Virus record (IMG/VR): IMGVR_UViG_3300030329_005426
Coordinates: 90,114 to 154,113 of that record
Strand: one strand, 5' to 3'
DNA: 64,000 nucleotides
Origin: a virus
The notes below the pieces were generated by a model, which saw only the letters and a program-made list of their open reading frames with translations, had not been told where the DNA came from and searched no databases. The translations under genes were made by a program, and so were the position numbers. Shown piece after piece: positions 1 to 64,000 of the stretch; positions within the stretch are counted from its first letter, which is position 1, and every line of letters starts with the position of its first letter.

Positions 1-1
1 A

Positions 2-355
2 TCACTCCTCAAAATCATCTGGATCGAGATTTGGAAAGTCGAAATGATCTGGAATCTCATCCATCTGCTCTAAGGCCTCATCAATCATGTCTTGAAACGG
101 ATGCTCTACGCCTAAGCTTCTGCTGAGCATAGAACGTAATGTCTCTACTGTAAAGGCAAAGTCAGCCATAAATTGCTCATCATCAATTCTAAACCCATGC
201 ATACCAAATTTATGAAGAAGTTGGGATGCATAATGATCGATGAGCTCATTACAATATGAAATTTTATTGTCCTCTAAGGACTGTGCTAACTCGGCATGGT
301 TTTGCGGCGGCCGAGCAGCAGAGCCCTTAGGGAACTTAATAATGTTGTCGGACAT
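2..355 (-). CDS. conserved hypothetical phage protein
   Basis: 117 aa ORF, NIIKFP N-terminus, acidic tail, TAATG overlap with upstream gene. Confidence 0.75.
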   Translation of the reverse strand: MSDNIIKFPKGSAARPPQNHAELAQSLEDNKISYCNELIDHYASQLLHKFGMHGFRIDDEQFMADFAFTVETLRSMLSRSLGVEHPFQDMIDEALEQMDEIPDHFDFPNLDPDDFEE

Positions 356-1287
356 TACTTCACGACTCGGAGCAGGATCGTCTTCTTGTTAATCCTACCA
401 CTGGGTACTTCCGATTTGGTGTTAATCGATTCCTCGAGCTTACGAAGTGTTACTTTTCCACCTTCGAGAATCTTCTTAAACACTGCCTCTGATCCGAAGC
501 CAGGCTTCTTCTCAAACGATGACTTCTCATCGAACCGGAAAATTGTCGAGCGGCGAATTTCTAGTCCGCCACGATCCTCGGCACGAAGCACACCGATCTT
601 ATTCTGAGCGGTGTTATAGTACCAGAGCTCTTGCGCTCCAATGATACTTGCAGGGTCGATAGACGATGTCTTCGACGCATCATGCTTCTCCATGAAGTTA
701 AAATGCTTCAGGACGCGCTCAACCGAAGGTTTCTTCTTCTTGCGCACCTTACGGTTAGACTTCTTATTAGCAGCCCAGCGCTCAGCATTCTCGACAATGG
801 CTTGAGTGAAATCACGAAGAGCTGTTACCTGCTTCTTCGTCATATGGCCGTATCCTTCATTGAGCTGCTCATCTTCGCCACCAAGCACTTCATCGAGCTC
901 ATCAACCTGCGGCTTATATATCGAAGCAACCAACTCAGCCTGCGGCCGCCCAAGATCATTTTGTGACAGCCACTTGTATGAGTCAAATTTTGACTTAAAC
1001 TTTTTAATGACGAATTTGTCGATTTCCTCTTCCAGCTCACCTGCCAGGTCAGATACCTGATCACGGATCTTCTGCTGAATGGTGCGAGGGTCCTTAGGCT
1101 TCTTACGAGGCGCCTTCTGCTCAGGCTCAGGCTCCGGCGCAATCTTACCGATAAACGCCTTGCCGGCTTCGGCCTCGAGCTCGGCGATTGATTTAAGCTC
1201 GCTAAGCGGCGTCGTCGGCTCAGGCCGATTCTGTGCTTTTAAGAATTCAGGGATAGCGAGGAGATCATCCTCATTCGGTTTGGTCAT
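355..1287 (-). CDS. hypothetical early protein
   Basis: 310 aa, strong SD, directly behind a sigma70-type promoter. Confidence 0.8.
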   Translation of the reverse strand: MTKPNEDDLLAIPEFLKAQNRPEPTTPLSELKSIAELEAEAGKAFIGKIAPEPEPEQKAPRKKPKDPRTIQQKIRDQVSDLAGELEEEIDKFVIKKFKSKFDSYKWLSQNDLGRPQAELVASIYKPQVDELDEVLGGEDEQLNEGYGHMTKKQVTALRDFTQAIVENAERWAANKKSNRKVRKKKKPSVERVLKHFNFMEKHDASKTSSIDPASIIGAQELWYYNTAQNKIGVLRAEDRGGLEIRRSTIFRFDEKSSFEKKPGFGSEAVFKKILEGGKVTLRKLEESINTKSEVPSGRINKKTILLRVVK

Positions 1288-1316
1288 AGATTTTTCCTTC
1301 TCTCTCTATTATATTA

Positions 1317-1345
1317 ATTATATAGCAAGAGCGAAATAAAGTCAA
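1317..1345 (-). promoter_or_regulatory. sigma70-type early promoter
   Basis: TTGACT-N17-TATAAT followed by GAGAGAGAAGGA leader. Confidence 0.85.
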
Positions 1346-1355
1346 CCCCCCCAAT

Positions 1356-2375
1356 TTACTCGTTGTTTTCCAACGAACTAAGCATGCCCTGTAATAGCGC
1401 ACTCCATTCGTTCGCGCGTAAATCCCAGTTATAAAATGTATTGATGTAATTCATTGCGTGTGTGAGTTTGAGCTGAAAATCCTCCTGCCAGAGATGTGAT
1501 ATCACGTTATTCATCACGTTGAGATGCATCTGACAATGTGTCCCTTTATCTTCAGCATATGGATACATCGTGGCCCAATTAGCTGTTGTTTCTGGTAGTG
1601 CGGCGAAATTGGGGCAAATAATGGCACATCCAGCGCTCATAGCCTCTAAGACCGATATACAGGATGTTTCTGGCCAGCAGCTAGGATATGTATATATATG
1701 CGCTTTCTGGAGCGCTTCACGCACGATTTCATTGGGTTGATAGCCATGATAGTTGATTTTGGGGTGATCTCGGCAAAGTTGGAAGATTTCTTCAAAAGGC
1801 TTGTCTTGATCCTTCCTACGAGGCCCATAGATCTCAAATGACGAATATACGTCTAAAACGACATCAACCTCAGGCCTGAGCTCACAAAAACGCTGAAATG
1901 CAGCTACAAGGATATCCAAGCCTCTATGTGGCGTCGTGTGATAAATTAAGCGAATAGGGCCGTCTTTATCCTTCTGCTTGTATTCAATGGGGTTGATTGC
2001 GTTCTTCACGACACAGCCATCCATAAATGGAACGTTCAGCCCTTGAGCATAGGTCCATTGCTGCCAATTTGATACAAATATCAATTTTCCGAAACGAGCG
2101 CGGGATTTCTCATCTTTGAGATGAGAAGACATAGGATCGTCCCAAGTATCATGCAACCAGAGTAAATTTGTCTTATCGCTTTCGATATTAGTCACTCTTG
2201 AGCAAATAATGTTAAAATTGTCAAGAAGGTCATTATCGACACGTTTGAAGAGCTCTTCGCGCATCATCTCAGTTCCGCCGCGGGCTCCATCATATGTGCC
2301 GTCGTCAAGCATACCTGACATATCAAATCCTTCTAAATCGTCAGGAATACCAGTAATATTCAGTTGTGTACTCAT
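1356..2375 (-). CDS. glycosyltransferase, GT-B/GT4 family
   Basis: GGTE N-terminal motif, RGLD, ETSCISVLEAMSAG (EX7E). Confidence 0.85.
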   Translation of the reverse strand: MSTQLNITGIPDDLEGFDMSGMLDDGTYDGARGGTEMMREELFKRVDNDLLDNFNIICSRVTNIESDKTNLLWLHDTWDDPMSSHLKDEKSRARFGKLIFVSNWQQWTYAQGLNVPFMDGCVVKNAINPIEYKQKDKDGPIRLIYHTTPHRGLDILVAAFQRFCELRPEVDVVLDVYSSFEIYGPRRKDQDKPFEEIFQLCRDHPKINYHGYQPNEIVREALQKAHIYTYPSCWPETSCISVLEAMSAGCAIICPNFAALPETTANWATMYPYAEDKGTHCQMHLNVMNNVISHLWQEDFQLKLTHAMNYINTFYNWDLRANEWSALLQGMLSSLENNE

Positions 2376-2689
2376 TCGCTCATCGGACCTTTAATTATAA
2401 TAGTTTCAGGTGTAAAGGGGATTCTGGCTTCAACCACACTATCCCATCGAAAACTACGCCAAGCGTTCTTTTGACAATCCCAAACGGGTTGAACATCATC
2501 ACTGTGAGTCGTAGTGCCTTTAGGCTGCTGATCTTCTGGAATCTCCGAAGAATCAGTAGTACATTCCATTTCCCGCGTTTCACCATTCTTTTTAATAAAT
2601 GTCACGGTAACGAAATGTTCCGGTAACCAATGCCTAACATCTTCTCTAAATTCATTAATATCTATCAAGACCAACCTCCTGTCATACAC
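2372..2689 (-). CDS. WYL_2/DUF2693-like SH3-fold protein
   Basis: VTFIKKNGETREMECT ... VWD..KNAWRSF pattern. Confidence 0.75.
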   Translation of the reverse strand: MYDRRLVLIDINEFREDVRHWLPEHFVTVTFIKKNGETREMECTTDSSEIPEDQQPKGTTTHSDDVQPVWDCQKNAWRSFRWDSVVEARIPFTPETIIIKGPMSE

Positions 2690-2913
2690 GAATCATTATA
2701 ACTCATTAGATCAGTATATCCACCAATTTTTTTATTCCAAATAATTATTTGTGGGTATGTCGCAAAAACACCAAATTCATCATAAAATTCTTCTTGTGTA
2801 AAATCATTATTGTCTCGGTTTAATACCTCAACATCAATCTTCTTTTCTTCGAAAAACCGAACGGCTGCAGTACAATAACCACAACCGTTCCGCATATAAA
2901 TTTTATTTGGCAA
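2665..2913 (-). CDS. glutaredoxin
   Basis: CGYC, TYPQI, IGGYTDL; probable TTG start at 2913. Confidence 0.85.
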   Translation of the reverse strand: MPNKIYMRNGCGYCTAAVRFFEEKKIDVEVLNRDNNDFTQEEFYDEFGVFATYPQIIIWNKKIGGYTDLMSYNDSCMTGGWS

Positions 2914-3232
2914 TTTCTGTGATCCTCCATCCGGCTTGTGTAAAGCAGGCGGTGCCAAACATTTCTTCATTGACAAAGGATTGGCAATCGCCTATTTCAT
3001 AATACGGGTCCCATTGAAAATTATTTCTCATTTCAGCGAGACGTTCTTTGTATTTAGGGTCCGGTTGAATGAAGATTGTCTCCTGTGATTTACAATTAAT
3101 CATTTTGCAAAACACAGGAGATATCAAGGAACCCACCAGAGTTAAAGGATCAAATGCATATGCCTTAGTTGGTAGACTTAAGAGCATCAAGCTCAGCAGC
3201 ACGCCGAGCAGACTCTTTCTTCGAAGCAGCAT
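2903..3232 (-). CDS. exported hypothetical protein
   Basis: signal peptide ending AYA; Cys pairs. Confidence 0.65.
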   Translation of the reverse strand: MLLRRKSLLGVLLSLMLLSLPTKAYAFDPLTLVGSLISPVFCKMINCKSQETIFIQPDPKYKERLAEMRNNFQWDPYYEIGDCQSFVNEEMFGTACFTQAGWRITEIAK

Positions 3233-3833
3233 CTGCATTCCTATCTAACTCCTTCCAAGCTTTGTTGGCCCGCAACTTATTATAAAGAACGCGATCTTTA
3301 CTAAGACGTTGAGCTAAGACCTTCTTGGCCTCACTTGCTGAATATTTAAGTAATACAAAAGCTCGATATTGAGTACCATGTGGAACTACTTCCACCTCAG
3401 CGAGCTGATAGCCGGATACATCAGTATCGTTTTGCATATTCTTAACAGCTTTTTCGAGTTCAATAACTACGGCTGAATCTAAGTCGCTAGATCCAACTTT
3501 AGCTTTAAATTGCTTAACTTGAGCCCGAAGTCTTGAGTTAATCCTATCTGCAAGAATTGACTTAGCATTAATAACAGCAAAATCAACAGACATCTGCAGA
3601 TCGGGAACAACAGAAGTACCAACAGACCAAATAGCACCTTCATCGGATTCTGGTTGCTTAAAATACCAATCAGGAATGCTATCAATCTGCTCTTTCACAC
3701 GATCGCGCTTATACTTGTAAGACGCAACATCACTCTTCGATGCACCAGGTGATGCAGTATGTTGCATATGCCCGGAACAAGCAGAAAGAGCAATCGCACC
3801 ACCTATAGTGGCTAATAGAGCGATCTTATTCAT
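3165..3833 (-). CDS. lipoprotein, LPP20-like
   Basis: lipobox LSAC; IPDWY motif; helical body. Confidence 0.7.
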   Translation of the reverse strand: MNKIALLATIGGAIALSACSGHMQHTASPGASKSDVASYKYKRDRVKEQIDSIPDWYFKQPESDEGAIWSVGTSVVPDLQMSVDFAVINAKSILADRINSRLRAQVKQFKAKVGSSDLDSAVVIELEKAVKNMQNDTDVSGYQLAEVEVVPHGTQYRAFVLLKYSASEAKKVLAQRLSKDRVLYNKLRANKAWKELDRNADAASKKESARRAAELDALKSTN

Positions 3834-4018
3834 ATCGAAGTCTCCTTCTTCGGTTGCACTGGTGGGTTTGGAGCAATAGGAAGATATTTTATTTTTTTAC
3901 CATTAATTTTCTCGTTAATGGATTCACCAATACCTTGGATATCTTTTCCCACTCCACTTATTGTATTACCACAAGCACCCAGTGTTAATGCTAAGGCAAT
4001 AATCACAAAATTCTTCAT
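3830..4018 (-). CDS. entericidin A/B family lipoprotein
   Basis: LGAC-GNTISGVGKDIQGIGESI. Confidence 0.8.
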   Translation of the reverse strand: MKNFVIIALALTLGACGNTISGVGKDIQGIGESINEKINGKKIKYLPIAPNPPVQPKKETSI

Positions 4019-4019
4019 A

Positions 4020-4166
4020 TCAAAATTTCCTCAATGTCTCAACGGTTGCGTCTCTGGCTCCTGTTTCAACAAATACTTTAGAAACCATAGACATTATATC
4101 GCTACCTATATCAGGATATAGTGTAACAATGACAGCGCCGACAAAAAATCCAATTACTAATTTCAT
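4020..4166 (-). CDS. small membrane protein (48 aa, not in ORF track)
   Basis: MKLVIGFFVGAVIVTLYPDIG...; ATGA overlap with upstream gene, fills gap. Confidence 0.7.
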   Translation of the reverse strand: MKLVIGFFVGAVIVTLYPDIGSDIMSMVSKVFVETGARDATVETLRKF

Positions 4167-4834
4167 CGGCATTCCTCCGCAAAAGCTTGCACTTGCTGGC
4201 CATTAATCCATACCGTAAAATAATTTTTATGGCATCGTGGACCTTTACGATGGCTAGCAGGCGTCAACGTTTTATGGTTACCATACTGATCAAATCCATA
4301 ATGGTTGTAAACAGTATGGGTTGGAACGCGGCCGATCCTTGGCTTAGGTAAAGGAACAGCAGCAACGGGAGGAACAGGAACAGCCTTAGGCTTAACTGGC
4401 TGTACAACTGTATGTGAGACCTTTGGTTCAATTTTAACAGGTGGCTTCACTTTTGCCACGTCATTTGATCCTGCGGTACATTTCTGTGTCATAACGCCTC
4501 GAAGTTTTTCGGGGACAGTTTGACGAAGCAAGCTTTCTTTTGCTTTTGTTTCAGCTAACTTACAAGCTTGATTTTCTGATAAGTCCGGACCAAAGATATA
4601 TTCACCTGACGTTGGATGCCATACATCTTTAATCTTGGCCTGAAGTTTAATAACACATTTTCGTGTGTTATCTACATAAGGAAATGTCTTCCTATCGTAA
4701 TCTTTCGATGCTTCAATAACACCTTGGAATACTGTACCAACATCTACCTTATGTGCACATTTGCTTAAAGGTTCTGTAGCAAGGGCGGTTGCGCTTGCTA
4801 AACATAATATAGGAACTATCACATAATTTTTCAT
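4163..4834 (-). CDS. exported hypothetical protein
   Basis: signal peptide (ALA), Cys pairs, Pro-rich linker. Confidence 0.7.
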   Translation of the reverse strand: MKNYVIVPILCLASATALATEPLSKCAHKVDVGTVFQGVIEASKDYDRKTFPYVDNTRKCVIKLQAKIKDVWHPTSGEYIFGPDLSENQACKLAETKAKESLLRQTVPEKLRGVMTQKCTAGSNDVAKVKPPVKIEPKVSHTVVQPVKPKAVPVPPVAAVPLPKPRIGRVPTHTVYNHYGFDQYGNHKTLTPASHRKGPRCHKNYFTVWINGQQVQAFAEECR

Positions 4835-4836
4835 AA

Positions 4837-5079
4837 TTAAGACTTTCTTGCGTGTGTACAGCCAATCTTCAAAAGATTAATTTCATAGCTGTCTTTCACG
4901 ATATCGCTAACCGCGGCCATTCCACGGCTTTCTATAATTGACCCCCAATTCGACACGAATTCGGAACAATCTTCCATGGTTTCGAAAGAACGCGAAAGAA
5001 CACGAATTTCCTCTTCCATTTCTAGTCCATCTGGGTCAGTTATAGCGAATGCTAAAAATAGCATTACAACTTTACTCAT
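4837..5079 (-). CDS. small exported hypothetical protein
   Basis: hydrophobic N-terminus, F.TMEDC...C pattern. Confidence 0.65.
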   Translation of the reverse strand: MSKVVMLFLAFAITDPDGLEMEEEIRVLSRSFETMEDCSEFVSNWGSIIESRGMAAVSDIVKDSYEINLLKIGCTHARKS

Positions 5080-5104
5080 ACTAGCCCCCTAACAGTTTTA
5101 GGCG

Positions 5105-5620
5105 TTAATTAACAGTATGGGAAGTTGAAACACGCAACCTAATTGTACCAGCAGGACGATAATACGTCCTTGTCGTATACTGCCGACCCTGAAACTCATA
5201 GGTTACTAGATAGCCGTTTGGCCGTTGATTGTGTGATATTTGGTACGTAGTCGTACAAACTGTCCTGTTCTCATAACGAGTACCAGACGGTTGAGATAAA
5301 TTCCCACCGACTATAGTACCAATGATCGCACCAGCAACGGTAGCAGCTTTGTTGCCACTTCCCTTACCAACGGTATTTCCAAGCAAACCGCCAGCAACAC
5401 CACCAATAACATTAGGAACATAGCTACTAGGTGCACCAACGGGAACAAGCTGCTGAGAGCAGCTTTGAACAGGGGTTCTAACTTCAGATGTTGCATATTG
5501 CGGTGCAACATGAAGCACAGGGGCATCTACATACTGTGCATCAATCATTGTCGGATCTGCCGCAAGAGCAGAGCCAGCAAATATGCAGGCAGCAGTAGTT
5601 GCTAGAATTGTCTTTTTCAT
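5105..5620 (-). CDS. glycine-zipper 2TM protein (YcfJ-like)
   Basis: signal peptide; IGGVAGGLLGNTVGKGSGNKAATVAGAIIG; GY.VTYE..G. Confidence 0.85.
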   Translation of the reverse strand: MKKTILATTAACIFAGSALAADPTMIDAQYVDAPVLHVAPQYATSEVRTPVQSCSQQLVPVGAPSSYVPNVIGGVAGGLLGNTVGKGSGNKAATVAGAIIGTIVGGNLSQPSGTRYENRTVCTTTYQISHNQRPNGYLVTYEFQGRQYTTRTYYRPAGTIRLRVSTSHTVN

Positions 5621-6018
5621 TGGGTCTTCTCCTCTTTTAGGCTTTTCTCACCATTACCACAACGCCCATGTCCATCAAAGCCTAAAACAGGTGGAACAAA
5701 GGGATTATTGAATAACGAAGAACCACATTTATGGTTGTTGTGGTGATCAAACTCATTAATAATAAAATTTTCTTCTTGCTCTAACTCACGCATACGCTCA
5801 ACCAAATCTATAAACAGAATCATCATTTTTTCAAATTTAGATTCAACTTCATCATTAGTAGTATGAGGAACGCATACGACATTTTTAACGCCATCTTGAG
5901 ATTTAATCTCAGAAGCCACTTTTCGGCACTCATCAAGATTATCGAACATAGCTTCATATGTTGACTGAGGGCCTGGATCTGTAATACCCAATAAAGTGAC
6001 GATCATTAACGCTTTCAT
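5617..6018 (-). CDS. small exported hypothetical protein
   Basis: hydrophobic N-terminus, FDNLDEC...VCVP. Confidence 0.65.
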   Translation of the reverse strand: MKALMIVTLLGITDPGPQSTYEAMFDNLDECRKVASEIKSQDGVKNVVCVPHTTNDEVESKFEKMMILFIDLVERMRELEQEENFIINEFDHHNNHKCGSSLFNNPFVPPVLGFDGHGRCGNGEKSLKEEKTQ

Positions 6019-6049
6019 ATTATCCTAACTTTCTTTTGCTCATTATTTA

Positions 6050-6078
6050 ATATTAACTCACCTTAAAAATAATGTCAA
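6050..6078 (-). promoter_or_regulatory. sigma70-type promoter
   Basis: TTGACA-N17-TAATAT. Confidence 0.7.
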
Positions 6079-6083
6079 CCCTT

Positions 6084-6335
6084 TTAATCAGTTTTTTTCA
6101 TCATATAAGGCTGGTATTTTCCCCAAACCTGAGTAGCTGGAACACGAATAAAAGGCTTATTTGTCTCATTGGTGTTCGGATTTGGAATCGAAAGTACAAC
6201 GTTCTTGCCTTTTTTCCAGGCGGCCTGCTTAGCGCTCAGCTTTTGCAGTGGGGTACGCGTATCACCAAGACCATTAACTACATTCCGGCGTTCGCCTTTA
6301 CTAGTTTGACTAGCACGACTTTTCTTTTTACCCAT
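6084..6335 (-). CDS. basic conserved hypothetical protein
   Basis: MGKKKSR...AWKKGKNVVLSIPNPN..ETNKPFIRV. Confidence 0.75.
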   Translation of the reverse strand: MGKKKSRASQTSKGERRNVVNGLGDTRTPLQKLSAKQAAWKKGKNVVLSIPNPNTNETNKPFIRVPATQVWGKYQPYMMKKTD

Positions 6336-7158
6336 TATAGTATTCAATCCTTTCTATATCATCTTCTTCAGTTTCTTCGCCATACTGAAATTCTACAATC
6401 CGGCATGGATCATTATACGGGTTTATAATCTGATGAACACCTCCAATAGGAACATGGAATTGATCATGCAACTTTAACGTTAGGCGATTTGTCTCCTTTA
6501 AACGTCCACTATCGATCAGATCATCCATAAAGTTATAGCGAACATCACACTTACCTTCAAATACCCACCACAATTCTGATCGTTTAAAGTGTCGTTGTAG
6601 ACTCATTCCCTTACCGGGATCGACTTTAAGTTCTTTAACCTTGAGGCCTTCACGTTCCATTAGAACACGATACCAACCCCATTCACGGCGTTCTTTAGCT
6701 TCTACGAACTTATCAGTAATCCAACTAGAGCTGTTTTGTTTGTAATCGCCACCAACGCCGAACATATATTTTACGTCGTCAAAAGCTAAAGTCATCTCCG
6801 GAATATCCCCTTTAGTGCGATCCCCACCATTACAAAATATAATGTGCGAATCTGGATATAACAATTTTGTAATTTTAATTGCATCATTAGCTGTATCGTC
6901 GTCATCATTGAATTCGATTACATCATCAACCATATGTAGATTTTCTATAATACATTTTCTCTCTTCGGCAGGCAACAGAAATCTTCCCTTTTTCCGCCGA
7001 AGCCAAGAATCACTATTTATACCAACAACAAGTCTATGACCTACCTGAGCGGCTGCATTAAAGTAAGCAATGTGCCCGCTGTGTAACGGATCAAATCCAC
7101 CTGTGACAAGAGCAACCTTATTAGAAGGTGAAGGGGGATCGAGATCGAACGGATCCAT
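6328..7158 (-). CDS. sugar-phosphate nucleotidyltransferase (HxGH) fused to mannose-6-P isomerase-type cupin
   Basis: GGFDPLHSGH, NGGDR, SSS; C-terminal WG.Y, SLQRH..RSE.W, EDDIER; start uncertain. Confidence 0.85.
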   Translation of the reverse strand: MDPFDLDPPSPSNKVALVTGGFDPLHSGHIAYFNAAAQVGHRLVVGINSDSWLRRKKGRFLLPAEERKCIIENLHMVDDVIEFNDDDDTANDAIKITKLLYPDSHIIFCNGGDRTKGDIPEMTLAFDDVKYMFGVGGDYKQNSSSWITDKFVEAKERREWGWYRVLMEREGLKVKELKVDPGKGMSLQRHFKRSELWWVFEGKCDVRYNFMDDLIDSGRLKETNRLTLKLHDQFHVPIGGVHQIINPYNDPCRIVEFQYGEETEEDDIERIEYYNG

Positions 7159-8056
7159 GTAATGCGCTCCGGGTATGGGGATCCGTTGTATTTCCACGGC
7201 CATGAAAGCCTCCTACATTTGCGATAACTAAAGTATTTTTTCTAACCGGCACTGGTTCGGCAAATAATCCTAAACTGCTTAATTCTAGTTTATTAATACG
7301 AAATGATCCTTCGGGTTGGCCTCGGCCGCGTGCTTTATCATATGTACCTTCACATACTTTAACTGATTGCGTATGATACCATTCAAGCTTTGCAGTATTC
7401 AACACTGGGCTTTTTTTAACATAAACGAATGGACCTTGCTCTTCGTGAACGCTATCAGGAAAATACCAAAATTTCAAAGCGGGAAAAAAGGTATCCATAT
7501 GAACATATTTTTGTTCATCGTTATCGTCTGGTCGATTTTCTATGCGTTGAACAAATGTATTATCTTTCAAATATTCACTGACTTCGAAACCCATACATTC
7601 TCTTACCAGACTAGCCAATCCACTTGATTTCATCAAGAAACTTAAACCTGTATGATTATCAAATGTATGTGATAAATTCGAAATATTCTTATTCATAGCT
7701 ATAGGATAATCCATGACCTCAACATGAATTTTCTGTGCTATTTCAGAATCCAAGAAATCTTCGATAACTATTAAACCATCTGTATCGAATTGACTATTAC
7801 CACAACGCCAATAATGGATATAATGTGCCATGCACATACGCCAAACATGAAATCCCCGTTTGGCCAAACCTACATCATTGAGAATAGGGGTTGTAAAGTC
7901 TTTTTTATTTGATAGTATTAATTGGGGTACATCATCCACACCAAAATACTTTAGACCAGCCATTAAAGCTTCATGGAGCTGGTCTGTCTTGCCTTCCATC
8001 ATGATGGTTTCGGCATCGCGTAATTCTTCTGTATTGAGGTAATTTGATAATAGCAT
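7121..8056 (-). CDS. phytanoyl-CoA dioxygenase-family 2OG-Fe(II) oxygenase
   Basis: HMD...GPF.YV...FHGRG...R. Confidence 0.75.
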   Translation of the reverse strand: MLLSNYLNTEELRDAETIMMEGKTDQLHEALMAGLKYFGVDDVPQLILSNKKDFTTPILNDVGLAKRGFHVWRMCMAHYIHYWRCGNSQFDTDGLIVIEDFLDSEIAQKIHVEVMDYPIAMNKNISNLSHTFDNHTGLSFLMKSSGLASLVRECMGFEVSEYLKDNTFVQRIENRPDDNDEQKYVHMDTFFPALKFWYFPDSVHEEQGPFVYVKKSPVLNTAKLEWYHTQSVKVCEGTYDKARGRGQPEGSFRINKLELSSLGLFAEPVPVRKNTLVIANVGGFHGRGNTTDPHTRSALHGSVRSRSPFTF

Positions 8057-8757
8057 TAGATCCATTCCACGTTAGGACAAAATTCCATTATAGCCTCTAC
8101 GGCGGCGATGTTATCTTTTGATAATTTGAAAGGACCGTTATTCTCACGAATAATGTGCATTCTTTTATCTGGATTAAAGAGTAGGGTGCTCAAAGTAAAG
8201 CTCGAAGGCGTACCCCTTACTTCATCTGCCCAATAGATGGACTTCCAATCACGAACATCATCTTGATCAGATATTTGAAAGGATATATCAGGATTCAATG
8301 ATTTTTGTAATTGCAGGCCCAGTACGACGGCACCAGTTAGCCTTTTATCATCAGACATGATAGTAAAAGGCTTATCAAATTTTAGGGCTGCTGGGACATA
8401 TGCATCAGCACTGGCCATATTTTTATCCTGCCCTCTGATATGAAGAATACGATCATATCGAGTAGAAACAATATCCGTCCTCGGTTTAAAAAGTGACTGT
8501 ACCTTTCCGCGGTTAGCAAAGGCGCGGCGCATACCTTCTGGTGACCAAACACTCTGCTTTCGGACACCAGGAACATTCTTGATTGGAATATTTGTCTCGA
8601 AAATCTCTAGCAATCGGTTATGGAAACCTGGATCGTCACCATTACCAATATTAACATGGATACCGTCAACGGTCCATTCATTATTAAAAGCAGCAGTGAG
8701 CCCCGCATGGAGCTCAAATATCTGCATACCTAATTTACCACGGATATTAACTTGCAA
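8056..8757 (-). CDS. GT11 (alpha-1,2-fucosyltransferase)-like glycosyltransferase
   Basis: GKLGMQIF (cf. GGLGNQ), LHIRGQD (cf. HxRxGD), SDD, SSFT. Confidence 0.7.
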   Translation of the reverse strand: MQVNIRGKLGMQIFELHAGLTAAFNNEWTVDGIHVNIGNGDDPGFHNRLLEIFETNIPIKNVPGVRKQSVWSPEGMRRAFANRGKVQSLFKPRTDIVSTRYDRILHIRGQDKNMASADAYVPAALKFDKPFTIMSDDKRLTGAVVLGLQLQKSLNPDISFQISDQDDVRDWKSIYWADEVRGTPSSFTLSTLLFNPDKRMHIIRENNGPFKLSKDNIAAVEAIMEFCPNVEWI

Positions 8758-8920
8758 AATCGGGTTCTCCCATGACATCCTGAATGAAGCGCCGCACGAA
8801 CAGCTCATCAACAGGGGACATGTTAGTTTTAACGTAGGCTACTACGTCATTCTCAGTCTTGGCACCACATTGAACGGCCTCGACTGCTAATTCTTCCATC
8901 AGTGCTTTTTTTGTCGCCAT
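8747..8920 (-). CDS. hypothetical protein
   Basis: SD and own promoter. Confidence 0.65.
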   Translation of the reverse strand: MATKKALMEELAVEAVQCGAKTENDVVAYVKTNMSPVDELFVRRFIQDVMGEPDFAS

Positions 8921-8949
8921 CTTCTTCACCTCTTCACAGTTATAATAAG

Positions 8950-8978
8950 ATTATAAAGCAAAATGAAAATTAAAGCAA
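8950..8978 (-). promoter_or_regulatory. sigma70-type promoter
   Basis: TTGCTT-N17-TATAAT. Confidence 0.65.
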
Positions 8979-9068
8979 CACCTCATTCATATCCAGAACA
9001 ATTAAATAGCACAAAAGTGTTATGGATATACCAAAAATAAGGCCAAGAAAAAATTCTTTTGTCATCAT
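8970..9068 (-). CDS. single-TM micro-protein (not in ORF track)
   Basis: MMTKEFFLGLIFGISITLLCYLIVLDMNEVLL, ATGA overlap. Confidence 0.55.
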   Translation of the reverse strand: MMTKEFFLGLIFGISITLLCYLIVLDMNEVLL

Positions 9069-9346
9069 TTCTCCCATACATCAGTTTCACCGGGCTTTAT
9101 GGAACGCATTTCAATTCCTTCGAATGCGCCGCCCAAACTAACCGTAAACGGCGCATCTTTATGCAAAGTCCAGTGAATTTCATGACAATCAACGATGCCT
9201 GTTGATACATATTCCTTTGTCATGTATCCTAGGCCTACTAGCGTACCCATCGTGATTACATCGGGGTCGGAACAGCCTCCCATAGCGGCTACTTTTAATT
9301 CGCCGCTATCGGAGTTGATTTGATCGAGGATATCCTGACGATCCAT
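9065..9346 (-). CDS. hypothetical early protein
   Basis: TAATG-coupled start MDRQDIL. Confidence 0.65.
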   Translation of the reverse strand: MDRQDILDQINSDSGELKVAAMGGCSDPDVITMGTLVGLGYMTKEYVSTGIVDCHEIHWTLHKDAPFTVSLGGAFEGIEMRSIKPGETDVWEK

Positions 9347-9690
9347 TAGGATGCCTTCCTTTTGGCATCCCACTTGGCCCATGAGGCCTTAACGGCTGCC
9401 TCGAAGCCTTCTGGCGTAACCGGAAAACCTTCGCGCTTACACGCGGCTTTAGCATTCCGGCTCATGTAGCCTTTGGACTCAAGAATCTTCAGCGGAGGAA
9501 CATCAGCCGCATAAGCATCGAAATACTCTTCGACGGTGAAGTTCTTGATCAGGAAGGTCGTAAAAGGACCCATATCGCGACGATCTGTCTTGAACCGAGC
9601 GATGAAACCGCGCTTGGCGTTCGCCGGAAGCGGACCAGTATAGGTCAGATACATTCCGTCCTTGCGTAGGTTTTCTCTCGTAAATCTCAT
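9346..9690 (-). CDS. hypothetical early protein
   Basis: start MRFTREN after AGGAG; GC-rich codons; first gene after early promoter. Confidence 0.75.
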   Translation of the reverse strand: MRFTRENLRKDGMYLTYTGPLPANAKRGFIARFKTDRRDMGPFTTFLIKNFTVEEYFDAYAADVPPLKILESKGYMSRNAKAACKREGFPVTPEGFEAAVKASWAKWDAKRKAS

Positions 9691-9719
9691 TGCTTTCTCC
9701 TTCTCTCTCATTATAATTA

Positions 9720-9800
9720 ATTATAACACACATCGAAAAAAAGATCAACAGGTTTTTTCAAAAAAACACACTTTTCTTTTCATTGTATATCAACGAGTTA
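9720..9800 (-). promoter_or_regulatory. early promoter element copy 1 (IHF consensus + A-tract + sigma70 promoter)
   Basis: TTGATC-N17-TATAAT; TATCAACGAGTTA at 9788-9800. Confidence 0.8.
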
Positions 9801-10742
9801 ACGTGAATCAAACATTTTTGCCACGTACGTATTGATAAAATCGTGATATCGCACTAGGTCCGGGGCACTGGAAATTGCAACATCCATAATATTATGGGCG
9901 GTATCGAGGTTGGAGCAATCATAAACCACAGCTGAATAATCAGCGCGACCGTAAGCACAAACAGGTTTACTATGCAGTATCGCCTCCATCCCGACTCCTG
10001 AATTAACCATACAGACCATAGCACTGTTAGCAATAAGGTCGTTAATATTAACATTGTCTGCCCACAAATATCCTTTCCCAATCTCTCTCAGTTCTTTCAT
10101 TGAGCCCGGATTGACAGGGTGACCCTTAATTATCAACTCTAAGCCCCTACTTTCACAGAAGTCAATTGTACACTGGAGTGCTTGAGCAACACTCACATCA
10201 CTGTGAAAGCGAATCGTTTCATCATGAGGAATCTGACAAGGAAAGAATACATATCCCTTATGTTCAAAGGTGTTGGGTCCATTATACCCATCCATCTTCG
10301 GCTGAGGAAATTTACTCTCGCCCTTATTCAGTCTCTCTTGTAGTTCCATAAATCGTTCAACGTGACTGTCCTCTGGTTGGATAGGCCACACCGATGCATC
10401 AGGACCCCATCCTTTAGGATCGATTTGAAATAGCCACGGAAACACCATCTGCATATAATACTGTGGATTATATTTTTTATCTACAGGAAATTGATGTGAC
10501 TGTTTATGAGGAATATATACTTTATCAGGTTTCATCGTAACTACAAGCTCTGGTGTGAATTGCCAGTTAGGTAATTCCAAAACTTTAACAATGTTTCCTT
10601 TCTCCTCCTCGATCGAGGCAAGTTTATCAACAAACCTTTTCCAATGCATTCTGATTGGCTCTATAGATCCGCGTTCTTTAGGCACAGGACCTTTTTTAAA
10701 CATTATGTCTAGTCTAGGCTTAAATATTAGGACTTTTTCCAA
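9798..10742 (-). CDS. KpsC/KpsS-like capsular polysaccharide glycosyltransferase
   Basis: QIPHD (QxxxD), KGHP, NSGVGMEA motifs. Confidence 0.75.
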   Translation of the reverse strand: MEKVLIFKPRLDIMFKKGPVPKERGSIEPIRMHWKRFVDKLASIEEEKGNIVKVLELPNWQFTPELVVTMKPDKVYIPHKQSHQFPVDKKYNPQYYMQMVFPWLFQIDPKGWGPDASVWPIQPEDSHVERFMELQERLNKGESKFPQPKMDGYNGPNTFEHKGYVFFPCQIPHDETIRFHSDVSVAQALQCTIDFCESRGLELIIKGHPVNPGSMKELREIGKGYLWADNVNINDLIANSAMVCMVNSGVGMEAILHSKPVCAYGRADYSAVVYDCSNLDTAHNIMDVAISSAPDLVRYHDFINTYVAKMFDSR

Positions 10743-11467
10743 AATCGTTCCTCCGCGCCATCCCACATGTCTCTGTAAACTTGCTGGTGACGGACATATG
10801 TTTCGTTGTCATATTTACGTGGACCTTTTCCTGTCCATATCGAAGTGCCTTCGATAAATTCCCAATCCATATCTTTTTCAGTGAATTGATAGAATTTATA
10901 TTTGTCGCGCCATTTATTATATGTTTGCCAAAGTGCAACTTGGTCAATAAACCATATTAGTTTGTTCTGGCATAGCGCTGTTGATACCTCCATTGCAAAA
11001 TCTAGGCTTTGTTGTGTCATATAGACCATGCCAGCAGCACATTTAGTTCCCTCTTTTTCCCATCCAACGGTTCCTGGAAGTGGATCTCTTAAAAATAATC
11101 CAAGATCGGCGTCTGGAAATTCAATATGATTCATAATCAGACAATCCGCGTCTATAATCATTAATCGCCGGGCGCCTTGTTGTAAAAGATGAGGAGCTAT
11201 AATAAATCGATTGCAGCTGTAGTATTCTCTGTTTTCGGGCCCGCCATGCTCTTGACTAATGGTTAAATTGATGTCTAGATCATGCTTCAGTAAAACAAAA
11301 TCAGCAGCGGTCCGTTCATCCGGGTTCATTACATGTATATGTAAATCGTTATTGTTCTCATTAGCAGTATAAGCTAGCGGCTTAGCAAAATCATGGAAGT
11401 ATTTTTGATCACATGAACAGAATAAAACATCCCCATTAGGTTTATCACCAGATAATTCAATTTCCAT
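10727..11467 (-). CDS. GT-A fold glycosyltransferase
   Basis: IIDAD DxD motif, WFIDQVAL, IWTGKG. Confidence 0.7.
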   Translation of the reverse strand: MEIELSGDKPNGDVLFCSCDQKYFHDFAKPLAYTANENNNDLHIHVMNPDERTAADFVLLKHDLDINLTISQEHGGPENREYYSCNRFIIAPHLLQQGARRLMIIDADCLIMNHIEFPDADLGLFLRDPLPGTVGWEKEGTKCAAGMVYMTQQSLDFAMEVSTALCQNKLIWFIDQVALWQTYNKWRDKYKFYQFTEKDMDWEFIEGTSIWTGKGPRKYDNETYVRHQQVYRDMWDGAEERFWKKS

Positions 11468-12071
11468 TATTATTCCTTTCAGAAATCCATCTACATGATG
11501 GTACTCTCATAAGTTCGGTACCGGATATTTTTCTATAATACCTAGATGAGCTTACTCGATTTTTCGTTAAATATATTTTACCTCTACGATCATTGTCACT
11601 GACAATGGCAAATGGATATAACATAAGCTCCTGACCTTTATGGTAATCAAGCCATTGACGCATTAAAATTAGCATCGCTGAAAAATGCAGGATATGAAAA
11701 TTATCGAAGCACCATATACCATCATCCTTCATTTTATTATACATTATATTAATTACAGCTGCTATATCTTTGCCATTAGACATAGCATCATAATGAAATT
11801 TATCAACTGAATCGTCATCCAATCCTCTTAGATATTTTGAATTTGTACAATCTTCGCGAATATAATTCCATTGACAAGGGATACCCACCATCTTACTATG
11901 AATATCATCAGACATAGATTCAATATCAATTCCAGTAATATCATCACATAATGTAGCCAGCATGGCATAAGTTCCGCCGTCACCAACTCCACATTCAATA
12001 CCACAGCGGCCTGAATTTAACTTCATTATGTCAACGAACCATTTACTATGAAACGGTGATTGCATCATCAA
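11457..12071 (-). CDS. class I SAM-dependent methyltransferase
   Basis: IECGVGDGGT, GID, HYDA, GIWCFDN. Confidence 0.7.
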   Translation of the reverse strand: MMMQSPFHSKWFVDIMKLNSGRCGIECGVGDGGTYAMLATLCDDITGIDIESMSDDIHSKMVGIPCQWNYIREDCTNSKYLRGLDDDSVDKFHYDAMSNGKDIAAVINIMYNKMKDDGIWCFDNFHILHFSAMLILMRQWLDYHKGQELMLYPFAIVSDNDRRGKIYLTKNRVSSSRYYRKISGTELMRVPSCRWISERNNNGN

Positions 12072-12591
12072 TACCTTGCTTAAAAACTATATGATACCTG
12101 ATTTCATTTGAATTATTAACAACACAGTGATCATTATATACTTTTAATTTATAAATTTCACCTGGTTTGTATGGGATTATCCCACACGGATAAACACCAA
12201 ATTTACATCCATCAGGATAATTCAAAGCCATATTATATAACCAGTCAGGATCATCTGGTTTGTAATCATGTGAGTGAGGAGGTATAACACCACCTGGATC
12301 TAATTTCATTACCTCAGGCTTATAATATTGTGGATGGAGTTTGAACCATTCATTTATAATAGGTAGCTTTTTATCAGTTGGAAAACAAGACCATCTCTTT
12401 TCAAAAATCTTATCACCCCAGCCATATGGTACCCAATCGTCAAACGCCTGGCATTCTTGTAACCATTCGGATGCTAAATCCCGCCATGTATCATAAAGTA
12501 ACCAACACTCCAGATGAATATTTCTCGGCCGGAAATGTTCTGGTGGTAATGCTTCCCAGAATGATTTAGTTGTAAATTCAGATTTAGCCAT
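12046..12591 (-). CDS. Asp/Asn beta-hydroxylase-like 2OG-Fe(II) oxygenase
   Basis: L.PGG.IPPHSHD ... HCVVNNSNEIRYH. Confidence 0.8.
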   Translation of the reverse strand: MAKSEFTTKSFWEALPPEHFRPRNIHLECWLLYDTWRDLASEWLQECQAFDDWVPYGWGDKIFEKRWSCFPTDKKLPIINEWFKLHPQYYKPEVMKLDPGGVIPPHSHDYKPDDPDWLYNMALNYPDGCKFGVYPCGIIPYKPGEIYKLKVYNDHCVVNNSNEIRYHIVFKQGIDDAITVS

Positions 12592-13201
12592 CTGGCGCTA
12601 ATACCGTTAGGTGTAATTTATACGTAGCTTCGCATACCGCAAAAGAACATCCGCAGTGCAAATAATGAGATGGCCATTGTACCACATCTCCGACACCTAA
12701 ACCAATCTTTCGATCAATTGTAAGTCCAATTTCTCTTGACTTCTTTAAAAGATGTGAGAAGGTTCGTTTTTCATGTGGATACCCTTCCATTAAAGGCGTA
12801 GCGGTTAAACCTTGAATTGCATGTATACCGTCTTTTAATCCTGTCCATTCGTCGCGGTTAACGTACTGTTTAAAAAGAACAGTATACATTGGAGCTAAGG
12901 CATCAGTATCTAAAACTACATATTTTGTAGTAGATGGCATGCTGCGCGTAAAATGATTTTGTACATCAAATAAAACATCAGCGTGAACGCTAAGTGGTTT
13001 CGTTAACCGAGCAATCTGCCCGCCTATTGCGCCTCTTATACCAAATTTACCTCTTACCCAATCTTCAAGTTCAGGGTAGAAAGTTGTTGTTATCAACTCG
13101 CCAACCTTAACCTTTGTTCCAATATAATATGGCTTGCGGTGTGAAATACCTTTTCGCCATAAGAACTTTAGGTGTTTAATATCATCTTCCGATAATCGCA
13201 T
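12584..13201 (-). CDS. putative 2OG-Fe(II)/cupin oxygenase
   Basis: HAD...GDV..W...LHCG...K. Confidence 0.5.
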   Translation of the reverse strand: MRLSEDDIKHLKFLWRKGISHRKPYYIGTKVKVGELITTTFYPELEDWVRGKFGIRGAIGGQIARLTKPLSVHADVLFDVQNHFTRSMPSTTKYVVLDTDALAPMYTVLFKQYVNRDEWTGLKDGIHAIQGLTATPLMEGYPHEKRTFSHLLKKSREIGLTIDRKIGLGVGDVVQWPSHYLHCGCSFAVCEATYKLHLTVLAPDG

Positions 13202-13904
13202 AATTATCTATCACCTTTTCAGGAGGGGTAGGAATAAATCCTTCTGCAACGGCTTCATCCAACCAATCATAGTAAAGTTGTTTGATATCTTCGCGAGGAT
13301 GTTCCTTCTGCGGGCCGTTATACCATTCAGGGCGCCAAGGCTGCGTAGCCATATTAGTATAATGTAATTGTTTAATTTCCCCAATACCAAAGTCTTCGCC
13401 ATCAAGACAATTCCATCTAGGATCTATATCTTTTACTAGATCACCATTACCGCTAAATTTTTTAATCATGCGGTGATGAAATTCTGTATTGTGCTTTTGA
13501 CGTCTTATAGGAACTACATGATCTTCCATAGCAGCACAATCGATTAACATAACACAGAATTCATGGCCACCAAAACGCTGGCCACGGCGAGCTCCTATAG
13601 GCTTGCCATCTAAAGGTGTATCCCACAATTCTTTAATATCATGCAAATTAATCATATCGCAATCTGTATAAATTGCTTTGCCTTTAAAATCACAATATTC
13701 AGGTATAAACCACCTATAGCCACTAAATGGTGTTGACCAATGTATTGTAGCATCATTATACCAAAAATCATTTTCGTCTGGTGTTTGGCGCATCCATACA
13801 ATTTCTATATCATCTGTTGCATGTTTACGCAAGCTATATTCATAGACACATTCTATACCAGCATCTTCTCCGTTGCTTGAAGAACCGATGAATATTTTGA
13901 TCAT
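13182..13904 (-). CDS. GT8-like glycosyltransferase
   Basis: KIFIG, TPFS..RW, YTDCDM, WN.LD, LHYT...QPW. Confidence 0.8.
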   Translation of the reverse strand: MIKIFIGSSSNGEDAGIECVYEYSLRKHATDDIEIVWMRQTPDENDFWYNDATIHWSTPFSGYRWFIPEYCDFKGKAIYTDCDMINLHDIKELWDTPLDGKPIGARRGQRFGGHEFCVMLIDCAAMEDHVVPIRRQKHNTEFHHRMIKKFSGNGDLVKDIDPRWNCLDGEDFGIGEIKQLHYTNMATQPWRPEWYNGPQKEHPREDIKQLYYDWLDEAVAEGFIPTPPEKVIDNYAIIGR

Positions 13905-14098
13905 AGGTATTTCTCTCGTATAATTTCGAGTTTATCATGTGCTTCTGCAACTCTTGCAACTTGTGTATCCACTGCTGCCACAAGATCTGGATGTTCACCT
14001 ATTCCGGCTGGGTTAGCAATATACACTCCGATATTTGCTTCGCCTTCTGCAATCTCTGCTAAGTACTTTTGCTCTAATGCCTTTATAATTCCACTCAT
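13901..14098 (-). CDS. conserved hypothetical protein
   Basis: NPAGIGEHPD motif. Confidence 0.75.
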   Translation of the reverse strand: MSGIIKALEQKYLAEIAEGEANIGVYIANPAGIGEHPDLVAAVDTQVARVAEAHDKLEIIREKYL

Positions 14099-14114
14099 TT
14101 TATTTCTCCTAACA

Positions 14115-14798
14115 TTATATATCTCTTTCGTTAAAAAAGAACAGCCCCCTGTTTTGCATAAACGGTTTTCTCATGTTTGAGGCTTCGCGCATCCTCATAG
14201 TTGTTTCCTCATCATATTTCAACAACCGTTTACCGAACTCTTCTACCCAATATGATTCTTCCTGACAATTAACATGGTGATGTCCAGGCCAGCCCGGCGG
14301 AGCGTATGTTATAGCAACCATTCGACATTTCTCGAAAATACACATCCAGTTATCTAAATATTCTTCTTCGACATGCTCAACGAATTCCACGCTCCATCCA
14401 ATATCAAAATACCAATCTAAATTCAATGGACCTGTTACAAAATCGTGAATAATTACCGGAGCTTTTTCTTCTTTAGGTACTTGATAATCACCATCTACAC
14501 CAACAGCATTCAATCCTTTATCCATAGCAAACTGAACCATACCAGCTGTTGCGCAGCCAATATCGATAAATGATTCTACTTTTTTAATACCTATTTCAGG
14601 GCCTACAATATCTTTCAGGAACGTAAAAGCGCCTCGGTCCATATGGGTCTTTTCAAGATGCCCACCAAGATGCTCTCCAATTGGTTTGGTTGGATTTTCT
14701 ATGCGTTGTTCTTTGAGTTTACGGACCAGGAATTGATCCCATGATTCATGCGGATGATTTTCATCCTTGTAATCAAAAGTATCTGCGCCAGTCATCAT
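14115..14798 (-). CDS. SAM-dependent methyltransferase
   Basis: DIGCATAG, GVDG, EFVEHV, GHHHVNCQ. Confidence 0.8.
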   Translation of the reverse strand: MMTGADTFDYKDENHPHESWDQFLVRKLKEQRIENPTKPIGEHLGGHLEKTHMDRGAFTFLKDIVGPEIGIKKVESFIDIGCATAGMVQFAMDKGLNAVGVDGDYQVPKEEKAPVIIHDFVTGPLNLDWYFDIGWSVEFVEHVEEEYLDNWMCIFEKCRMVAITYAPPGWPGHHHVNCQEESYWVEEFGKRLLKYDEETTMRMREASNMRKPFMQNRGLFFFNERDI

Positions 14799-15243
14799 TT
14801 ATCACCCTCGCTTCCATTATATGTTCAGGTCGCCTTTTATACTTAATTAAAATATTATCATTATAATATTTATCGTCTTCTAATACATTTAATGCAAACT
14901 GCAGTTTGGTTTCTGTATAGTTCACATCACCACGTGTTTTATGTAATGAGATTATCTCTCGTCTAAAACACCTTTGCCCAAAGCAGTCAACGTCTTCTTT
15001 AAGCCTTTCCGAAGAACCGTAGTAATCTTTCCAATCACTCTCTTTCTTAATTCGGCGCGCGCCTTTTTTCGCGCCAGGCTTTTTTCGGATATTCCAAAAA
15101 TACTTCCTGCCGATGTATGACTTACCATCTGCATCATCCTTACGAATAACATAGACGAACCCGACATGATTTCCTATATCCTCCGAATTAAATGGTTGTC
15201 CATTAAACAACCATGGATTTTCGTATGTAATTATTCGACCCAT
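14773..15243 (-). CDS. GIY-YIG endonuclease (T4 EndoII-like)
   Basis: GFVY...YIGRK, SDWKDYYGSS, YYNDNI. Confidence 0.85.
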   Translation of the reverse strand: MGRIITYENPWLFNGQPFNSEDIGNHVGFVYVIRKDDADGKSYIGRKYFWNIRKKPGAKKGARRIKKESDWKDYYGSSERLKEDVDCFGQRCFRREIISLHKTRGDVNYTETKLQFALNVLEDDKYYNDNILIKYKRRPEHIMEARVINDDWRRYF

Positions 15244-15437
15244 TCTTCTTCATCATCAAAATCCGAATCATCCCAATCATCATCGTCGTTATCATACTCC
15301 TCAACCATAATTATCTCGCTACCACAAAACGCGCAGTAAAATGGATTCGTTTGATCTGTTTCTTCAGTATTCCATGATATCATATAGTCAGCACCACAGT
15401 CATCACAGACTATCTTTTCTTTTTCTACTTCGGGCAA
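15231..15437 (-). CDS. zinc-ribbon protein with acidic tail
   Basis: CDDC...CAFCG. Confidence 0.75.
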   Translation of the reverse strand: MPEVEKEKIVCDDCGADYMISWNTEETDQTNPFYCAFCGSEIIMVEEYDNDDDDWDDSDFDDEEEWVE

Positions 15438-15892
15438 ATTTCCGCTCCTAAATTATGGACGGGTATATTTGATGTTTCTAAAAAATTAATGCCATAATTA
15501 TTTTTATACAATTCTCCGTAAAACACTTCTGATATACCTGTCTGTAAAATTAACTTAGCACAATCTATACACGGTGCACATGATATGTATATCACAGATC
15601 CATCCCCCGATTCATTACTTTTAGCAAGTTTAGCAATAGCATTACTCTCAGCATGAAGGACTTCATCGCGTGTTTCTAAATGTTCTGTCTCTGGTAAAAA
15701 TGGCTCGCTTATTACTTTCTCGCAATTATTATCCCAGCCAGTTGGCATACCATTCCAACCCATGCTGATAATTCTACCATCCTTGACAATTACAGCACCT
15801 ACCTGTTTACGACGAGCATGGGACATTTGCCCTACCCGATTTGCTATATCCATATACAAGGAATGGTAGCGTGCTTCTTTTGTTAGCGCCAT
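15425..15892 (-). CDS. cd: dCMP deaminase
   Basis: HAESNA, APCIDC, GWNG. Confidence 0.92.
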   Translation of the reverse strand: MALTKEARYHSLYMDIANRVGQMSHARRKQVGAVIVKDGRIISMGWNGMPTGWDNNCEKVISEPFLPETEHLETRDEVLHAESNAIAKLAKSNESGDGSVIYISCAPCIDCAKLILQTGISEVFYGELYKNNYGINFLETSNIPVHNLGAEICPK

Positions 15893-16851
15893 ACTTCCGA
15901 CCAATTGCCTGACAAGGCACCTTTTGCATAATCTGTTGCTCTATTTTCAAAGAAATTAGTATGTGTCGGTGCGTTTATCATTTCTTCCACCCATGGCAAA
16001 GGATTTTCTTTTACTTTATAAATCCCCTTCATGCCCATACTTATCAATCTACGGTCGCAGATATATCTAATATATTCTTTAACCTCGTCTTGTGTTAAGC
16101 CGTCCACTGCCCCCATTTTAAAGGCGAGTTCAATAAACTTATCCTCTAGCTCAACCATCTTGGTTGCTATAGTATATATCTGGCCTTTAGTATCGTCATT
16201 CCAGATCTCGCGATGCTCTTCAACATAGGTTCTAAATAGCCTGATCAATCCTTCTGTATGCAATGTTTCATCAACGATTGACCATGTAATAATTTGTCCC
16301 ATGCCTTTCATTTTACCCATACGAGGAAAATTAAGCAACATAATAAAAGAACTGAATAACGCAAGGCCTTCCGTGAAGGCACTGATTGCAGCAATTTTAA
16401 CTGGTACATAAGCACCGTTCATAATTTTACTATGAAAATATTCATGCTTCTCACGCATAGCATCGTATTCTAAAAATTCATTGTATGTTGATTCAGGCAT
16501 ACCTAAAGTTTCAATAAGATGACTATACGCTGCAACATGTAAAGCTTCACGAGCTGCAAATCCCATCAACATCATACGAACTTCTGGCTGTGGGAAATAT
16601 GGCAAATAATTATTAACGTAACCTCCCGCAACATCCAAATCACTTTGCGTAAAGAAGCGAAAGATATTAGTTAAGAAAAATTTCTCTTCGCTTGAAAGAC
16701 GGTTCTTCCAATCCTTTACGTCCTCCAGCATTGGGACTTCAGTATGAATCCAATGCGATTGTTCGTGCTGCAGCCAAAAATCATAGGCCCATGGGTAATG
16801 AAAAGGTTTGAAATAATTTCGTTCATCGGTTACTTTAAGTATCTTGGTCAT
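15883..16851 (-). CDS. nrdB: ribonucleotide reductase class Ia beta subunit
   Basis: EALH..AY, EG..LFSSF, DETLH, NFFE. Confidence 0.95.
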   Translation of the reverse strand: MTKILKVTDERNYFKPFHYPWAYDFWLQHEQSHWIHTEVPMLEDVKDWKNRLSSEEKFFLTNIFRFFTQSDLDVAGGYVNNYLPYFPQPEVRMMLMGFAAREALHVAAYSHLIETLGMPESTYNEFLEYDAMREKHEYFHSKIMNGAYVPVKIAAISAFTEGLALFSSFIMLLNFPRMGKMKGMGQIITWSIVDETLHTEGLIRLFRTYVEEHREIWNDDTKGQIYTIATKMVELEDKFIELAFKMGAVDGLTQDEVKEYIRYICDRRLISMGMKGIYKVKENPLPWVEEMINAPTHTNFFENRATDYAKGALSGNWSEVWR

Positions 16852-18642
16852 TTATCCCTCGCAGGCTAGGCATTCTTCTTGATTGACGATTGCATTAAAA
16901 TCGATTTCCTTAATAATATCTCGCTCGATTTTTCGCGAGACTTTATCGGCCTTCCTTATTTTCTCAGATCGACAATAATACAATGTCTTCAGGCCCTGCT
17001 TCCATGCGGAAAAATGAACTGCATGGACATATTTAATGTCCGCATCGGGTCTAAAAAACAGGTTTACAGATTGAGATTGATCAATAGATTTTTGCCGGTC
17101 AGCTGCATGCTCTATAACCCAGCGTTGATCAATTTCCATACTAGTTTTATATATGGCTTTTTCATTTTCGTCTAAACATTTCAAGTGCTGAACACTACCG
17201 TCATTTGCAATGATAGTAGACCATATTTTGTCGTAATTTAATTTACTATCTTCTTCGCACTTTTCCTTGATAAGTTTATCCAGGAATTTGTTTTTATTAA
17301 GATTAGAACCAGAAATTGTATCCTGCCTATAAGCATTAGCACGCCATGGCTCAATCGATGGTGATGTATTACCCATAATGATAGATGAAGATGCATTAGG
17401 AGCTACTGCCATTAAATGGCTAAACCGCTGTCCTGTTCCTTCTGCATCAGGAGCCTCACCACGTTCTTTTCCAAGTGCTTTATTAGCTTCGTCTAAACCC
17501 TTTCTAATATGTTTAAACATTCGCATATTAGCAGATTTAGCTAGCGCTCCTTCAAATGCCATGCCTTTCTTTTGAAGATAAGCATGAAAGCCTAGAGCAC
17601 CGACGCCAATACTTCTTTCCTGTTGAGCGCTATTGATTGCTTTGTGAATCGCTTTAGGTGCAGTATCAATGAACACGTTTAATACATTATCCAACATTTC
17701 AGCTACGTCACGAAGAAATTGTTTATCTTTTGACCATGAATCATAATATTCAAGATTCAAAGAAGACAGGCAACATACCGCAGTTCTCTCCCTACTTGTC
17801 GGTAGAATAATTTCACTGCATAGATTGCTTTGATTAACTGTGAGCCCTTTATCTTTAAGGAATTGTGGAAGATGCTCGTTGCTTGTATCAATAAAATGCA
17901 GATATGGTTCGCCTGTATGCATTCTCATTTCAAGAATACGTTGCCATATTTCCTTTGCTGATACTGTTTCGCGGACGTCTCCGTTATGTGGATCAATTAA
18001 ATCCCAATCATCTGGCACACCAGGTTCTACCATACAAGACTCAATGATTTCCATAAACTTATTTGAAATATTGATTCCGTGATGCAGATTCAGACAACGA
18101 AAATTTTGATCACCGGTTGCTTTACGCATCTCAAGAAAAAGAAGAATGTCAGGATGGGAGACATCAAGATAAGCGGCATAAGATCCACGGCGTGTCTTTC
18201 CCTGCCTGTAAGCAAGTGAAGAAGCATCATACATTTTTAGATGAGGCATAACACCTGTTGATTTTTCATCAGCTGAACGCATACCAAATCCAATACCAAC
18301 TCCACCACCTAACATAGACAGCCAATTAGTTTCAGATAATGTATCAACAAGGCCTTCCGCACTATCTTCAATATAATTCAAATAACAAGAAATAGGTAAG
18401 CCCCTTTGCGTTTTACCATACGCTAAGATTGGTGTACTATACGACAACCAATGCCTACTACTATAATCATATAAGCGTTGTGCATGCTCAGGATTACTAC
18501 CAAATGTTTTAGATACAAATGCAAATCGTTCTTGTGGCGACTGTTCTGTATCCAACATATATGATTCCTTGAGTCGAGTAATTCCGATCTCATCGAATAA
18601 ATTATCCCTATTGGGATCAACTAAGATTCCCTGTACGTCCAT
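16852..18642 (-). CDS. nrdA: ribonucleotide reductase class Ia alpha subunit (no ATP cone)
   Basis: PISC, SNLCSEI, APNASSS, LKTLYY, C-terminal CLACEG. Confidence 0.95.
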   Translation of the reverse strand: MDVQGILVDPNRDNLFDEIGITRLKESYMLDTEQSPQERFAFVSKTFGSNPEHAQRLYDYSSRHWLSYSTPILAYGKTQRGLPISCYLNYIEDSAEGLVDTLSETNWLSMLGGGVGIGFGMRSADEKSTGVMPHLKMYDASSLAYRQGKTRRGSYAAYLDVSHPDILLFLEMRKATGDQNFRCLNLHHGINISNKFMEIIESCMVEPGVPDDWDLIDPHNGDVRETVSAKEIWQRILEMRMHTGEPYLHFIDTSNEHLPQFLKDKGLTVNQSNLCSEIILPTSRERTAVCCLSSLNLEYYDSWSKDKQFLRDVAEMLDNVLNVFIDTAPKAIHKAINSAQQERSIGVGALGFHAYLQKKGMAFEGALAKSANMRMFKHIRKGLDEANKALGKERGEAPDAEGTGQRFSHLMAVAPNASSSIIMGNTSPSIEPWRANAYRQDTISGSNLNKNKFLDKLIKEKCEEDSKLNYDKIWSTIIANDGSVQHLKCLDENEKAIYKTSMEIDQRWVIEHAADRQKSIDQSQSVNLFFRPDADIKYVHAVHFSAWKQGLKTLYYCRSEKIRKADKVSRKIERDIIKEIDFNAIVNQEECLACEG

Positions 18643-18651
18643 TTCCTATCC

Positions 18652-19269
18652 TTATTTTACTAAATGAATCCAGCTAACTGGAAATTGTTCCTGCGCCGCA
18701 TCGGAAATTTGTTGAGCGACAATTCGAGTTTCTACTTGAGCATCGTCTTTTAACCGAAGGTTGCAGACACGAGCAAAAGCATATAATGTTCCGCTCCAAT
18801 ACCATTCAGTCATCATTGATTGCGGTAATACCATACGAGCCATTTCAGGTGCGATACCTAAACGCAGCATATTAGTATAGGTTGTTTTAACAAATTCCAA
18901 TGTAGAGCCTAAGTGATATTCTATAGTCTCATCAGAGGAACCTTGTTTCTTATCGGCTGCTGCCAATCTCCATTCTGTGGGGTTATAGAACTCCGGCTCA
19001 TCATCGACATATCGTCTAGACACCTCATTCCATGTTAACCCTACCTGATGTTTTACTAATTGACGGGCAACAAAAACAGGAGCCTTGATATGGAATTGCA
19101 TAGAAGCATGCCCAAAAGGACTCCAGTGATTATGTTCAGCTAGATACTTAATAAGTCTTGTATCACCCTTATTATCAAATTCTTTATGTTCTTTTGCAAA
19201 GGAAACCCGCGCCGCATTAACAACAGTAAGATCGGAACCCATATGATCAATCAAGGACGCAGTAATCAT
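18652..19269 (-). CDS. thyX: flavin-dependent thymidylate synthase
   Basis: H.SPF, RQLVKHQ, NEVSRRY, EMARMVLP. Confidence 0.93.
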   Translation of the reverse strand: MITASLIDHMGSDLTVVNAARVSFAKEHKEFDNKGDTRLIKYLAEHNHWSPFGHASMQFHIKAPVFVARQLVKHQVGLTWNEVSRRYVDDEPEFYNPTEWRLAAADKKQGSSDETIEYHLGSTLEFVKTTYTNMLRLGIAPEMARMVLPQSMMTEWYWSGTLYAFARVCNLRLKDDAQVETRIVAQQISDAAQEQFPVSWIHLVK

Positions 19270-20267
19270 CAGCACTTTTTCCAATCTGTAATAGCTAATT
19301 TGAGTTTAAGAGTTGAAGCAGTATTTTGATTTATAATTTCTAGGATTTCAGCAGCCTTATAACCTGCAAGTATCATTTCATTAATATCCTTTTCTTCAAT
19401 TTCTTTTGGCCACACGCAGACAGAATATCCACCCTGCTCTGCCTTTTCCATTATTTTGACTACCTCTTTATTCCGTGGCGTATTATCGAATACAAGTGTA
19501 GTCCGCGTTTTATCTAATTTGTGTAATGCCCGTGATAAGTCAGCACCTCCTACAGCTACTGCATTAGGTAAAAACATAGAATCAAATGGGCCTTCAGTGA
19601 CATATACTCGTTCTTTACGATTTATTTTATCCATACCATATACTAAAGGCTCGTCTTTAGTAAGCTTAATCGTCATATACCTGAAGCGATTATTATCAAT
19701 AGCACGGGCCTGAAAAGCAAATATACCTTGTTCGTTCTTAAACGGTATAACTATACGACCCTCAGTACCTATTATACGGTCTTCATATTCAGGTGATAAT
19801 TGTTCTAAGCTTTGAACATTATCCACCCATAGCAATTCAGATTCTGGTAACTGTCTGTTCCTAATGTATTCGCGGCCAGGATGATTAGAGTCTAAATCTT
19901 CTAGCGAGATTAAAAAATCCCACTTCATTTTAGGTTTAAATTTAGGGATAAAATCTAATTCATTGTTAGCTGCTTCTGGTCTATTTCTTCCTTGCCCTTC
20001 TTTATACTTTTCTATATTATACTGCTTGACTAAGAGTGGATCAACCTCTTTCAATAGACCATGCATATTTGTTCCGTGGCCACAGTTATGACATTTGAAT
20101 GATAAGCCGCTTTTCGTTTTATAAAGATATCCCCTTGCTTTAAATCTATTCTTATGGGAATCGCCACAAAAAGGGCAACGAAAATTATAAAGGTCATCGC
20201 CCTTCTTTGAAAATCGTTCTAATCTAGGGGAACATAAACCAGCGTACTTATGGTCTAACCAAAGCAT
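19269..20267 (-). CDS. 61: DNA primase (T4 gp61)
   Basis: CPFCGDS...CHNCG Zn finger; TOPRIM EGPFD; KDINEM. Confidence 0.93.
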   Translation of the reverse strand: MLWLDHKYAGLCSPRLERFSKKGDDLYNFRCPFCGDSHKNRFKARGYLYKTKSGLSFKCHNCGHGTNMHGLLKEVDPLLVKQYNIEKYKEGQGRNRPEAANNELDFIPKFKPKMKWDFLISLEDLDSNHPGREYIRNRQLPESELLWVDNVQSLEQLSPEYEDRIIGTEGRIVIPFKNEQGIFAFQARAIDNNRFRYMTIKLTKDEPLVYGMDKINRKERVYVTEGPFDSMFLPNAVAVGGADLSRALHKLDKTRTTLVFDNTPRNKEVVKIMEKAEQGGYSVCVWPKEIEEKDINEMILAGYKAAEILEIINQNTASTLKLKLAITDWKKC

Positions 20268-20318
20268 TCTTCACATACTCATCACAATTTTAATATATTA
20301 AATTATAACACAGATGAC

Positions 20319-20702
20319 TTAATTAAACAAGTCTTTAAGAGAAATAATTGTTGACATGAGAAATCCGATTGCTGCGCCGATACCAACAACAAACCATTTC
20401 CATTTTTCTAGGCGGGCGATTCGTTCGCTAACTTCTTTGTGCTGTATTTCATTTTCTTCGCGGAGATTATCAATTTTATCCGAAATATCTTTTTTAAAAT
20501 CAGTAATTCTTTGATGTATAATTTCGTTCTGTTTTTCGGTTGTTTGGAGTCTTGACTCATGTACGGCGAGCATCTTTTCAATATTAATTGATACTTCCGA
20601 TAGGCGATCAATAGCAACATCAAATTTATCTGCTAGTCCTACGACAGCATCAATATCTCTTTTAAGTATTTCTATTTCAACTTTAGATTCAGTGTCCGCC
20701 AT
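20319..20702 (-). CDS. coiled-coil protein with C-terminal TM
   Basis: LAVHE.RL, LEKWKWFVVGIG. Confidence 0.7.
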   Translation of the reverse strand: MADTESKVEIEILKRDIDAVVGLADKFDVAIDRLSEVSINIEKMLAVHESRLQTTEKQNEIIHQRITDFKKDISDKIDNLREENEIQHKEVSERIARLEKWKWFVVGIGAAIGFLMSTIISLKDLFN

Positions 20703-20943
20703 TGTTCTCTAGCCTTTTTATTCTTTCTTTTAAGTTATCAAGCTCGCCGGCGACATGAGGGTGTTTCTTTCGCCACTTTTCCTCATCCTTAAGAATTTTA
20801 ATATTTAGTTTTTTGGCACTCCAAGTAAACACGTTATCAACGGTTCGATAAAACCATTTTCCACATTTAGTATCTGCGAACCAACTATCTGCTGCACTGC
20901 CTAATATACTACCTGCAATATTAGAAATTAACCAAAACCACAT
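20689..20943 (-). CDS. hypothetical protein
   Basis: coupled ORF. Confidence 0.65.
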   Translation of the reverse strand: MWFWLISNIAGSILGSAADSWFADTKCGKWFYRTVDNVFTWSAKKLNIKILKDEEKWRKKHPHVAGELDNLKERIKRLENNGGH

Positions 20944-21158
20944 TAATGAACCCCTTTGTATCGTCTTTGCAATTGACCGTAGTCAATAATTTTAAGTAAA
21001 TATAATGTATCATATAATGGGAGTTCTTTATTAAACAATTCCTGTGCGTTGGTAATAGATTGTTTCATGCCTTTGAGATCCCAGTATGAAAGATCTCTTG
21101 CATGTTGAACCATAGAGTCTTTGCCCCAATTATTTTTATTTGATATCGGATTCCACAT
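20943..21158 (-). CDS. hypothetical protein
   Basis: coupled ORF. Confidence 0.55.
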   Translation of the reverse strand: MWNPISNKNNWGKDSMVQHARDLSYWDLKGMKQSITNAQELFNKELPLYDTLYLLKIIDYGQLQRRYKGVH

Positions 21159-21285
21159 CTGATCGTTCCTCTGTAGGCTTTCTTTTATACTCTTCAGGCA
21201 CTTTACCCCATCCTACTACACGATCCCAATCTCGTTGAGTATAACCTTGTGTGTCTATAATATAGTCCTTAGGTTTATTCGGCAT
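21136..21285 (-). CDS. hypothetical protein
   Basis: start MPNKPKD; YTQRDWDRVVGWG. Confidence 0.6.
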   Translation of the reverse strand: MPNKPKDYIIDTQGYTQRDWDRVVGWGKVPEEYKRKPTEERSDVESDIK

Positions 21286-21769
21286 CTTTTTTACTCGCTG
21301 GAAACATTCCAAAAGATCTAACAGACCAATAAGCAGAATACTTTTTAAATCCAGCGACTTTTGGATCAGCAGCATGCATACCTAACAGAAAAATCTTATC
21401 CGATAAAGCACGGGCCCTGACCCATTTCGTTTTACTAAAACCACCCGGATCACCAGTGCGACAATTTTTATCATAATACTTACGCAATACTGCATATAGA
21501 TGATCATGAATAACTGCTGCTCTGGCAACATCCCATGGCGCGATAACATTCCACACAACGCGGGGGACTGATGCTAGATCTGTTTTCATACCTTTTTTAC
21601 AAGTAACTCTGCCTGTCTTAGTAATATTAGCACCTACTTCCTGTAATAGTGCTATATCATCAGAGGTAATACCATGACCCTTGACGGTAAAAGATAAGCT
21701 CTTTTCCAACACCCAAGTTTTAGGTGGTGTAAACTCAGCGCTGATCTTTCCATTAAATTTACAACTCAT
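21275..21769 (-). CDS. DUF1353 family protein
   Basis: TDLASVPR, AAVIHDHLY, VR.FG. Confidence 0.85.
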   Translation of the reverse strand: MSCKFNGKISAEFTPPKTWVLEKSLSFTVKGHGITSDDIALLQEVGANITKTGRVTCKKGMKTDLASVPRVVWNVIAPWDVARAAVIHDHLYAVLRKYYDKNCRTGDPGGFSKTKWVRARALSDKIFLLGMHAADPKVAGFKKYSAYWSVRSFGMFPASKKDAE

Positions 21770-22263
21770 CTCTTCTTGCTCCCGAATAAATTGGTGACGC
21801 CGTCTAACAATCCTTTGCTTTCGGCTTCTTTATTTTTCTTTTCAGCTTCCTTGATCTTTTCTTGTTGCTCTGTTTCTAATCGATCAAGTTTCTCATTCTG
21901 TGACTTGTAATACTTTTCGTATGCTTCGATCTTAGCTTTCTGTTGTGATGTAAGCTGTTTAATCTTAGCCATATTTAGCGCTAGAATCTCATATCCTTTA
22001 TCTGTTAATCCGAAAATAACAGTTTCATAGCCTTTCTTCTCCAGTTCGGCCATCACCTTATCAATGTTCTCTTTGGTGACAATATACCACTGGATCTGTT
22101 CAAGCTCTAAAGGATCAACACCCGGAAGATCCAAAGGAACTCTTTCAATAGGAACACTAGCAATCTCTATTTGCTTAACAGAACTACAACTACTGACTAG
22201 GAGTGTAGCTAGGATTAGCAATATCGGGGCACATAGTGTTGATCTTAGATTTCCTATCCGCAT
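21766..22263 (-). CDS. outer-membrane spanin-like lipoprotein
   Basis: lipobox LVSSC, Pro-rich segment, overlaps i-spanin-like gene. Confidence 0.65.
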   Translation of the reverse strand: MRIGNLRSTLCAPILLILATLLVSSCSSVKQIEIASVPIERVPLDLPGVDPLELEQIQWYIVTKENIDKVMAELEKKGYETVIFGLTDKGYEILALNMAKIKQLTSQQKAKIEAYEKYYKSQNEKLDRLETEQQEKIKEAEKKNKEAESKGLLDGVTNLFGSKKR

Positions 22264-22678
22264 TTGCTTCTTTCTCCGTCAGGGGTTTGCCAGACAAGAT
22301 TTCAAAGCATCTCATCATATTGCTACTACCCTTGTTAATAATCTTTTGTATTGGCCTTGGCTTTGCTTGCGCCAATTTACCAATATCACGAGCACCTAAT
22401 AGCTTACTGACCTTGTTGAACTTCTTGTTCATCTCTTCGGTCTGCTTACGCGACTCTTCGAACTTCTTCATAGCATCAGTAGCAACGTCATGAGCTAGAC
22501 GAAGATCTTTCTTTGTTTGTTCGATTGTTTGTTTTTGAATTGTTACAGCTGTTTCCAGCTTTGCATTATTTGAGTGTAGTATAGCCATTTTTTCTTGTGT
22601 ATCATTATAATACCAATATCCCATACCACCCATAGCTATCATCAATACTAACATAACACCTGCCAATTTTAATCCCAT
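22190..22678 (-). CDS. inner-membrane spanin-like protein
   Basis: N-terminal TM, long coiled coil, C-terminal Cys pair. Confidence 0.65.
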   Translation of the reverse strand: MGLKLAGVMLVLMIAMGGMGYWYYNDTQEKMAILHSNNAKLETAVTIQKQTIEQTKKDLRLAHDVATDAMKKFEESRKQTEEMNKKFNKVSKLLGARDIGKLAQAKPRPIQKIINKGSSNMMRCFEILSGKPLTEKEANADRKSKINTMCPDIANPSYTPSQ

Positions 22679-22680
22679 AA

Positions 22681-23262
22681 TTAACCTCGCGATGCGGCTT
22701 GTTGTTTAGCCTTCTTAATTAATTTATCCGCTGTAGACTGTTGTGCTTTCTTTTCTTCATATCGACGGCGGCGAAGGAATGCCAAGCCATCGACCTTATT
22801 TCTCTTACGTTTATTGGTTGGATGGGCTGGCGCCCAATGAACCTTATCAGAACCAGTGCCAACTACGGCAGCACCTGTAGCATTTGTAGGTACTTCTTCT
22901 CTTAAATCAATCCATGGTTTATGTGATGATTCTTTTAATTCATTAATTTCGTGTTTTAATAGTGCTTTAAGATCGTTATCTGAATATTGTTCTAAATCGT
23001 TTTCTCGTAGTAACAATAAAGCTGCTGCGTAGTTGGCTATCCTAGATTGGCCTCCAGGAATTTTTGCTAGTAATCTTTTGAGATTAACAACCATACGGTC
23101 GAAATAACCGTATGCATTCTTCTCAGCCTCTGTCTTTGCGTTACGTATTTTTTTACCGTTTGCATCAATTAGACCAAGTCTATGGGCTTCCATCTCATTA
23201 AATGGAGTTACCAGCCGTTTTAAAAACGCATATGTAAAAACTACATCGCTTGCACGTGCCAT
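22681..23262 (-). CDS. conserved T4-like hypothetical protein
   Basis: FLKRLVTPF...LGLID.NG; EEVPTN motif. Confidence 0.75.
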   Translation of the reverse strand: MARASDVVFTYAFLKRLVTPFNEMEAHRLGLIDANGKKIRNAKTEAEKNAYGYFDRMVVNLKRLLAKIPGGQSRIANYAAALLLLRENDLEQYSDNDLKALLKHEINELKESSHKPWIDLREEVPTNATGAAVVGTGSDKVHWAPAHPTNKRKRNKVDGLAFLRRRRYEEKKAQQSTADKLIKKAKQQAASRG

Positions 23263-23654
23263 TAGATTTCCCTCAGACGTTCGACTATTAATGCATTAAG
23301 TTCCACCTCATCATCTTTAACAGTGATCCCTTCAAAACCTATCCCAGTAATTTGTGTTGGCCAGTAATTTATATAAATCAAGAATGGCTTCAAGAAATCT
23401 AGGTATTCATATAACTTAAAAACCAGCATTTTCGTACAAGCAGTTGGTTCAAACACATTGTATAATACAATAAGATGATTAAGTATTAAGCGTTCTTTCA
23501 ATTCACCAGTTTCCCGGTATCTTCGAAAAAGTCTTTTAATATACTTAATACGGTTCAAATCATCCTGAAATTCTAAGAGATCCATGCACTGTGGATTATC
23601 ATAAAACTTCATTGCGATCATACTAAAATTGGAATCATCAATATTTTCAAACAT
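23262..23654 (-). CDS. conserved T4-like hypothetical protein
   Basis: YDNPQC...EF.DDL.RIKYIKRL...LILNH. Confidence 0.8.
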   Translation of the reverse strand: MFENIDDSNFSMIAMKFYDNPQCMDLLEFQDDLNRIKYIKRLFRRYRETGELKERLILNHLIVLYNVFEPTACTKMLVFKLYEYLDFLKPFLIYINYWPTQITGIGFEGITVKDDEVELNALIVERLREI

Positions 23655-23657
23655 AAT

Positions 23658-24065
23658 TTAGAAACTACTCAATGCTGCCTTCTTCCATATATTGTTAGCT
23701 ACACAAACATAAATGTTATCGGTATCAAATTTAATCTGTCCGTGTGTTCCCGTGTCGGTATTCGAACTCGGTGTTGATCGAGTCGAAATTCTCATTACAT
23801 TGTTTGCTACTACCAATTGGTTAAGAGTTGTTACTCCTGTACTATTTAGATTGGCAGTAACAGTTGTATTGCTACCATTCAATGTAGTATTGGCGTTGAC
23901 AGTAAGCCGGTTAATAACAGTATTAGCCGGCACTGCCCCAAACAGATTTTTTAACGTAATGCTCTTAGACGCAGGAGTACCATTCGGATCGTCAACGATC
24001 AAAAGTAAATCCTCACTCGCAGACGTCGTCAGAGACGTTAGCTGTGTTACTTTTTGGTCTGCCAT
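23658..24065 (-). CDS. putative virion structural protein
   Basis: MADQKVTQL N-terminus; G.I..D...IYVCVANN.WK C-terminus. Confidence 0.65.
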   Translation of the reverse strand: MADQKVTQLTSLTTSASEDLLLIVDDPNGTPASKSITLKNLFGAVPANTVINRLTVNANTTLNGSNTTVTANLNSTGVTTLNQLVVANNVMRISTRSTPSSNTDTGTHGQIKFDTDNIYVCVANNIWKKAALSSF

Positions 24066-24088
24066 GTTAAGCCTCCCCTACGTTAAAA

Positions 24089-24748
24089 TTAAGCGCTCGC
24101 AACCGTCCAAGTGCTCATGTTGTTAGATACTGCACCGGTGATTACTAGATTAGCAAAACGTCTGGAAGAACCAGCATCGGTATTACCCCAAGCACAGAGC
24201 GAAGCTCCGCCACCGACAACCGTGATTGATTGTGCATTAACTTGGTATGTACCAGAAGCAGCACCACTACCAGCTGTTCCGCCTTGTGTCTTATATACGA
24301 AGACCAAAGTGTTATTAGCATTAATTGCTGGGTTTGCCACTGGGTTACTGTTACAAATAGCAACGGCATGGTTACCGCCAGCTGTATTAGCAATCGTAAT
24401 AGATAGGTTGTTACCACTATTACCACCTACAAACTGTACAGGCTCATTGAAGACAACATATACATTGGCGTTCGTATTACCTACTGGCGATCCACTTACA
24501 TAGATCTGAGCAACGTCTGGTACTCCACCAGATTCTTTGCTGCCAGCAGCAACGAGAACTTCGTCGCGGATCCGTCCAGAATTAGTCTGACGACGTACCC
24601 AACCTTTATCGGTTTTAATGACGTTACGCTTATACGCATTGTCGCTATCCCGGCCCAAGAAATAATAGGGCTGGTAACCAGCAATACGTCCTGCAGCATT
24701 GTTCGCACCTGCTGCGGGATGGGTGCTTTCGTTTCTAAAATCCCACAT
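24089..24748 (-). CDS. putative virion structural protein
   Basis: late promoter, strong SD, Gly/Asn/Ala-rich beta protein. Confidence 0.65.
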   Translation of the reverse strand: MWDFRNESTHPAAGANNAAGRIAGYQPYYFLGRDSDNAYKRNVIKTDKGWVRRQTNSGRIRDEVLVAAGSKESGGVPDVAQIYVSGSPVGNTNANVYVVFNEPVQFVGGNSGNNLSITIANTAGGNHAVAICNSNPVANPAINANNTLVFVYKTQGGTAGSGAASGTYQVNAQSITVVGGGASLCAWGNTDAGSSRRFANLVITGAVSNNMSTWTVASA

Positions 24749-24812
24749 GGGTTTCTCCTTTTCGCTTTTCGGTTTTCCTACTCGGCATAATAAAATGATT
24801 CAATAGTGTTAT

Positions 24813-24820
24813 TATTTATT
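24813..24820 (-). promoter_or_regulatory. T4-type late promoter variant
   Basis: AATAAATA upstream of structural gene. Confidence 0.55.
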
Positions 24821-26156
24821 TATTCTTTAATTCGTCAGAAATGAAGGCTGCATATAAATCACCTGCAACGACCTCTTCTCTGATTCCAAGACGTTTCATT
24901 GCTTTCTTAATAACATCGCGGGCATCTGCATTTTTACCTTTTTTCTTGTACAATGTATAGTAATCATCATACAACTCATCATCCCCAATCGGTACATCAT
25001 CGACGGCCTTTTTCTGTTCAACTTTGTCTTGATTACCAACAGGAATTGGTTTTTTCATCAATTTCCTTAACTTCATCAAGTCATTGCCTTTAGGTAAATG
25101 CCATGTACCTTCTTGTACACTTTCTTTATAATCCTCATCAACTTCAGTTTCCTCTTTCTTGAGGTACGGTGAATCTGGATGAACATTTTTAGTACCCGCA
25201 GGAGGTTTAACTTTCCATTTAATAGCCTGCTTCTTGGGATAGATATGGTCATGAGAATCTTTAGTTGATTCATCAACTTCAGTTTCTTCTGCAGGGAAAT
25301 AACCCATTGCTTTATGCTGAGGCCATTGTTTTTTATCAATTACCTTAACACCGGATTTCTTGTGTTTAACCATCATCTCTTTTTTCTTGTCTTTCAATTG
25401 ACGAGGTAATTCGGCCTCTTTATTCATTGATGGGCTTGGATTAGGCAATGGTCCTTTCTTACCGGAATAACCAGCTTTTTGATTTTCTTTAATAATATCC
25501 CACGCAATCTCTTCGGTGGCTAATTTAGTTGCCGTGGCGTGCCTAACCTGATCGGCTCGATCGCCATAACGTTTTTCAAAGTCCGAATTCTTTTTCATTG
25601 CTTTGACAATTTCTTCTTTGGTCTTTTCGAATAATTCTACTTCAACCTCAGCATCTAAAGCTTCTAAAAACATATCGTAATGAGATGCGTTTGTCTTTTT
25701 ACTTACGCGCCAGCTTTCTTTTTTCATCTTAGCAAGCTTGATAAGTGGCCTAACATTAGCATCCTTTTTAGGTCCCATTGCTTTCTTAATGAGATCCTTA
25801 TCTTTCGCATCCAATTTTTTAATCGACTCCTCAACTTCTTCATCTTCTTTAATTTTCTGCATCGGATCTTCGCCACCTGTCTTATCGGCTTTGCGAGCAT
25901 TCTTTGCATTTATCTCATCAATTTTAGGATCCATATCTATTTCTTCTTTATCCTTATCGCCTTTAACGGCTTTAGATATGGCCTTACGTTTCTTATGAAG
26001 GAACTTATCGGATTTATCTTTATCGCCATCGTTATCGATGTCTCCATCTTCACGATCGTCGTGCTTACCTTTAAGTTCTTCAGGGTCTACGGGATCCAGC
26101 TTTTTGGCCTCGTTCATCAGCCGGATCTGATGTTCTAGTGATCTATATTCAGCCAT
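24816..26156 (-). CDS. highly charged putative internal head protein
   Basis: DGDIDNDGD motif; repeated hydrophobic-X-E sites; Lys/Glu-rich. Confidence 0.65.
   Translation of the reverse strand: MAEYRSLEHQIRLMNEAKKLDPVDPEELKGKHDDREDGDIDNDGDKDKSDKFLHKKRKAISKAVKGDKDKEEIDMDPKIDEINAKNARKADKTGGEDPMQKIKEDEEVEESIKKLDAKDKDLIKKAMGPKKDANVRPLIKLAKMKKESWRVSKKTNASHYDMFLEALDAEVEVELFEKTKEEIVKAMKKNSDFEKRYGDRADQVRHATATKLATEEIAWDIIKENQKAGYSGKKGPLPNPSPSMNKEAELPRQLKDKKKEMMVKHKKSGVKVIDKKQWPQHKAMGYFPAEETEVDESTKDSHDHIYPKKQAIKWKVKPPAGTKNVHPDSPYLKKEETEVDEDYKESVQEGTWHLPKGNDLMKLRKLMKKPIPVGNQDKVEQKKAVDDVPIGDDELYDDYYTLYKKKGKNADARDVIKKAMKRLGIREEVVAGDLYAAFISDELKNK
25135..25286. repeat. 17-bp direct repeat encoding ETEVDE
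   Basis: TCATCAACTTCAGTTTC at 25135-25151 and 25270-25286. Confidence 0.8.
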
Positions 26157-28707
26157 TCTTTTTCTCCTGTTGCTGGATTTGCCGTGCTGTAGGGGCAATC
26201 TCTGGTTTATGAACGTAATCTTTAAATGCTACTTTAATACCACCTGGATTCTGGCCCGGCGTTTCTGAAGCGTACTTATCGCGCAATTCAGCTGTTCCTA
26301 TTTCATTTTCTTTTACTTGCGCTATATACGCATTAACTCTATCGAATCCAACTTGCTGTGATGTCTTATCTGACGACAGATCATGCATTCTAACTCCATC
26401 ATTATATATCTGTTCGATAATCGATAATTTTATACCGGTTTCATTTGCTTTCTTTTCCAGTGCCTCACTAGCATTCTTTTTTCTTACATTTGCCATTGCG
26501 GCTCTATTACGCTGACGCTGATGCCTAACACGCATTTGTTTTTCGCGATTGTCTAGGCGATCTTTCTGATCCTGCTGGCGATCTTTTAATGCACTTGGAA
26601 TTGGTGTTCGGGATTCCATTTTCCCTTTACCAATATCTATTGCAGCTTTACGATTTTGCCATACATAAGTTCCGTCAGGCTTTTTAATTTTAACACGTTT
26701 TTGATCAGCAGCGCGTTCGATATCTTCATCTTGCACTGCCTGTTGTATTTTTTTCTTAACAATATTAGCCTTAATTCTATCTGCACCTGCCTGCTGTTTT
26801 TCGGTTGGTAGTGGTGCAGCTTCTTTCAAGCCAAGTGATTTTTTAACCTTTTCAATTTCCTTAGTATATTTTTGTTGGTTCTTTGAGCCAGGTTTTTCAT
26901 TCATGGCTTTATCCATTAGACGCATTAGATCTAGAAAAGGTGTGCTATTAGTATTTACTGTTGCCTCATCAACAGAATTATTTAATGTAGCAGATGATGA
27001 AGTACCAGCTTTCTTTTTCTGTTTGACGAAATGTTTCCATCCATCTTTCTTATCCCAAGATTGTTCTGGTCGTGGGCGGCCTTGTGGTAGAGGGGCTTCA
27101 TCTGTTTTAACTGGTTTTTTCTTAAATGTTTTTGTACCATCACCAGAAGCCGTTCGCTTCATTCCACCTTCTTTAAGCTTATCGTAATGCTTATTCATAT
27201 GTTGCTGAGCAGCTTTCATACCAGCACTATTTTTAGGAAATGATTTGTGAACACTACCGGTCGCGTCTAATACATGATGTCCGTCCCTATCAGAAGAAAC
27301 ATATGGTTTCTGGGTAGCTTCTTCGACGCCTTCCATCTTAAATGTAAGAGGATTCATTTTCTTAGGCGGATTTTTACCCTTTAACGCATTATCAAATTCT
27401 TTCTTACTCATTGCCATATGATTCATTACCCGGCCTTTATCAATAGATGTACGGGCTTTATTGTATAACGACATTGCTGCCTGAGCCTGTGGAACAGTAA
27501 GTTTAACCTTTTTGCCATCTTCAAACTCAACTGGTTTCATTCCTCGCAACGATATTACCTTACGCAGCTGCATGATGAAGTTTTCAATACCTTCATCTTC
27601 GTCGCCTGTTGGATTTTTCTTAGGTCGTCCACGGCGCGCTTCTTCGAGCTCCTGCATTGCAATGAAATGATCAAGTGCTTGTTCTTTTTGACTGCGTGCC
27701 TTGCGCACGGATTTTAATCTGTTCATTTCTTTTTTCCTAATTTTTGGCATAAGGCGTCTTGCAATTCGTTTTAGTATACCTGAACCACGGCGCTTATCTA
27801 ACATTTTATCGATAGATATTTTTTGAGCGATTGATAGATTTTTATAGTTAGCACCACGATCACCAGCTAAACGTTTACGCATAAAATTAATTGCAGATTT
27901 CTTTGCTCTATATTCAAGGCGACTTTTAGGGGCCATTCTAAATTTACGCATCTTACGTAATCGTTTCATCCTTGGTGCGAGTCGTCTCATTAGTCGTCCA
28001 CGTTTAATACGTTGCTGGAAACTAAGAGCTTCATCAAACATTTCTTCCAAGTATCCAAGTTCGTCATCAGAATCGAGCTCTTCATCAAGTTCTTCTAAAT
28101 CCAAAAACTCAACAAATAAATCTAATTCTTCATCGGAAATATCTTCTTCATGAAATTCATCTTCCATGTCTATAATTTCCATTCCGTTACGAACATCATC
28201 ATATAAAGCATCTGCATCAACGCCTGGCGCTACACCTCGTTTGAAGGTATTAAAATCACCCTTAGCTGCAGAGTCTCGCATTTTTGTTGCTGACATTCCT
28301 GATACTCCTTCTCCGTCCGGATCTCGGTCTCCGGCACTAACCACTTTAACTTTATCGAAATTCCAATCCCTGCCGTTATATGTTTCAAGCATTTTCTTAA
28401 ATTCATCCACACGATCGCTACCGACAACCATAGTACAGTTATCGTATTTCTTATCTAATTCTTGGACAACTTGGCCCACATTTTTAGATCGGGAATTAAC
28501 AACGGTGCGATTACCAAATGCTCGTTTGGCATGCTTTATTTTTGATTTATAGTCGAGGGGATTCTTTTTCTTGTCTTGTGAATGAGACAAGTATATTTTT
28601 ACATCGGCCCGGTTTGTGCGGGCTTCTTTCCGCATTTTTTCCACGAGCTTTGCGTGTCCTGCGGTGGGCGGGTTCATACGCCCAAATGTAAATACAACGG
28701 ATTTCAT
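26149..28707 (-). CDS. HIGH-family nucleotidyltransferase domain fused to ~670 aa charged multi-segment tail
   Basis: FGRMNPPTAGH, VVGSDR, AG.RDPD, MSATKMR; then acidic/basic blocks. Confidence 0.8.
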   Translation of the reverse strand: MKSVVFTFGRMNPPTAGHAKLVEKMRKEARTNRADVKIYLSHSQDKKKNPLDYKSKIKHAKRAFGNRTVVNSRSKNVGQVVQELDKKYDNCTMVVGSDRVDEFKKMLETYNGRDWNFDKVKVVSAGDRDPDGEGVSGMSATKMRDSAAKGDFNTFKRGVAPGVDADALYDDVRNGMEIIDMEDEFHEEDISDEELDLFVEFLDLEELDEELDSDDELGYLEEMFDEALSFQQRIKRGRLMRRLAPRMKRLRKMRKFRMAPKSRLEYRAKKSAINFMRKRLAGDRGANYKNLSIAQKISIDKMLDKRRGSGILKRIARRLMPKIRKKEMNRLKSVRKARSQKEQALDHFIAMQELEEARRGRPKKNPTGDEDEGIENFIMQLRKVISLRGMKPVEFEDGKKVKLTVPQAQAAMSLYNKARTSIDKGRVMNHMAMSKKEFDNALKGKNPPKKMNPLTFKMEGVEEATQKPYVSSDRDGHHVLDATGSVHKSFPKNSAGMKAAQQHMNKHYDKLKEGGMKRTASGDGTKTFKKKPVKTDEAPLPQGRPRPEQSWDKKDGWKHFVKQKKKAGTSSSATLNNSVDEATVNTNSTPFLDLMRLMDKAMNEKPGSKNQQKYTKEIEKVKKSLGLKEAAPLPTEKQQAGADRIKANIVKKKIQQAVQDEDIERAADQKRVKIKKPDGTYVWQNRKAAIDIGKGKMESRTPIPSALKDRQQDQKDRLDNREKQMRVRHQRQRNRAAMANVRKKNASEALEKKANETGIKLSIIEQIYNDGVRMHDLSSDKTSQQVGFDRVNAYIAQVKENEIGTAELRDKYASETPGQNPGGIKVAFKDYVHKPEIAPTARQIQQQEKKNG

Positions 28708-28745
28708 CCTGGTTTCCCTCGAGCTAACAGGTTGTTATGTTCAAT

Positions 28746-28753
28746 TATTTATA
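28746..28753 (-). promoter_or_regulatory. T4 late promoter
   Basis: perfect TATAAATA about 40 nt before ATG. Confidence 0.8.
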
Positions 28754-29555
28754 AAATTGAAGCTCTGAAGGCTGCTTTATATGACATCTCTGGCGCTGTT
28801 ATGGCAGGCTTCAGTGTCCTATGGCTTGTCATATGATCAAACACTACAACAGAGCCAGGTTTGTGAGGGATTACGACAGATGGCCAATCATCATCAAATA
28901 GTAATAGTTCTCCCATCCAATCGGCTTTCCATACAGGATTAAGATTCAATAATACAGTTACAAATCGTCCTGGCTTTTTGTCCCAATTCTTTCTCGTGTC
29001 TTTATGAATAAAACCTATCCGTTGACCGAACCCATTATTGATTACTGCATTGTTGCGATCACCGCTATTTGAAGCCCACCTTGCATTGATGAACGATGTC
29101 CACCCTCTTTTATTGATTGCACCTATTTGATGCACATTACTTAGACCAAACCGTTCCCAATCTTCTGGTTCTCTCTCGCGGTTTATATTAGATCCCGATA
29201 TGCCTTCACCAGGACCATCAAGAGTTGCTTTACTATCAAACAACTTATCGTTTAGTAGTTTCCACAATTCCCATACAGGCTTAGATGATAAATGGCACGA
29301 ATCGTTATCCCATCCACATGGAATTCGATACATCGTAGTCTGCAATTGGTCTTTGATTTTACCTTCAGGATCAACATCGCCATACCATGGCGTATTCAAA
29401 TGGATCCCATCTCGGTTAGGTTTGTATTTAATTGGAGGTATGTTGTTGTGATTACAATAGAAGTTCTGATCCAAGGACCACTGGTAAACATTTTCTCTTA
29501 TTTCATCATCTATCAAATCATCATGCACTTCATAATCAACCATCGTCTTTTCCAT
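28749..29555 (-). CDS. 2OG-Fe(II) oxygenase
   Basis: HKD, W...W.GEL, PG.VVVFD...SH. Confidence 0.8.
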   Translation of the reverse strand: MEKTMVDYEVHDDLIDDEIRENVYQWSLDQNFYCNHNNIPPIKYKPNRDGIHLNTPWYGDVDPEGKIKDQLQTTMYRIPCGWDNDSCHLSSKPVWELWKLLNDKLFDSKATLDGPGEGISGSNINREREPEDWERFGLSNVHQIGAINKRGWTSFINARWASNSGDRNNAVINNGFGQRIGFIHKDTRKNWDKKPGRFVTVLLNLNPVWKADWMGELLLFDDDWPSVVIPHKPGSVVVFDHMTSHRTLKPAITAPEMSYKAAFRASIL

Positions 29556-29736
29556 CCTTTCTAAATCCGTCTTCTTCCACTTTACGTTGGATGTCTTCTT
29601 TTTTTAATGATGCTGCTATAAAACTAGCTGCTGCAAGCATAGGGATTGTATATACCATCTTCTCTGTAAAATATGCGACAAGATAAGTAGGAAATAATAC
29701 AACCACTGCTTGCAGCAGCGCGATTTTCATTAGCAA
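29536..29736 (-). CDS. small 2-TM membrane protein
   Basis: two hydrophobic segments. Confidence 0.6.
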   Translation of the reverse strand: MLMKIALLQAVVVLFPTYLVAYFTEKMVYTIPMLAAASFIAASLKKEDIQRKVEEDGFRKDGKDDG

Positions 29737-29821
29737 ATAAATCCCATTGTCTGTTTATCAATATACATGATTAGATAACTATATGTTATATAGTTCCATG
29801 CTGATACAATTGATTCAATCA

Positions 29822-30382
29822 TTATCCACCGCCTTGTAGTTTTGATAAAGGATTCTTTAATGCTTTATTTATCTTGTCGTTCGTATCCTTTTCAAGAGCC
29901 TTCATCTTATTAGTCAACGTATCATCTAGATTATCCATCCGTGTTTGAATACGCTCTCTAATCTTATCGTTACGATCATTCTCCTTGTCAATCATCTTAC
30001 GAGTTGAATCTTGTATACCTTTCACTCTTCGTTCTATACTCTCAACTAGCCTTTCTGTACGAACAATCTCACCCTTGAGATCGTTCTTAATTACTCTGGC
30101 CTCATCTCTAGTCTGTATAGCAGAATCTTCGATCACCTTTTCAATCTTCTGCAATGCATTCATATCTGCGCGTAATACAGATAGTTTCTTATCAAAGCCC
30201 GACAGGTCGGGGGCCGTGTAAGATTCAATTTTTGCGCGCATGTTCATATAGTCTTTGTAGAATTCGAATCCTGCAAATAGACCTCCTCCCAGTGTCGTCA
30301 ATGCTGTAACCACTATGAATATCTTCCCACCTCGAAATTTGACACCGGCAAACTCTACTTCTGTTTTGCCGTCATCAGCCAT
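29822..30382 (-). CDS. TM-anchored coiled-coil protein
   Basis: EF.GVKFRGGK + TM, long coiled coil, ends ALKNPL. Confidence 0.75.
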   Translation of the reverse strand: MADDGKTEVEFAGVKFRGGKIFIVVTALTTLGGGLFAGFEFYKDYMNMRAKIESYTAPDLSGFDKKLSVLRADMNALQKIEKVIEDSAIQTRDEARVIKNDLKGEIVRTERLVESIERRVKGIQDSTRKMIDKENDRNDKIRERIQTRMDNLDDTLTNKMKALEKDTNDKINKALKNPLSKLQGGG

Positions 30383-30672
30383 TACTTTCCTCCTCTAATC
30401 ATCCCCTTAGCTCGTTCCTCGAGTACAGGCAGTAATCTAATACCACAATACCCTATTATAAATGCTATAGCCGGACCCCAAACTATATCTAATGCAAAAT
30501 GCTTCATGATGGGTGGAATAAAAAATTCCGCGGCTATCCATCCAACAAGAACTGCTAAAAGCAGATCTACCCATTTAATAGTTTTATTAACTGCCCAGTT
30601 ACACATTCCACCTACACCCGACGCCATAATGCAGCATGTTTTAGCTCCTATTGCTAAAATTAATGCTTCCAT
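30382..30672 (-). CDS. putative holin (3 TM)
   Basis: three hydrophobic helices, AFIIGYCG, charged C-terminus. Confidence 0.55.
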   Translation of the reverse strand: MEALILAIGAKTCCIMASGVGGMCNWAVNKTIKWVDLLLAVLVGWIAAEFFIPPIMKHFALDIVWGPAIAFIIGYCGIRLLPVLEERAKGMIRGGK

Positions 30673-30693
30673 TGGATTAACCCTTTTCCTTTC

Positions 30694-32517
30694 TTATTTG
30701 TACTGCATTCCCGTTAATGCATTATGTCCCACATTAGCATCATTAAACATAAAGCTTCCTAGTTCATTATCGCTTATCTTCCCACCGGGAATTTGAGTTG
30801 GTGTATAAAATTGTGTTGCGTCTGGTAACGCAATTTGGTTGTCAAAAAATGTTCTGGTATTTCCTAATACCTGCATAACAACTAATGTCTTTGCCTGGTT
30901 GGCGTTTGAATATTTTCCTTTATCCCCCATTTTTTTAACAATCTTTTTAGCTGCTTTCTCCTTTGCAGCTTGTTTTTTCTGTGCCTTAGTTTTTGCTTTA
31001 GGTTTAGCAGCGGTTTTCTTCTCAACCTTTTGCTCCTTTGCCTGTTCCTTTTTTACTGCAGCTTTTGGCTTATCGCTAGTTTTTTCTTCTTTTGCTTTAG
31101 ACTCCTTAGGCTCAGCTTTTGGTTCCTCAGTCTGTTCTTCAGTAGCTTCTGGCTCAGGTTCTTTTGGTTCAGCTTTTGCTACCTCTGTTTTCGCCGGCGC
31201 CGGTTCTGATGAATCTTCACTAGCATTTTTTGTGCTAGGCTGCTCTCCGTCTCCTGCTTCAGGCTCTGAAACTGAGCTTTCCTGAGAGCTTGGTCCACTC
31301 GCCGTTTCTTGCGATCCGTTAGGATCCGGTGCCAGATCCACTTGTTCTGGTCCTGCATTTTGCATCTCCGCTTGAATTTCCGTCTCTACAGAAGCTTCTG
31401 CTGTCTGCATTTCAGGTGGTGGTGGAGGTGCAACTGGCTGTACAACAGGTGCTGCAATTTCAGGGGCTTGCATTTCTGTTTGAATTTCAAGTTCTACTGA
31501 TGCCATTGATGGGCCATCATCAGGTCCATTATTTGTAGGTCCTATTGGTGTTATTGAAATTTCACCCTCTGGACCTGCGGTAATATCATTGTTTTCAAAA
31601 ACATCGCTAGCAACGTCTATTATATCTGGGTCAGCAACACCTACTGTTGCAATAAATGTTTCAATACTTGTTATTTGTTGTGTTACGATTGTATTTACAA
31701 CATTATATAAAACATTAACTGTCACATCATCAAATAACGGCCCGATAGCTAAATTAATATCGCGACCGCCTACTTCTACTATCAATGATGTCAATCCCCC
31801 AGCGAAGTCGAATCCACCTGAGAAATTTTGAAAGCCAGTTGTTACTCCAGATTCGGATAAGATGTCTGTACCATTAAACCGCGTCGTGGTACCATCTAAT
31901 CCTCTTATGTGCATATAAATTCTATCTTGTGCGTCTTGTTTATCTACTTTAATTGTATATGTAGTACGGCCACCGCGGTTACCTATTCCTAAACTTGATA
32001 CATTAATTGTTTGTATAAATGTAGTACCCATACCTGGAACACCAGATGCACTAGTACTATTCCCTGATCCTGTTATTTGCGCGCATCTATCTACACCGAG
32101 ATCATTACAGGTAGATCCTGTTGGCATTGAAGCTGGTCCTTGACCACCCCAATCAGATGACATGTCACCGCCAAATCTTTGATTGCGGCCCATTGCTTTA
32201 ACTTTTTCATCAGTTAGCAAGTTGCCAGTATCTACATTTGTTATGGTTGATGATGTTGTTACGTTTGTTGTTGTCTCGGTCGTTGTTGTACCAGCCCCAT
32301 CTGTAACTGATTCTGTTGTTGTCGTACTAACTACGTCTTCATGGGTACCTGGTGTACAAAGGCCGACGACACCTGTTGGGCAAGCGGTAGTTGCACCACT
32401 TGCTTCTTGGCTATGGGAGGAAGATGGGCACACCAAACAAAGCAGCAGCACCAGCAGCAACGAGACCCAAACCGTTGACCCAAGTGTAACCTTTTGGCGA
32501 CTCTTCTGTATCTTCAT
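30694..32517 (-). CDS. exported protein with beta-sandwich domain and TolA-like P/E/K/A linker
   Basis: signal peptide MKIQKSRQK...SHS; Thr-rich; GPLFDDV; long low-complexity region. Confidence 0.75.
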   Translation of the reverse strand: MKIQKSRQKVTLGSTVWVSLLLVLLLCLVCPSSSHSQEASGATTACPTGVVGLCTPGTHEDVVSTTTTESVTDGAGTTTTETTTNVTTSSTITNVDTGNLLTDEKVKAMGRNQRFGGDMSSDWGGQGPASMPTGSTCNDLGVDRCAQITGSGNSTSASGVPGMGTTFIQTINVSSLGIGNRGGRTTYTIKVDKQDAQDRIYMHIRGLDGTTTRFNGTDILSESGVTTGFQNFSGGFDFAGGLTSLIVEVGGRDINLAIGPLFDDVTVNVLYNVVNTIVTQQITSIETFIATVGVADPDIIDVASDVFENNDITAGPEGEISITPIGPTNNGPDDGPSMASVELEIQTEMQAPEIAAPVVQPVAPPPPPEMQTAEASVETEIQAEMQNAGPEQVDLAPDPNGSQETASGPSSQESSVSEPEAGDGEQPSTKNASEDSSEPAPAKTEVAKAEPKEPEPEATEEQTEEPKAEPKESKAKEEKTSDKPKAAVKKEQAKEQKVEKKTAAKPKAKTKAQKKQAAKEKAAKKIVKKMGDKGKYSNANQAKTLVVMQVLGNTRTFFDNQIALPDATQFYTPTQIPGGKISDNELGSFMFNDANVGHNALTGMQYK

Positions 32518-32550
32518 CGTTGTCGTAGTTTTCGGGACCATCGTCATAAC

Positions 32551-33048
32551 TTAATTCTGGTCCTCCGTCTCTGTCTCCTCCGAATCCGTCACTTTTTTTT
32601 TAATTAGTCGCGAACCGGATGGTGCAAGATCTGGATTATCATCCCAACCTTTTTGTGCTTCTTTTCCTATAGCACCTTTAAATGGACAAGGTGTTCCTGC
32701 CATCATCATAGCGTCGAAAACGCGAGCATCTTGACAAAGTGCAGCCACTGCTGCAACCTTCATGCCCATGCCGTAGAGACCACGTGCAAGTTTTAATCGT
32801 TCACAATTTTCATCGGTAACTGTAATACCTGATGCAAACCCTAATATTTGAGTTTGTATAGCCGCTGAGGCGGCGCTTTTACATACATCATTGTTATTAA
32901 TAACTACACTTGGCGCCGAGGCTGTTGGGGGTGCTTTATCTGTTACAACGGTATTTGAACTTATAGTATTCGTATCAGCTGCAAATGCTTTCAAACTATA
33001 TCCCATCACAAAGGCAATAACAGCTAGCCCTGTGATAATTCTTTTCAT
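32551..33048 (-). CDS. exported Cys-containing protein; possible frameshifted 212-aa TM-anchored form ending at 32411
   Basis: signal peptide; PPTASAP, DENCERLKL, LCQD, AGTPCP; A9 run at 32593-32601. Confidence 0.8.
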   Translation of the reverse strand: MKRIITGLAVIAFVMGYSLKAFAADTNTISSNTVVTDKAPPTASAPSVVINNNDVCKSAASAAIQTQILGFASGITVTDENCERLKLARGLYGMGMKVAAVAALCQDARVFDAMMMAGTPCPFKGAIGKEAQKGWDDNPDLAPSGSRLIKKKVTDSEETETEDQN

Positions 33049-33061
33049 ACCTTTAACTCTC

Positions 33062-33478
33062 CTATCTTCCCCTAATTTCTGTTCCTCTTTCCAGTGAATG
33101 CTTGTAAGGAATATATCCTATATCAGGATCATGTGATTCGTTGTTTCTACGTCTATTTATGCAAATCGGCTTATCGTTGTCATCAAACGACCAAGTAATG
33201 CAGGTTTTGTCTGCCAACATTTGGTCCGCTAATTGTTCTATGGGATCCTTACAAATTTTTTCACCGTCAATAAATCTCCATATTTTACATTCTTTTCCTG
33301 TTGCAGAATCGAGCAGATGGTCACCTATACCCTTACCTGTTTTACTATAACTGATTCCATCGCCAACACTCATAGCCTGTCCAATATATGCAAAAGGAGC
33401 AGGAATAGCGGAACAAGATGCAAGTAGAAATAGAGCAGGAAGGAATATTAATTTATTTTTTAGCGTTACTTTTGCCAT
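33062..33478 (-). CDS. lipoprotein
   Basis: lipobox LASC; TGK..GDH.L...TGKEC. Confidence 0.7.
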   Translation of the reverse strand: MAKVTLKNKLIFLPALFLLASCSAIPAPFAYIGQAMSVGDGISYSKTGKGIGDHLLDSATGKECKIWRFIDGEKICKDPIEQLADQMLADKTCITWSFDDNDKPICINRRRNNESHDPDIGYIPYKHSLERGTEIRGR

Positions 33479-34695
33479 CCTTTTATAATCTCGGGTGAAA
33501 AGTTTGCGCGACTAAATTCTAACCGGTCGACCAACTTAACAGCGCCGCTACTATCTATAGCGACGTACCCTTCCCTATTTGTTGTTTTGAAACCATTACT
33601 GGTTCTAAGAAAAGTTCCTAAGCCTTCTGCTTTATTTAACTTATCTACTACCATTTGTTTTGCATCAACAATTTGATTCATCAGTGTAAAAATATTAACT
33701 AAGTCATCAGTTTTGCTGAATATCTTAGCCATAATATTATCACGTTTTTGAGACCAATCATCTTTCGCTTTCTGCGTTTTCTTTTTATCAATCTCCTTTT
33801 GATACCAGTCTTGAATGTATTTATATAACCCAGTTGTGTGAGATTTGGGGTTGGGAAAAGGTTCCCCAGATCTTACATATGTATTATTATAAGTTTTTAT
33901 CTTTTGTTTTAATTCTTCGTCTGCAGCAATTGTTCTTAATACATCGCCATCTATGCGTCGAAATGTAGATCCTGCTTGTGATAGAATAGATGTAATTGCG
34001 GTAGTCTCATCTGCTGTAAATGTTGCCGAACCAGAGACGTCTTTGTATGTTGCGTCGTCCATCCATACATTTCTGTTCTTGCGAAATTTCGATACTATAT
34101 CTTTTCCGAATGATGCTTTCATATCTTTAATAGAGCGGCCACTATATGTGGTATGCCATACAACACCAATCTGTGCTCGGTTTATAAATTTACCTAAATC
34201 ACTCGATGCATCAACTGCATATAAGATTGTATTGGGATGAAATGTATAATAGCTCTTACCGTCTATCTGTTCTGATTTAACATCACCTTTAGTAAACATC
34301 AAATCACCTTGGTATACTCCACGTCGAATACCAAGTTTAGAGAATTGTTTATATGCTATCTCAAATTTTTTCTTTAATTCGGGCTGTAATTTATTATCAT
34401 TTTTAATATCATCTACAGACTTATACATGATAGGATTGATGTTAAAAAGGCCTTTCTTTGCCACAAAAAATTTCTTATCGGCAGGATCAACGCCAGCGAA
34501 GATAGCCGGAGCACCATCCCACTTAACTGTCATATTAATTGCCTTCTGTGATTTACCAGCTAGCATATCACGAAGATCACGTAGAAAATTAATTGCCTGG
34601 CGTGTGCCGTTTACCCCATCATTGAAGATCAAATCTTCGATATGCTCCATGTGGGTATTTTGTTCTTCGACAAGATGTTGTTTTAACGTTAACAT
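33466..34695 (-). CDS. DUF6267-like protein with covalent nucleotidyltransferase (ligase) motifs
   Basis: KWDG, QGDL, EGYV, VKLV. Confidence 0.75.
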   Translation of the reverse strand: MLTLKQHLVEEQNTHMEHIEDLIFNDGVNGTRQAINFLRDLRDMLAGKSQKAINMTVKWDGAPAIFAGVDPADKKFFVAKKGLFNINPIMYKSVDDIKNDNKLQPELKKKFEIAYKQFSKLGIRRGVYQGDLMFTKGDVKSEQIDGKSYYTFHPNTILYAVDASSDLGKFINRAQIGVVWHTTYSGRSIKDMKASFGKDIVSKFRKNRNVWMDDATYKDVSGSATFTADETTAITSILSQAGSTFRRIDGDVLRTIAADEELKQKIKTYNNTYVRSGEPFPNPKSHTTGLYKYIQDWYQKEIDKKKTQKAKDDWSQKRDNIMAKIFSKTDDLVNIFTLMNQIVDAKQMVVDKLNKAEGLGTFLRTSNGFKTTNREGYVAIDSSGAVKLVDRLEFSRANFSPEIIKGWQK

Positions 34696-35468
34696 TATAA
34701 TTCCCTAAAACAAGAAACATCGGCCCGGTCTTTTTGAATCGATACACTTTGTGATCCTAAAATAGGTGCAATGTTATATGGTGATTTTTGTTGAATAGAA
34801 AACGTCATCTCAAAAGTAAATTGATAAGTACCACCACCTTTTGACTGGACTCTAGCTCGCCACTTGGCAGATGCTTTTTGATTAAACCGAGGCACAGCAG
34901 GTAATTGATAAGGATTATGATGCCCTAACAAATAAAAACCATGCGTACCTACATTGACATAATAAGTGGCTTTTTTATTATAATAGCTCTCTATCTTCGA
35001 AGAGTCAATTTCCCCATTCTGTTCGGGAAACATTCCATGATCACGAGTATATCGTTCTCTACCTTGTAATTTTCCAGCAGTTGCCTTCCAGAGGGCATCT
35101 TGATCTTTTCTATCAATTTTATAGGGCCTTTTATTTTTCGCATCCCATTTTTTGTTTACTATTTTCCAAAGGCCGACTTCATCTGCTAGCTCTTTAATAA
35201 ACAATTTTTCTTTTTCATCAGCTGGAATAGGATTAAAGCCCCACTCTTGTTTTTGTACATTATATTTCATAACAAGAGAACCGGCCGATGCGGCGGTTAT
35301 TTTTAACTCACAGCCTGCCTCTTGGCCTTTATATAATAACATAAGGTCAGGTTGATCATGTCCTGCGCCTGCTGGTACAAAGTTCTTCGGACACAATCCT
35401 ATATCTTTAAGATACGCCGCGGCGTTCTTTTCATATAAGAAACCTTTTTGAGCTGATGCAGAAGCCAT
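34695..35468 (-). CDS. PD-(D/E)XK endonuclease-like protein
   Basis: YE...QPDL...CELK. Confidence 0.6.
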   Translation of the reverse strand: MASASAQKGFLYEKNAAAYLKDIGLCPKNFVPAGAGHDQPDLMLLYKGQEAGCELKITAASAGSLVMKYNVQKQEWGFNPIPADEKEKLFIKELADEVGLWKIVNKKWDAKNKRPYKIDRKDQDALWKATAGKLQGRERYTRDHGMFPEQNGEIDSSKIESYYNKKATYYVNVGTHGFYLLGHHNPYQLPAVPRFNQKASAKWRARVQSKGGGTYQFTFEMTFSIQQKSPYNIAPILGSQSVSIQKDRADVSCFREL

Positions 35469-35623
35469 CAGAGCCTATCCTTTAACGGTGGCTGATAGCA
35501 TTTTAGATCTGTAAGCTTTTCCATAGCCGCTTTTTTACTATCATATAATCCAACAATGCCATCTTTTCCTTCGATGACCCATTTATTTTCACTTGCTAGC
35601 GGCCGTAGAGTATACGTATCCAT
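35468..35623 (-). CDS. hypothetical 51-aa protein (not in ORF track)
   Basis: AGGAG SD, MDTYTLRP..., TGATG overlap. Confidence 0.65.
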   Translation of the reverse strand: MDTYTLRPLASENKWVIEGKDGIVGLYDSKKAAMEKLTDLKCYQPPLKDRL

Positions 35624-35645
35624 TAGAGTCTCCTAGTATTTCTAC

Positions 35646-35653
35646 TATTTATG
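35646..35653 (-). promoter_or_regulatory. T4-type late promoter variant
   Basis: CATAAATA in intergenic gap. Confidence 0.6.
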
Positions 35654-35657
35654 ACTC

Positions 35658-35822
35658 TTATGCCGCATCCTCATTCATCTGCTTCTTTAATTCTGCTATA
35701 CGAGAACTAAGGTAATTGCCTACAATGCCTTTAACGACTGTATCTGTTTCATTAATTTCTATATGGACTTGCTCACGCTCGAAAGCAGATAGCCGTATGT
35801 AACCATCACCTGATAATGCCAT
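35658..35822 (-). CDS. hypothetical protein
   Basis: start MALSGDG. Confidence 0.6.
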   Translation of the reverse strand: MALSGDGYIRLSAFEREQVHIEINETDTVVKGIVGNYLSSRIAELKKQMNEDAA

Positions 35823-36042
35823 GAGTGCTCTCCCAGAAGTCTTTACATACACGTTCGTATTTATCAACAGTCATCGTTGACCAAATGACATGTTTGTCAT
35901 CATCGTCTAACGCCGTAACTTCAATATTATCAAAGTACCATTCACGGATGCGCATGAATATCACCTGCTCAAACGGAGTCAATTCGAATTGGCCTTTATG
36001 ATATTCAGCCATATATTCGGCTGGATTAATTAAATCAGTCAA
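35806..36042 (-). CDS. hypothetical protein
   Basis: AGGAG SD, TTG start. Confidence 0.65.
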   Translation of the reverse strand: MTDLINPAEYMAEYHKGQFELTPFEQVIFMRIREWYFDNIEVTALDDDDKHVIWSTMTVDKYERVCKDFWESTHGIIR

Positions 36043-36058
36043 TTAAAACTCCTTTCTC

Positions 36059-36241
36059 TTATACGAATTTTGGACCTAGACTAAAAGATTGATCCGGTAC
36101 CTCTATAAGATTCCCATTTTTATCATATGTGATATGAGGAGTCTCTACTATAGAGATAGTCCTTTCCCACTTCTTTTCGGTGCTAATTCTATTTTCATAA
36201 TACACCGAAACGGGATTTATAGGCGGTACCGGTTCAATCAT
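36059..36241 (-). CDS. small protein, paralogue of 57308..57541
   Basis: PVPPINPVS...ITYD. Confidence 0.65.
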   Translation of the reverse strand: MIEPVPPINPVSVYYENRISTEKKWERTISIVETPHITYDKNGNLIEVPDQSFSLGPKFV

Positions 36242-36763
36242 TTAAAACTCCTTTCCTTCTCCAACGTCAACAACTTTGAGACCTGGAATGGTCCTCCACA
36301 TTCTTAGCACAGAAGGTCTGTCATCAAATGTTAGTTCGGGTTTATACCCATCTTCGAGCATTCGCTCATACAACTCTTTTTTGACAACAGTATCTTCTCT
36401 GCGGTCTTTTTCGGCTCTCATATACAACGGATGCCAGGGAACCTTTCCGGGATCATCTTCGTACATTTCACCAAAATCAGCTGGGTTAAAAATCTTATCC
36501 CAGCCTTCGAGTAAGAACCATCTTGATAACGATCTTACTGTATCAAGACGCTCTTCTTCAGAACGGCCAGATGCAAAAATCAATCTATTGCCATCAACCC
36601 TATTTAGGGCAGTGGCAATATTAATGATCGGCATGATAGGCTCATCCCATCGCTTCTGTTTCGGATCACGAAAAGAAGCCCAGTCTTTAGGCTTCTTTTT
36701 TATGAAATGTAATCGATGGGTAATATCTAGTAACGTCCCATCGATATCAAAAATTATGTCCAT
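36242..36763 (-). CDS. HAD phosphatase (T4 PseT 3'-phosphatase domain-like)
   Basis: FDIDGTL, SGR, LYMR...D.R.D..VK, FDDR. Confidence 0.85.
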   Translation of the reverse strand: MDIIFDIDGTLLDITHRLHFIKKKPKDWASFRDPKQKRWDEPIMPIINIATALNRVDGNRLIFASGRSEEERLDTVRSLSRWFLLEGWDKIFNPADFGEMYEDDPGKVPWHPLYMRAEKDRREDTVVKKELYERMLEDGYKPELTFDDRPSVLRMWRTIPGLKVVDVGEGKEF

Positions 36764-37080
36764 TAGATCGTTTGCCTTCTGATCTCTTCGACAACATCGC
36801 TGATCATCCAAACAGCTTCTAGACTCTTACCACCGATATGCCATACGTCACTGTCGGCGCTGCCTTTCCAATCGTATATAGATGCTGTTAGAAAATCGTT
36901 ATCGTCATCGACCCCCATGTTAACTTCTAAATCAAGGGCCCATTCCCAACGCGTCTTATCATCGCGACCATTTTCAGGCTCACCGAAGATAAGCTCTAGC
37001 TCATCTCGCGTTGCTTTAATTTCACCCTGATAAGAAGTGCCGGTTACATTAGCTCCGGTTTCAAAATTAATCAATTCCAT
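36763..37080 (-). CDS. conserved hypothetical protein
   Basis: GTSYQG, FGEP, IYDWK, WHIGG. Confidence 0.75.
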   Translation of the reverse strand: MELINFETGANVTGTSYQGEIKATRDELELIFGEPENGRDDKTRWEWALDLEVNMGVDDDNDFLTASIYDWKGSADSDVWHIGGKSLEAVWMISDVVEEIRRQTI

Positions 37081-37757
37081 TATTTGGCCTCCTTCTTTTC
37101 AAGTTTAGCAATCACCTCAGGAAACTTTTTCTTGAGGGTTTTCATTGAGAGAACATTGGCGAGAACCTTCTGGCTGATTTTCTTAGCCTTATATGCATCA
37201 ACCACGGCCTTCTCCATGATCTTAAAAGATCCATCGAACGCTTCCTTTTCCCAAGGCAGGTTACGATACGATGCATAGGTCGTACCACGCGAAGCTTCCA
37301 GACTACCCATCCACAGCTGACCAACTTCGCCAGTCGCTTCACATTTGCCAAAATCAAGGCGCTTCGTTGCATACTGCTCGCGATGGATCATCTCATGGCA
37401 CAGCGTGTCCAAAACACTCTGCAATTTACGCGCAGGATCAATAACTGCCGTAGACCACGCATCGCTGTATGCGCCATTGTTAGACCTAGCAGGCGTCTTA
37501 GCCAACCGAATGCAGAGCTGATCTGTATCCGCGCTATGCAGAGTCATTTGCTTTGCGATGTAAGGAAAAATTTTGATGATAACGTCCATGTACTGACGGG
37601 TACGCTCACGACGCAATACAGGCGCATCACCTTCTTCGTGGCCGATACCAGGAACCATGCTATTGTCCTGGTTCCATGCCTGCTTCGAAGCAGTGAATCG
37701 AACCTTCTTCGTGATCTTGATCTGACGATCGGATTTGCCGGGATATGCGTTGGTCAT
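37080..37757 (-). CDS. zincin-like HExxH protein
   Basis: HEMIH...Y..LPWE.EA. Confidence 0.7.
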   Translation of the reverse strand: MTNAYPGKSDRQIKITKKVRFTASKQAWNQDNSMVPGIGHEEGDAPVLRRERTRQYMDVIIKIFPYIAKQMTLHSADTDQLCIRLAKTPARSNNGAYSDAWSTAVIDPARKLQSVLDTLCHEMIHREQYATKRLDFGKCEATGEVGQLWMGSLEASRGTTYASYRNLPWEKEAFDGSFKIMEKAVVDAYKAKKISQKVLANVLSMKTLKKKFPEVIAKLEKKEAK

Positions 37758-37790
37758 GTTGTATTTCCTTCTCTCTCAATCTATAATATA

Positions 37791-37871
37791 ATTATAGCTC
37801 AATACGGAAATTAGGTCAACCCGGTATTTTCAGAAAAACACATTTTCTTTTTGTTGTATATCAATGGGTTA
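37791..37871 (-). promoter_or_regulatory. early promoter element copy 2
   Basis: TTGACC-N17-TATAAT; TATCAATGGGTTA at 37859-37871. Confidence 0.8.
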
Positions 37872-38552
37872 GCGCTTGCGTTCTTCTAACACCACTTTAT
37901 ATTTGAGATTTTTCATCCATTTTTTCATAATATGCGGATTTCGGGTGCTGATCGGCAGGCCGAGAGCCGGTCTGGTGTCGAATTTGAGCTCTTCGCCCCA
38001 TATGCTCGATTTACGGACCCAATGCAGATGCCATTGATAGAACCAGTCCCCTGTAAATTTATCACGCCAGTGCTTATTCTCGGTTCCAGCGTAAAATGCG
38101 ATATCGCCTGGATTCTGGGTAATCTCATATCGATCAACGGGCGATTCGATATATATGGGCCATGGGTTATTAGATCCGGTGGATCCTATATGCATGGTCG
38201 CTGATATCTCACATGTAACGCGATCCGTATGCACGGGTAGACCCTGTCCTTTTTTATAATATCTCATATACGAATATGTCGGGTATAATTCCTCCCCAAT
38301 GAACGATTCAGCATGTTGTGTTACCTGGCCAAGAAATGCTTCGGTGAGATTATCGCCATAATTAACCAGCGCATCAGGAATAAAATCCAGCTCACCCTGA
38401 ACTTCATCGATTTCTTGGTTATTGATCTGATTGATCATGTAGTCCATGAATATGGCTGCTACGGGCGGTGGTAGAAATTCTTTGATCTCTAGAACGCCAC
38501 CAGCATCATCATACTGCTTTTTATAATTAATTTCGTTGACTTCAACGCTCAA
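37869..38552 (-). CDS. 2OG-Fe(II) oxygenase
   Basis: LYPTYSY.R.Y, HTDR..CEIS, HWR. Confidence 0.8.
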   Translation of the reverse strand: MSVEVNEINYKKQYDDAGGVLEIKEFLPPPVAAIFMDYMINQINNQEIDEVQGELDFIPDALVNYGDNLTEAFLGQVTQHAESFIGEELYPTYSYMRYYKKGQGLPVHTDRVTCEISATMHIGSTGSNNPWPIYIESPVDRYEITQNPGDIAFYAGTENKHWRDKFTGDWFYQWHLHWVRKSSIWGEELKFDTRPALGLPISTRNPHIMKKWMKNLKYKVVLEERKR

Positions 38553-38686
38553 TGCATCCTCCCAAATTTACGCGACAGGGCATTGATCACTGTCTGCCAA
38601 TAATTTTTAGCCCAATCCGTTTGAGCAGCAGATAAAGCAGTATATGCATTATCCATCAAATGAACGATTCGATCACTTTCCATCAT
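38549..38686 (-). CDS. hypothetical protein
   Basis: WAKNYW motif. Confidence 0.6.
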   Translation of the reverse strand: MMESDRIVHLMDNAYTALSAAQTDWAKNYWQTVINALSRKFGRMH

Positions 38687-39134
38687 ATCCTGACTCCTCA
38701 CAGAACCTAACGTACAATCCTCTTTCTCGGCCATGTGCTTCGATCTCCCACGGATAATCCCAATATTCCGTTTTCGCTGTATCAATCACATTCCCAAGCC
38801 ATTTACATGCTTCGTTCTGGTTCCAGACTTCTTTCATCTCACCAGTCGCCCATTGCTTGACATGAACCATCTCATGTGCTAGAGCTGTTAACATGTATTC
38901 AAAATCATCAGACTTATCGAGCTGAATTTCAAACTCCCGTGGTCTGATATAATCATCAGACCAAATACAGTTACCACCTTCACTGGTTTTATCTGATAGC
39001 CCATCTATAAATTCAATTTTAACCATCAGATTTTTAAGTAGGCGCTTACTCATAAGCTTATGAGCATAAAAATCTGCAGCATGTCGAAACGTACTCATTT
39101 TTCTTTTTGGAACGTTACGAAATATCGTCTTCAT
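38673..39134 (-). CDS. zincin-like HExxH protein
   Basis: LAHEMVHVKQ...PWEIEA. Confidence 0.8.
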   Translation of the reverse strand: MKTIFRNVPKRKMSTFRHAADFYAHKLMSKRLLKNLMVKIEFIDGLSDKTSEGGNCIWSDDYIRPREFEIQLDKSDDFEYMLTALAHEMVHVKQWATGEMKEVWNQNEACKWLGNVIDTAKTEYWDYPWEIEAHGRERGLYVRFCEESGYDGK

Positions 39135-39179
39135 ATTGTCTCTCTCATGTGGTAGTATAATTATTATACCACACTTGAA

Positions 39180-39395
39180 TTATAAAGGCCCGCGTTTATT
39201 TCGATCTAGGTCAATTCCATACTTATGGCAGCCAGACAATAAAAAACTGGGTGTCTGGCCCTGGAATCCACCGCCAGTAACGAGATTCTTATGTAGACGT
39301 TTAATCTTTGCAATAGAGCGAGAAGTAGCCACATATTGATCCGTAGCTTCTTCATAGATCCGTGCGTTAGGTCCATGTCGTTTTATCTTATACAT
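39180..39395 (-). CDS. conserved small protein
   Basis: GGFQGQTPSF. Confidence 0.65.
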   Translation of the reverse strand: MYKIKRHGPNARIYEEATDQYVATSRSIAKIKRLHKNLVTGGGFQGQTPSFLLSGCHKYGIDLDRNKRGPL

Positions 39396-40600
39396 CAGTA
39401 ATGGTTCTCCAAGCCGTGGTCTTTCCAAAGTTTGAGAAAGACGCCAGTATCCCATGGCTGCCAATCTCCGTTAAAGTTCCACTCCTCATCAATATCACAT
39501 TCTGCTACACCTTGTCCGCGTGGCGGTCGCTTTGGTGGATGTGTAAGAAATTTAAGAATATTCTCTCGCAACCTTTCATAGCGGTTACTAGGCATCATTT
39601 TAAATTGATCTGGATTATCACAGAAATATTGTAACCATTGTGGGAAACCTCCATTGTCGCCCACTACATCTGGCCAGACATGTCGTAAGCTATCACGCTT
39701 TACTTGACGCCATACAGATTCATCTTGCCAGAAAAGATACAGATGTTCTTTTGTTGGATGTTTTAAGTTGTCCCAATTCTCATCGGGGCATTTAGTATGT
39801 GAATTATTATTCATGGCCCATAATTGACATTCTTCGCTATCGAAGAAGTTATAAAAATTGGCAATTCTAAATCGGGCCATCATGGGAAGCCTAGTAGTAC
39901 ATAACTGCCATTTAATAGCAAAGCCTAGCCACCACGTTAAATCATAATTATTTTCTATATCGACTGGACATTTTTCAACAATAGGCTCATACCATTCACG
40001 ATGATCATCTGGTATACCTTTCCATAAATCAGTTGACCAATGATCAACATTATAATGCCTATCACTGCCGTCCGCAGTATAAACTATTTGATCATGACGA
40101 TACATTTTACTCCCGAAACAAATATCACCTGGATCACCTCCTACCCACATACGATGCAGGCTGTTCTCTTCCATAAAAAGAAACGGTAAGAACGTTACAT
40201 GAAAAATTCTATCAACACGTGGATGGTTTTTAATCATCTCATAAAATTCGGGCCACTCTTCGATAGAGGAATCAGAATAGGTAAGATCGATAGTTTCATC
40301 CGTATACATTAAGAATGCTGCTATGGCTGATGTACTATCCATACCACCAGAGCATGTAACGGTAATTCGTTGATCGTATTCTTTTGCTATGCGAGCTAGT
40401 TCTATTGCGCGTGTGGCACATGTCTCAGTCCACGATGCAGTATATGTTTTCATTTCCGGGATCGGAGAAATAATTTTTTGGTTAAATCCTAGATCAACAG
40501 ATTCTGTTCTATCGAATACACGACCCATACAAACAGGTACGATTTGATCCATAACAAATTCGGGGTACCAACTTAAACGCGGGAAAACATAGCTAGTCAT
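39395..40600 (-). CDS. adenine-nucleotide alpha-hydrolase (asparagine synthase C-domain-like)
   Basis: PP-loop SGGMDS; G..GD..FG. Confidence 0.7.
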   Translation of the reverse strand: MTSYVFPRLSWYPEFVMDQIVPVCMGRVFDRTESVDLGFNQKIISPIPEMKTYTASWTETCATRAIELARIAKEYDQRITVTCSGGMDSTSAIAAFLMYTDETIDLTYSDSSIEEWPEFYEMIKNHPRVDRIFHVTFLPFLFMEENSLHRMWVGGDPGDICFGSKMYRHDQIVYTADGSDRHYNVDHWSTDLWKGIPDDHREWYEPIVEKCPVDIENNYDLTWWLGFAIKWQLCTTRLPMMARFRIANFYNFFDSEECQLWAMNNNSHTKCPDENWDNLKHPTKEHLYLFWQDESVWRQVKRDSLRHVWPDVVGDNGGFPQWLQYFCDNPDQFKMMPSNRYERLRENILKFLTHPPKRPPRGQGVAECDIDEEWNFNGDWQPWDTGVFLKLWKDHGLENHY

Positions 40601-40805
40601 TAGTCGTATCCTTGGCGCGGTTTACTGCTTCATCATAATTAAGCAAAAATTCCGCAACTTTGTCAACTAAATTTGCCTTGTCAGCGTAACTACCGCCAAC
40701 CCATTCTTCATTTTCATATTCCATAATATGAAATTCACCACCTGGTTTTGTAACACCATCAATAGAAGTATCACCGGCCTTAATAACTTCAACGCGTTTT
40801 GTCAT
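40593..40805 (-). CDS. hypothetical protein
   Basis: AGGAG SD. Confidence 0.65.
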   Translation of the reverse strand: MTKRVEVIKAGDTSIDGVTKPGGEFHIMEYENEEWVGGSYADKANLVDKVAEFLLNYDEAVNRAKDTTND

Positions 40806-40815
40806 GTTACTCTCC

Positions 40816-42201
40816 TTATGTCAATAAGCTTGATACATCAGGTTTTTCTCTAGGTAACTGCATTCCAAATTCGGTGTGATCCATTACTGGACCAGCATCA
40901 ACAATATCTGATTGTGCTGATTCTTCTGCATCATACAATCTCATTTTATTTCTATCAACACCGACAACAAATCGCTTATACATAGTTGGGTCGTTATATC
41001 TATTTTTTAGTTGCTTTACCATAAATTGATTTAAGTCTTCTAATTCATCGTTAGTTATGATAGCTACCATAAAATCTGCAGTTGCCGGTAATCCGAAACT
41101 TTCGCTGGTGTCTTCTAGGCCTGGATCACTATTAGTAAATCCTGATCGCGTAGTCTGCGTAGCTGATACAACCGGGACATTCTTCTCTACGGCCAGGCCA
41201 CGCAATTCCTCTGCTATAGCCTTTACATACACATATGTATTAACATTAGCTCCAGGTTTTACCCTTGTTGATGTCGCTATGTTAAGATAATCAATGTATA
41301 TGATATCTGGTTCGAACCGGCGCTTAATTTTTAATTCATTTATAAGATGTCGGAAATGTGCTGCGCCTGCTGATGCTGTAGGATATTCTTTGATAATCAG
41401 TTTACCTGCTGTCATATCCTTGACGCGGTTTACTTTTTTATCATAATCATCTTTGCTTAATCTCACCAAATCTTCTACTGCAACATTTAAGAGATTGGCG
41501 TCAATTCTCTCCGCAATTTTCTCTTCCGCCATCTCAAGGGTAATGTAAAGAACATTTTTACCATCATTAAGATTGCCAGCAGCCATATGACACATAGCCA
41601 AAGACTTCCCAACACCAGTCCCGGCAAGAATAATATTAAGGGATTTTCTAGGCAACCCACCCTTGGTAATCCGATTGAAGTATTCGAGATCGAACGGGAT
41701 CCTTTCTTCTGTGCGGTGGTAGAATTCATAGCGGTCCTCATAATCATCTAAGAAATCATGACCAATGTGAGAATCAAAACTAACAGCAAGAGCGTCGGAT
41801 AAAATGGTGGGTAACTCATGAGTACTCTTATCCTGTGATTTTCCATCAATGATACTAATTGATTCCATAATTGCATTGTATATAGCCTTATCTTTGCAAA
41901 ATGATTCAGTCTTATCTAGAAGCCATTCCTGATCATCTATATCGCTTGTAAATGAGCCTAATATCTTACCAGCGGTTTGATATTCCTCATCTGTAATAGT
42001 GCTATCATTATCTAGTTCAATTACCAAAGCTTCTTTTGTCGGTATATTATTATATGCGGAAAAGAATTCTGAAATCTTCTTAAATAATATACGCTCGATA
42101 TTATCATGAAAATATTCTTCTTTAATAAAAGGGACGGTCTTCCTACAGAAGTCTTCGTCACTCACCAAGTGTGATAATATCTTCGTTTCCAGTCTCACCA
42201 T
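40816..42201 (-). CDS. 41: replicative DNA helicase (T4 gp41)
   Basis: AGTGVGKS, IDYLNI, SESFGLPATAD. Confidence 0.95.
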   Translation of the reverse strand: MVRLETKILSHLVSDEDFCRKTVPFIKEEYFHDNIERILFKKISEFFSAYNNIPTKEALVIELDNDSTITDEEYQTAGKILGSFTSDIDDQEWLLDKTESFCKDKAIYNAIMESISIIDGKSQDKSTHELPTILSDALAVSFDSHIGHDFLDDYEDRYEFYHRTEERIPFDLEYFNRITKGGLPRKSLNIILAGTGVGKSLAMCHMAAGNLNDGKNVLYITLEMAEEKIAERIDANLLNVAVEDLVRLSKDDYDKKVNRVKDMTAGKLIIKEYPTASAGAAHFRHLINELKIKRRFEPDIIYIDYLNIATSTRVKPGANVNTYVYVKAIAEELRGLAVEKNVPVVSATQTTRSGFTNSDPGLEDTSESFGLPATADFMVAIITNDELEDLNQFMVKQLKNRYNDPTMYKRFVVGVDRNKMRLYDAEESAQSDIVDAGPVMDHTEFGMQLPREKPDVSSLLT

Positions 42202-42475
42202 CAAACTCCTGTTCATATTCCAGAATTATAGCCACTAAAATATCTCCTAATAGTTTTTCAAATATAGGAGTATTAAAATTAGTGATAGCAATATCGTTAG
42301 GATTTTCATCGATATCGTATTCAAATTTTAACGTTGCTGATCCATCACCGTTTTCCTCTGGTATATTAACGGTTCGGTAATGGTAAACAATATCTTTAAA
42401 ATCTTCGTGAGAGAGTTTAATCTTAGTAGTATTTACTGAAGATGTGTCGTTAATCAACTCAAAGTGTTGATTCAT
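42158..42475 (-). CDS. T4 gp40-like protein
   Basis: position between uvsX and 41; L.FEY, LGDIL..I. Confidence 0.6.
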
Positions 42476-43556
42476 CTCGGCCGATGTCTTCCTCAATGTC
42501 GCCTCCAGCGTTTTCATATTCTCCATCATTTCCAGTGGCATCGTAGAAGTCACCGTACATAAATTCTTTCTGTGCCGCTTCTTCCAGTCTCGCCATAACT
42601 TCTGGAGTGAAGTATTTTTCGGGATCATTGTTAATTGCTTTCCCGAAGATCTTAGATCCGTCAGGAAGTTCGTATCGTGTAGAAACTTTCTTGAATATAT
42701 CATATTTCTCTGCCAAATCAAGCAACCCGAAATATTTATCAAGTCCTTTTTCATACGATAATCGCACTTCAACATCTTTGTTCTCTTTCGAGAATCGAGA
42801 TTTAATCATTCTGCATTTAATAATATTCCCTACCACGTCTTTACCATCCCTGTCTTTCTTCTTAGATAAGAAGCAAATAGACGAAGAAGCATATTTCAAT
42901 CCACTACCACCAGACATTTCTTTTGTAGGAATATACGATCCAATAACTTCGTATACATGATTAGTAACAAGTAATGGAACATTTGCTTTGGCGCATTTCA
43001 ATGAAAGAACTCTGAACGCAGCTTTAATGACCTGCGCTTTAGTCATATCGCGCGTTTCTTTACCTTCCGCGGTATCTTCCATTTCTTTAGTTGTACTTAA
43101 TTGTCCTAAGGAATCTAGAACAAACATCATAGGTGGCTGATCAGCCGAATCCATATAATTGTCCAGAATCTTAATAGCCTGATGGCGAAATTCTTGAATT
43201 GTATGTGGCTCTGAGATTACAACGCGGTTAATATCAATACCACGCGAACTCATCATCCCCCCTGTAACTGCTGCCTCAGTATCAAAATAAAAAACACCAG
43301 CATCGGGATTACTGTTAAGAAAATGCTGAACAATGCCCAGAACAAAAAACGTTTTCCCTGTAGCGCTCTCACCCGAGAAAGCAGTGATTTTATTATTAGG
43401 CACACCCCCATACAAGCTCCCAGAAAGAGCGGCGTTAAGAACATAAGACCCAGTATCAACGCACCCGGAATACTCAGAAGAATTTGAACCGTCAGCCGCA
43501 ACATTTATATTATCGTCGTTCAATTCCTTGACAATATTTTTGAAGAAATCAGACAT
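42459..43556 (-). CDS. uvsX: RecA-like recombinase
   Basis: [23 protein letters not shown]. Confidence 0.93.
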
Positions 43557-43582
43557 CGTACCTCCAATTTTGAATATAATTT

Positions 43583-43611
43583 ATTATACGCCACTACAAT
43601 TAAATAATCAA
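43583..43611 (-). promoter_or_regulatory. sigma70-type promoter of uvsX
   Basis: TTGATT-N17-TATAAT. Confidence 0.7.
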
Positions 43612-44603
43612 GATCCATCTGTTACTTTGATTTTACTAGTACCAGTGTTCGCTTCATCTTTCCACGTCTGAACCACATATGAAGATGGATCGGAAGATCT
43701 AATTATAATCTCCTTTTCCTTCCATATTTGGGTATTTGCAATAGGGTCCTGTTTAACCTCTACTGCATTACCTTCTTCTTCAGTCGAAATTGTAACGACC
43801 TCCTTTGGTTTAATTTGTTTTTTATTTTTATTACGAGCTCGAGAACGTTTCTTCTTTTCATGTTGCTCACGCAACGTCATATTAGCTGCAATTAAGAGTA
43901 AAACAGCGAGTGGATCAAATACAAAAATAATAACGATAATGACCCAACGAACAGCGCTTTCCAACATAGCGCGGTCTGCTTTTTCTCCATAGAATAATTC
44001 TGCAACATATCTTATAGGCCCTACCTCAGCCTCAATTTTTAACTGTTCCTTTTCAAAGACGGATCTTTGCGTTTGGATTTTTGCAATTCGAGTTGACGCC
44101 TCACTGATAATCTTATTAAGAGTTTCTCGTTCTCCTTGCTGAGATTTCCGCGTCGCAATAGATCCACTAGGCCCTCTGATGCGATCGTAGTCGATAAGAG
44201 TTTGGACTTGTTGATCAAGCTGTTTGATAACTTTATCTGCATCGTTAATCACCCTCTGTTCACGTTTAATTTGATTATCAAGTTGTGTTATCTGTAAACT
44301 GTTATCCCCGCTAACAACTGTCTGATCGATATGAGCTTTACTAAGAAACCCAAAAATACCCATCGACGTTATAAACATTAAAATGATAACAGCGGTCGTT
44401 AAATATGTTTTAAGAATCTTGGGAATTTTAGTCCAATATTGATATAGCCACGATGCTGTGACCAGTTTACCAATTTCTAGTACGCCGCCCATAATAGCAA
44501 TAGGTATTGCTGCTGCAGAGAAGATTGCCATCAACCCTATAATAGAATACCAAGCAGCAACGCCAGAGATTGCTATTGCTACTATAAGTGTAAGAAATCC
44601 CAT
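43608..44603 (-). CDS. membrane protein with coiled coil
   Basis: 3 TM, GIFGFLSKAH, EVGPI.Y, VFDPLA. Confidence 0.75.
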   Translation of the reverse strand: MGFLTLIVAIAISGVAAWYSIIGLMAIFSAAAIPIAIMGGVLEIGKLVTASWLYQYWTKIPKILKTYLTTAVIILMFITSMGIFGFLSKAHIDQTVVSGDNSLQITQLDNQIKREQRVINDADKVIKQLDQQVQTLIDYDRIRGPSGSIATRKSQQGERETLNKIISEASTRIAKIQTQRSVFEKEQLKIEAEVGPIRYVAELFYGEKADRAMLESAVRWVIIVIIFVFDPLAVLLLIAANMTLREQHEKKKRSRARNKNKKQIKPKEVVTISTEEEGNAVEVKQDPIANTQIWKEKEIIIRSSDPSSYVVQTWKDEANTGTSKIKVTDGS

Positions 44604-44606
44604 TGT

Positions 44607-45122
44607 TTACTCCGTTGCCCCGTAATACATAACAGAACTACAAGAAGTTAACATAAACCTTAACAAATGTCCTAGTGGAAGTGTTTTATGTAGATCCATG
44701 CCTGATTCCGCTAAAAATTTTTCTTGTAGATCATATGCTTCTTTTTCGGTTTCTGCACGGCAACCATACTGTTTAGGATAAATCTTATTCTTCCATTGCA
44801 TATAATGCACGAGCTCATGTAAAAGAATAGATTGATCCTTTATATTATCGGGATTCCATTTTGCTGGTAAGTATATTATTTCTTTAATTGTATCATACAA
44901 TGCAAGTGGTTTTAAGATAGCATCTTCTTTATCAATCATCTCATCTGTTGATTTACATACAAAATTATTTTCTTCTGTTATCTTAAGATCACATTCATAT
45001 GCAATACGAACAAGTTGCGCTTGTGTTTTATGTTCGATTTTTGGAGCATCAGGCACTGCCCAACCTGTTGCCTGACTAATCCAAATCATTAATGACATGA
45101 CCAACGTAGTCACGCTATCCAC
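44607..45122 (-). CDS. DUF6647-like HExxH protein
   Basis: LLHELVHYMQ...C...EKEAY. Confidence 0.7.
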   Translation of the reverse strand: MDSVTTLVMSLMIWISQATGWAVPDAPKIEHKTQAQLVRIAYECDLKITEENNFVCKSTDEMIDKEDAILKPLALYDTIKEIIYLPAKWNPDNIKDQSILLHELVHYMQWKNKIYPKQYGCRAETEKEAYDLQEKFLAESGMDLHKTLPLGHLLRFMLTSCSSVMYYGATE

Positions 45123-45522
45123 GCGTAATACTAAGCACTTTTTGCATCTGTTCTTTAATTACTTTTTCACGGTCGGGCCAATAGATATATTCTTTATCAG
45201 ATGTCTTAGATAAATTAACTAATAGCGGCATAATAATTTCTTCAAGTTGTTTTAATTTACCTGATGCTGCTTCTCTTGATTGTGTGATAGCTAATTGAAC
45301 ATTATCATCGTCTTCGGCGCGCTTTTTAGATTGTAAAGTATCAAGCTTATCTTCTAGTGGTTTTAACAATTCTAGCATTGCACGCTTGATATCATTTTCA
45401 TCAAGCGAAGGTGGTGTTTCTTCGTTATCTTTTTGTTGTGCTTTATATGTTGCTTCATCAATAGCACTAAAGCCAAAATCGGCTTTTGAATATTCTTCTG
45501 GTATTTTAAATTCTTCTGCCAT
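45115..45522 (-). CDS. conserved hypothetical protein
   Basis: DFGFSA...I.PLL.NL...KEYIYWP.R. Confidence 0.75.
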   Translation of the reverse strand: MAEEFKIPEEYSKADFGFSAIDEATYKAQQKDNEETPPSLDENDIKRAMLELLKPLEDKLDTLQSKKRAEDDDNVQLAITQSREAASGKLKQLEEIIMPLLVNLSKTSDKEYIYWPDREKVIKEQMQKVLSITRG

Positions 45523-45531
45523 TTGTAACTC

Positions 45532-48045
45532 CTAATCGAAGAGAGTCGCTGTTCTTACAGCCTCCCACCCAATTGCATTTAATATGGTTTTAATCGGCTC
45601 TAGGAACCCTTTTTCAAATTGCATGTCGTAATCAATTTGTTCATGTACCTGAAACTCTTCCGGGAGGGCATCATAGAATGCTATTGTATTTTCACCGACG
45701 AGATTCGGCATCTTTAAATATACAAACTTAATTTTTTCACCCGGATTAATTTTCTGGTACTTATTAGTAAGGGACTTCTCCTCTAGATAATGGTTGTATA
45801 ATAGAGCGCCACGAACATGTATCGGGGTGCCTTTTTTATAAACTGTTCCTGCATCACTATATTTATTAAGTTGCTGGGCGCTCATACCGCGAGGAAACGC
45901 TATATCTTCTAGCGATTCTTTGCGAAATTCGACACGTTTATCAGAAATAAACTTTTGAACCGTTTTTTCATCGGCATCCATAATTAAACGCAAAGCGTCT
46001 CTAATCATCTGTCTGCACGGTTGAGGTGTACTCGATCGTACGGATTCAATGCCCATAATTTTTAGAGAAGGTTCTTTTAACCTAACCCCTTCCATATCAA
46101 GCAGGTTAAGAATGTATCGTTTCTTTCCAGTCCACACTCCTTTATCTGCAATGGCTTCACGAGCCATAAACATTTTTTGATATTTACTATTCGTGTATTC
46201 TTTTAATTCCCCATATGATTTATTTAAAAGAGGAACTAGCTTTTGCTCTGCAACTTTATCAAGGAAGTTAACCGTTTTTTCAATTTCCGGATCATCTCCA
46301 ATAGCTTTAGAAACAAGTTCACTAAGATTAACATAAAGAGAATCGGTATCGATGGCAATGACATAATCTTTATCCTGCCTTTCGAGAACCTTGTTAAGGT
46401 ATTCATTAATTGCCTTTTCCGCCCACCTAATAGTAAGCTGTCCTGTTATAGTAATGCCTTCAGCAATACGTATATCATAATATCTAAAGAATTCATTACT
46501 CATTGCACCATATAAGCTATTCATAAGAATCTTAATAGCCATCTCAGTATTACCAAGTGTAGCAATCTTCTTGTCTAATTTATAAACAGCTTGGCGATCC
46601 TTTTCATCGATCTTTTGCCGCAGCTTCTTAGCTTCCTGAGCCTCTGATTTTGCAACGACACGATCATTATATAATTTGTCTACCATACGAGGAAGTAGGC
46701 CACCATCAGTATTATTAAATAGCTGGCCTGTTGCACACATTACACGACCTTTAGGAATATCAACTCTTTCACGTCGAAGAAGTTCTTCTAAATTTACAGG
46801 CATTCTCTCCCGGACAATAGTTTCCGGCGACATATTATACTGCATAATAATATGAGGGTATAGAGAATTCAAATCAAATGATGTAACCCATTTATGTAAT
46901 CCAATTTGGGGTGTTTTAACATAAGCACCTTCAATCTGTCTTTCTTTAGGCTCATGCCTATCCGGTGGTTCTACGAAGCCTTGTTTTCTTAATTCCTTAC
47001 CGATCAAAGCTTCCCATACCATCACACTGCCAAACGAATCCGCGTAATTAACACCAGCATGATATGCAATAGTCATAGCAATACCAACGAGGCCCATCTT
47101 ATCTTCCATACGGGCGACAAGCTCAACGTCTCGTATATTATATTCAATAAATTTTTGATGATCGTTTTTATAGAGTTCCCATATACTTCCGTGCTCACTA
47201 TAATCAATCTTACGCTCACCGAGAACAACATTTGCAATGGTATCTAAGCGGAAATTCTCTTGGGATGTTCTTCCATATGCAAAAGCAAACTTCTTAAACA
47301 GATCAAGATAATCTAATTGCTGAAACCCTCTTAGCTCTACAACAGGCTCAGGAACACCATATGTTCGCCAATAACCATTTCCCCACGGAGACATCATCAA
47401 CTTATATTCTTCACCAAATACCCTAAGAATTCTGTTATATAGATAAGGCATATCGAAGAAGCGTATGTTCCATCCTGTAACAACCTCAGGAAAATTAGCA
47501 CGCCAATGTTCCAAAAACAAACCGAGTAATTCTTCTTCAGTCTTACATTTTACATATTTAACATCAGTTCTATCGGTTTTAAAATCCCCGTAACCCCAAG
47601 TATAGAAGATATTATCAATATTATTTCTGACGGTAATAGCAGTAACAGGCTGCGCAGCAAATTCAGGTGAAGGAAATCCTTCATCACTCTTTACCTCAAT
47701 ATCAACGTGTGTCACATTAACCAATGATGGATCATAATCACATCCATCGGGAAAATGTTCACCAATCCAACGATTTACATATCTGGTAGAGCCATAAGCA
47801 GGACCCTGATTAGCTACTTGTTTACGCTCTTCAAGCCATTCCCGGCATTTCTTCATCGTACCAGGACTTACAGCTTTAACGTAATGGCCATCAAGAGTTT
47901 TATATGAAGTAGGTTCTTGAGATCGAACCCAATGATTTGGTTTATACCATTCTTTATGTTGAACGGCGCGGCCATTCTTATAGCCACGAACACAGATTTG
48001 TCCGCCTACCGAACAGACATCAGTATAGAAGTCAAAGTCAATCAT
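45532..48045 (-). CDS. 43: DNA polymerase family B (T4 gp43)
   Basis: DIEV exo I, SFDLNSLYPH, KILMNSLYG, DTDS. Confidence 0.97.
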   Translation of the reverse strand: MIDFDFYTDVCSVGGQICVRGYKNGRAVQHKEWYKPNHWVRSQEPTSYKTLDGHYVKAVSPGTMKKCREWLEERKQVANQGPAYGSTRYVNRWIGEHFPDGCDYDPSLVNVTHVDIEVKSDEGFPSPEFAAQPVTAITVRNNIDNIFYTWGYGDFKTDRTDVKYVKCKTEEELLGLFLEHWRANFPEVVTGWNIRFFDMPYLYNRILRVFGEEYKLMMSPWGNGYWRTYGVPEPVVELRGFQQLDYLDLFKKFAFAYGRTSQENFRLDTIANVVLGERKIDYSEHGSIWELYKNDHQKFIEYNIRDVELVARMEDKMGLVGIAMTIAYHAGVNYADSFGSVMVWEALIGKELRKQGFVEPPDRHEPKERQIEGAYVKTPQIGLHKWVTSFDLNSLYPHIIMQYNMSPETIVRERMPVNLEELLRRERVDIPKGRVMCATGQLFNNTDGGLLPRMVDKLYNDRVVAKSEAQEAKKLRQKIDEKDRQAVYKLDKKIATLGNTEMAIKILMNSLYGAMSNEFFRYYDIRIAEGITITGQLTIRWAEKAINEYLNKVLERQDKDYVIAIDTDSLYVNLSELVSKAIGDDPEIEKTVNFLDKVAEQKLVPLLNKSYGELKEYTNSKYQKMFMAREAIADKGVWTGKKRYILNLLDMEGVRLKEPSLKIMGIESVRSSTPQPCRQMIRDALRLIMDADEKTVQKFISDKRVEFRKESLEDIAFPRGMSAQQLNKYSDAGTVYKKGTPIHVRGALLYNHYLEEKSLTNKYQKINPGEKIKFVYLKMPNLVGENTIAFYDALPEEFQVHEQIDYDMQFEKGFLEPIKTILNAIGWEAVRTATLFD

Positions 48046-48051
48046 AATATA

Positions 48052-48080
48052 ATTATACACTCATCCGTGATTAAAATCAA
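48052..48080 (-). promoter_or_regulatory. sigma70-type promoter of gene 43
   Basis: TTGATT-N17-TATAAT, 6 nt from ATG. Confidence 0.65.
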
Positions 48081-48084
48081 GACC

Positions 48085-48390
48085 TTAAATGCCGAAACTA
48101 TCTCCACACCCACAACTTGAGCTAGCAGTGGGATTTTTAACGGCCAAGAAAGAGCCGCCCAATTCTGTTACGTAATCAATAACGCTACCGATTACATATA
48201 ATTCAGCCATTGGATCTAAAACCAATACATCATCTATTGGTTCAGACCATTTAACATCTGGCCATTCGTCAGCAAAAGACCAAACGTATTGAAAGCCGGA
48301 GCAACCGCCGCCTTTAACTCCTAACGAGACAAGGCGGCCGTCACCAACTTTTTTAAGATATTCCTTTGCTTGTTCAGTAACAGTAATCAT
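48085..48390 (-). CDS. iscA: Fe-S cluster carrier, HesB/IscA family
   Basis: GGGCSGFQY, CGCGDSF. Confidence 0.9.
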   Translation of the reverse strand: MITVTEQAKEYLKKVGDGRLVSLGVKGGGCSGFQYVWSFADEWPDVKWSEPIDDVLVLDPMAELYVIGSVIDYVTELGGSFLAVKNPTASSSCGCGDSFGI

Positions 48391-48479
48391 TCACAATGCT
48401 CGCAAGGTATTTCTTCGGTACATATACAATCAACGCAATCGCATGATTCTTGATTTTTACATTGTTCATTTGAACACAT
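48387..48479 (-). CDS. metallothionein-like Cys-rich peptide (30 aa, not in ORF track)
   Basis: MCSNEQCKNQESCDCVDCICTEEIPCEHCE; GGAG SD; ATGA overlap with iscA. Confidence 0.7.
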   Translation of the reverse strand: MCSNEQCKNQESCDCVDCICTEEIPCEHCE

Positions 48480-48630
48480 CGTAGTTCTCCGATTCCATTG
48501 CTCTATGCCAGTATCTTTTTATAATTGATTCAACCTGTTCTGCATCATAGTGATCTGGCAGGGGTTTATTTTTAATCTTTAGCCAAATTATATTGGCTAT
48601 ACTTCTATCGAAATCTGTTGATTCTCCCAT
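48466..48630 (-). CDS. hypothetical 54-aa protein (not in ORF track)
   Basis: MGESTDFDRSIANIIWLKIK..., fills gap. Confidence 0.55.
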   Translation of the reverse strand: MGESTDFDRSIANIIWLKIKNKPLPDHYDAEQVESIIKRYWHRAMESENYDVFK

Positions 48631-49276
48631 TAGATTTAACTAGCCAAGCTTCAAAAGATACCGCAGGATATTGTTTTTGCAACGCCAAAAATGATCTAAG
48701 GTTGTCTTTGCTGTCGTCATAAAGCCGCATCCTTTTATATTCACCCGATTTCAGGTACTTGTGAAAAATAAAACGCTTGTTTTTAGCAGCGCTCCCCAAA
48801 TTTAAATTACCTGCACGTTCCACATACGTCTTATCAATATCTATTCCTTGATTCCTAAAGGTTTGAAGGAATACTTCTTTTTTATCGAAATTAGCACGTG
48901 CTGTTACTACTATAACTTTTGACCCGGCACGCGTAGCATTTTTTAAAACTGCTTTCATTTTATCGATCATACGGCCGATAGGCGTGGCCGTCTTTGCAAA
49001 AATTTCGGCATTTTTAAAATTAGCATAATCAAACGATTCGCCGGATTTCAGTTTATATGTATTATATTCGACACTTGTAAGTTCATGTACAAGTTTATCG
49101 TCTTTCATAACTTTAACTTTTGCGTTAGTATGAAATAACGTATCATCAATATCGAATATAGTTAGGCCTTTACCTTCCGCTTCAGCAATAAATTCAGCGT
49201 ACGGTTTCCAACCTAAGCCAGTGCTTCGACTCGATCTCGTAATCTCTGTGCTCGTTTGGTAACTTGGTTGTACCAT
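48605..49276 (-). CDS. HAD-family phosphatase with capsid-targeting-like N-terminus
   Basis: FDIDDTL, VTAR, LYDD; KPYAEFIAE; start uncertain. Confidence 0.8.
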   Translation of the reverse strand: MVQPSYQTSTEITRSSRSTGLGWKPYAEFIAEAEGKGLTIFDIDDTLFHTNAKVKVMKDDKLVHELTSVEYNTYKLKSGESFDYANFKNAEIFAKTATPIGRMIDKMKAVLKNATRAGSKVIVVTARANFDKKEVFLQTFRNQGIDIDKTYVERAGNLNLGSAAKNKRFIFHKYLKSGEYKRMRLYDDSKDNLRSFLALQKQYPAVSFEAWLVKSNGRINRFR

Positions 49277-49656
49277 CGGCTGTCCTTCATTTGTGCGCTA
49301 GCTTCCATCCAGTCGCTTTCGTTAACGGCTGCAATAAATTTTTTAAATTTACTTAGACGTGTTCGACCCATGTTAAACATCATATTAGCAACTACTAGTT
49401 GCATTTCTTCAGGTAAATCATAAAAATCAGGAAATAGTACTAAGCAATCATCACACACTTTTTGCACGTCTTCTTCGAAAACACTTTCTACTCGATCAGA
49501 TGATACTGCCGTATCAACTGGCTGACCATGTTCTGGATCATCTTCTGTCACCAAGTGTCCAATTCCAAAGGTTGGATATCCAAGATGATCTAAGTATATT
49601 GAGTCTACGCGACCTTCGTCTCGCTCCAAGTCTTCTCTTAATTGATCAATATTCAA
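49213..49656 (-). CDS. T4-type lysozyme (GH24 endolysin)
   Basis: DEG....Y.D..GYPT.GIGH, FNMG, SRWY.Q...RA. Confidence 0.92.
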   Translation of the reverse strand: MNIDQLREDLERDEGRVDSIYLDHLGYPTFGIGHLVTEDDPEHGQPVDTAVSSDRVESVFEEDVQKVCDDCLVLFPDFYDLPEEMQLVVANMMFNMGRTRLSKFKKFIAAVNESDWMEASAQMKDSRWYNQVTKRAQRLRDRVEALA

Positions 49657-50474
49657 TTTAGGTCTCCTAATAAAATCTTTAGTAGTAAAGCCATGCGAAT
49701 CCATAAGCCATTTTCCATCTGGTCAAAATAGACTGCGCGTTCATCGCTATCGAACGATTGTGGTATTTCACGATTTCTCGGAAAAGGATGCATAACGATA
49801 GCATTAGTATTTAGCTGATTTATCATTTCTTCTGTAAGAGTATAATAACCTTCTGTACCACGTTCTGTTTGTAATCGTGTCATGTACACCACGTCTGCAT
49901 CAGATAAGTTATCTATAAGTGTATCATCATAATGTTCACAGAATATAAGATTATTATCTTTTTCTAAAACCTTAGCTAGACTATGAACTGTTCGGCCATT
50001 CTTAATATCACCTGCTAAAACAATATTCAAATTAGATATGCGATTATATTTTTTATATATTGTATATAAATCGAGCAGTGTCTGTGTAGGATGTTCTCCG
50101 GCGCCGTCTCCTGCATTAATGATAGGGACAGAGCTAACAGATGCAGCAATTTCAGCGTCACCAATATTAGGACTTCTTAAAACAATAATATCACTATAAC
50201 TACCTATAGTGCGGATAGTATCTTCGAGATTTTCACCTTTAGTAACAGAACTATATTGAACTTCATTAATAGGAATAACTGAGCCACCCAACTTTAACAT
50301 AGCAGCATGGAAACTAGAAGATGTTCTGGTGGATGGTTCATAAAACAAGTTAGTTAAAATAAAGCCCCTAAGCGGGGCTTGAGGGGCAGAAGAGAGAGTG
50401 AGATTTGTCGCAGTGTCAAAGAGTTCCAATAATATATCATACCCAATGTCATCTATAGAAACTAAATGTCTCAC
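49653..50474 (-). CDS. pyrB: aspartate carbamoyltransferase catalytic subunit
   Basis: FYEPSTRT, KGE, NAGDG..EHPTQ, GRTVHS, TRLQ.ER, MHP.PR. Confidence 0.93.
   Translation of the reverse strand: MRHLVSIDDIGYDILLELFDTATNLTLSSAPQAPLRGFILTNLFYEPSTRTSSSFHAAMLKLGGSVIPINEVQYSSVTKGENLEDTIRTIGSYSDIIVLRSPNIGDAEIAASVSSVPIINAGDGAGEHPTQTLLDLYTIYKKYNRISNLNIVLAGDIKNGRTVHSLAKVLEKDNNLIFCEHYDDTLIDNLSDADVVYMTRLQTERGTEGYYTLTEEMINQLNTNAIVMHPFPRNREIPQSFDSDERAVYFDQMENGLWIRMALLLKILLGDLN
50356..50380 (-). terminator. intrinsic terminator-like hairpin inside pyrB
   Basis: AAGCCCC-GCTTA-GGGGCTT followed by TATTTT. Confidence 0.45.
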
Positions 50475-50493
50475 TCTCTCCCCCTATAGCGCG

Positions 50494-50973
50494 TCAGTCT
50501 TCGGTTAACATTTGTTTATCCGATTGGACTCCGGGTGCGCTATTAATTGCAAGTTTACGAGGCTTCTTTTCTTCTGGGATAATTCTCTCAAGAGAAATTT
50601 GCAGCATACCATCTGCTAGTTTTACATCCCTAACCTCCATGTCGGGAGCCAATGTAAACTTACGTTCAAAATTACGGCGTGCAATACCCTGATGAAGCTT
50701 AGCCTTCAGATCAGTGTTTTTGTCGGGTATTACCTTTCCCGATACGGTAAGTGTATCCTCTTGAAGAAGGATTTCCATATCCTTCTCGCCGAAACCGGCC
50801 ACGGCCATTTCGATTACGTATTCCGTGTCGGATACTTTGATGATGTCGTAAGGGGGATGACCCTTTACTGATGCGAAATTCGACTGGTGAAGGCGATCTA
50901 TCTCGTCCCACATCCGATCGAATCCTACGAAAAAAGGGTCCAGATTTCGTACATTAAATTGTGCTGTAACCAT
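50494..50973 (-). CDS. hsp20: small heat-shock protein Hsp20/IbpA
   Basis: PPYDI, IEMAVAGF, HQGIA.R.F.R.F.L, IPEEKKPR. Confidence 0.93.
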   Translation of the reverse strand: MVTAQFNVRNLDPFFVGFDRMWDEIDRLHQSNFASVKGHPPYDIIKVSDTEYVIEMAVAGFGEKDMEILLQEDTLTVSGKVIPDKNTDLKAKLHQGIARRNFERKFTLAPDMEVRDVKLADGMLQISLERIIPEEKKPRKLAINSAPGVQSDKQMLTED

Positions 50974-50978
50974 TTTAT

Positions 50979-51029
50979 ACCTCCTTCGGTTAAGCAAGGT
51001 TTAAATATAGGTCCCTATAAAGGCGACCT
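50979..51029 (-). promoter_or_regulatory. ROSE-type RNA thermometer
   Basis: ACCTTGCTT pairs with AAGGAGGT SD with bulged G; upstream hairpin 51009-51029. Confidence 0.8.
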
Positions 51030-51030
51030 G

Positions 51031-51126
51031 AATGGAATGAGGACCGGAGACTTGTGTGTTAGGTAATTGTGATCACTCTCACGCCATAGACAACGATCAG
51101 TGACTTCCCCCGGTCCTCTCTCCATT
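51031..51126 (-). ncRNA. candidate structured RNA domain
   Basis: 6-bp + 12-bp closing stems; G-U pairs only on minus strand; internal TGATC/GATCA stem. Confidence 0.5.
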
Positions 51127-51158
51127 TGTGATGTAGGATACATCTCCTACATTATTAT

Positions 51159-51187
51159 ATATAAGGCATTGCCCTATATTTTGCAAC
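51159..51187 (-). promoter_or_regulatory. putative RpoH-type promoter
   Basis: GTTG-N17-CCTTATAT. Confidence 0.45.
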
Positions 51188-51202
51188 CGGAAAGTGACGT
51201 TT

Positions 51203-51427
51203 TCAGGAAACCAGTTTATTGCCCCATTTAATATCGGCAATATACGTGATGTATCCATCGCGACTGGTATCAACAGTAATGTTGTAATTCCCAGCATATT
51301 CTGCCAAAAATACAGACACGCTGTTGTACGCATGCTGAGGATTTTTTACCGCCCAGCCAAGATTATGCTCGAGCTTCACTTGTGCCGTAACGGCCCCTTT
51401 CAACTCCGATGTATTCATTATATACAC
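51203..51427 (-). CDS. hypothetical protein
   Basis: coupled ORF. Confidence 0.6.
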   Translation of the reverse strand: MYIMNTSELKGAVTAQVKLEHNLGWAVKNPQHAYNSVSVFLAEYAGNYNITVDTSRDGYITYIADIKWGNKLVS

Positions 51428-51780
51428 CTCAATTGATCACGAGCTATCATTTTAGCTCTCTCACGGTTTTTCGCTGCCATCGTCAACAGCATTGAACCCA
51501 CAGGCTCATGCTTACCCACAAACCGATGACTCTCGTTATCACGAGCCATCTGATTCTGGCGCGCCGCGCTATCCCAGAGTATCACGCAATCTTTGTGATC
51601 CTCCATCCAGGCCTCGCCAGATTCCCAGGTTTCGCCCTGCTCACTAACCCACTCTTGAGTTGCAAACAGGCACCACTCGCGTTCAGTTATTTCCATCTGA
51701 ACAGCGGAACCACCGTGGGTCTTACCGGCCCAAAAACGGACAGCCATGTGCTCACCGTTAACTGTAAATTGTGTACTCAT
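51418..51780 (-). CDS. hypothetical early protein
   Basis: TAATG-coupled. Confidence 0.7.
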   Translation of the reverse strand: MSTQFTVNGEHMAVRFWAGKTHGGSAVQMEITEREWCLFATQEWVSEQGETWESGEAWMEDHKDCVILWDSAARQNQMARDNESHRFVGKHEPVGSMLLTMAAKNRERAKMIARDQLRCI

Positions 51781-52136
51781 TATGATACCGTCCTTTCACC
51801 AGTTATGACGTTGACGACTTCAACGCCGGGTCCAAAAGCAGCGCGCATTTCGAACTGCTCTTCAGCAATCTGCTCAGGGGTGCGATTTGCACGAGCAACT
51901 TTGTAGTCAGCGAAGAAAGCCGCATTCTGCTCGTCGCGAGCGATTTCAGTCGCATCGAAAACTTCCTGAGTGATCAGGCCGAGCTCTAACCAACGAGTGG
52001 TCATGTCGTTCATCGGGCTGCGATCGTTGGTGTTCCACAGCAACACACCATCTTCGATCCGATGATCGTTTTTGGCGAATTTCTCTGCGGCTTCTTTAAG
52101 ATCGCGCTCTTTGCGGATTTCTGCGAAATTTGACAT
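51780..52136 (-). CDS. hypothetical early protein
   Basis: start MSNFAEI; C-terminal EMRAAFGPG.EVVNVITG. Confidence 0.75.
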   Translation of the reverse strand: MSNFAEIRKERDLKEAAEKFAKNDHRIEDGVLLWNTNDRSPMNDMTTRWLELGLITQEVFDATEIARDEQNAAFFADYKVARANRTPEQIAEEQFEMRAAFGPGVEVVNVITGERTVS

Positions 52137-52167
52137 CTGTGTTTCCTTTGCTCTCTCTATTATATTA

Positions 52168-52249
52168 ATTATCACGCAATTCAATAATAAAGGCAACCCG
52201 GTATTTTCAAAAAAACACACTTTTCTTTTCTAATGATATCAACGACTTA
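52168..52249 (-). promoter_or_regulatory. early promoter element copy 3
   Basis: TTGCCT-N17-GATAAT; TATCAACGACTTA at 52237-52249. Confidence 0.8.
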
Positions 52250-53207
52250 TATAGGGGGCAGGGTCGATATCCTTCAATTGGTCGCGTCTGATGACGGTAC
52301 CGTCGGCTAAAACGGCCACATTTCTGCACGTTCCTTCAAATGCATCCAGCTGGCCGTGTTTAAGCGAAATGACCTTGCCCTTGCCATATGCATATGACCG
52401 GTCACCCGTCTGATTGAAGATATAGTCCCGGAGCTCCATTTTACCCTGCAGATACCCCTCCGGATTCGAGATATGCTCGCGGTGGAGCTCATTTCGCAGA
52501 TGCTTCGTGATAAACCAGCGCTGGACATCATAATCCGTAAATAGGCTCTCACAATTCTCAATTACAACATTATCGTACGGCACACCTTCAAAATCACGAT
52601 ATCGGCGCCAGAACCAACCAAATCGAATCTTGCTATAGAAATCCCATTCATCGCCTACGGGACTCAAGGATCCTGCACTGAATAATGTATCCGCCTCATT
52701 TCCATGAACCGTAATATGATGCTTGACGATCTCCGCACGAATATTCCCATCATTTATAACATGCGGCATATACTGAACGAGTGTATCATATAAATCTGGA
52801 TATTCGTCAATGGATCCCGGACTCATAATAACTCTGAGCTGATCCGACTCAGCATGTTCTTTAAGCAATAGCAGCGTGGCGGTACTATCTATGCCGCCAG
52901 AATATAGAACGTCAATGGGTCGATTTAATCTACACAATCGCTGCGCTTTAGCATCAAGTAATGTTATGAGATCGGGTAATTCAACTTCTTCATTAGGCGG
53001 TAATACGTCGAATGATAAAGTTCTGAGGCCCCAGTTTTTTTCATTTAGTCGATCGATGACGCCTGTGCCATAAAATTGCTTGCGTATCCGATCTGCTTCT
53101 TCTTGTAAGCCTTGTAGCTTAGGATAAGTAGGTCCGTATTTCCACATTTTTTGAAATATGGCTTCTACGAATTCGGGCCTATAATATATAAGATATTTTT
53201 CTTCCAT
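52239..53207 (-). CDS. adenine-nucleotide alpha-hydrolase (asparagine synthase C-domain-like)
   Basis: YSGGIDST, G.EAD.LF; TAATG-coupled to TRAP permease. Confidence 0.7.
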   Translation of the reverse strand: MEEKYLIYYRPEFVEAIFQKMWKYGPTYPKLQGLQEEADRIRKQFYGTGVIDRLNEKNWGLRTLSFDVLPPNEEVELPDLITLLDAKAQRLCRLNRPIDVLYSGGIDSTATLLLLKEHAESDQLRVIMSPGSIDEYPDLYDTLVQYMPHVINDGNIRAEIVKHHITVHGNEADTLFSAGSLSPVGDEWDFYSKIRFGWFWRRYRDFEGVPYDNVVIENCESLFTDYDVQRWFITKHLRNELHREHISNPEGYLQGKMELRDYIFNQTGDRSYAYGKGKVISLKHGQLDAFEGTCRNVAVLADGTVIRRDQLKDIDPAPYISR

Positions 53208-54535
53208 TATAGCCACACAAAAATAAACGGAACAATGAATAGGGGTAATGCTAGCCACACAGACATAAATGATACGTCAATGGGATCTGCATCAGCTATC
53301 TTTGCTGCAGTGAACGAAGACAGTGCTACGGGCGGGGTGATCATAGATAATACTCCATAGTATAATACAAACAGATGAGCATATATAGGCGTAATCCCAA
53401 CTTCGATTAATGTTGGGGCTGCAACTACTGCTACTAATAGATATGCGGATGAAGTAGGCATCCCCATACCTAAAATTATACAGATTATAGCGGTTAATAT
53501 TAAAACAGCAAAAATGTTGCCGTTAGTCCATTCAAGCATCATTGCTGTTGCTCTGAACGATAAGCCAGTATGATCCAATACCCCTATTATACTTCCTACA
53601 GCAGCTGCTAGAATTACCATAGGCATAGTAATCTCACCTGCTCGATGTAATAAATTTATTATGTTGGGGAACTGTAATTTGGTCTTACGCTTTGGAAGTG
53701 ATACTTTAGACGTTCGAGGCGCGGTAATCAAAAGAATAGCATAGAAGATAAATGTTGGGATAATGGCTACTAAAACTACGTCCCAATACGATATCATTAA
53801 CATCTCAGCCATTAAAAATGCAGCTGCTCCCATTACGGGTGGCATTAATTGGCCACCTGTTGATGCTACTGCTTCATATGCGGCTGCTTTTACTTTACTA
53901 TATCCATTCTGAATCATTAAAGGAATAGTAATTTGCCCGGTTGACATTACGTTAGATACAGCACTACCACTAATACTACCAAATATCCCTGATGATATAA
54001 TTGCTACGCGTGCTGGTGAATTAACATGCGTCATTACTGTATCTATTAAACGATCAGCTAATTTACTTTGTGTTATAATCTGTCCTAGTAAAATAAAACA
54101 AAATACAACCCCTGACATAATAGCAATAGGCATACCTAGAATTGCGGTATTATCGATTAAGAGAAAAGCGAATATATGCTCTGGGGTTAATTTAAATAAA
54201 CCATATAACAAAAATACATTTAATATCGCTGCAAAGGCCCAACCACAATGTTTATGAGTCTGTAGAACTAGATAAAGAAAAAATGGTACGGTGAAGTAAA
54301 TTGGAATTTCAGGGTGTTCTGATAGGTAGGGGAAGAATATAGCATATACTATTCCTAATACACCAAAAGTCCAACCCAGAGCTATTCCGAGAAGGACTGC
54401 ATATATTTGTTCATCGAGAAAAGGGTAGCCGATGTAAAAATCAACATCGACTACCGCTAAAATAGCAATTATAGAAAATAAGCTACTTCTAAGTTTTCTT
54501 GAAAAGGATGACGCCGCCGCGGTCTTTAATTTCAA
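53207..54535 (-). CDS. TRAP transporter permease (TAXI-type fused family, shortened)
   Basis: SGSAVSNV.STG.ITIP.M, EAVASTGGQ.MPPVMGAAAF, LGMGMPT, ITPPVA. Confidence 0.9.
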   Translation of the reverse strand: MKLKTAAASSFSRKLRSSLFSIIAILAVVDVDFYIGYPFLDEQIYAVLLGIALGWTFGVLGIVYAIFFPYLSEHPEIPIYFTVPFFLYLVLQTHKHCGWAFAAILNVFLLYGLFKLTPEHIFAFLLIDNTAILGMPIAIMSGVVFCFILLGQIITQSKLADRLIDTVMTHVNSPARVAIISSGIFGSISGSAVSNVMSTGQITIPLMIQNGYSKVKAAAYEAVASTGGQLMPPVMGAAAFLMAEMLMISYWDVVLVAIIPTFIFYAILLITAPRTSKVSLPKRKTKLQFPNIINLLHRAGEITMPMVILAAAVGSIIGVLDHTGLSFRATAMMLEWTNGNIFAVLILTAIICIILGMGMPTSSAYLLVAVVAAPTLIEVGITPIYAHLFVLYYGVLSMITPPVALSSFTAAKIADADPIDVSFMSVWLALPLFIVPFIFVWL

Positions 54536-55469
54536 CCCCAAGCTCTTGGTATGCGTCAATAGCTCCTGGATGCATTGGTAAACCATTGGTTACTTCCATC
54601 ATATTCCATTTATTAAATGTTTTGAAAAAAGGACTAGCCGCCCTTAAATTCTCTTCACTCCAAAATAGATACTTAACTACTGTTTTTACAGCTTCAGTTG
54701 GTACATCTTTATGGGCCCATAATGTATATGGAAAATGTATAGCATAAATTGGATCCCGAACTCCGGGAGTAGCTTTTGAGGGGTGAATAACTTTTAACGA
54801 ATATCCAGGATAATTTTTAAACATCCGTTTTTCACCAGCTTTATCAAAAGATAACCAACGTACTCCACCTTTAATTGAAGCATGTAATTTTTTAATACTA
54901 CCTGAGCCAATGGCACCAATAACAACATCTAGATCACCACGATTAAATGCTTTCCATGATGATCCTAAACTCGATACTGGGACTTGAATAACATCATCAA
55001 GAGTTAAATCACAATTAGTAAGCCAGGCAACCATTCCACTATGAAACATAGGCGAACTTTTAAATCCAACAGGCACTTTTTTTCCTGCTAGACTACATAC
55101 ACGGCCTATATCAGAACTATCGCGCACTAGCAATCCGGTTCTAAATGTTTGTAGATTTGCTACAAGACGTAAATTTGAATGTTTACGTTTTGAAATAACC
55201 GTTCCGCTTACTGCCCACGATAGCTGTGCTATATTACTGATTCCAAAATCGATTTCACCTTTATCAACTCGATCAATATAAGCCTGTGTTCCTCTATGTG
55301 GAATGGGTACCATAAGTTGGCCGTTATAAGAAACAATCTTTGCGATTGCAGCTGCTGTTTGATAATTGGCAGTTCCTTTTGTACTGCCAAGTGTTAATTC
55401 CTGAGCCATGGCTTGTGAACCCAAGAACAAAGCCACCACTGTGGCCACTGTGGCTATCACGGTACGCAT
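54489..55469 (-). CDS. TAXI family TRAP solute-binding protein
   Basis: signal peptide; L.GKKV.VG; P.HPGA..AY.E.G. Confidence 0.85.
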   Translation of the reverse strand: MRTVIATVATVVALFLGSQAMAQELTLGSTKGTANYQTAAAIAKIVSYNGQLMVPIPHRGTQAYIDRVDKGEIDFGISNIAQLSWAVSGTVISKRKHSNLRLVANLQTFRTGLLVRDSSDIGRVCSLAGKKVPVGFKSSPMFHSGMVAWLTNCDLTLDDVIQVPVSSLGSSWKAFNRGDLDVVIGAIGSGSIKKLHASIKGGVRWLSFDKAGEKRMFKNYPGYSLKVIHPSKATPGVRDPIYAIHFPYTLWAHKDVPTEAVKTVVKYLFWSEENLRAASPFFKTFNKWNMMEVTNGLPMHPGAIDAYQELGVEIKDRGGVILFKKT

Positions 55470-55487
55470 AATTTTACTCCTTCATAC

Positions 55488-56372
55488 CTAAAATTTAATA
55501 TTAATACCTATCCTCGTTGTTGTGTCTTCGGTTGTTAGATCGAAATCACCTTCAGCAAATAACTCGGCATTTCCAAGTGTGTAATATGTTCCAGCTGTTA
55601 AGTTACCATCATCACCTGTGGCGTCTGTATCTTGCCAGCCACCGATAAATTGAAGATCAGGCATTACTTTATATCCAGCTGCTAATTCATAACCAATAAC
55701 GTCAGTAGCAGCATCTTGTAATGTAAGACTGCCAGCTACCATGTATTTACCAAACTCTTGTTTGGTACCGATACCATAATAGTTGATATCAGCATTATTA
55801 TCCCAAGCACCAACGATGCCGATTCCTTTATACACTACACCGTACTGTACCAAATCAAACATCTCATCTTTAGTATCGTCGTAAATTCGTCCTTGTGCGC
55901 CGACTTTAAAATCACCGAATGAGTTTTCATATTTCCAACTATTTGACAATTTAAATGGTGTCTTTTGTACACCTTGGTTACCGCTGTTTTGGAATACGTC
56001 TGCCTTATCAACATACTGGTCCATAATACTCATTGTTTTACCAATAGAAAAGGCACCTAGTCTATCATTTTTCAAACCAACATATCCAAAACGGCTTGTT
56101 ATATTATTACCGGATGAAATATCTAGATCAGCGCTCAATTCACCGAACGCAGTAATTGATGGAGATACTTCGTGGTCTACTTTTAATGTAATATTTGTAT
56201 CAGAAGATTTGATTTCTGCATCTTTGTTATCTTCTGTTCCGAACTCAATAAATGCTTTTACTTCGGCATTCATTGAAACATTTGGTTCTTTAGCTGGGCT
56301 ACCTGCATAAGCGTGTAGACCAAAAGCTTGGGCGGCAATAAACATTATTGCTACCATAGTCGTTTTTAACAT
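55488..56372 (-). CDS. Gram-negative outer-membrane porin
   Basis: signal peptide; R.GYVGL...G.FSIGK; amphipathic strands; terminal Phe. Confidence 0.85.
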   Translation of the reverse strand: MLKTTMVAIMFIAAQAFGLHAYAGSPAKEPNVSMNAEVKAFIEFGTEDNKDAEIKSSDTNITLKVDHEVSPSITAFGELSADLDISSGNNITSRFGYVGLKNDRLGAFSIGKTMSIMDQYVDKADVFQNSGNQGVQKTPFKLSNSWKYENSFGDFKVGAQGRIYDDTKDEMFDLVQYGVVYKGIGIVGAWDNNADINYYGIGTKQEFGKYMVAGSLTLQDAATDVIGYELAAGYKVMPDLQFIGGWQDTDATGDDGNLTAGTYYTLGNAELFAEGDFDLTTEDTTTRIGINIKF

Positions 56373-56405
56373 GTATTATATGTAACCTTTCTGCGCTTAT
56401 AACGC

Positions 56406-56462
56406 CTATAGTATATCTAAAATCATCACTAATGTTATAATCATAATAGTTAGTGTATGCAT
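56406..56462 (-). CDS. putative 18-aa hydrophobic leader peptide
   Basis: MHTLTIMIITLVMILDIL. Confidence 0.35.
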   Translation of the reverse strand: MHTLTIMIITLVMILDIL

Positions 56463-56471
56463 TGTAATTCC

Positions 56472-56489
56472 GTTGAACCATTGTTCAAC
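56472..56489. promoter_or_regulatory. operator-like inverted repeat
   Basis: GTTGAAC-CATT-GTTCAAC. Confidence 0.45.
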
Positions 56490-56517
56490 CATCCGCCGAT
56501 AATACTCAATCATTGAT

Positions 56518-56916
56518 TTATCGTTTTTTTCCGATATTGTATTTTGCTGTTAATTCCCATGAATCCTTTTCTTTAAAAGGAAGGATTTTGACTTGTCCGA
56601 TGGGAGCGACAGGATCTGCGGATTTCTCTGGTTGCGCAAGTTTGATTAAACCCCACTCGGCAAGTAGATTAGCAATGGTATTGCGCCTTGCTATATCATT
56701 CTCACTGAAATTAGTAGGTTTACCGTCTAGCGCAAATAATTCTTTAAAATGGACAATATAATATCGTCCTTGCTTATGGAGAATGTGGCATGATTGATAT
56801 AGAATTTTGTCTTTGCGTGATGCAACGCCAATACGAGTTAGAGTCTCTCTAACCTTAAGAAAGTCATCGTCACTAGCAAGGATAACTTCAACCATGTTAT
56901 CTATTGTTATTGTCAT
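56518..56916 (-). CDS. regA: translational repressor RegA
   Basis: DFLKVRETLTRIGVAS, QSCHILHKQGRYYIVHFKELF. Confidence 0.96.
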   Translation of the reverse strand: MTITIDNMVEVILASDDDFLKVRETLTRIGVASRKDKILYQSCHILHKQGRYYIVHFKELFALDGKPTNFSENDIARRNTIANLLAEWGLIKLAQPEKSADPVAPIGQVKILPFKEKDSWELTAKYNIGKKR

Positions 56917-57305
56917 TGTCTGCCACCTTTATTACTGAATCGTTTAATTTCCCCCAATTGATCAGCAGACAACAATGACAATGCTTCTTCGGCTTTCTTA
57001 GTATTATAACCATAATATTCTTTCAGCAAATCAATATCATCGTTCTGATCAGGCTTAGCCCATTTTGCGTATCTGCGCTTTGGCCTGATAATATTTATGA
57101 AAAATTCATATTGAAGCTTGTTATCTAGCTCAGATCTTATATTCATCTCGTTGGCTAGATAGATGGTATCAATGAAATTACTAAAGTTTCGATTCGTCAC
57201 AAAAGGAACATAATCCTTTTCTGCGAGTTCATCGTTGTCAGTATCACGCATTAAATTTTCTTTTGTATACCCAATACTGTTTACATAATCAAAAGGATTG
57301 CTCAT
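56913..57305 (-). CDS. 62: clamp loader small subunit (gp62)
   Basis: Y.PF..NR, ANEMN, YYGY...KA. Confidence 0.9.
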   Translation of the reverse strand: MSNPFDYVNSIGYTKENLMRDTDNDELAEKDYVPFVTNRNFSNFIDTIYLANEMNIRSELDNKLQYEFFINIIRPKRRYAKWAKPDQNDDIDLLKEYYGYNTKKAEEALSLLSADQLGEIKRFSNKGGRQ

Positions 57306-57307
57306 AC

Positions 57308-57541
57308 CTATACCGTTTCACTCGTTGTTGAATTATAATGTGGGCTAGGGATTGTTTGTAATTTTGCAAATCGATCGTATGTTATTAAAGCAACTTCAGT
57401 TGTTGCCATAACTCTACCTTGTTGATCTACAAATTCTGTTCTATGAAGTTGCTTAAAACCATCGGCCGACTGGAGGGGTATCATAACATTAGAATATAGG
57501 GTTGATATAGGCCCTATTGGATCAATTGGACTAACTGACAT
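57308..57541 (-). CDS. small protein, paralogue of 36059..36241
   Basis: PIDPIGPIS...ITYD. Confidence 0.65.
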   Translation of the reverse strand: MSVSPIDPIGPISTLYSNVMIPLQSADGFKQLHRTEFVDQQGRVMATTEVALITYDRFAKLQTIPSPHYNSTTSETV

Positions 57542-57542
57542 T

Positions 57543-57986
57543 TTATACCCACCATTCTTCCCATGGAAATACGATCCAGTGCGGATCTTCTTTTTTATTT
57601 ATTTCCATTGCAAAATAATCTGTTTCAAACGGTGATGCTACATTTTCTACTAACGCTGCATACTTAATATTATTACTACGATAAAATATATTATCCCTGA
57701 TATACTTAAATGTGTCACCCGAGTCATTGATGTCATCAAAAATCAAAAGATCTTTATCCATCAATTCGGGATTGATGCCATTATTAAGTTTATCGACTAT
57801 GCCGTCTCTAAGCTGTACCGTTATTGATTTGAAAGGAACGGCGAAGTAATGGCTTAACATAATGGCGGGAACATGCCCGCCACGTGCTACTCCAATTATA
57901 TATTCGGGACGATATCTTTCATTTGTCATGTCCCTAATAATTTTACCTAAATCACTATGTAACTGACGCCACGGGTACTTAATCAC
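57543..57986 (-). CDS. purine (xanthine/guanine) phosphoribosyltransferase
   Basis: GVARGG.VPA, LIFDDINDSGDT, WIVFPWE. Confidence 0.88.
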   Translation of the reverse strand: MIKYPWRQLHSDLGKIIRDMTNERYRPEYIIGVARGGHVPAIMLSHYFAVPFKSITVQLRDGIVDKLNNGINPELMDKDLLIFDDINDSGDTFKYIRDNIFYRSNNIKYAALVENVASPFETDYFAMEINKKEDPHWIVFPWEEWWV

Positions 57987-58666
57987 ATTTTCTTCCTTTT
58001 ATATACACAAAACGAAATGCTATAACGAACTACTTCATCATTTGTTAGTGGTGTAACGTAATGCTCAACCCAATTAGGAAACGTACATAAAATACTTTCA
58101 CGGGGTGTGATAACATAAGGGATGCCGTAGTAAGGATATTTTTCAATACTACAATCATTTATAACTTGCGATTTAATTGATCTTGCAGGATCCACTAAAA
58201 CTAAATTTCCACCAGAGGCTGGTGTTGTCGAAGCTTGAAAATGATGATCTTTGTCTAAGTCCTCATCCTCTTTTATTCGTTTACCATTAGCATGCCCGGT
58301 TGATGGATAATAGACGCCGGTATAAACCATGTTACCTGATCCATGTATATGAGGTGAAATATAATCTCCTGGCTTATCCATGGCAATAGCCCATAAATCT
58401 TTAACAACAAATTCTTCTTGGATATTTGTAAATTTAGCTTCTTGCATTGCCTGGAACACATGAACTTGTGCTACACTTTGCATTTGGGCAAATGATTCAT
58501 GCTTTTTCTCTAAACCTAAAAAACTCATCCAGCAGCCTACATTAGAGCGCCGATCACCATCATTATCTGCTCTTTCAATTTCAATATCTCTGACTAAAGC
58601 ATCATTGAATTCTTTAGCTTGGTTACCCATATTAAAAATATGAAATGGGGTCGAAAATATATCCAC
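57983..58666 (-). CDS. putative 2OG-Fe(II) oxygenase (TIGR02466-like)
   Basis: SNVG.W.S, HIH, GVYY, FP.W..H.V.P, R.SISF. Confidence 0.8.
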   Translation of the reverse strand: MDIFSTPFHIFNMGNQAKEFNDALVRDIEIERADNDGDRRSNVGCWMSFLGLEKKHESFAQMQSVAQVHVFQAMQEAKFTNIQEEFVVKDLWAIAMDKPGDYISPHIHGSGNMVYTGVYYPSTGHANGKRIKEDEDLDKDHHFQASTTPASGGNLVLVDPARSIKSQVINDCSIEKYPYYGIPYVITPRESILCTFPNWVEHYVTPLTNDEVVRYSISFCVYKRKKM

Positions 58667-59130
58667 TATACTCTCCCGCTGTAATAATCAAGTGAATCTC
58701 TTTCAGGTCGAACGATAATACCGGTAGGAAGGTAAGGATGGTAATCTTGATTGTCCCAACTTGAATCCATTTCTTTCATATTTGCATAATCAATTAAAAC
58801 CAATTCATCGCGTAACCGAGTATTCTCCATCTGTGCGAAATTATAAAAACGCGGGTGATCCGTCGTACAGAATAGATATGCTAACAACTCAGCATCGTTA
58901 CCTATAATAAGTTTTACCTTATCTCTATCTTCTAATGAAACAGTTTGCTTTTTAAAATATGTAGTGCCGTAAACAGAATGATATAAACCTGCATCACATA
59001 CATGTGGATGGCAGTTCCAAGATACCAGTAGATCATAAACACCAGTAAGATGTGTCCATAATGTTCTACCTGAATGTTTAGTTGATTCGGTATCTAATTG
59101 TTGGAGATATTCAAACTTTTCCATCATAGT
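58666..59130 (-). CDS. DUF6817-like HD-type protein
   Basis: HSGRTL..HL.G, AGLYHSVYGT, IG..AE.L.Y.FC. Confidence 0.75.
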   Translation of the reverse strand, partial: TMMEKFEYLQQLDTESTKHSGRTLWTHLTGVYDLLVSWNCHPHVCDAGLYHSVYGTTYFKKQTVSLEDRDKVKLIIGNDAELLAYLFCTTDHPRFYNFAQMENTRLRDELVLIDYANMKEMDSSWDNQDYHPYLPTGIIVRPERDSLDYYSGRV

Positions 59131-59755
59131 ATCCGAGCCTTCTAAAATTTCCATCAGCATTGCATTTAAAAACTATAATATACCTAAGCTCTTGACATGC
59201 TCTATGTACCTCCATTGCGTTATGTGGCACATTACCAGAAAAACATATCAGCCTATTTCCAACATAAGTTGCTGTCTTAATAACATTTTTTATATCATTA
59301 TCCCAAAACTGTGTGCCACCAAAATGTAGTGGATCCCAATTTAAATTAGGATAATACATAACAGTGTAGTCACCGTCATCTATATGAACTTCACCGTGAC
59401 ATCCATATGTATGTGCGTTCGCATATACCCGATGAAATTTGCTTATTGATAAGGGAGCTAGATACCGTGATTGAATAACTTGCCATAATTGAGTTAAAGC
59501 CGGTCCTGCAACCTTAGGAAGATCTTCAGGTGATTCGCAGATATCCATATGCCAATATCTTTGTGTACCTATCGTCTTATCTGATTTGTGGCCGTATTTC
59601 CAATGCTGCATTCGCATTAGATCATGAATGTCCTTTGCTAACTTTTCAGATAAAGCATTATCCCATATCTCAATGACAGGATCGCCATCTTCTTTCGTTC
59701 CTATAAGTGACCTAAGCTTAGTTCTGTATTCCGTAGGTGTTAACGTTTCAATCAT
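59111..59755 (-). CDS. 2OG-Fe(II) oxygenase
   Basis: HIDD, W....GGT, NRL..F....PH, LR..IVFK. Confidence 0.82.
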   Translation of the reverse strand: MIETLTPTEYRTKLRSLIGTKEDGDPVIEIWDNALSEKLAKDIHDLMRMQHWKYGHKSDKTIGTQRYWHMDICESPEDLPKVAGPALTQLWQVIQSRYLAPLSISKFHRVYANAHTYGCHGEVHIDDGDYTVMYYPNLNWDPLHFGGTQFWDNDIKNVIKTATYVGNRLICFSGNVPHNAMEVHRACQELRYIIVFKCNADGNFRRLGYYDGKV

Positions 59756-60699
59756 TTAAATTTACACTCTACCATCACTTCAGTTAAACATGCAACAAGA
59801 TTAATCTCCTGGTCGGCAGCGAATGCCGCTTTATATTGATAATCAGCTAATGTCAATACTAATTGTGGTATGCTGCCTGGTTCCATAACTTCACTGGCCG
59901 AATCATATAGCTTTCGAAACAAGGCTTGATTATCATTATCTAGATTTTGGCCAACCCACTTACGTGTTGCCTTAAAATCTTTTTTCTTCAGTGCGGTTAC
60001 TAAATCCTTAAAGCCTTTTTCTTCTATGTTAGTAAGCAGACCCGTATCAATAACACCGGATGAGCTATACCTCTGAAGCTCACCGATTATTCGTCGCCAG
60101 TCAAGAAAATGTTTTGTAATAAGAGCCGCTATGACTTTCTTGTCATATTGAACAGACTCTTTATCTAGAATACCACATACCCGTACCATAAACGCAGTAG
60201 CCAGAGCTGGTCTATCCGCAGGTTTAGCTCCGAACTCAATAACAGAGCAGCGGCTATGCAAAGGAGGGATGATACGGTTACGAAAATTACAGGTAAGAAT
60301 AAATCCGCAATTGTGTGAGAACTCTTCCATAAATCCACGAAGGGCCGGTTGAAAACTTTGCGCATTTAGATAGTCTGCCTCATCTAGAATAACGTATTTT
60401 CTTTTACCATCAAATGATACACTAGAAGCATATTGCTTAATATCACTCCGCAACGTATCAATATTGCCATGCAATGAGCCGTTGATTAACATATAATCAA
60501 TTCCAGCTTCTTCAAGCATAGCACGAGCAACTGTAGTTTTACCTACTCCGGGACCACCGGACAATAGCAAATTAGGGATTCCGTTTTTAACGAAATCCTT
60601 AAATCTTTGTTTTAATTCTTCAGGAAGTATACAGTCATCAATCTTTGTCGGACGGTACTTCTCCACCCATAGGAATTCCTGCGCTTTTTTCTTCATCAT
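59752..60699 (-). CDS. 44: clamp loader large subunit (gp44)
   Basis: LWVEKYRP, GPGVGKTT, LDEAD, SRC. Confidence 0.95.
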   Translation of the reverse strand: MMKKKAQEFLWVEKYRPTKIDDCILPEELKQRFKDFVKNGIPNLLLSGGPGVGKTTVARAMLEEAGIDYMLINGSLHGNIDTLRSDIKQYASSVSFDGKRKYVILDEADYLNAQSFQPALRGFMEEFSHNCGFILTCNFRNRIIPPLHSRCSVIEFGAKPADRPALATAFMVRVCGILDKESVQYDKKVIAALITKHFLDWRRIIGELQRYSSSGVIDTGLLTNIEEKGFKDLVTALKKKDFKATRKWVGQNLDNDNQALFRKLYDSASEVMEPGSIPQLVLTLADYQYKAAFAADQEINLVACLTEVMVECKFK

Positions 60700-60850
60700 G
60701 TAATTCTGCCTCCACGGCTTCCACAATTTGTTGACGTAAAATGCCAACATTCATCATCTCATCACCACGCCAAGCGCCACGCTGAGCACCGACATCAATC
60801 AATTTAATAACCCCAATACCAACCTCCTTGGACATAACTATTGTACTCAT
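60638..60850 (-). CDS. small conserved hypothetical protein
   Basis: ID...QRGA.RG.E...VG.LR. Confidence 0.6.
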   Translation of the reverse strand: MSTIVMSKEVGIGVIKLIDVGAQRGAWRGDEMMNVGILRQQIVEAVEAELHDEEKSAGIPMGGEVPSDKD

Positions 60851-61509
60851 TTAACATTCTCCATAGCTATCCAATACTGCACATTGTCAGATACAAAATT
60901 AGCTGCTACACCATCACTTATTCTAACATTATAAGCACGTGGAAGCAACCGTAAATTTTCAACTAAAAAATGAAATGTCTGATCAGTAGCTGCAGCTTCA
61001 CCAACTGTTCGTTTAAAATTATTAGAAGAAGGATTATTATGGTCTGTAACAGTCCATATAATTTTACCTTCGTCTACACTTACAATGATATCCGGTAGTT
61101 GCATTACATTGGCTGCCTGCAAACAATTTTTTAGGTCATCAGATGACAAACTAAATTCCAATACTGGACTAAAATCTGGCATATCTTTTTGATATGGATC
61201 AGTATTGTTTGTAGTGATTACTTCTTCATCACAGTAAAAATAATCACTGGATGCAACACCGTTTTTAATCTCAACTGCGTGATCACCAAATTTATATTCA
61301 GGGTTATTGAATAGACTAATTACCCCCAAAAATTGATTTAGATCATAGATACCAAATCTTTTAGGAAAAGCCTCATCAAGTTTTACCTCAGCAAGAATAT
61401 TCTTCTTGGGAGATACTGTCCTCATAATATCACTTTCATCTACCAATAAAGATGTATTAATAGATGAAAAGTTTTTTAGAACATCAATTACTTTTTCATC
61501 AAACTGCAT
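60847..61509 (-). CDS. 45: sliding clamp (gp45)
   Basis: LKNFSSIN, FGIYDLNQFL, YWIAME. Confidence 0.93.
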   Translation of the reverse strand: MQFDEKVIDVLKNFSSINTSLLVDESDIMRTVSPKKNILAEVKLDEAFPKRFGIYDLNQFLGVISLFNNPEYKFGDHAVEIKNGVASSDYFYCDEEVITTNNTDPYQKDMPDFSPVLEFSLSSDDLKNCLQAANVMQLPDIIVSVDEGKIIWTVTDHNNPSSNNFKRTVGEAAATDQTFHFLVENLRLLPRAYNVRISDGVAANFVSDNVQYWIAMENVK

Positions 61510-61516
61510 AACAACC

Positions 61517-62365
61517 TCACTTTTTAGCCTTCTTTAATAGATCGGGATCTGCAGTTGCTGTAGCTCCTACTTGTGCTAAATCAGCAAGGCTCCCACCAAA
61601 CATATATGAACCCATGTGTGTCATCTGCATCCAAGGACACATCCATATTTTTAAACCAATCTTACGAGCCCATTGGCAAAACATATAATCCTCTGAAAGA
61701 TATCTTTTGGATTCGGGATCAATAAGAGCATCGAAATAACACATAATTTCCCTAGAACCATCAAATGCTTTTGTCCTGATATGATCCGGTTTGTACATCA
61801 ACTCAGGATAGGCTTCAGCAAACTTATCAAAGGTATTGCGCTGAATCATCATAAATCCAGTGCCACCTTCAAGCACTTCAGCTGGCTCATTGATTGAGAT
61901 TTCATTCTGCCCTTCTACGGGATTAAAAACATAATCACCAACAAACCGTTCTAGATGATTTGGGTTCTCATCGGCAAATCCTTTATCAACAGCACGTTTT
62001 ACCTTTTCCCAGGCAATTGTCTTTTTAGGATAAGGCCCACAAACAATATCTTTATCTGATTCTGGATCAGCAATTGCTGCCAATGCAAGGACGTCATTTG
62101 GATCAAACCCGATATCACTATCGATAAACATAAGGTGTGTATATTCACTCCTCATAAATTCGTCTGCAAGATAATTCCTTGCTCGGGTAATTAAGCTCTC
62201 ATTAAATAGATAAAAGAATTTAATATCAATTTTATGTTGTGTAGATAAGATTGCTAGATCAGCTGTACTTTTTGTATACTGACCTCCACACATTCCACCG
62301 TACATCGGCGTGGCCACAAAAATCTTTCGTTTGCGCAACTCATTAATATCGATGCTTACTTCCAT
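61517..62365 (-). CDS. GT-A fold glycosyltransferase-like protein
   Basis: ATPMYGG, ESLITRARN, FIDSDI, LSEDY.FC. Confidence 0.75.
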   Translation of the reverse strand: MEVSIDINELRKRKIFVATPMYGGMCGGQYTKSTADLAILSTQHKIDIKFFYLFNESLITRARNYLADEFMRSEYTHLMFIDSDIGFDPNDVLALAAIADPESDKDIVCGPYPKKTIAWEKVKRAVDKGFADENPNHLERFVGDYVFNPVEGQNEISINEPAEVLEGGTGFMMIQRNTFDKFAEAYPELMYKPDHIRTKAFDGSREIMCYFDALIDPESKRYLSEDYMFCQWARKIGLKIWMCPWMQMTHMGSYMFGGSLADLAQVGATATADPDLLKKAKK

Positions 62366-63123
62366 TATGAATTATGTCCTTCTATATATTTAGTCCGCTT
62401 GATCGCGGCATCTTTCTCTTTCGCTTTATCTGGATGATATTCTTCATAACCAGCACCAGACGCTAAATGAAATCGGGGATTGCTATCTTCCACAACTTCG
62501 AATCCTAACTCAAGTTGTTCTTGTTTTTCTACAAGTTCGCCGTTAATAAACTCATATCGTTTACCGTTGGCATAATAGTACATATCATTAGGATCATCTA
62601 TAATAGGCTCATGATCATATGATGTCGTGACATTGTACTTTTTATCATGTTCTTTACCAACTCCGTAATCACCATCATACATACCGATTGATTCAGACAT
62701 CATCAATATAAATTGACCAACAGCAGTGCCCTTTTTAATCTTAGCTATACCGCTCGTAACATGTAAAGTAGCCGCCATTACGCCATGATATCCGCTATCA
62801 TATAAACCAGAAGTAATATATACTCCGTTACGGTTCAACGTTGATCTAGTTATAATATAACCGGCTTCGCCTTCACCCATATGAACAAGGCCTTGCATTA
62901 CTATCTCATAGCTGCCGGGCGGAAGAACAAAATAACCTGAATCATCTACCTCGACAGGTTCACTTCCTCGATGTGTCTTATTATCGTCATCGATTGAAAA
63001 TTCATTACTTGAAATTGTTTGGATTTGTTCTACCCGGACATCGATAGCATTTGGTTGAATATCTTGTGGTTCATAACCGGTGAGACTTGATTTACTAGTT
63101 GAACTTGCCGGGTGTTTCATCAT
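62365..63123 (-). CDS. dUTPase/dCTP deaminase family protein with acidic extension
   Basis: QPNAID.R, RSTLNRNG, GLYDSGY.G, Y.G.Y. Confidence 0.8.
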   Translation of the reverse strand: MMKHPASSTSKSSLTGYEPQDIQPNAIDVRVEQIQTISSNEFSIDDDNKTHRGSEPVEVDDSGYFVLPPGSYEIVMQGLVHMGEGEAGYIITRSTLNRNGVYITSGLYDSGYHGVMAATLHVTSGIAKIKKGTAVGQFILMMSESIGMYDGDYGVGKEHDKKYNVTTSYDHEPIIDDPNDMYYYANGKRYEFINGELVEKQEQLELGFEVVEDSNPRFHLASGAGYEEYHPDKAKEKDAAIKRTKYIEGHNS

Positions 63124-63738
63124 TTATGCTGCTCCAAAATAATAAGGGTTTTCTTTTGTTTCAAAAGAAGCATCGGGATTAAGATGTTCGTGTTGAATTT
63201 TAAATACTGTATTGGGCTTTAATGCTTGTGAATTTTTAAATAGTGTGCTCGAGATATTTAGTCGTTCATCAACAAATAATGGACTGATTTCATTACGAAA
63301 AAAATATAAATCTGTTCCATTGTGATAAACACATGCATACGTCCCGTCAAATGTATATTCACCGTATGTGCTTATATAGTCAATCATCAACTTGGTATCC
63401 CAAGATTCTTTTGTATTTAATTCACGCTGTAATCTTTGAACTTCTTTCTCTTTAATAATACCATTATGCCACAACACATGGCCATTTAATATTGCAGGAT
63501 GAATAGTGCTATCCTTATTCTCTGACGTAGGTGCCTGTTGATGTACAATACAATAATGGTCTGAAGGAACATCTATTTCATCAACAGGCAATGGCCCTAA
63601 TCCTTTTTTCATATGTTCGATATGCATTGTATGCTTATCTATGTAGCAATACGAATAAGAGTGTGTTCCTCTATACTCATTTAGCTTTGCAAGTTCAAGG
63701 ATCTTATCTGTATAATACGACCCGGAGATACTACACAT
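63124..63738 (-). CDS. class II (Ntn) glutamine amidotransferase
   Basis: N-terminal MCSI, RG, HNGII, DT, RN.ISPL. Confidence 0.82.
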   Translation of the reverse strand: MCSISGSYYTDKILELAKLNEYRGTHSYSYCYIDKHTMHIEHMKKGLGPLPVDEIDVPSDHYCIVHQQAPTSENKDSTIHPAILNGHVLWHNGIIKEKEVQRLQRELNTKESWDTKLMIDYISTYGEYTFDGTYACVYHNGTDLYFFRNEISPLFVDERLNISSTLFKNSQALKPNTVFKIQHEHLNPDASFETKENPYYFGAA

Positions 63739-64000
63739 CTATTAATTTATCCCAATCAATATCAATTGAATATGGAATAGGATCTGGGACTCCTACCTTT
63801 GCAAAATTTGCAATACGCTCCGCACAAGAAGGACATTTACTACATGACTGTCCTTCCTCATTTGGATTGTAACACGTAAGTGTATGTTGTAATAAATCGA
63901 ACTGCCCTAATTCTCTAGCTATAAAAATTTCTTCTGCTTTAGATAGAAGAGAAAACGGCGCTGCAATTTCCACTTTATGTGTTCGATTTTGGACGGCTAC
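63731..64000 (-). CDS. queC: 7-cyano-7-deazaguanine synthase, C-terminal part (5' end outside window)
   Basis: P....SK.E, TLTCY...CSKCPSC..R, DP..Y; frame open to window edge. Confidence 0.88.
   Translation of the reverse strand, partial: VAVQNRTHKVEIAAPFSLLSKAEEIFIARELGQFDLLQHTLTCYNPNEEGQSCSKCPSCAERIANFAKVGVPDPIPYSIDIDWDKLIDV

Follow-up and report, generated by a model that had tools for sequence, protein, structure and literature searches.

Four intact, co-oriented genes on the minus strand lie within the regA-hsp20 interval of a 154-kb record of an uncultured marine T4-like virus, of which a stretch of 64,000 nucleotides (the window) was analysed. Reading from regA, they encode a porin, a TAXI binding protein, a TRAP permease and a PP-loop protein (Table 1). 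The flanks, with regA, gp62, gp43, hsp20 and lysozyme, confirm that the contig is that of a phage, and the neighbours of the cassette are replication and metabolic genes. The setting is that of auxiliary genes: phage core genes flank the cassette in a bona fide phage genome, and the cassette recurs in related phages. An initial annotation had placed the four genes between regA and hsp20; the block does fall inside this interval, but two to three small genes (the small ORF of Table 1 and those at 51418-51780 and 51097-51333) part the PP-loop gene from hsp20. The first of these had no match in a family search of Pfam, NCBIfam and PHROG; its three listed variants are all synonymous, and one strain has a 2-nt insertion ahead of the ATG.

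Table 1. Coordinates of the cassette genes and neighbouring features within the window
Feature	Position	Strand	Length or evidence
regA translational regulator (upstream phage flank)	56518..56916	-	Pfam Translat_reg E 3.1e-44
regA-porin non-coding gap	56373..56517	-	145 nt; candidate promoter region
Porin gene	55488..56372	-	294 aa
TAXI binding-protein gene	54489..55469	-	326 aa
TRAP permease ORF	53207..54586	-	444-459 aa depending on start codon
PP-loop (SGGIDS) gene	52239..53207	-	322 aa
Small soluble ORF downstream of PP-loop gene	51780..52136	-	~118 aa from ATG at 52136 (translation)
hsp20 (downstream phage flank)	50494..50997	-	PHROG 432 E 1.1e-37; Pfam HSP20

Because the gap between regA and the porin gene is the sole sizeable non-coding stretch upstream of the block, it is a candidate promoter region. 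It contains three weak sigma-70-like matches, but the promoter scan overall was no richer than shuffled sequence. Natural 2-nt indels map to this gap, outside the coding frames.

A permease about 190 residues shorter than the canonical 640-650-aa bacterial proteins could mean that host DNA was wrongly assembled into the contig of a phage, or that a truncated gene is decaying. This explanation is already contradicted by the data. The possibility of a host/phage chimera, raised in the initial annotation, is countered by contigs from independent marine runs that span the regA/porin and the PP-loop/permease/binding-protein junctions, and identical proteins occur on 16-20 contigs, the longest measuring 154,435 bp. 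Nor does any listed natural variant break a reading frame: those of the permease comprise three synonymous changes and one V to I, those of the binding protein five synonymous changes and one R to K, and those of the PP-loop gene 11 synonymous changes and two that are not. Furthermore, 49 short permeases that are 44-66% identical have common end points and deletions, and a second phage has the cassette at the same position. GC content is 0.34-0.40 across the porin, binding-protein and permease genes, similar to the flanks, and 0.43-0.46 across the PP-loop gene, with 0.52 immediately downstream.

Porin, binding protein and shortened permease

The porin gave a marginal and partial match to Pfam Porin_1 (24.2 bits against a cut-off of 23.7), spanning only positions 18-115 of the 337 in the profile, and several of its homologues have precomputed Porin_1 or Porin_4 matches. 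The AF2 model (pLDDT 85.9) is a 16-strand barrel with an L3-type loop, at 115-140, that contains a short helix, and its best Foldseek matches are OmpU, Omp32 and OmpF (TM ~0.76, E 8e-17, probability 1.00). Like these proteins, it combines the barrel and constriction loop with a signal peptide and a C-terminal Phe (...INIKF); it differs from the solved 16-stranded porins in that its precursor has only 294 aa and shares 13-19% identity with them. The predicted structure supports its assignment as a 16-stranded general diffusion porin. Porins encoded by phages are known, examples being Lc of phage PA-2 and NmpC of prophage DLP12. Those belong to temperate coliphages, whereas the present porin is found in lytic-type T4-like phages and adjoins transporter genes.

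The binding protein scores 123 bits against TIGR02122 (cut-off 84.35), with a match covering positions 6-320 of the 320-position profile, and matches Pfam NMT1_3 at E 2.8e-23; its closest solved relatives are the TAXI proteins 8S4J and 1US4. A ribosome site, GAAGGAG, precedes its ATG. The N-terminus, MRTVIATVATVVALFLGSQAMA/QE, reads by eye as a Sec signal ending in AMA, and the protein is thus predicted to be exported to the periplasm. In VcGluP, glutamate is recognised by Y45, Q93 and E125 (PMC11574862), residues that align, at ~20% identity, with N35, N79 and F109 of the phage protein. A glutamate-type site is not evident from this alignment, and the earlier proposal that Asp, Glu or Gln is the substrate finds no support in it. 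By analogy with known systems, the imported solute is likely to be an organic acid or an amino-acid-like anion.

The permease scores only just above the TIGR02123 cut-off (329.9 against 320.65 bits) and matches Pfam DctM at E 1.6e-57. The initial estimate of ~440 aa was correct in that the protein is much shortened, but its start is uncertain: an ATG gives 459 aa and a TTG at 54541 gives 444 aa (as in the cluster representative, P0034). Its overlap with the binding-protein gene accordingly amounts to 53-98 nt. Compared with a 647-aa relative, the permease lacks 24 aa within the N-terminal (Q-like) part, 57 aa that contain two hydrophobic helices, and, at the C-terminus, 91 aa that contain three. 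The match to the DctM model covers positions 13-186 and 253-405, leaving out positions 187-252, which comprise two helices. The complement of a 4-helix Q-like part, a 12-helix DctM core and a 3-helix C-terminal extension is therefore incomplete; the extension has been reported for both studied TAXI permeases (PMC11574862).

Among 39 short permeases 80 columns are invariant, including both hairpin-tip motifs, FGSxSGSAVSN (S198, S199, F202-G-S204, S206-G207, A209 and N212) and LGMGMPT (L372-G-M-G375 and P377-T378), which bears out the earlier observation that both conserved motif halves are kept. The AF2 model (pLDDT 80.7) aligns, by VIA-align, with IseQM (Z 25.6) and SiaQM (Z 21-24) over 347-393 residues. 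Two DctM helices are absent; the transport domain keeps its broken helices and both hairpin tips. Judged by the internal symmetry of the fold, the two lost helices probably belong to the scaffold. Because the protein lacks helices present in all characterised TRAP permeases, we infer function with a reduced scaffold only from conservation.

The closest known systems are the TAXI-TRAP transporters VcGluP/VcGluQM of Vibrio cholerae, PMI1055/1056 of Proteus mirabilis and TtGluBP (1US4), in which a TAXI protein is likewise found beside a single fused membrane protein. The phage proteins share with them TIGR02122 and TIGR02123 scores above the cut-offs, the TRAP QM fold and both hairpin tips; they differ in being phage-encoded, in the glutamate-site residues of VcGluP, which are not conserved, and in permease length (444-459 aa compared to ~640-850 aa), the difference lying in DctM positions 187-252, the three-helix extension and ~24 Q-like residues. 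The best structural matches are DctP-type permeases with an elevator-type, DASS-like fold (HiSiaQM, 7QE5/8THI; PpSiaQM, 7QHA; IseQM, 9PYM; Z 21-25.6), although sequence identity is 15-19% and the binding-protein family differs. The phage permease aligns 357 model residues compared to 407 for a separate M subunit, and is thus smaller than an M core plus Q. A normal DctP-type system, a complete dctQ-dctM-dctP (DctPQM) set, is encoded elsewhere in the same phage genome.

A phage lineage of the transporter pair

A survey of synteny, as proposed in the initial annotation, showed that the pair of binding protein and permease recurs in dozens of marine phage contigs. In the permease tree, all but one of 50 short sequences group in a single clade (SH-like support 100). 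This clade takes in about 50 protein clusters and, in IMG/VR, 33 loci, which occupy at least four different positions in the genome. The contexts examined were all T4-like (regA-hsp20, gp18-gp17, uvsX-gp41 and a gp38 fibre cluster), and the binding-protein gene stood directly upstream of the permease gene in every locus with upstream DNA. The binding protein and short permease thus constitute a monophyletic phage lineage found only in T4-like phage contexts. The nearest cassette, on a 157-kb phage contig, has the porin, binding-protein and permease genes in the same order at the same regA-hsp20 position, with 62-66% amino-acid identity.

Bacterial relatives are distant. Among the 80 best loci from a scan of 185,579 species, identity did not exceed 42% in the best segments, and in 401 sampled alphaproteobacterial genomes it reached at most 52%, over short C-terminal segments; the frames listed in the latter were of 610-960 aa, except for four cut-short frames of 273-570 aa. 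In neither set was the short form of the permease found, although a rare bacterial short form may exist beyond the loci listed. While TAXI-TRAP transporters as a kind are already known, the phage-only clade of a binding protein and shortened permease is new, and no account of this lineage was found in the literature searched.

The porin is less tightly linked. Its family consists of ~300-aa proteins located in phage contigs, and a search of 301 sampled alphaproteobacterial genomes with its profile gave no match at E 1e-5 or better. Many phage contigs have a family member without a TRAP partner, and only two phages combine the porin with the transporter pair, so the clade as a whole does not share a dedicated route, and the porin is an optional add-on to the pair. 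In other phages, related porins adjoin a PHO4-like membrane protein (the PHO4 match being below threshold), and others are found within PP-loop/cupin clusters.

The frequent occurrence of the porin alone would also fit a role in remodelling the envelope, in which the porin, and perhaps the binding protein, replaces or masks host components to block superinfection or change permeability, any uptake being incidental. Phage porins that serve lysogenic conversion, such as Lc of phage PA-2, lend this idea some precedent. However, it does not account for the binding protein and permease being strictly paired in at least 33 loci, for the invariant transport-domain motifs or for the second complete TRAP system of the genome, and it is considered very improbable. 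Slightly less probable still is a sensing role, in which the pair would take up a periplasmic signal molecule, or report its presence, and so adjust the timing of infection or lysis: the full transport-competent core is conserved in the permease, annotation of the cassette genes with Pfam and PHROG revealed no holin-like or regulator partner, and the cassette is located among replication and metabolic genes.

The PP-loop gene and its relation to the cassette

The fourth gene encodes a protein whose PP-loop motif reads VLYSGGIDST, and in which D99 and S103, G104, G105, D107 and S108 of the SGGxDS motif are invariant in 30 homologues. It had no match at threshold in Pfam, NCBIfam or PHROG (Asn_synthase reached 12.8 bits against a cut-off of 21), and a profile search of the PDB aligned it with asparagine synthetase at E 0.024 over the motif region only (52 residues). 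Its family clusters in the Atlas are 97-100% viral. As in QueC and the C-terminal domain of AsnB, the motif occupies the expected position after a strand; the protein differs from these enzymes in having no glutaminase domain and in belonging to a virus-only family with several paralogues per phage genome. These features suggest an ATP-pyrophosphatase-like protein whose family, confined to viruses, lies close to AsnB and QueC.

The initial annotation proposed that this enzyme may be coupled functionally to the transporter. In such a four-gene pathway, the PP-loop enzyme would act on the imported solute, adenylating its carboxylate and amidating or ligating it, and uptake and activation would make up a single functional unit. 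Several observations are in agreement with this idea. The TAATG overlap of the PP-loop start with the permease stop can be read directly from the sequence (53209-53205), and all four genes run in the same direction, closely packed together. PP-loop members lie within ~3 kb of the short permease, in several arrangements, in ~26 of the 38 short-clade loci surveyed. They converge on the permease at gp17-gp18, and in one locus (L101) a PP-loop gene is followed by glyoxalase, binding-protein and permease genes, all co-oriented. Related porins reside inside PP-loop/cupin clusters, and synteny indicates that in this genome the PP-loop gene left its ancestral tail-fibre/neck cluster and moved to the cassette.

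Other observations argue against it. The closest relatives of the PP-loop gene (51-61% identity) reside in tail-fibre/neck clusters adjoining gp13, without any TRAP gene, and on the 157-kb contig the cassette has no PP-loop neighbour, the orthologue remaining near gp13. Two further loci (L102 and L002) also have no such neighbour, and cassette-side copies elsewhere are distant paralogues, 23-32% identical. Because paralogues, at 3-5 per phage, have their usual place in the gp17 and fibre regions, proximity may reflect shared accessory-gene islands; by a rough estimate, the presence of a paralogue near three of the four independent positions of the cassette has p ~0.02 under uniform placement and ~0.2-0.3 if accessory genes cluster. 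Stop/start overlaps are also common in densely packed phage genomes. Functional coupling is not established by this evidence, and a single four-gene pathway appears doubtful. Most likely, the PP-loop gene is a phage gene in its own right that was relocated beside the cassette, although the enzyme may have a metabolic link to the imported solute.

Proposed role of the module

From the established gene identities and predicted folds, the setting in a phage genome and the retention of the module in different phages, we infer the mode of action, and the locus is best read as a phage auxiliary uptake module, at a probability of roughly 0.6. The uptake route of the initial annotation stands insofar as a pore, a TAXI receptor and a shortened TRAP permease are encoded, but coupling to the enzyme is not established and the Asp/Glu/Gln substrate finds no support. 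In the course of infection, the host envelope would gain three phage proteins. The compact 16-stranded diffusion porin would enter the outer membrane, the secreted TAXI binding protein would capture a small solute in the periplasm, and the fused TRAP permease would receive the solute and move it inward by an elevator mechanism, driven by an ion gradient and without ATP. The permease would represent a phage-specific lineage that was cut down by ~190 residues through loss of two scaffold DctM helices, part of the Q-like region and the three-helix C-terminal extension, with hairpin tips and broken transport-domain helices retained.

Cyanophage PstS offers a precedent as a single component that must plug into a host ABC transporter. 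There, too, the periplasmic binding protein that captures a nutrient is encoded by a lytic marine T4-like phage, whereas here the phage supplies both binding protein and permease and, in two phages, an outer-membrane pore. The 80 invariant columns of the permease and the mostly synonymous natural variants are signals of selection on the module, and the dctQ-dctM-dctP set, together with porins beside a PHO4-like protein in other phages, may represent further investment in uptake by these viruses.

The cassette in its phage setting

All four genes reported in the initial annotation, encoding a porin, a TAXI binding protein, a TRAP permease and a PP-loop protein, were identified in the window, and the TAATG overlap that it described between the permease stop and the PP-loop start is real and was read in the sequence. 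The source IMG/VR record comprises 154,113 bp, with a CheckV completeness estimate of 85%; the window forms its final 64 kb, and every gene around the cassette lies on the minus strand. The porin and binding-protein genes are separated by 18 nt, and a GAAGGAG ribosome site serves the latter. The permease start is uncertain, because the ORF shares 98 nt with the end of the binding-protein gene when read from ATG and 53 nt when read from TTG, the start found in P0034, the representative of its protein cluster. A scan of the stretch for promoters and terminators found it no richer in these than shuffled sequence. Between 51500 and 52000 the GC content is 0.52, against ~0.37 in the surroundings; this segment spans the small ORFs 51418-51780 (phrog_38700) and 51780-52136, and four of the five variants listed for the former are non-synonymous.

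Gene order around the cassette, with the second TRAP gene set of the same genome
Feature	Position	Strand	Remark
gp62 clamp-loader subunit, then regA	upstream flank	-	start of gene order
Non-coding gap, 145 nt	between regA and porin gene	-	
Porin-like gene, 294 aa	55488-56372	-	
TAXI binding protein, 326 aa	54489-55469	-	
TRAP permease ORF	53207-54586	-	
PP-loop protein, 322 aa	52239-53207	-	
Small ORFs, two or three	between PP-loop gene and hsp20	-	
hsp20, pyrB, lysozyme, HAD/PNK-like protein, gp43 DNA polymerase, in that order	downstream of small ORFs	-	
dctQ	75334-75735	-	record coordinates, outside window
dctM, full length (model positions 2-412)	74063-75301	-	record coordinates, outside window
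dctP	73017-73856	-	record coordinates, outside window

The locus belongs to the phage and is under selection. In independent marine metagenome runs, contigs cross the regA/porin junction and likewise span the PP-loop, permease and binding-protein genes. Exact protein matches to the porin and the PP-loop protein occur on 16-20 contigs, the longest of 154,435 bp. The variants listed are mostly synonymous in the permease (three, with one V->I), in the binding protein (five, with one R->K) and in the PP-loop gene (11, with two non-synonymous). Apart from 2-nt changes confined to non-coding DNA, the only indel is a 9-nt in-frame deletion (window 55428-55436) in the signal-peptide region of the binding protein, present in two independent runs (metagenome contigs X7 and X9). 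The independent junction-bridging contigs, together with this variant pattern, rule out a host/phage chimera. No RNA data set was listed as containing the stretch, but a single metatranscriptome contig of 167 nt, possibly from the source sample, maps to 54602-54764 within the binding-protein gene and could reflect DNA carry-over.

A short permease and its phage lineage

The most notable result is that the short permease is the hallmark of a phage-restricted TAXI-TRAP lineage distributed across many marine T4-like phage contigs, and it is not peculiar to the genome of the window. Querying a database with the permease gave about 50 clusters of 414-464 aa at 44-66% identity, after which the matches jumped to canonical permeases of 620-666 aa at 43% identity or less. 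A tree built from 116 sequences placed all but one of the 50 short permeases, 49 in number, in one clade (SH-like support 100); the remaining one comes from a contig of 1.9 kb and is probably a fragment. All genomic contexts examined for short permeases were those of T4-like phages, and 33 loci with short-clade permeases were found in IMG/VR. The insertion point varies: most loci lie between the gp18 sheath and gp17 terminase genes, the window and a 156,995-bp contig (the 157-kb phage) share the regA to hsp20 position, two loci (L102 and L002) lie between uvsX and gp41, and one (L101) lies in the gp38/tail-fibre cluster. A binding-protein gene stands directly upstream of the short permease at every locus with upstream DNA.

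Bacterial relatives of the permease are distant and long. Among the matches listed from 185,579 species scanned, identity in the best segments was at most 42%, and these bacterial relatives came mostly from marine Rhodospirillaceae and other alphaproteobacterial MAGs, a weak hint that the donor lineage may lie there. Homologues were present in 93 of 401 sampled alphaproteobacterial genomes, where the listed frames measured 610-960 aa except for four cut short (273-570 aa), and many matches were split in two around a segment absent from the phage proteins. Within the phage collection, the permease recovered only two unannotated gut "Bacteriophage sp." records (33-35% identity), and a near-identity DNA search gave no match. 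No relevant description of phage or viral TRAP or TAXI transporters was found in the searchable literature, which does not extend to subscription journals, and a survey of pelagimyophage genomes mentions neither TRAP, TAXI nor porin. The phage itself is a distant relative of every isolate: the nearest GenBank phage DNA polymerases, those of cyanophages and viruses from single-cell genomes, share at most 46% identity with its own.

Permeases of intermediate form also occur. Contig IMGVR_UViG_3300009481_003971 encodes one of 517 aa (L136/L137, 7599-9152; 35% identical) that precedes its binding protein (L136/L137, 9192-10187); the contig also has a porin homologue (L146, 6001-6933), about 21 kb from the TAXI genes. 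Other examples are L133 (498 aa) and L135.

The window permease passes TIGR02123 narrowly. Its predicted structure (pLDDT 80.7) matched solved TRAP membrane parts best (IseQM, Z 25.6; SiaQM, Z 21-24), with residues 22-102 aligning to the Q part and 103-459 to the M part. Comparison with one 647-aa relative located the missing segments: 24 aa of the N-terminal Q-like region (a loop and part of a helix), small loops of 4, 11 and 4 aa, 57 aa in the middle containing two hydrophobic helices, and the final 91 aa with three hydrophobic helices. In the Pfam DctM model the 57-aa gap falls at positions 187-252, and the loss therefore cuts into the core common to all DctM proteins. A three-helix C-terminal extension has been described for both studied TAXI permeases (PMC11574862), whereas the phage permease is without those helices. 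Because its end points are common across the short clade, a truncated pseudogene can be rejected.

In the model, the elements retained from N to C terminus are a first hairpin tipped by FGSISGSAVSN, a broken helix followed by a single transmembrane helix, the deletion-site loop, one long helix and a short one, a second hairpin tipped by LGMGMPT, and another broken helix before the last helix. Because the fold has internal two-fold symmetry, the two lost helices would be the second-repeat counterparts of the scaffold helices at 96-132. The predicted picture is of an intact transport domain on a reduced scaffold.

Porin, binding protein and a second TRAP system

The porin has a marginal Pfam match. 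Its AlphaFold model, built with 30 homologues (pLDDT 85.9), is a 16-strand barrel with a loop-3 helix that Foldseek grouped with OmpU, Omp32 and OmpF (TM about 0.76); the protein carries a signal peptide, and its last residue is Phe. The full trio of porin, binding protein and permease was seen in the window and on the 157-kb contig alone; on the latter, the 319-aa gene that lies between regA and the TAXI gene encodes porin homologue P0158 (62% identity). The porin family is widespread among viral contigs. At L016 (6001-8500), L143 and L148, the gene after a related porin encodes a 320-aa membrane protein whose match to PHO4 phosphate transporters is sub-threshold (27.7 bits vs a cut-off of 33.7), and hsp20 comes next; this layout may represent a parallel porin/inner-membrane transporter module. 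Other relatives lie inside clusters of PP-loop paralogues and cupins. The porin is read as a general permeability booster joined to differing inner-membrane transporters. The porin-bearing contig of L016 also carries a ribosomal protein S21 gene (2436-2738). Profile searches for the porin found nothing in three Rhodospirillaceae-like MAGs, and none of 301 sampled alphaproteobacterial genomes gave a match reaching E 1e-5; this absence says nothing firm about porin origin.

The binding protein passes the TAXI model TIGR02122 clearly. In VcGluP, glutamate is held by Y45, Q93 and E125, of which Y45 and Q93 are critical (PMC11574862). In an alignment of ~20% identity these residues correspond to N35, N79 and F109 of the phage protein; glutamate was set aside as ligand on this ground, and at that identity the comparison is weak evidence against a glutamate site and not evidence for another ligand. 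The Asp, Glu or Gln proposed as substrates in the initial annotation found no support. R101 and R204 are nearly invariant among phage-type binding proteins and, speculatively, could bind a carboxylate. The sequence gives no indication of the coupling ion.

A complete canonical TRAP set lies in the same genome at 73017-75735 of the record, about 14 kb before the window begins. Its dctP, dctM and dctQ genes are adjacent, and with this set the phage encodes two complete TRAP transporters. On the 157-kb contig an orphan DctP-type binding protein (346 aa) is located just upstream of gp43.

The PP-loop gene and the meaning of the cassette

Gene content, predicted fold, context and conservation all support the interpretation of the cassette as an import route. 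Its coupling to an adenylating enzyme, also claimed originally, is unproven and the less likely reading. The 157-kb phage has the cassette without the PP-loop gene. The PP-loop protein has an invariant SGGxDS loop, around which alone it aligns with asparagine synthetase. Similar ESM Atlas clusters are 97-100% viral, and tblastn with this protein and with the porin gave no match in the phage collection. The family is expanded and virus-only, with cupins, 2OG oxygenases, aminotransferases and a QueC-like protein as frequent neighbors. At least three paralogues occur in the phage's own genome (window 39395-40600, minus strand; own genome 38.2-39.2 and 83.4-84.4 kb), and in related phages a tandem array of three precedes gp13. 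At L005 (2792-3868), on a T4-like contig, a weak match to TctC, the binding protein of tripartite tricarboxylate transporters, lies near a PP-loop homologue and gp13.

That the enzyme acts in the same pathway as the imported solute, making a four-gene pathway, draws on distant paralogues (23-32% identical) found within ~3 kb of the short permease at about 26 of 38 short-clade loci surveyed, often converging on its 3' end and, at L101, co-oriented upstream. Most of these loci, however, represent one ancestral position beside gp17, where PP-loop genes are resident, and the proximity excess (p about 0.02 by a rough estimate under uniform gene placement) is not significant if accessory genes form islands; the shared pathway is therefore considered doubtful. 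The nearest relatives of the enzyme (51-61% identity) also point elsewhere, residing in a conserved cluster upstream of gp13 that lacks a TRAP gene and runs fibre, QueC-like, three tandem PP-loop paralogues, hydrolase, aminotransferase. By synteny with locus L003, the window's genome keeps paralogue A in this cluster (38.2-39.2 kb); paralogue B is at 83.4-84.4 kb, and paralogue C is the gene adjoining the permease.

Most known uptake genes of lytic marine phages encode lone components that fit into the machinery of the host. The joint reading, to which we assign a probability of about 0.2 as a whole, is that marine T4-like phages evolved a distinct minimal TRAP architecture feeding a phage-built pathway. 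The permease would combine the transport domain with a scaffold of about 14 helices, vs about 20 in canonical TAXI permeases, and would work alone, self-paired or with a borrowed host or phage Q-type subunit. The pathway would comprise the porin, two TRAP systems and expanded PP-loop, cupin, oxygenase and aminotransferase gene sets, converting an imported organic acid into a phage-specific product.

The short clade offers a natural deletion series, minus two DctM helices, the TAXI three-helix extension and part of the Q-like region. Every transport-domain motif is kept, and the clade is therefore a compact test case for the minimal scaffold needs of an elevator transporter. To our knowledge, the structure of a TAXI membrane component is still unsolved, and the short permease is a small target for such work. 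As judged from the genomes, a whole lineage of abundant uncultured T4-like phages would possess a self-sufficient secondary transporter requiring no ATP, and the window's genome adds to two TRAP systems an outer-membrane pore. Such a repertoire would suggest that phage production in heterotrophic hosts is limited by how fast a specific dissolved organic compound is taken up, and the ligand of the binding protein would provide a concrete handle on which compound is limiting.
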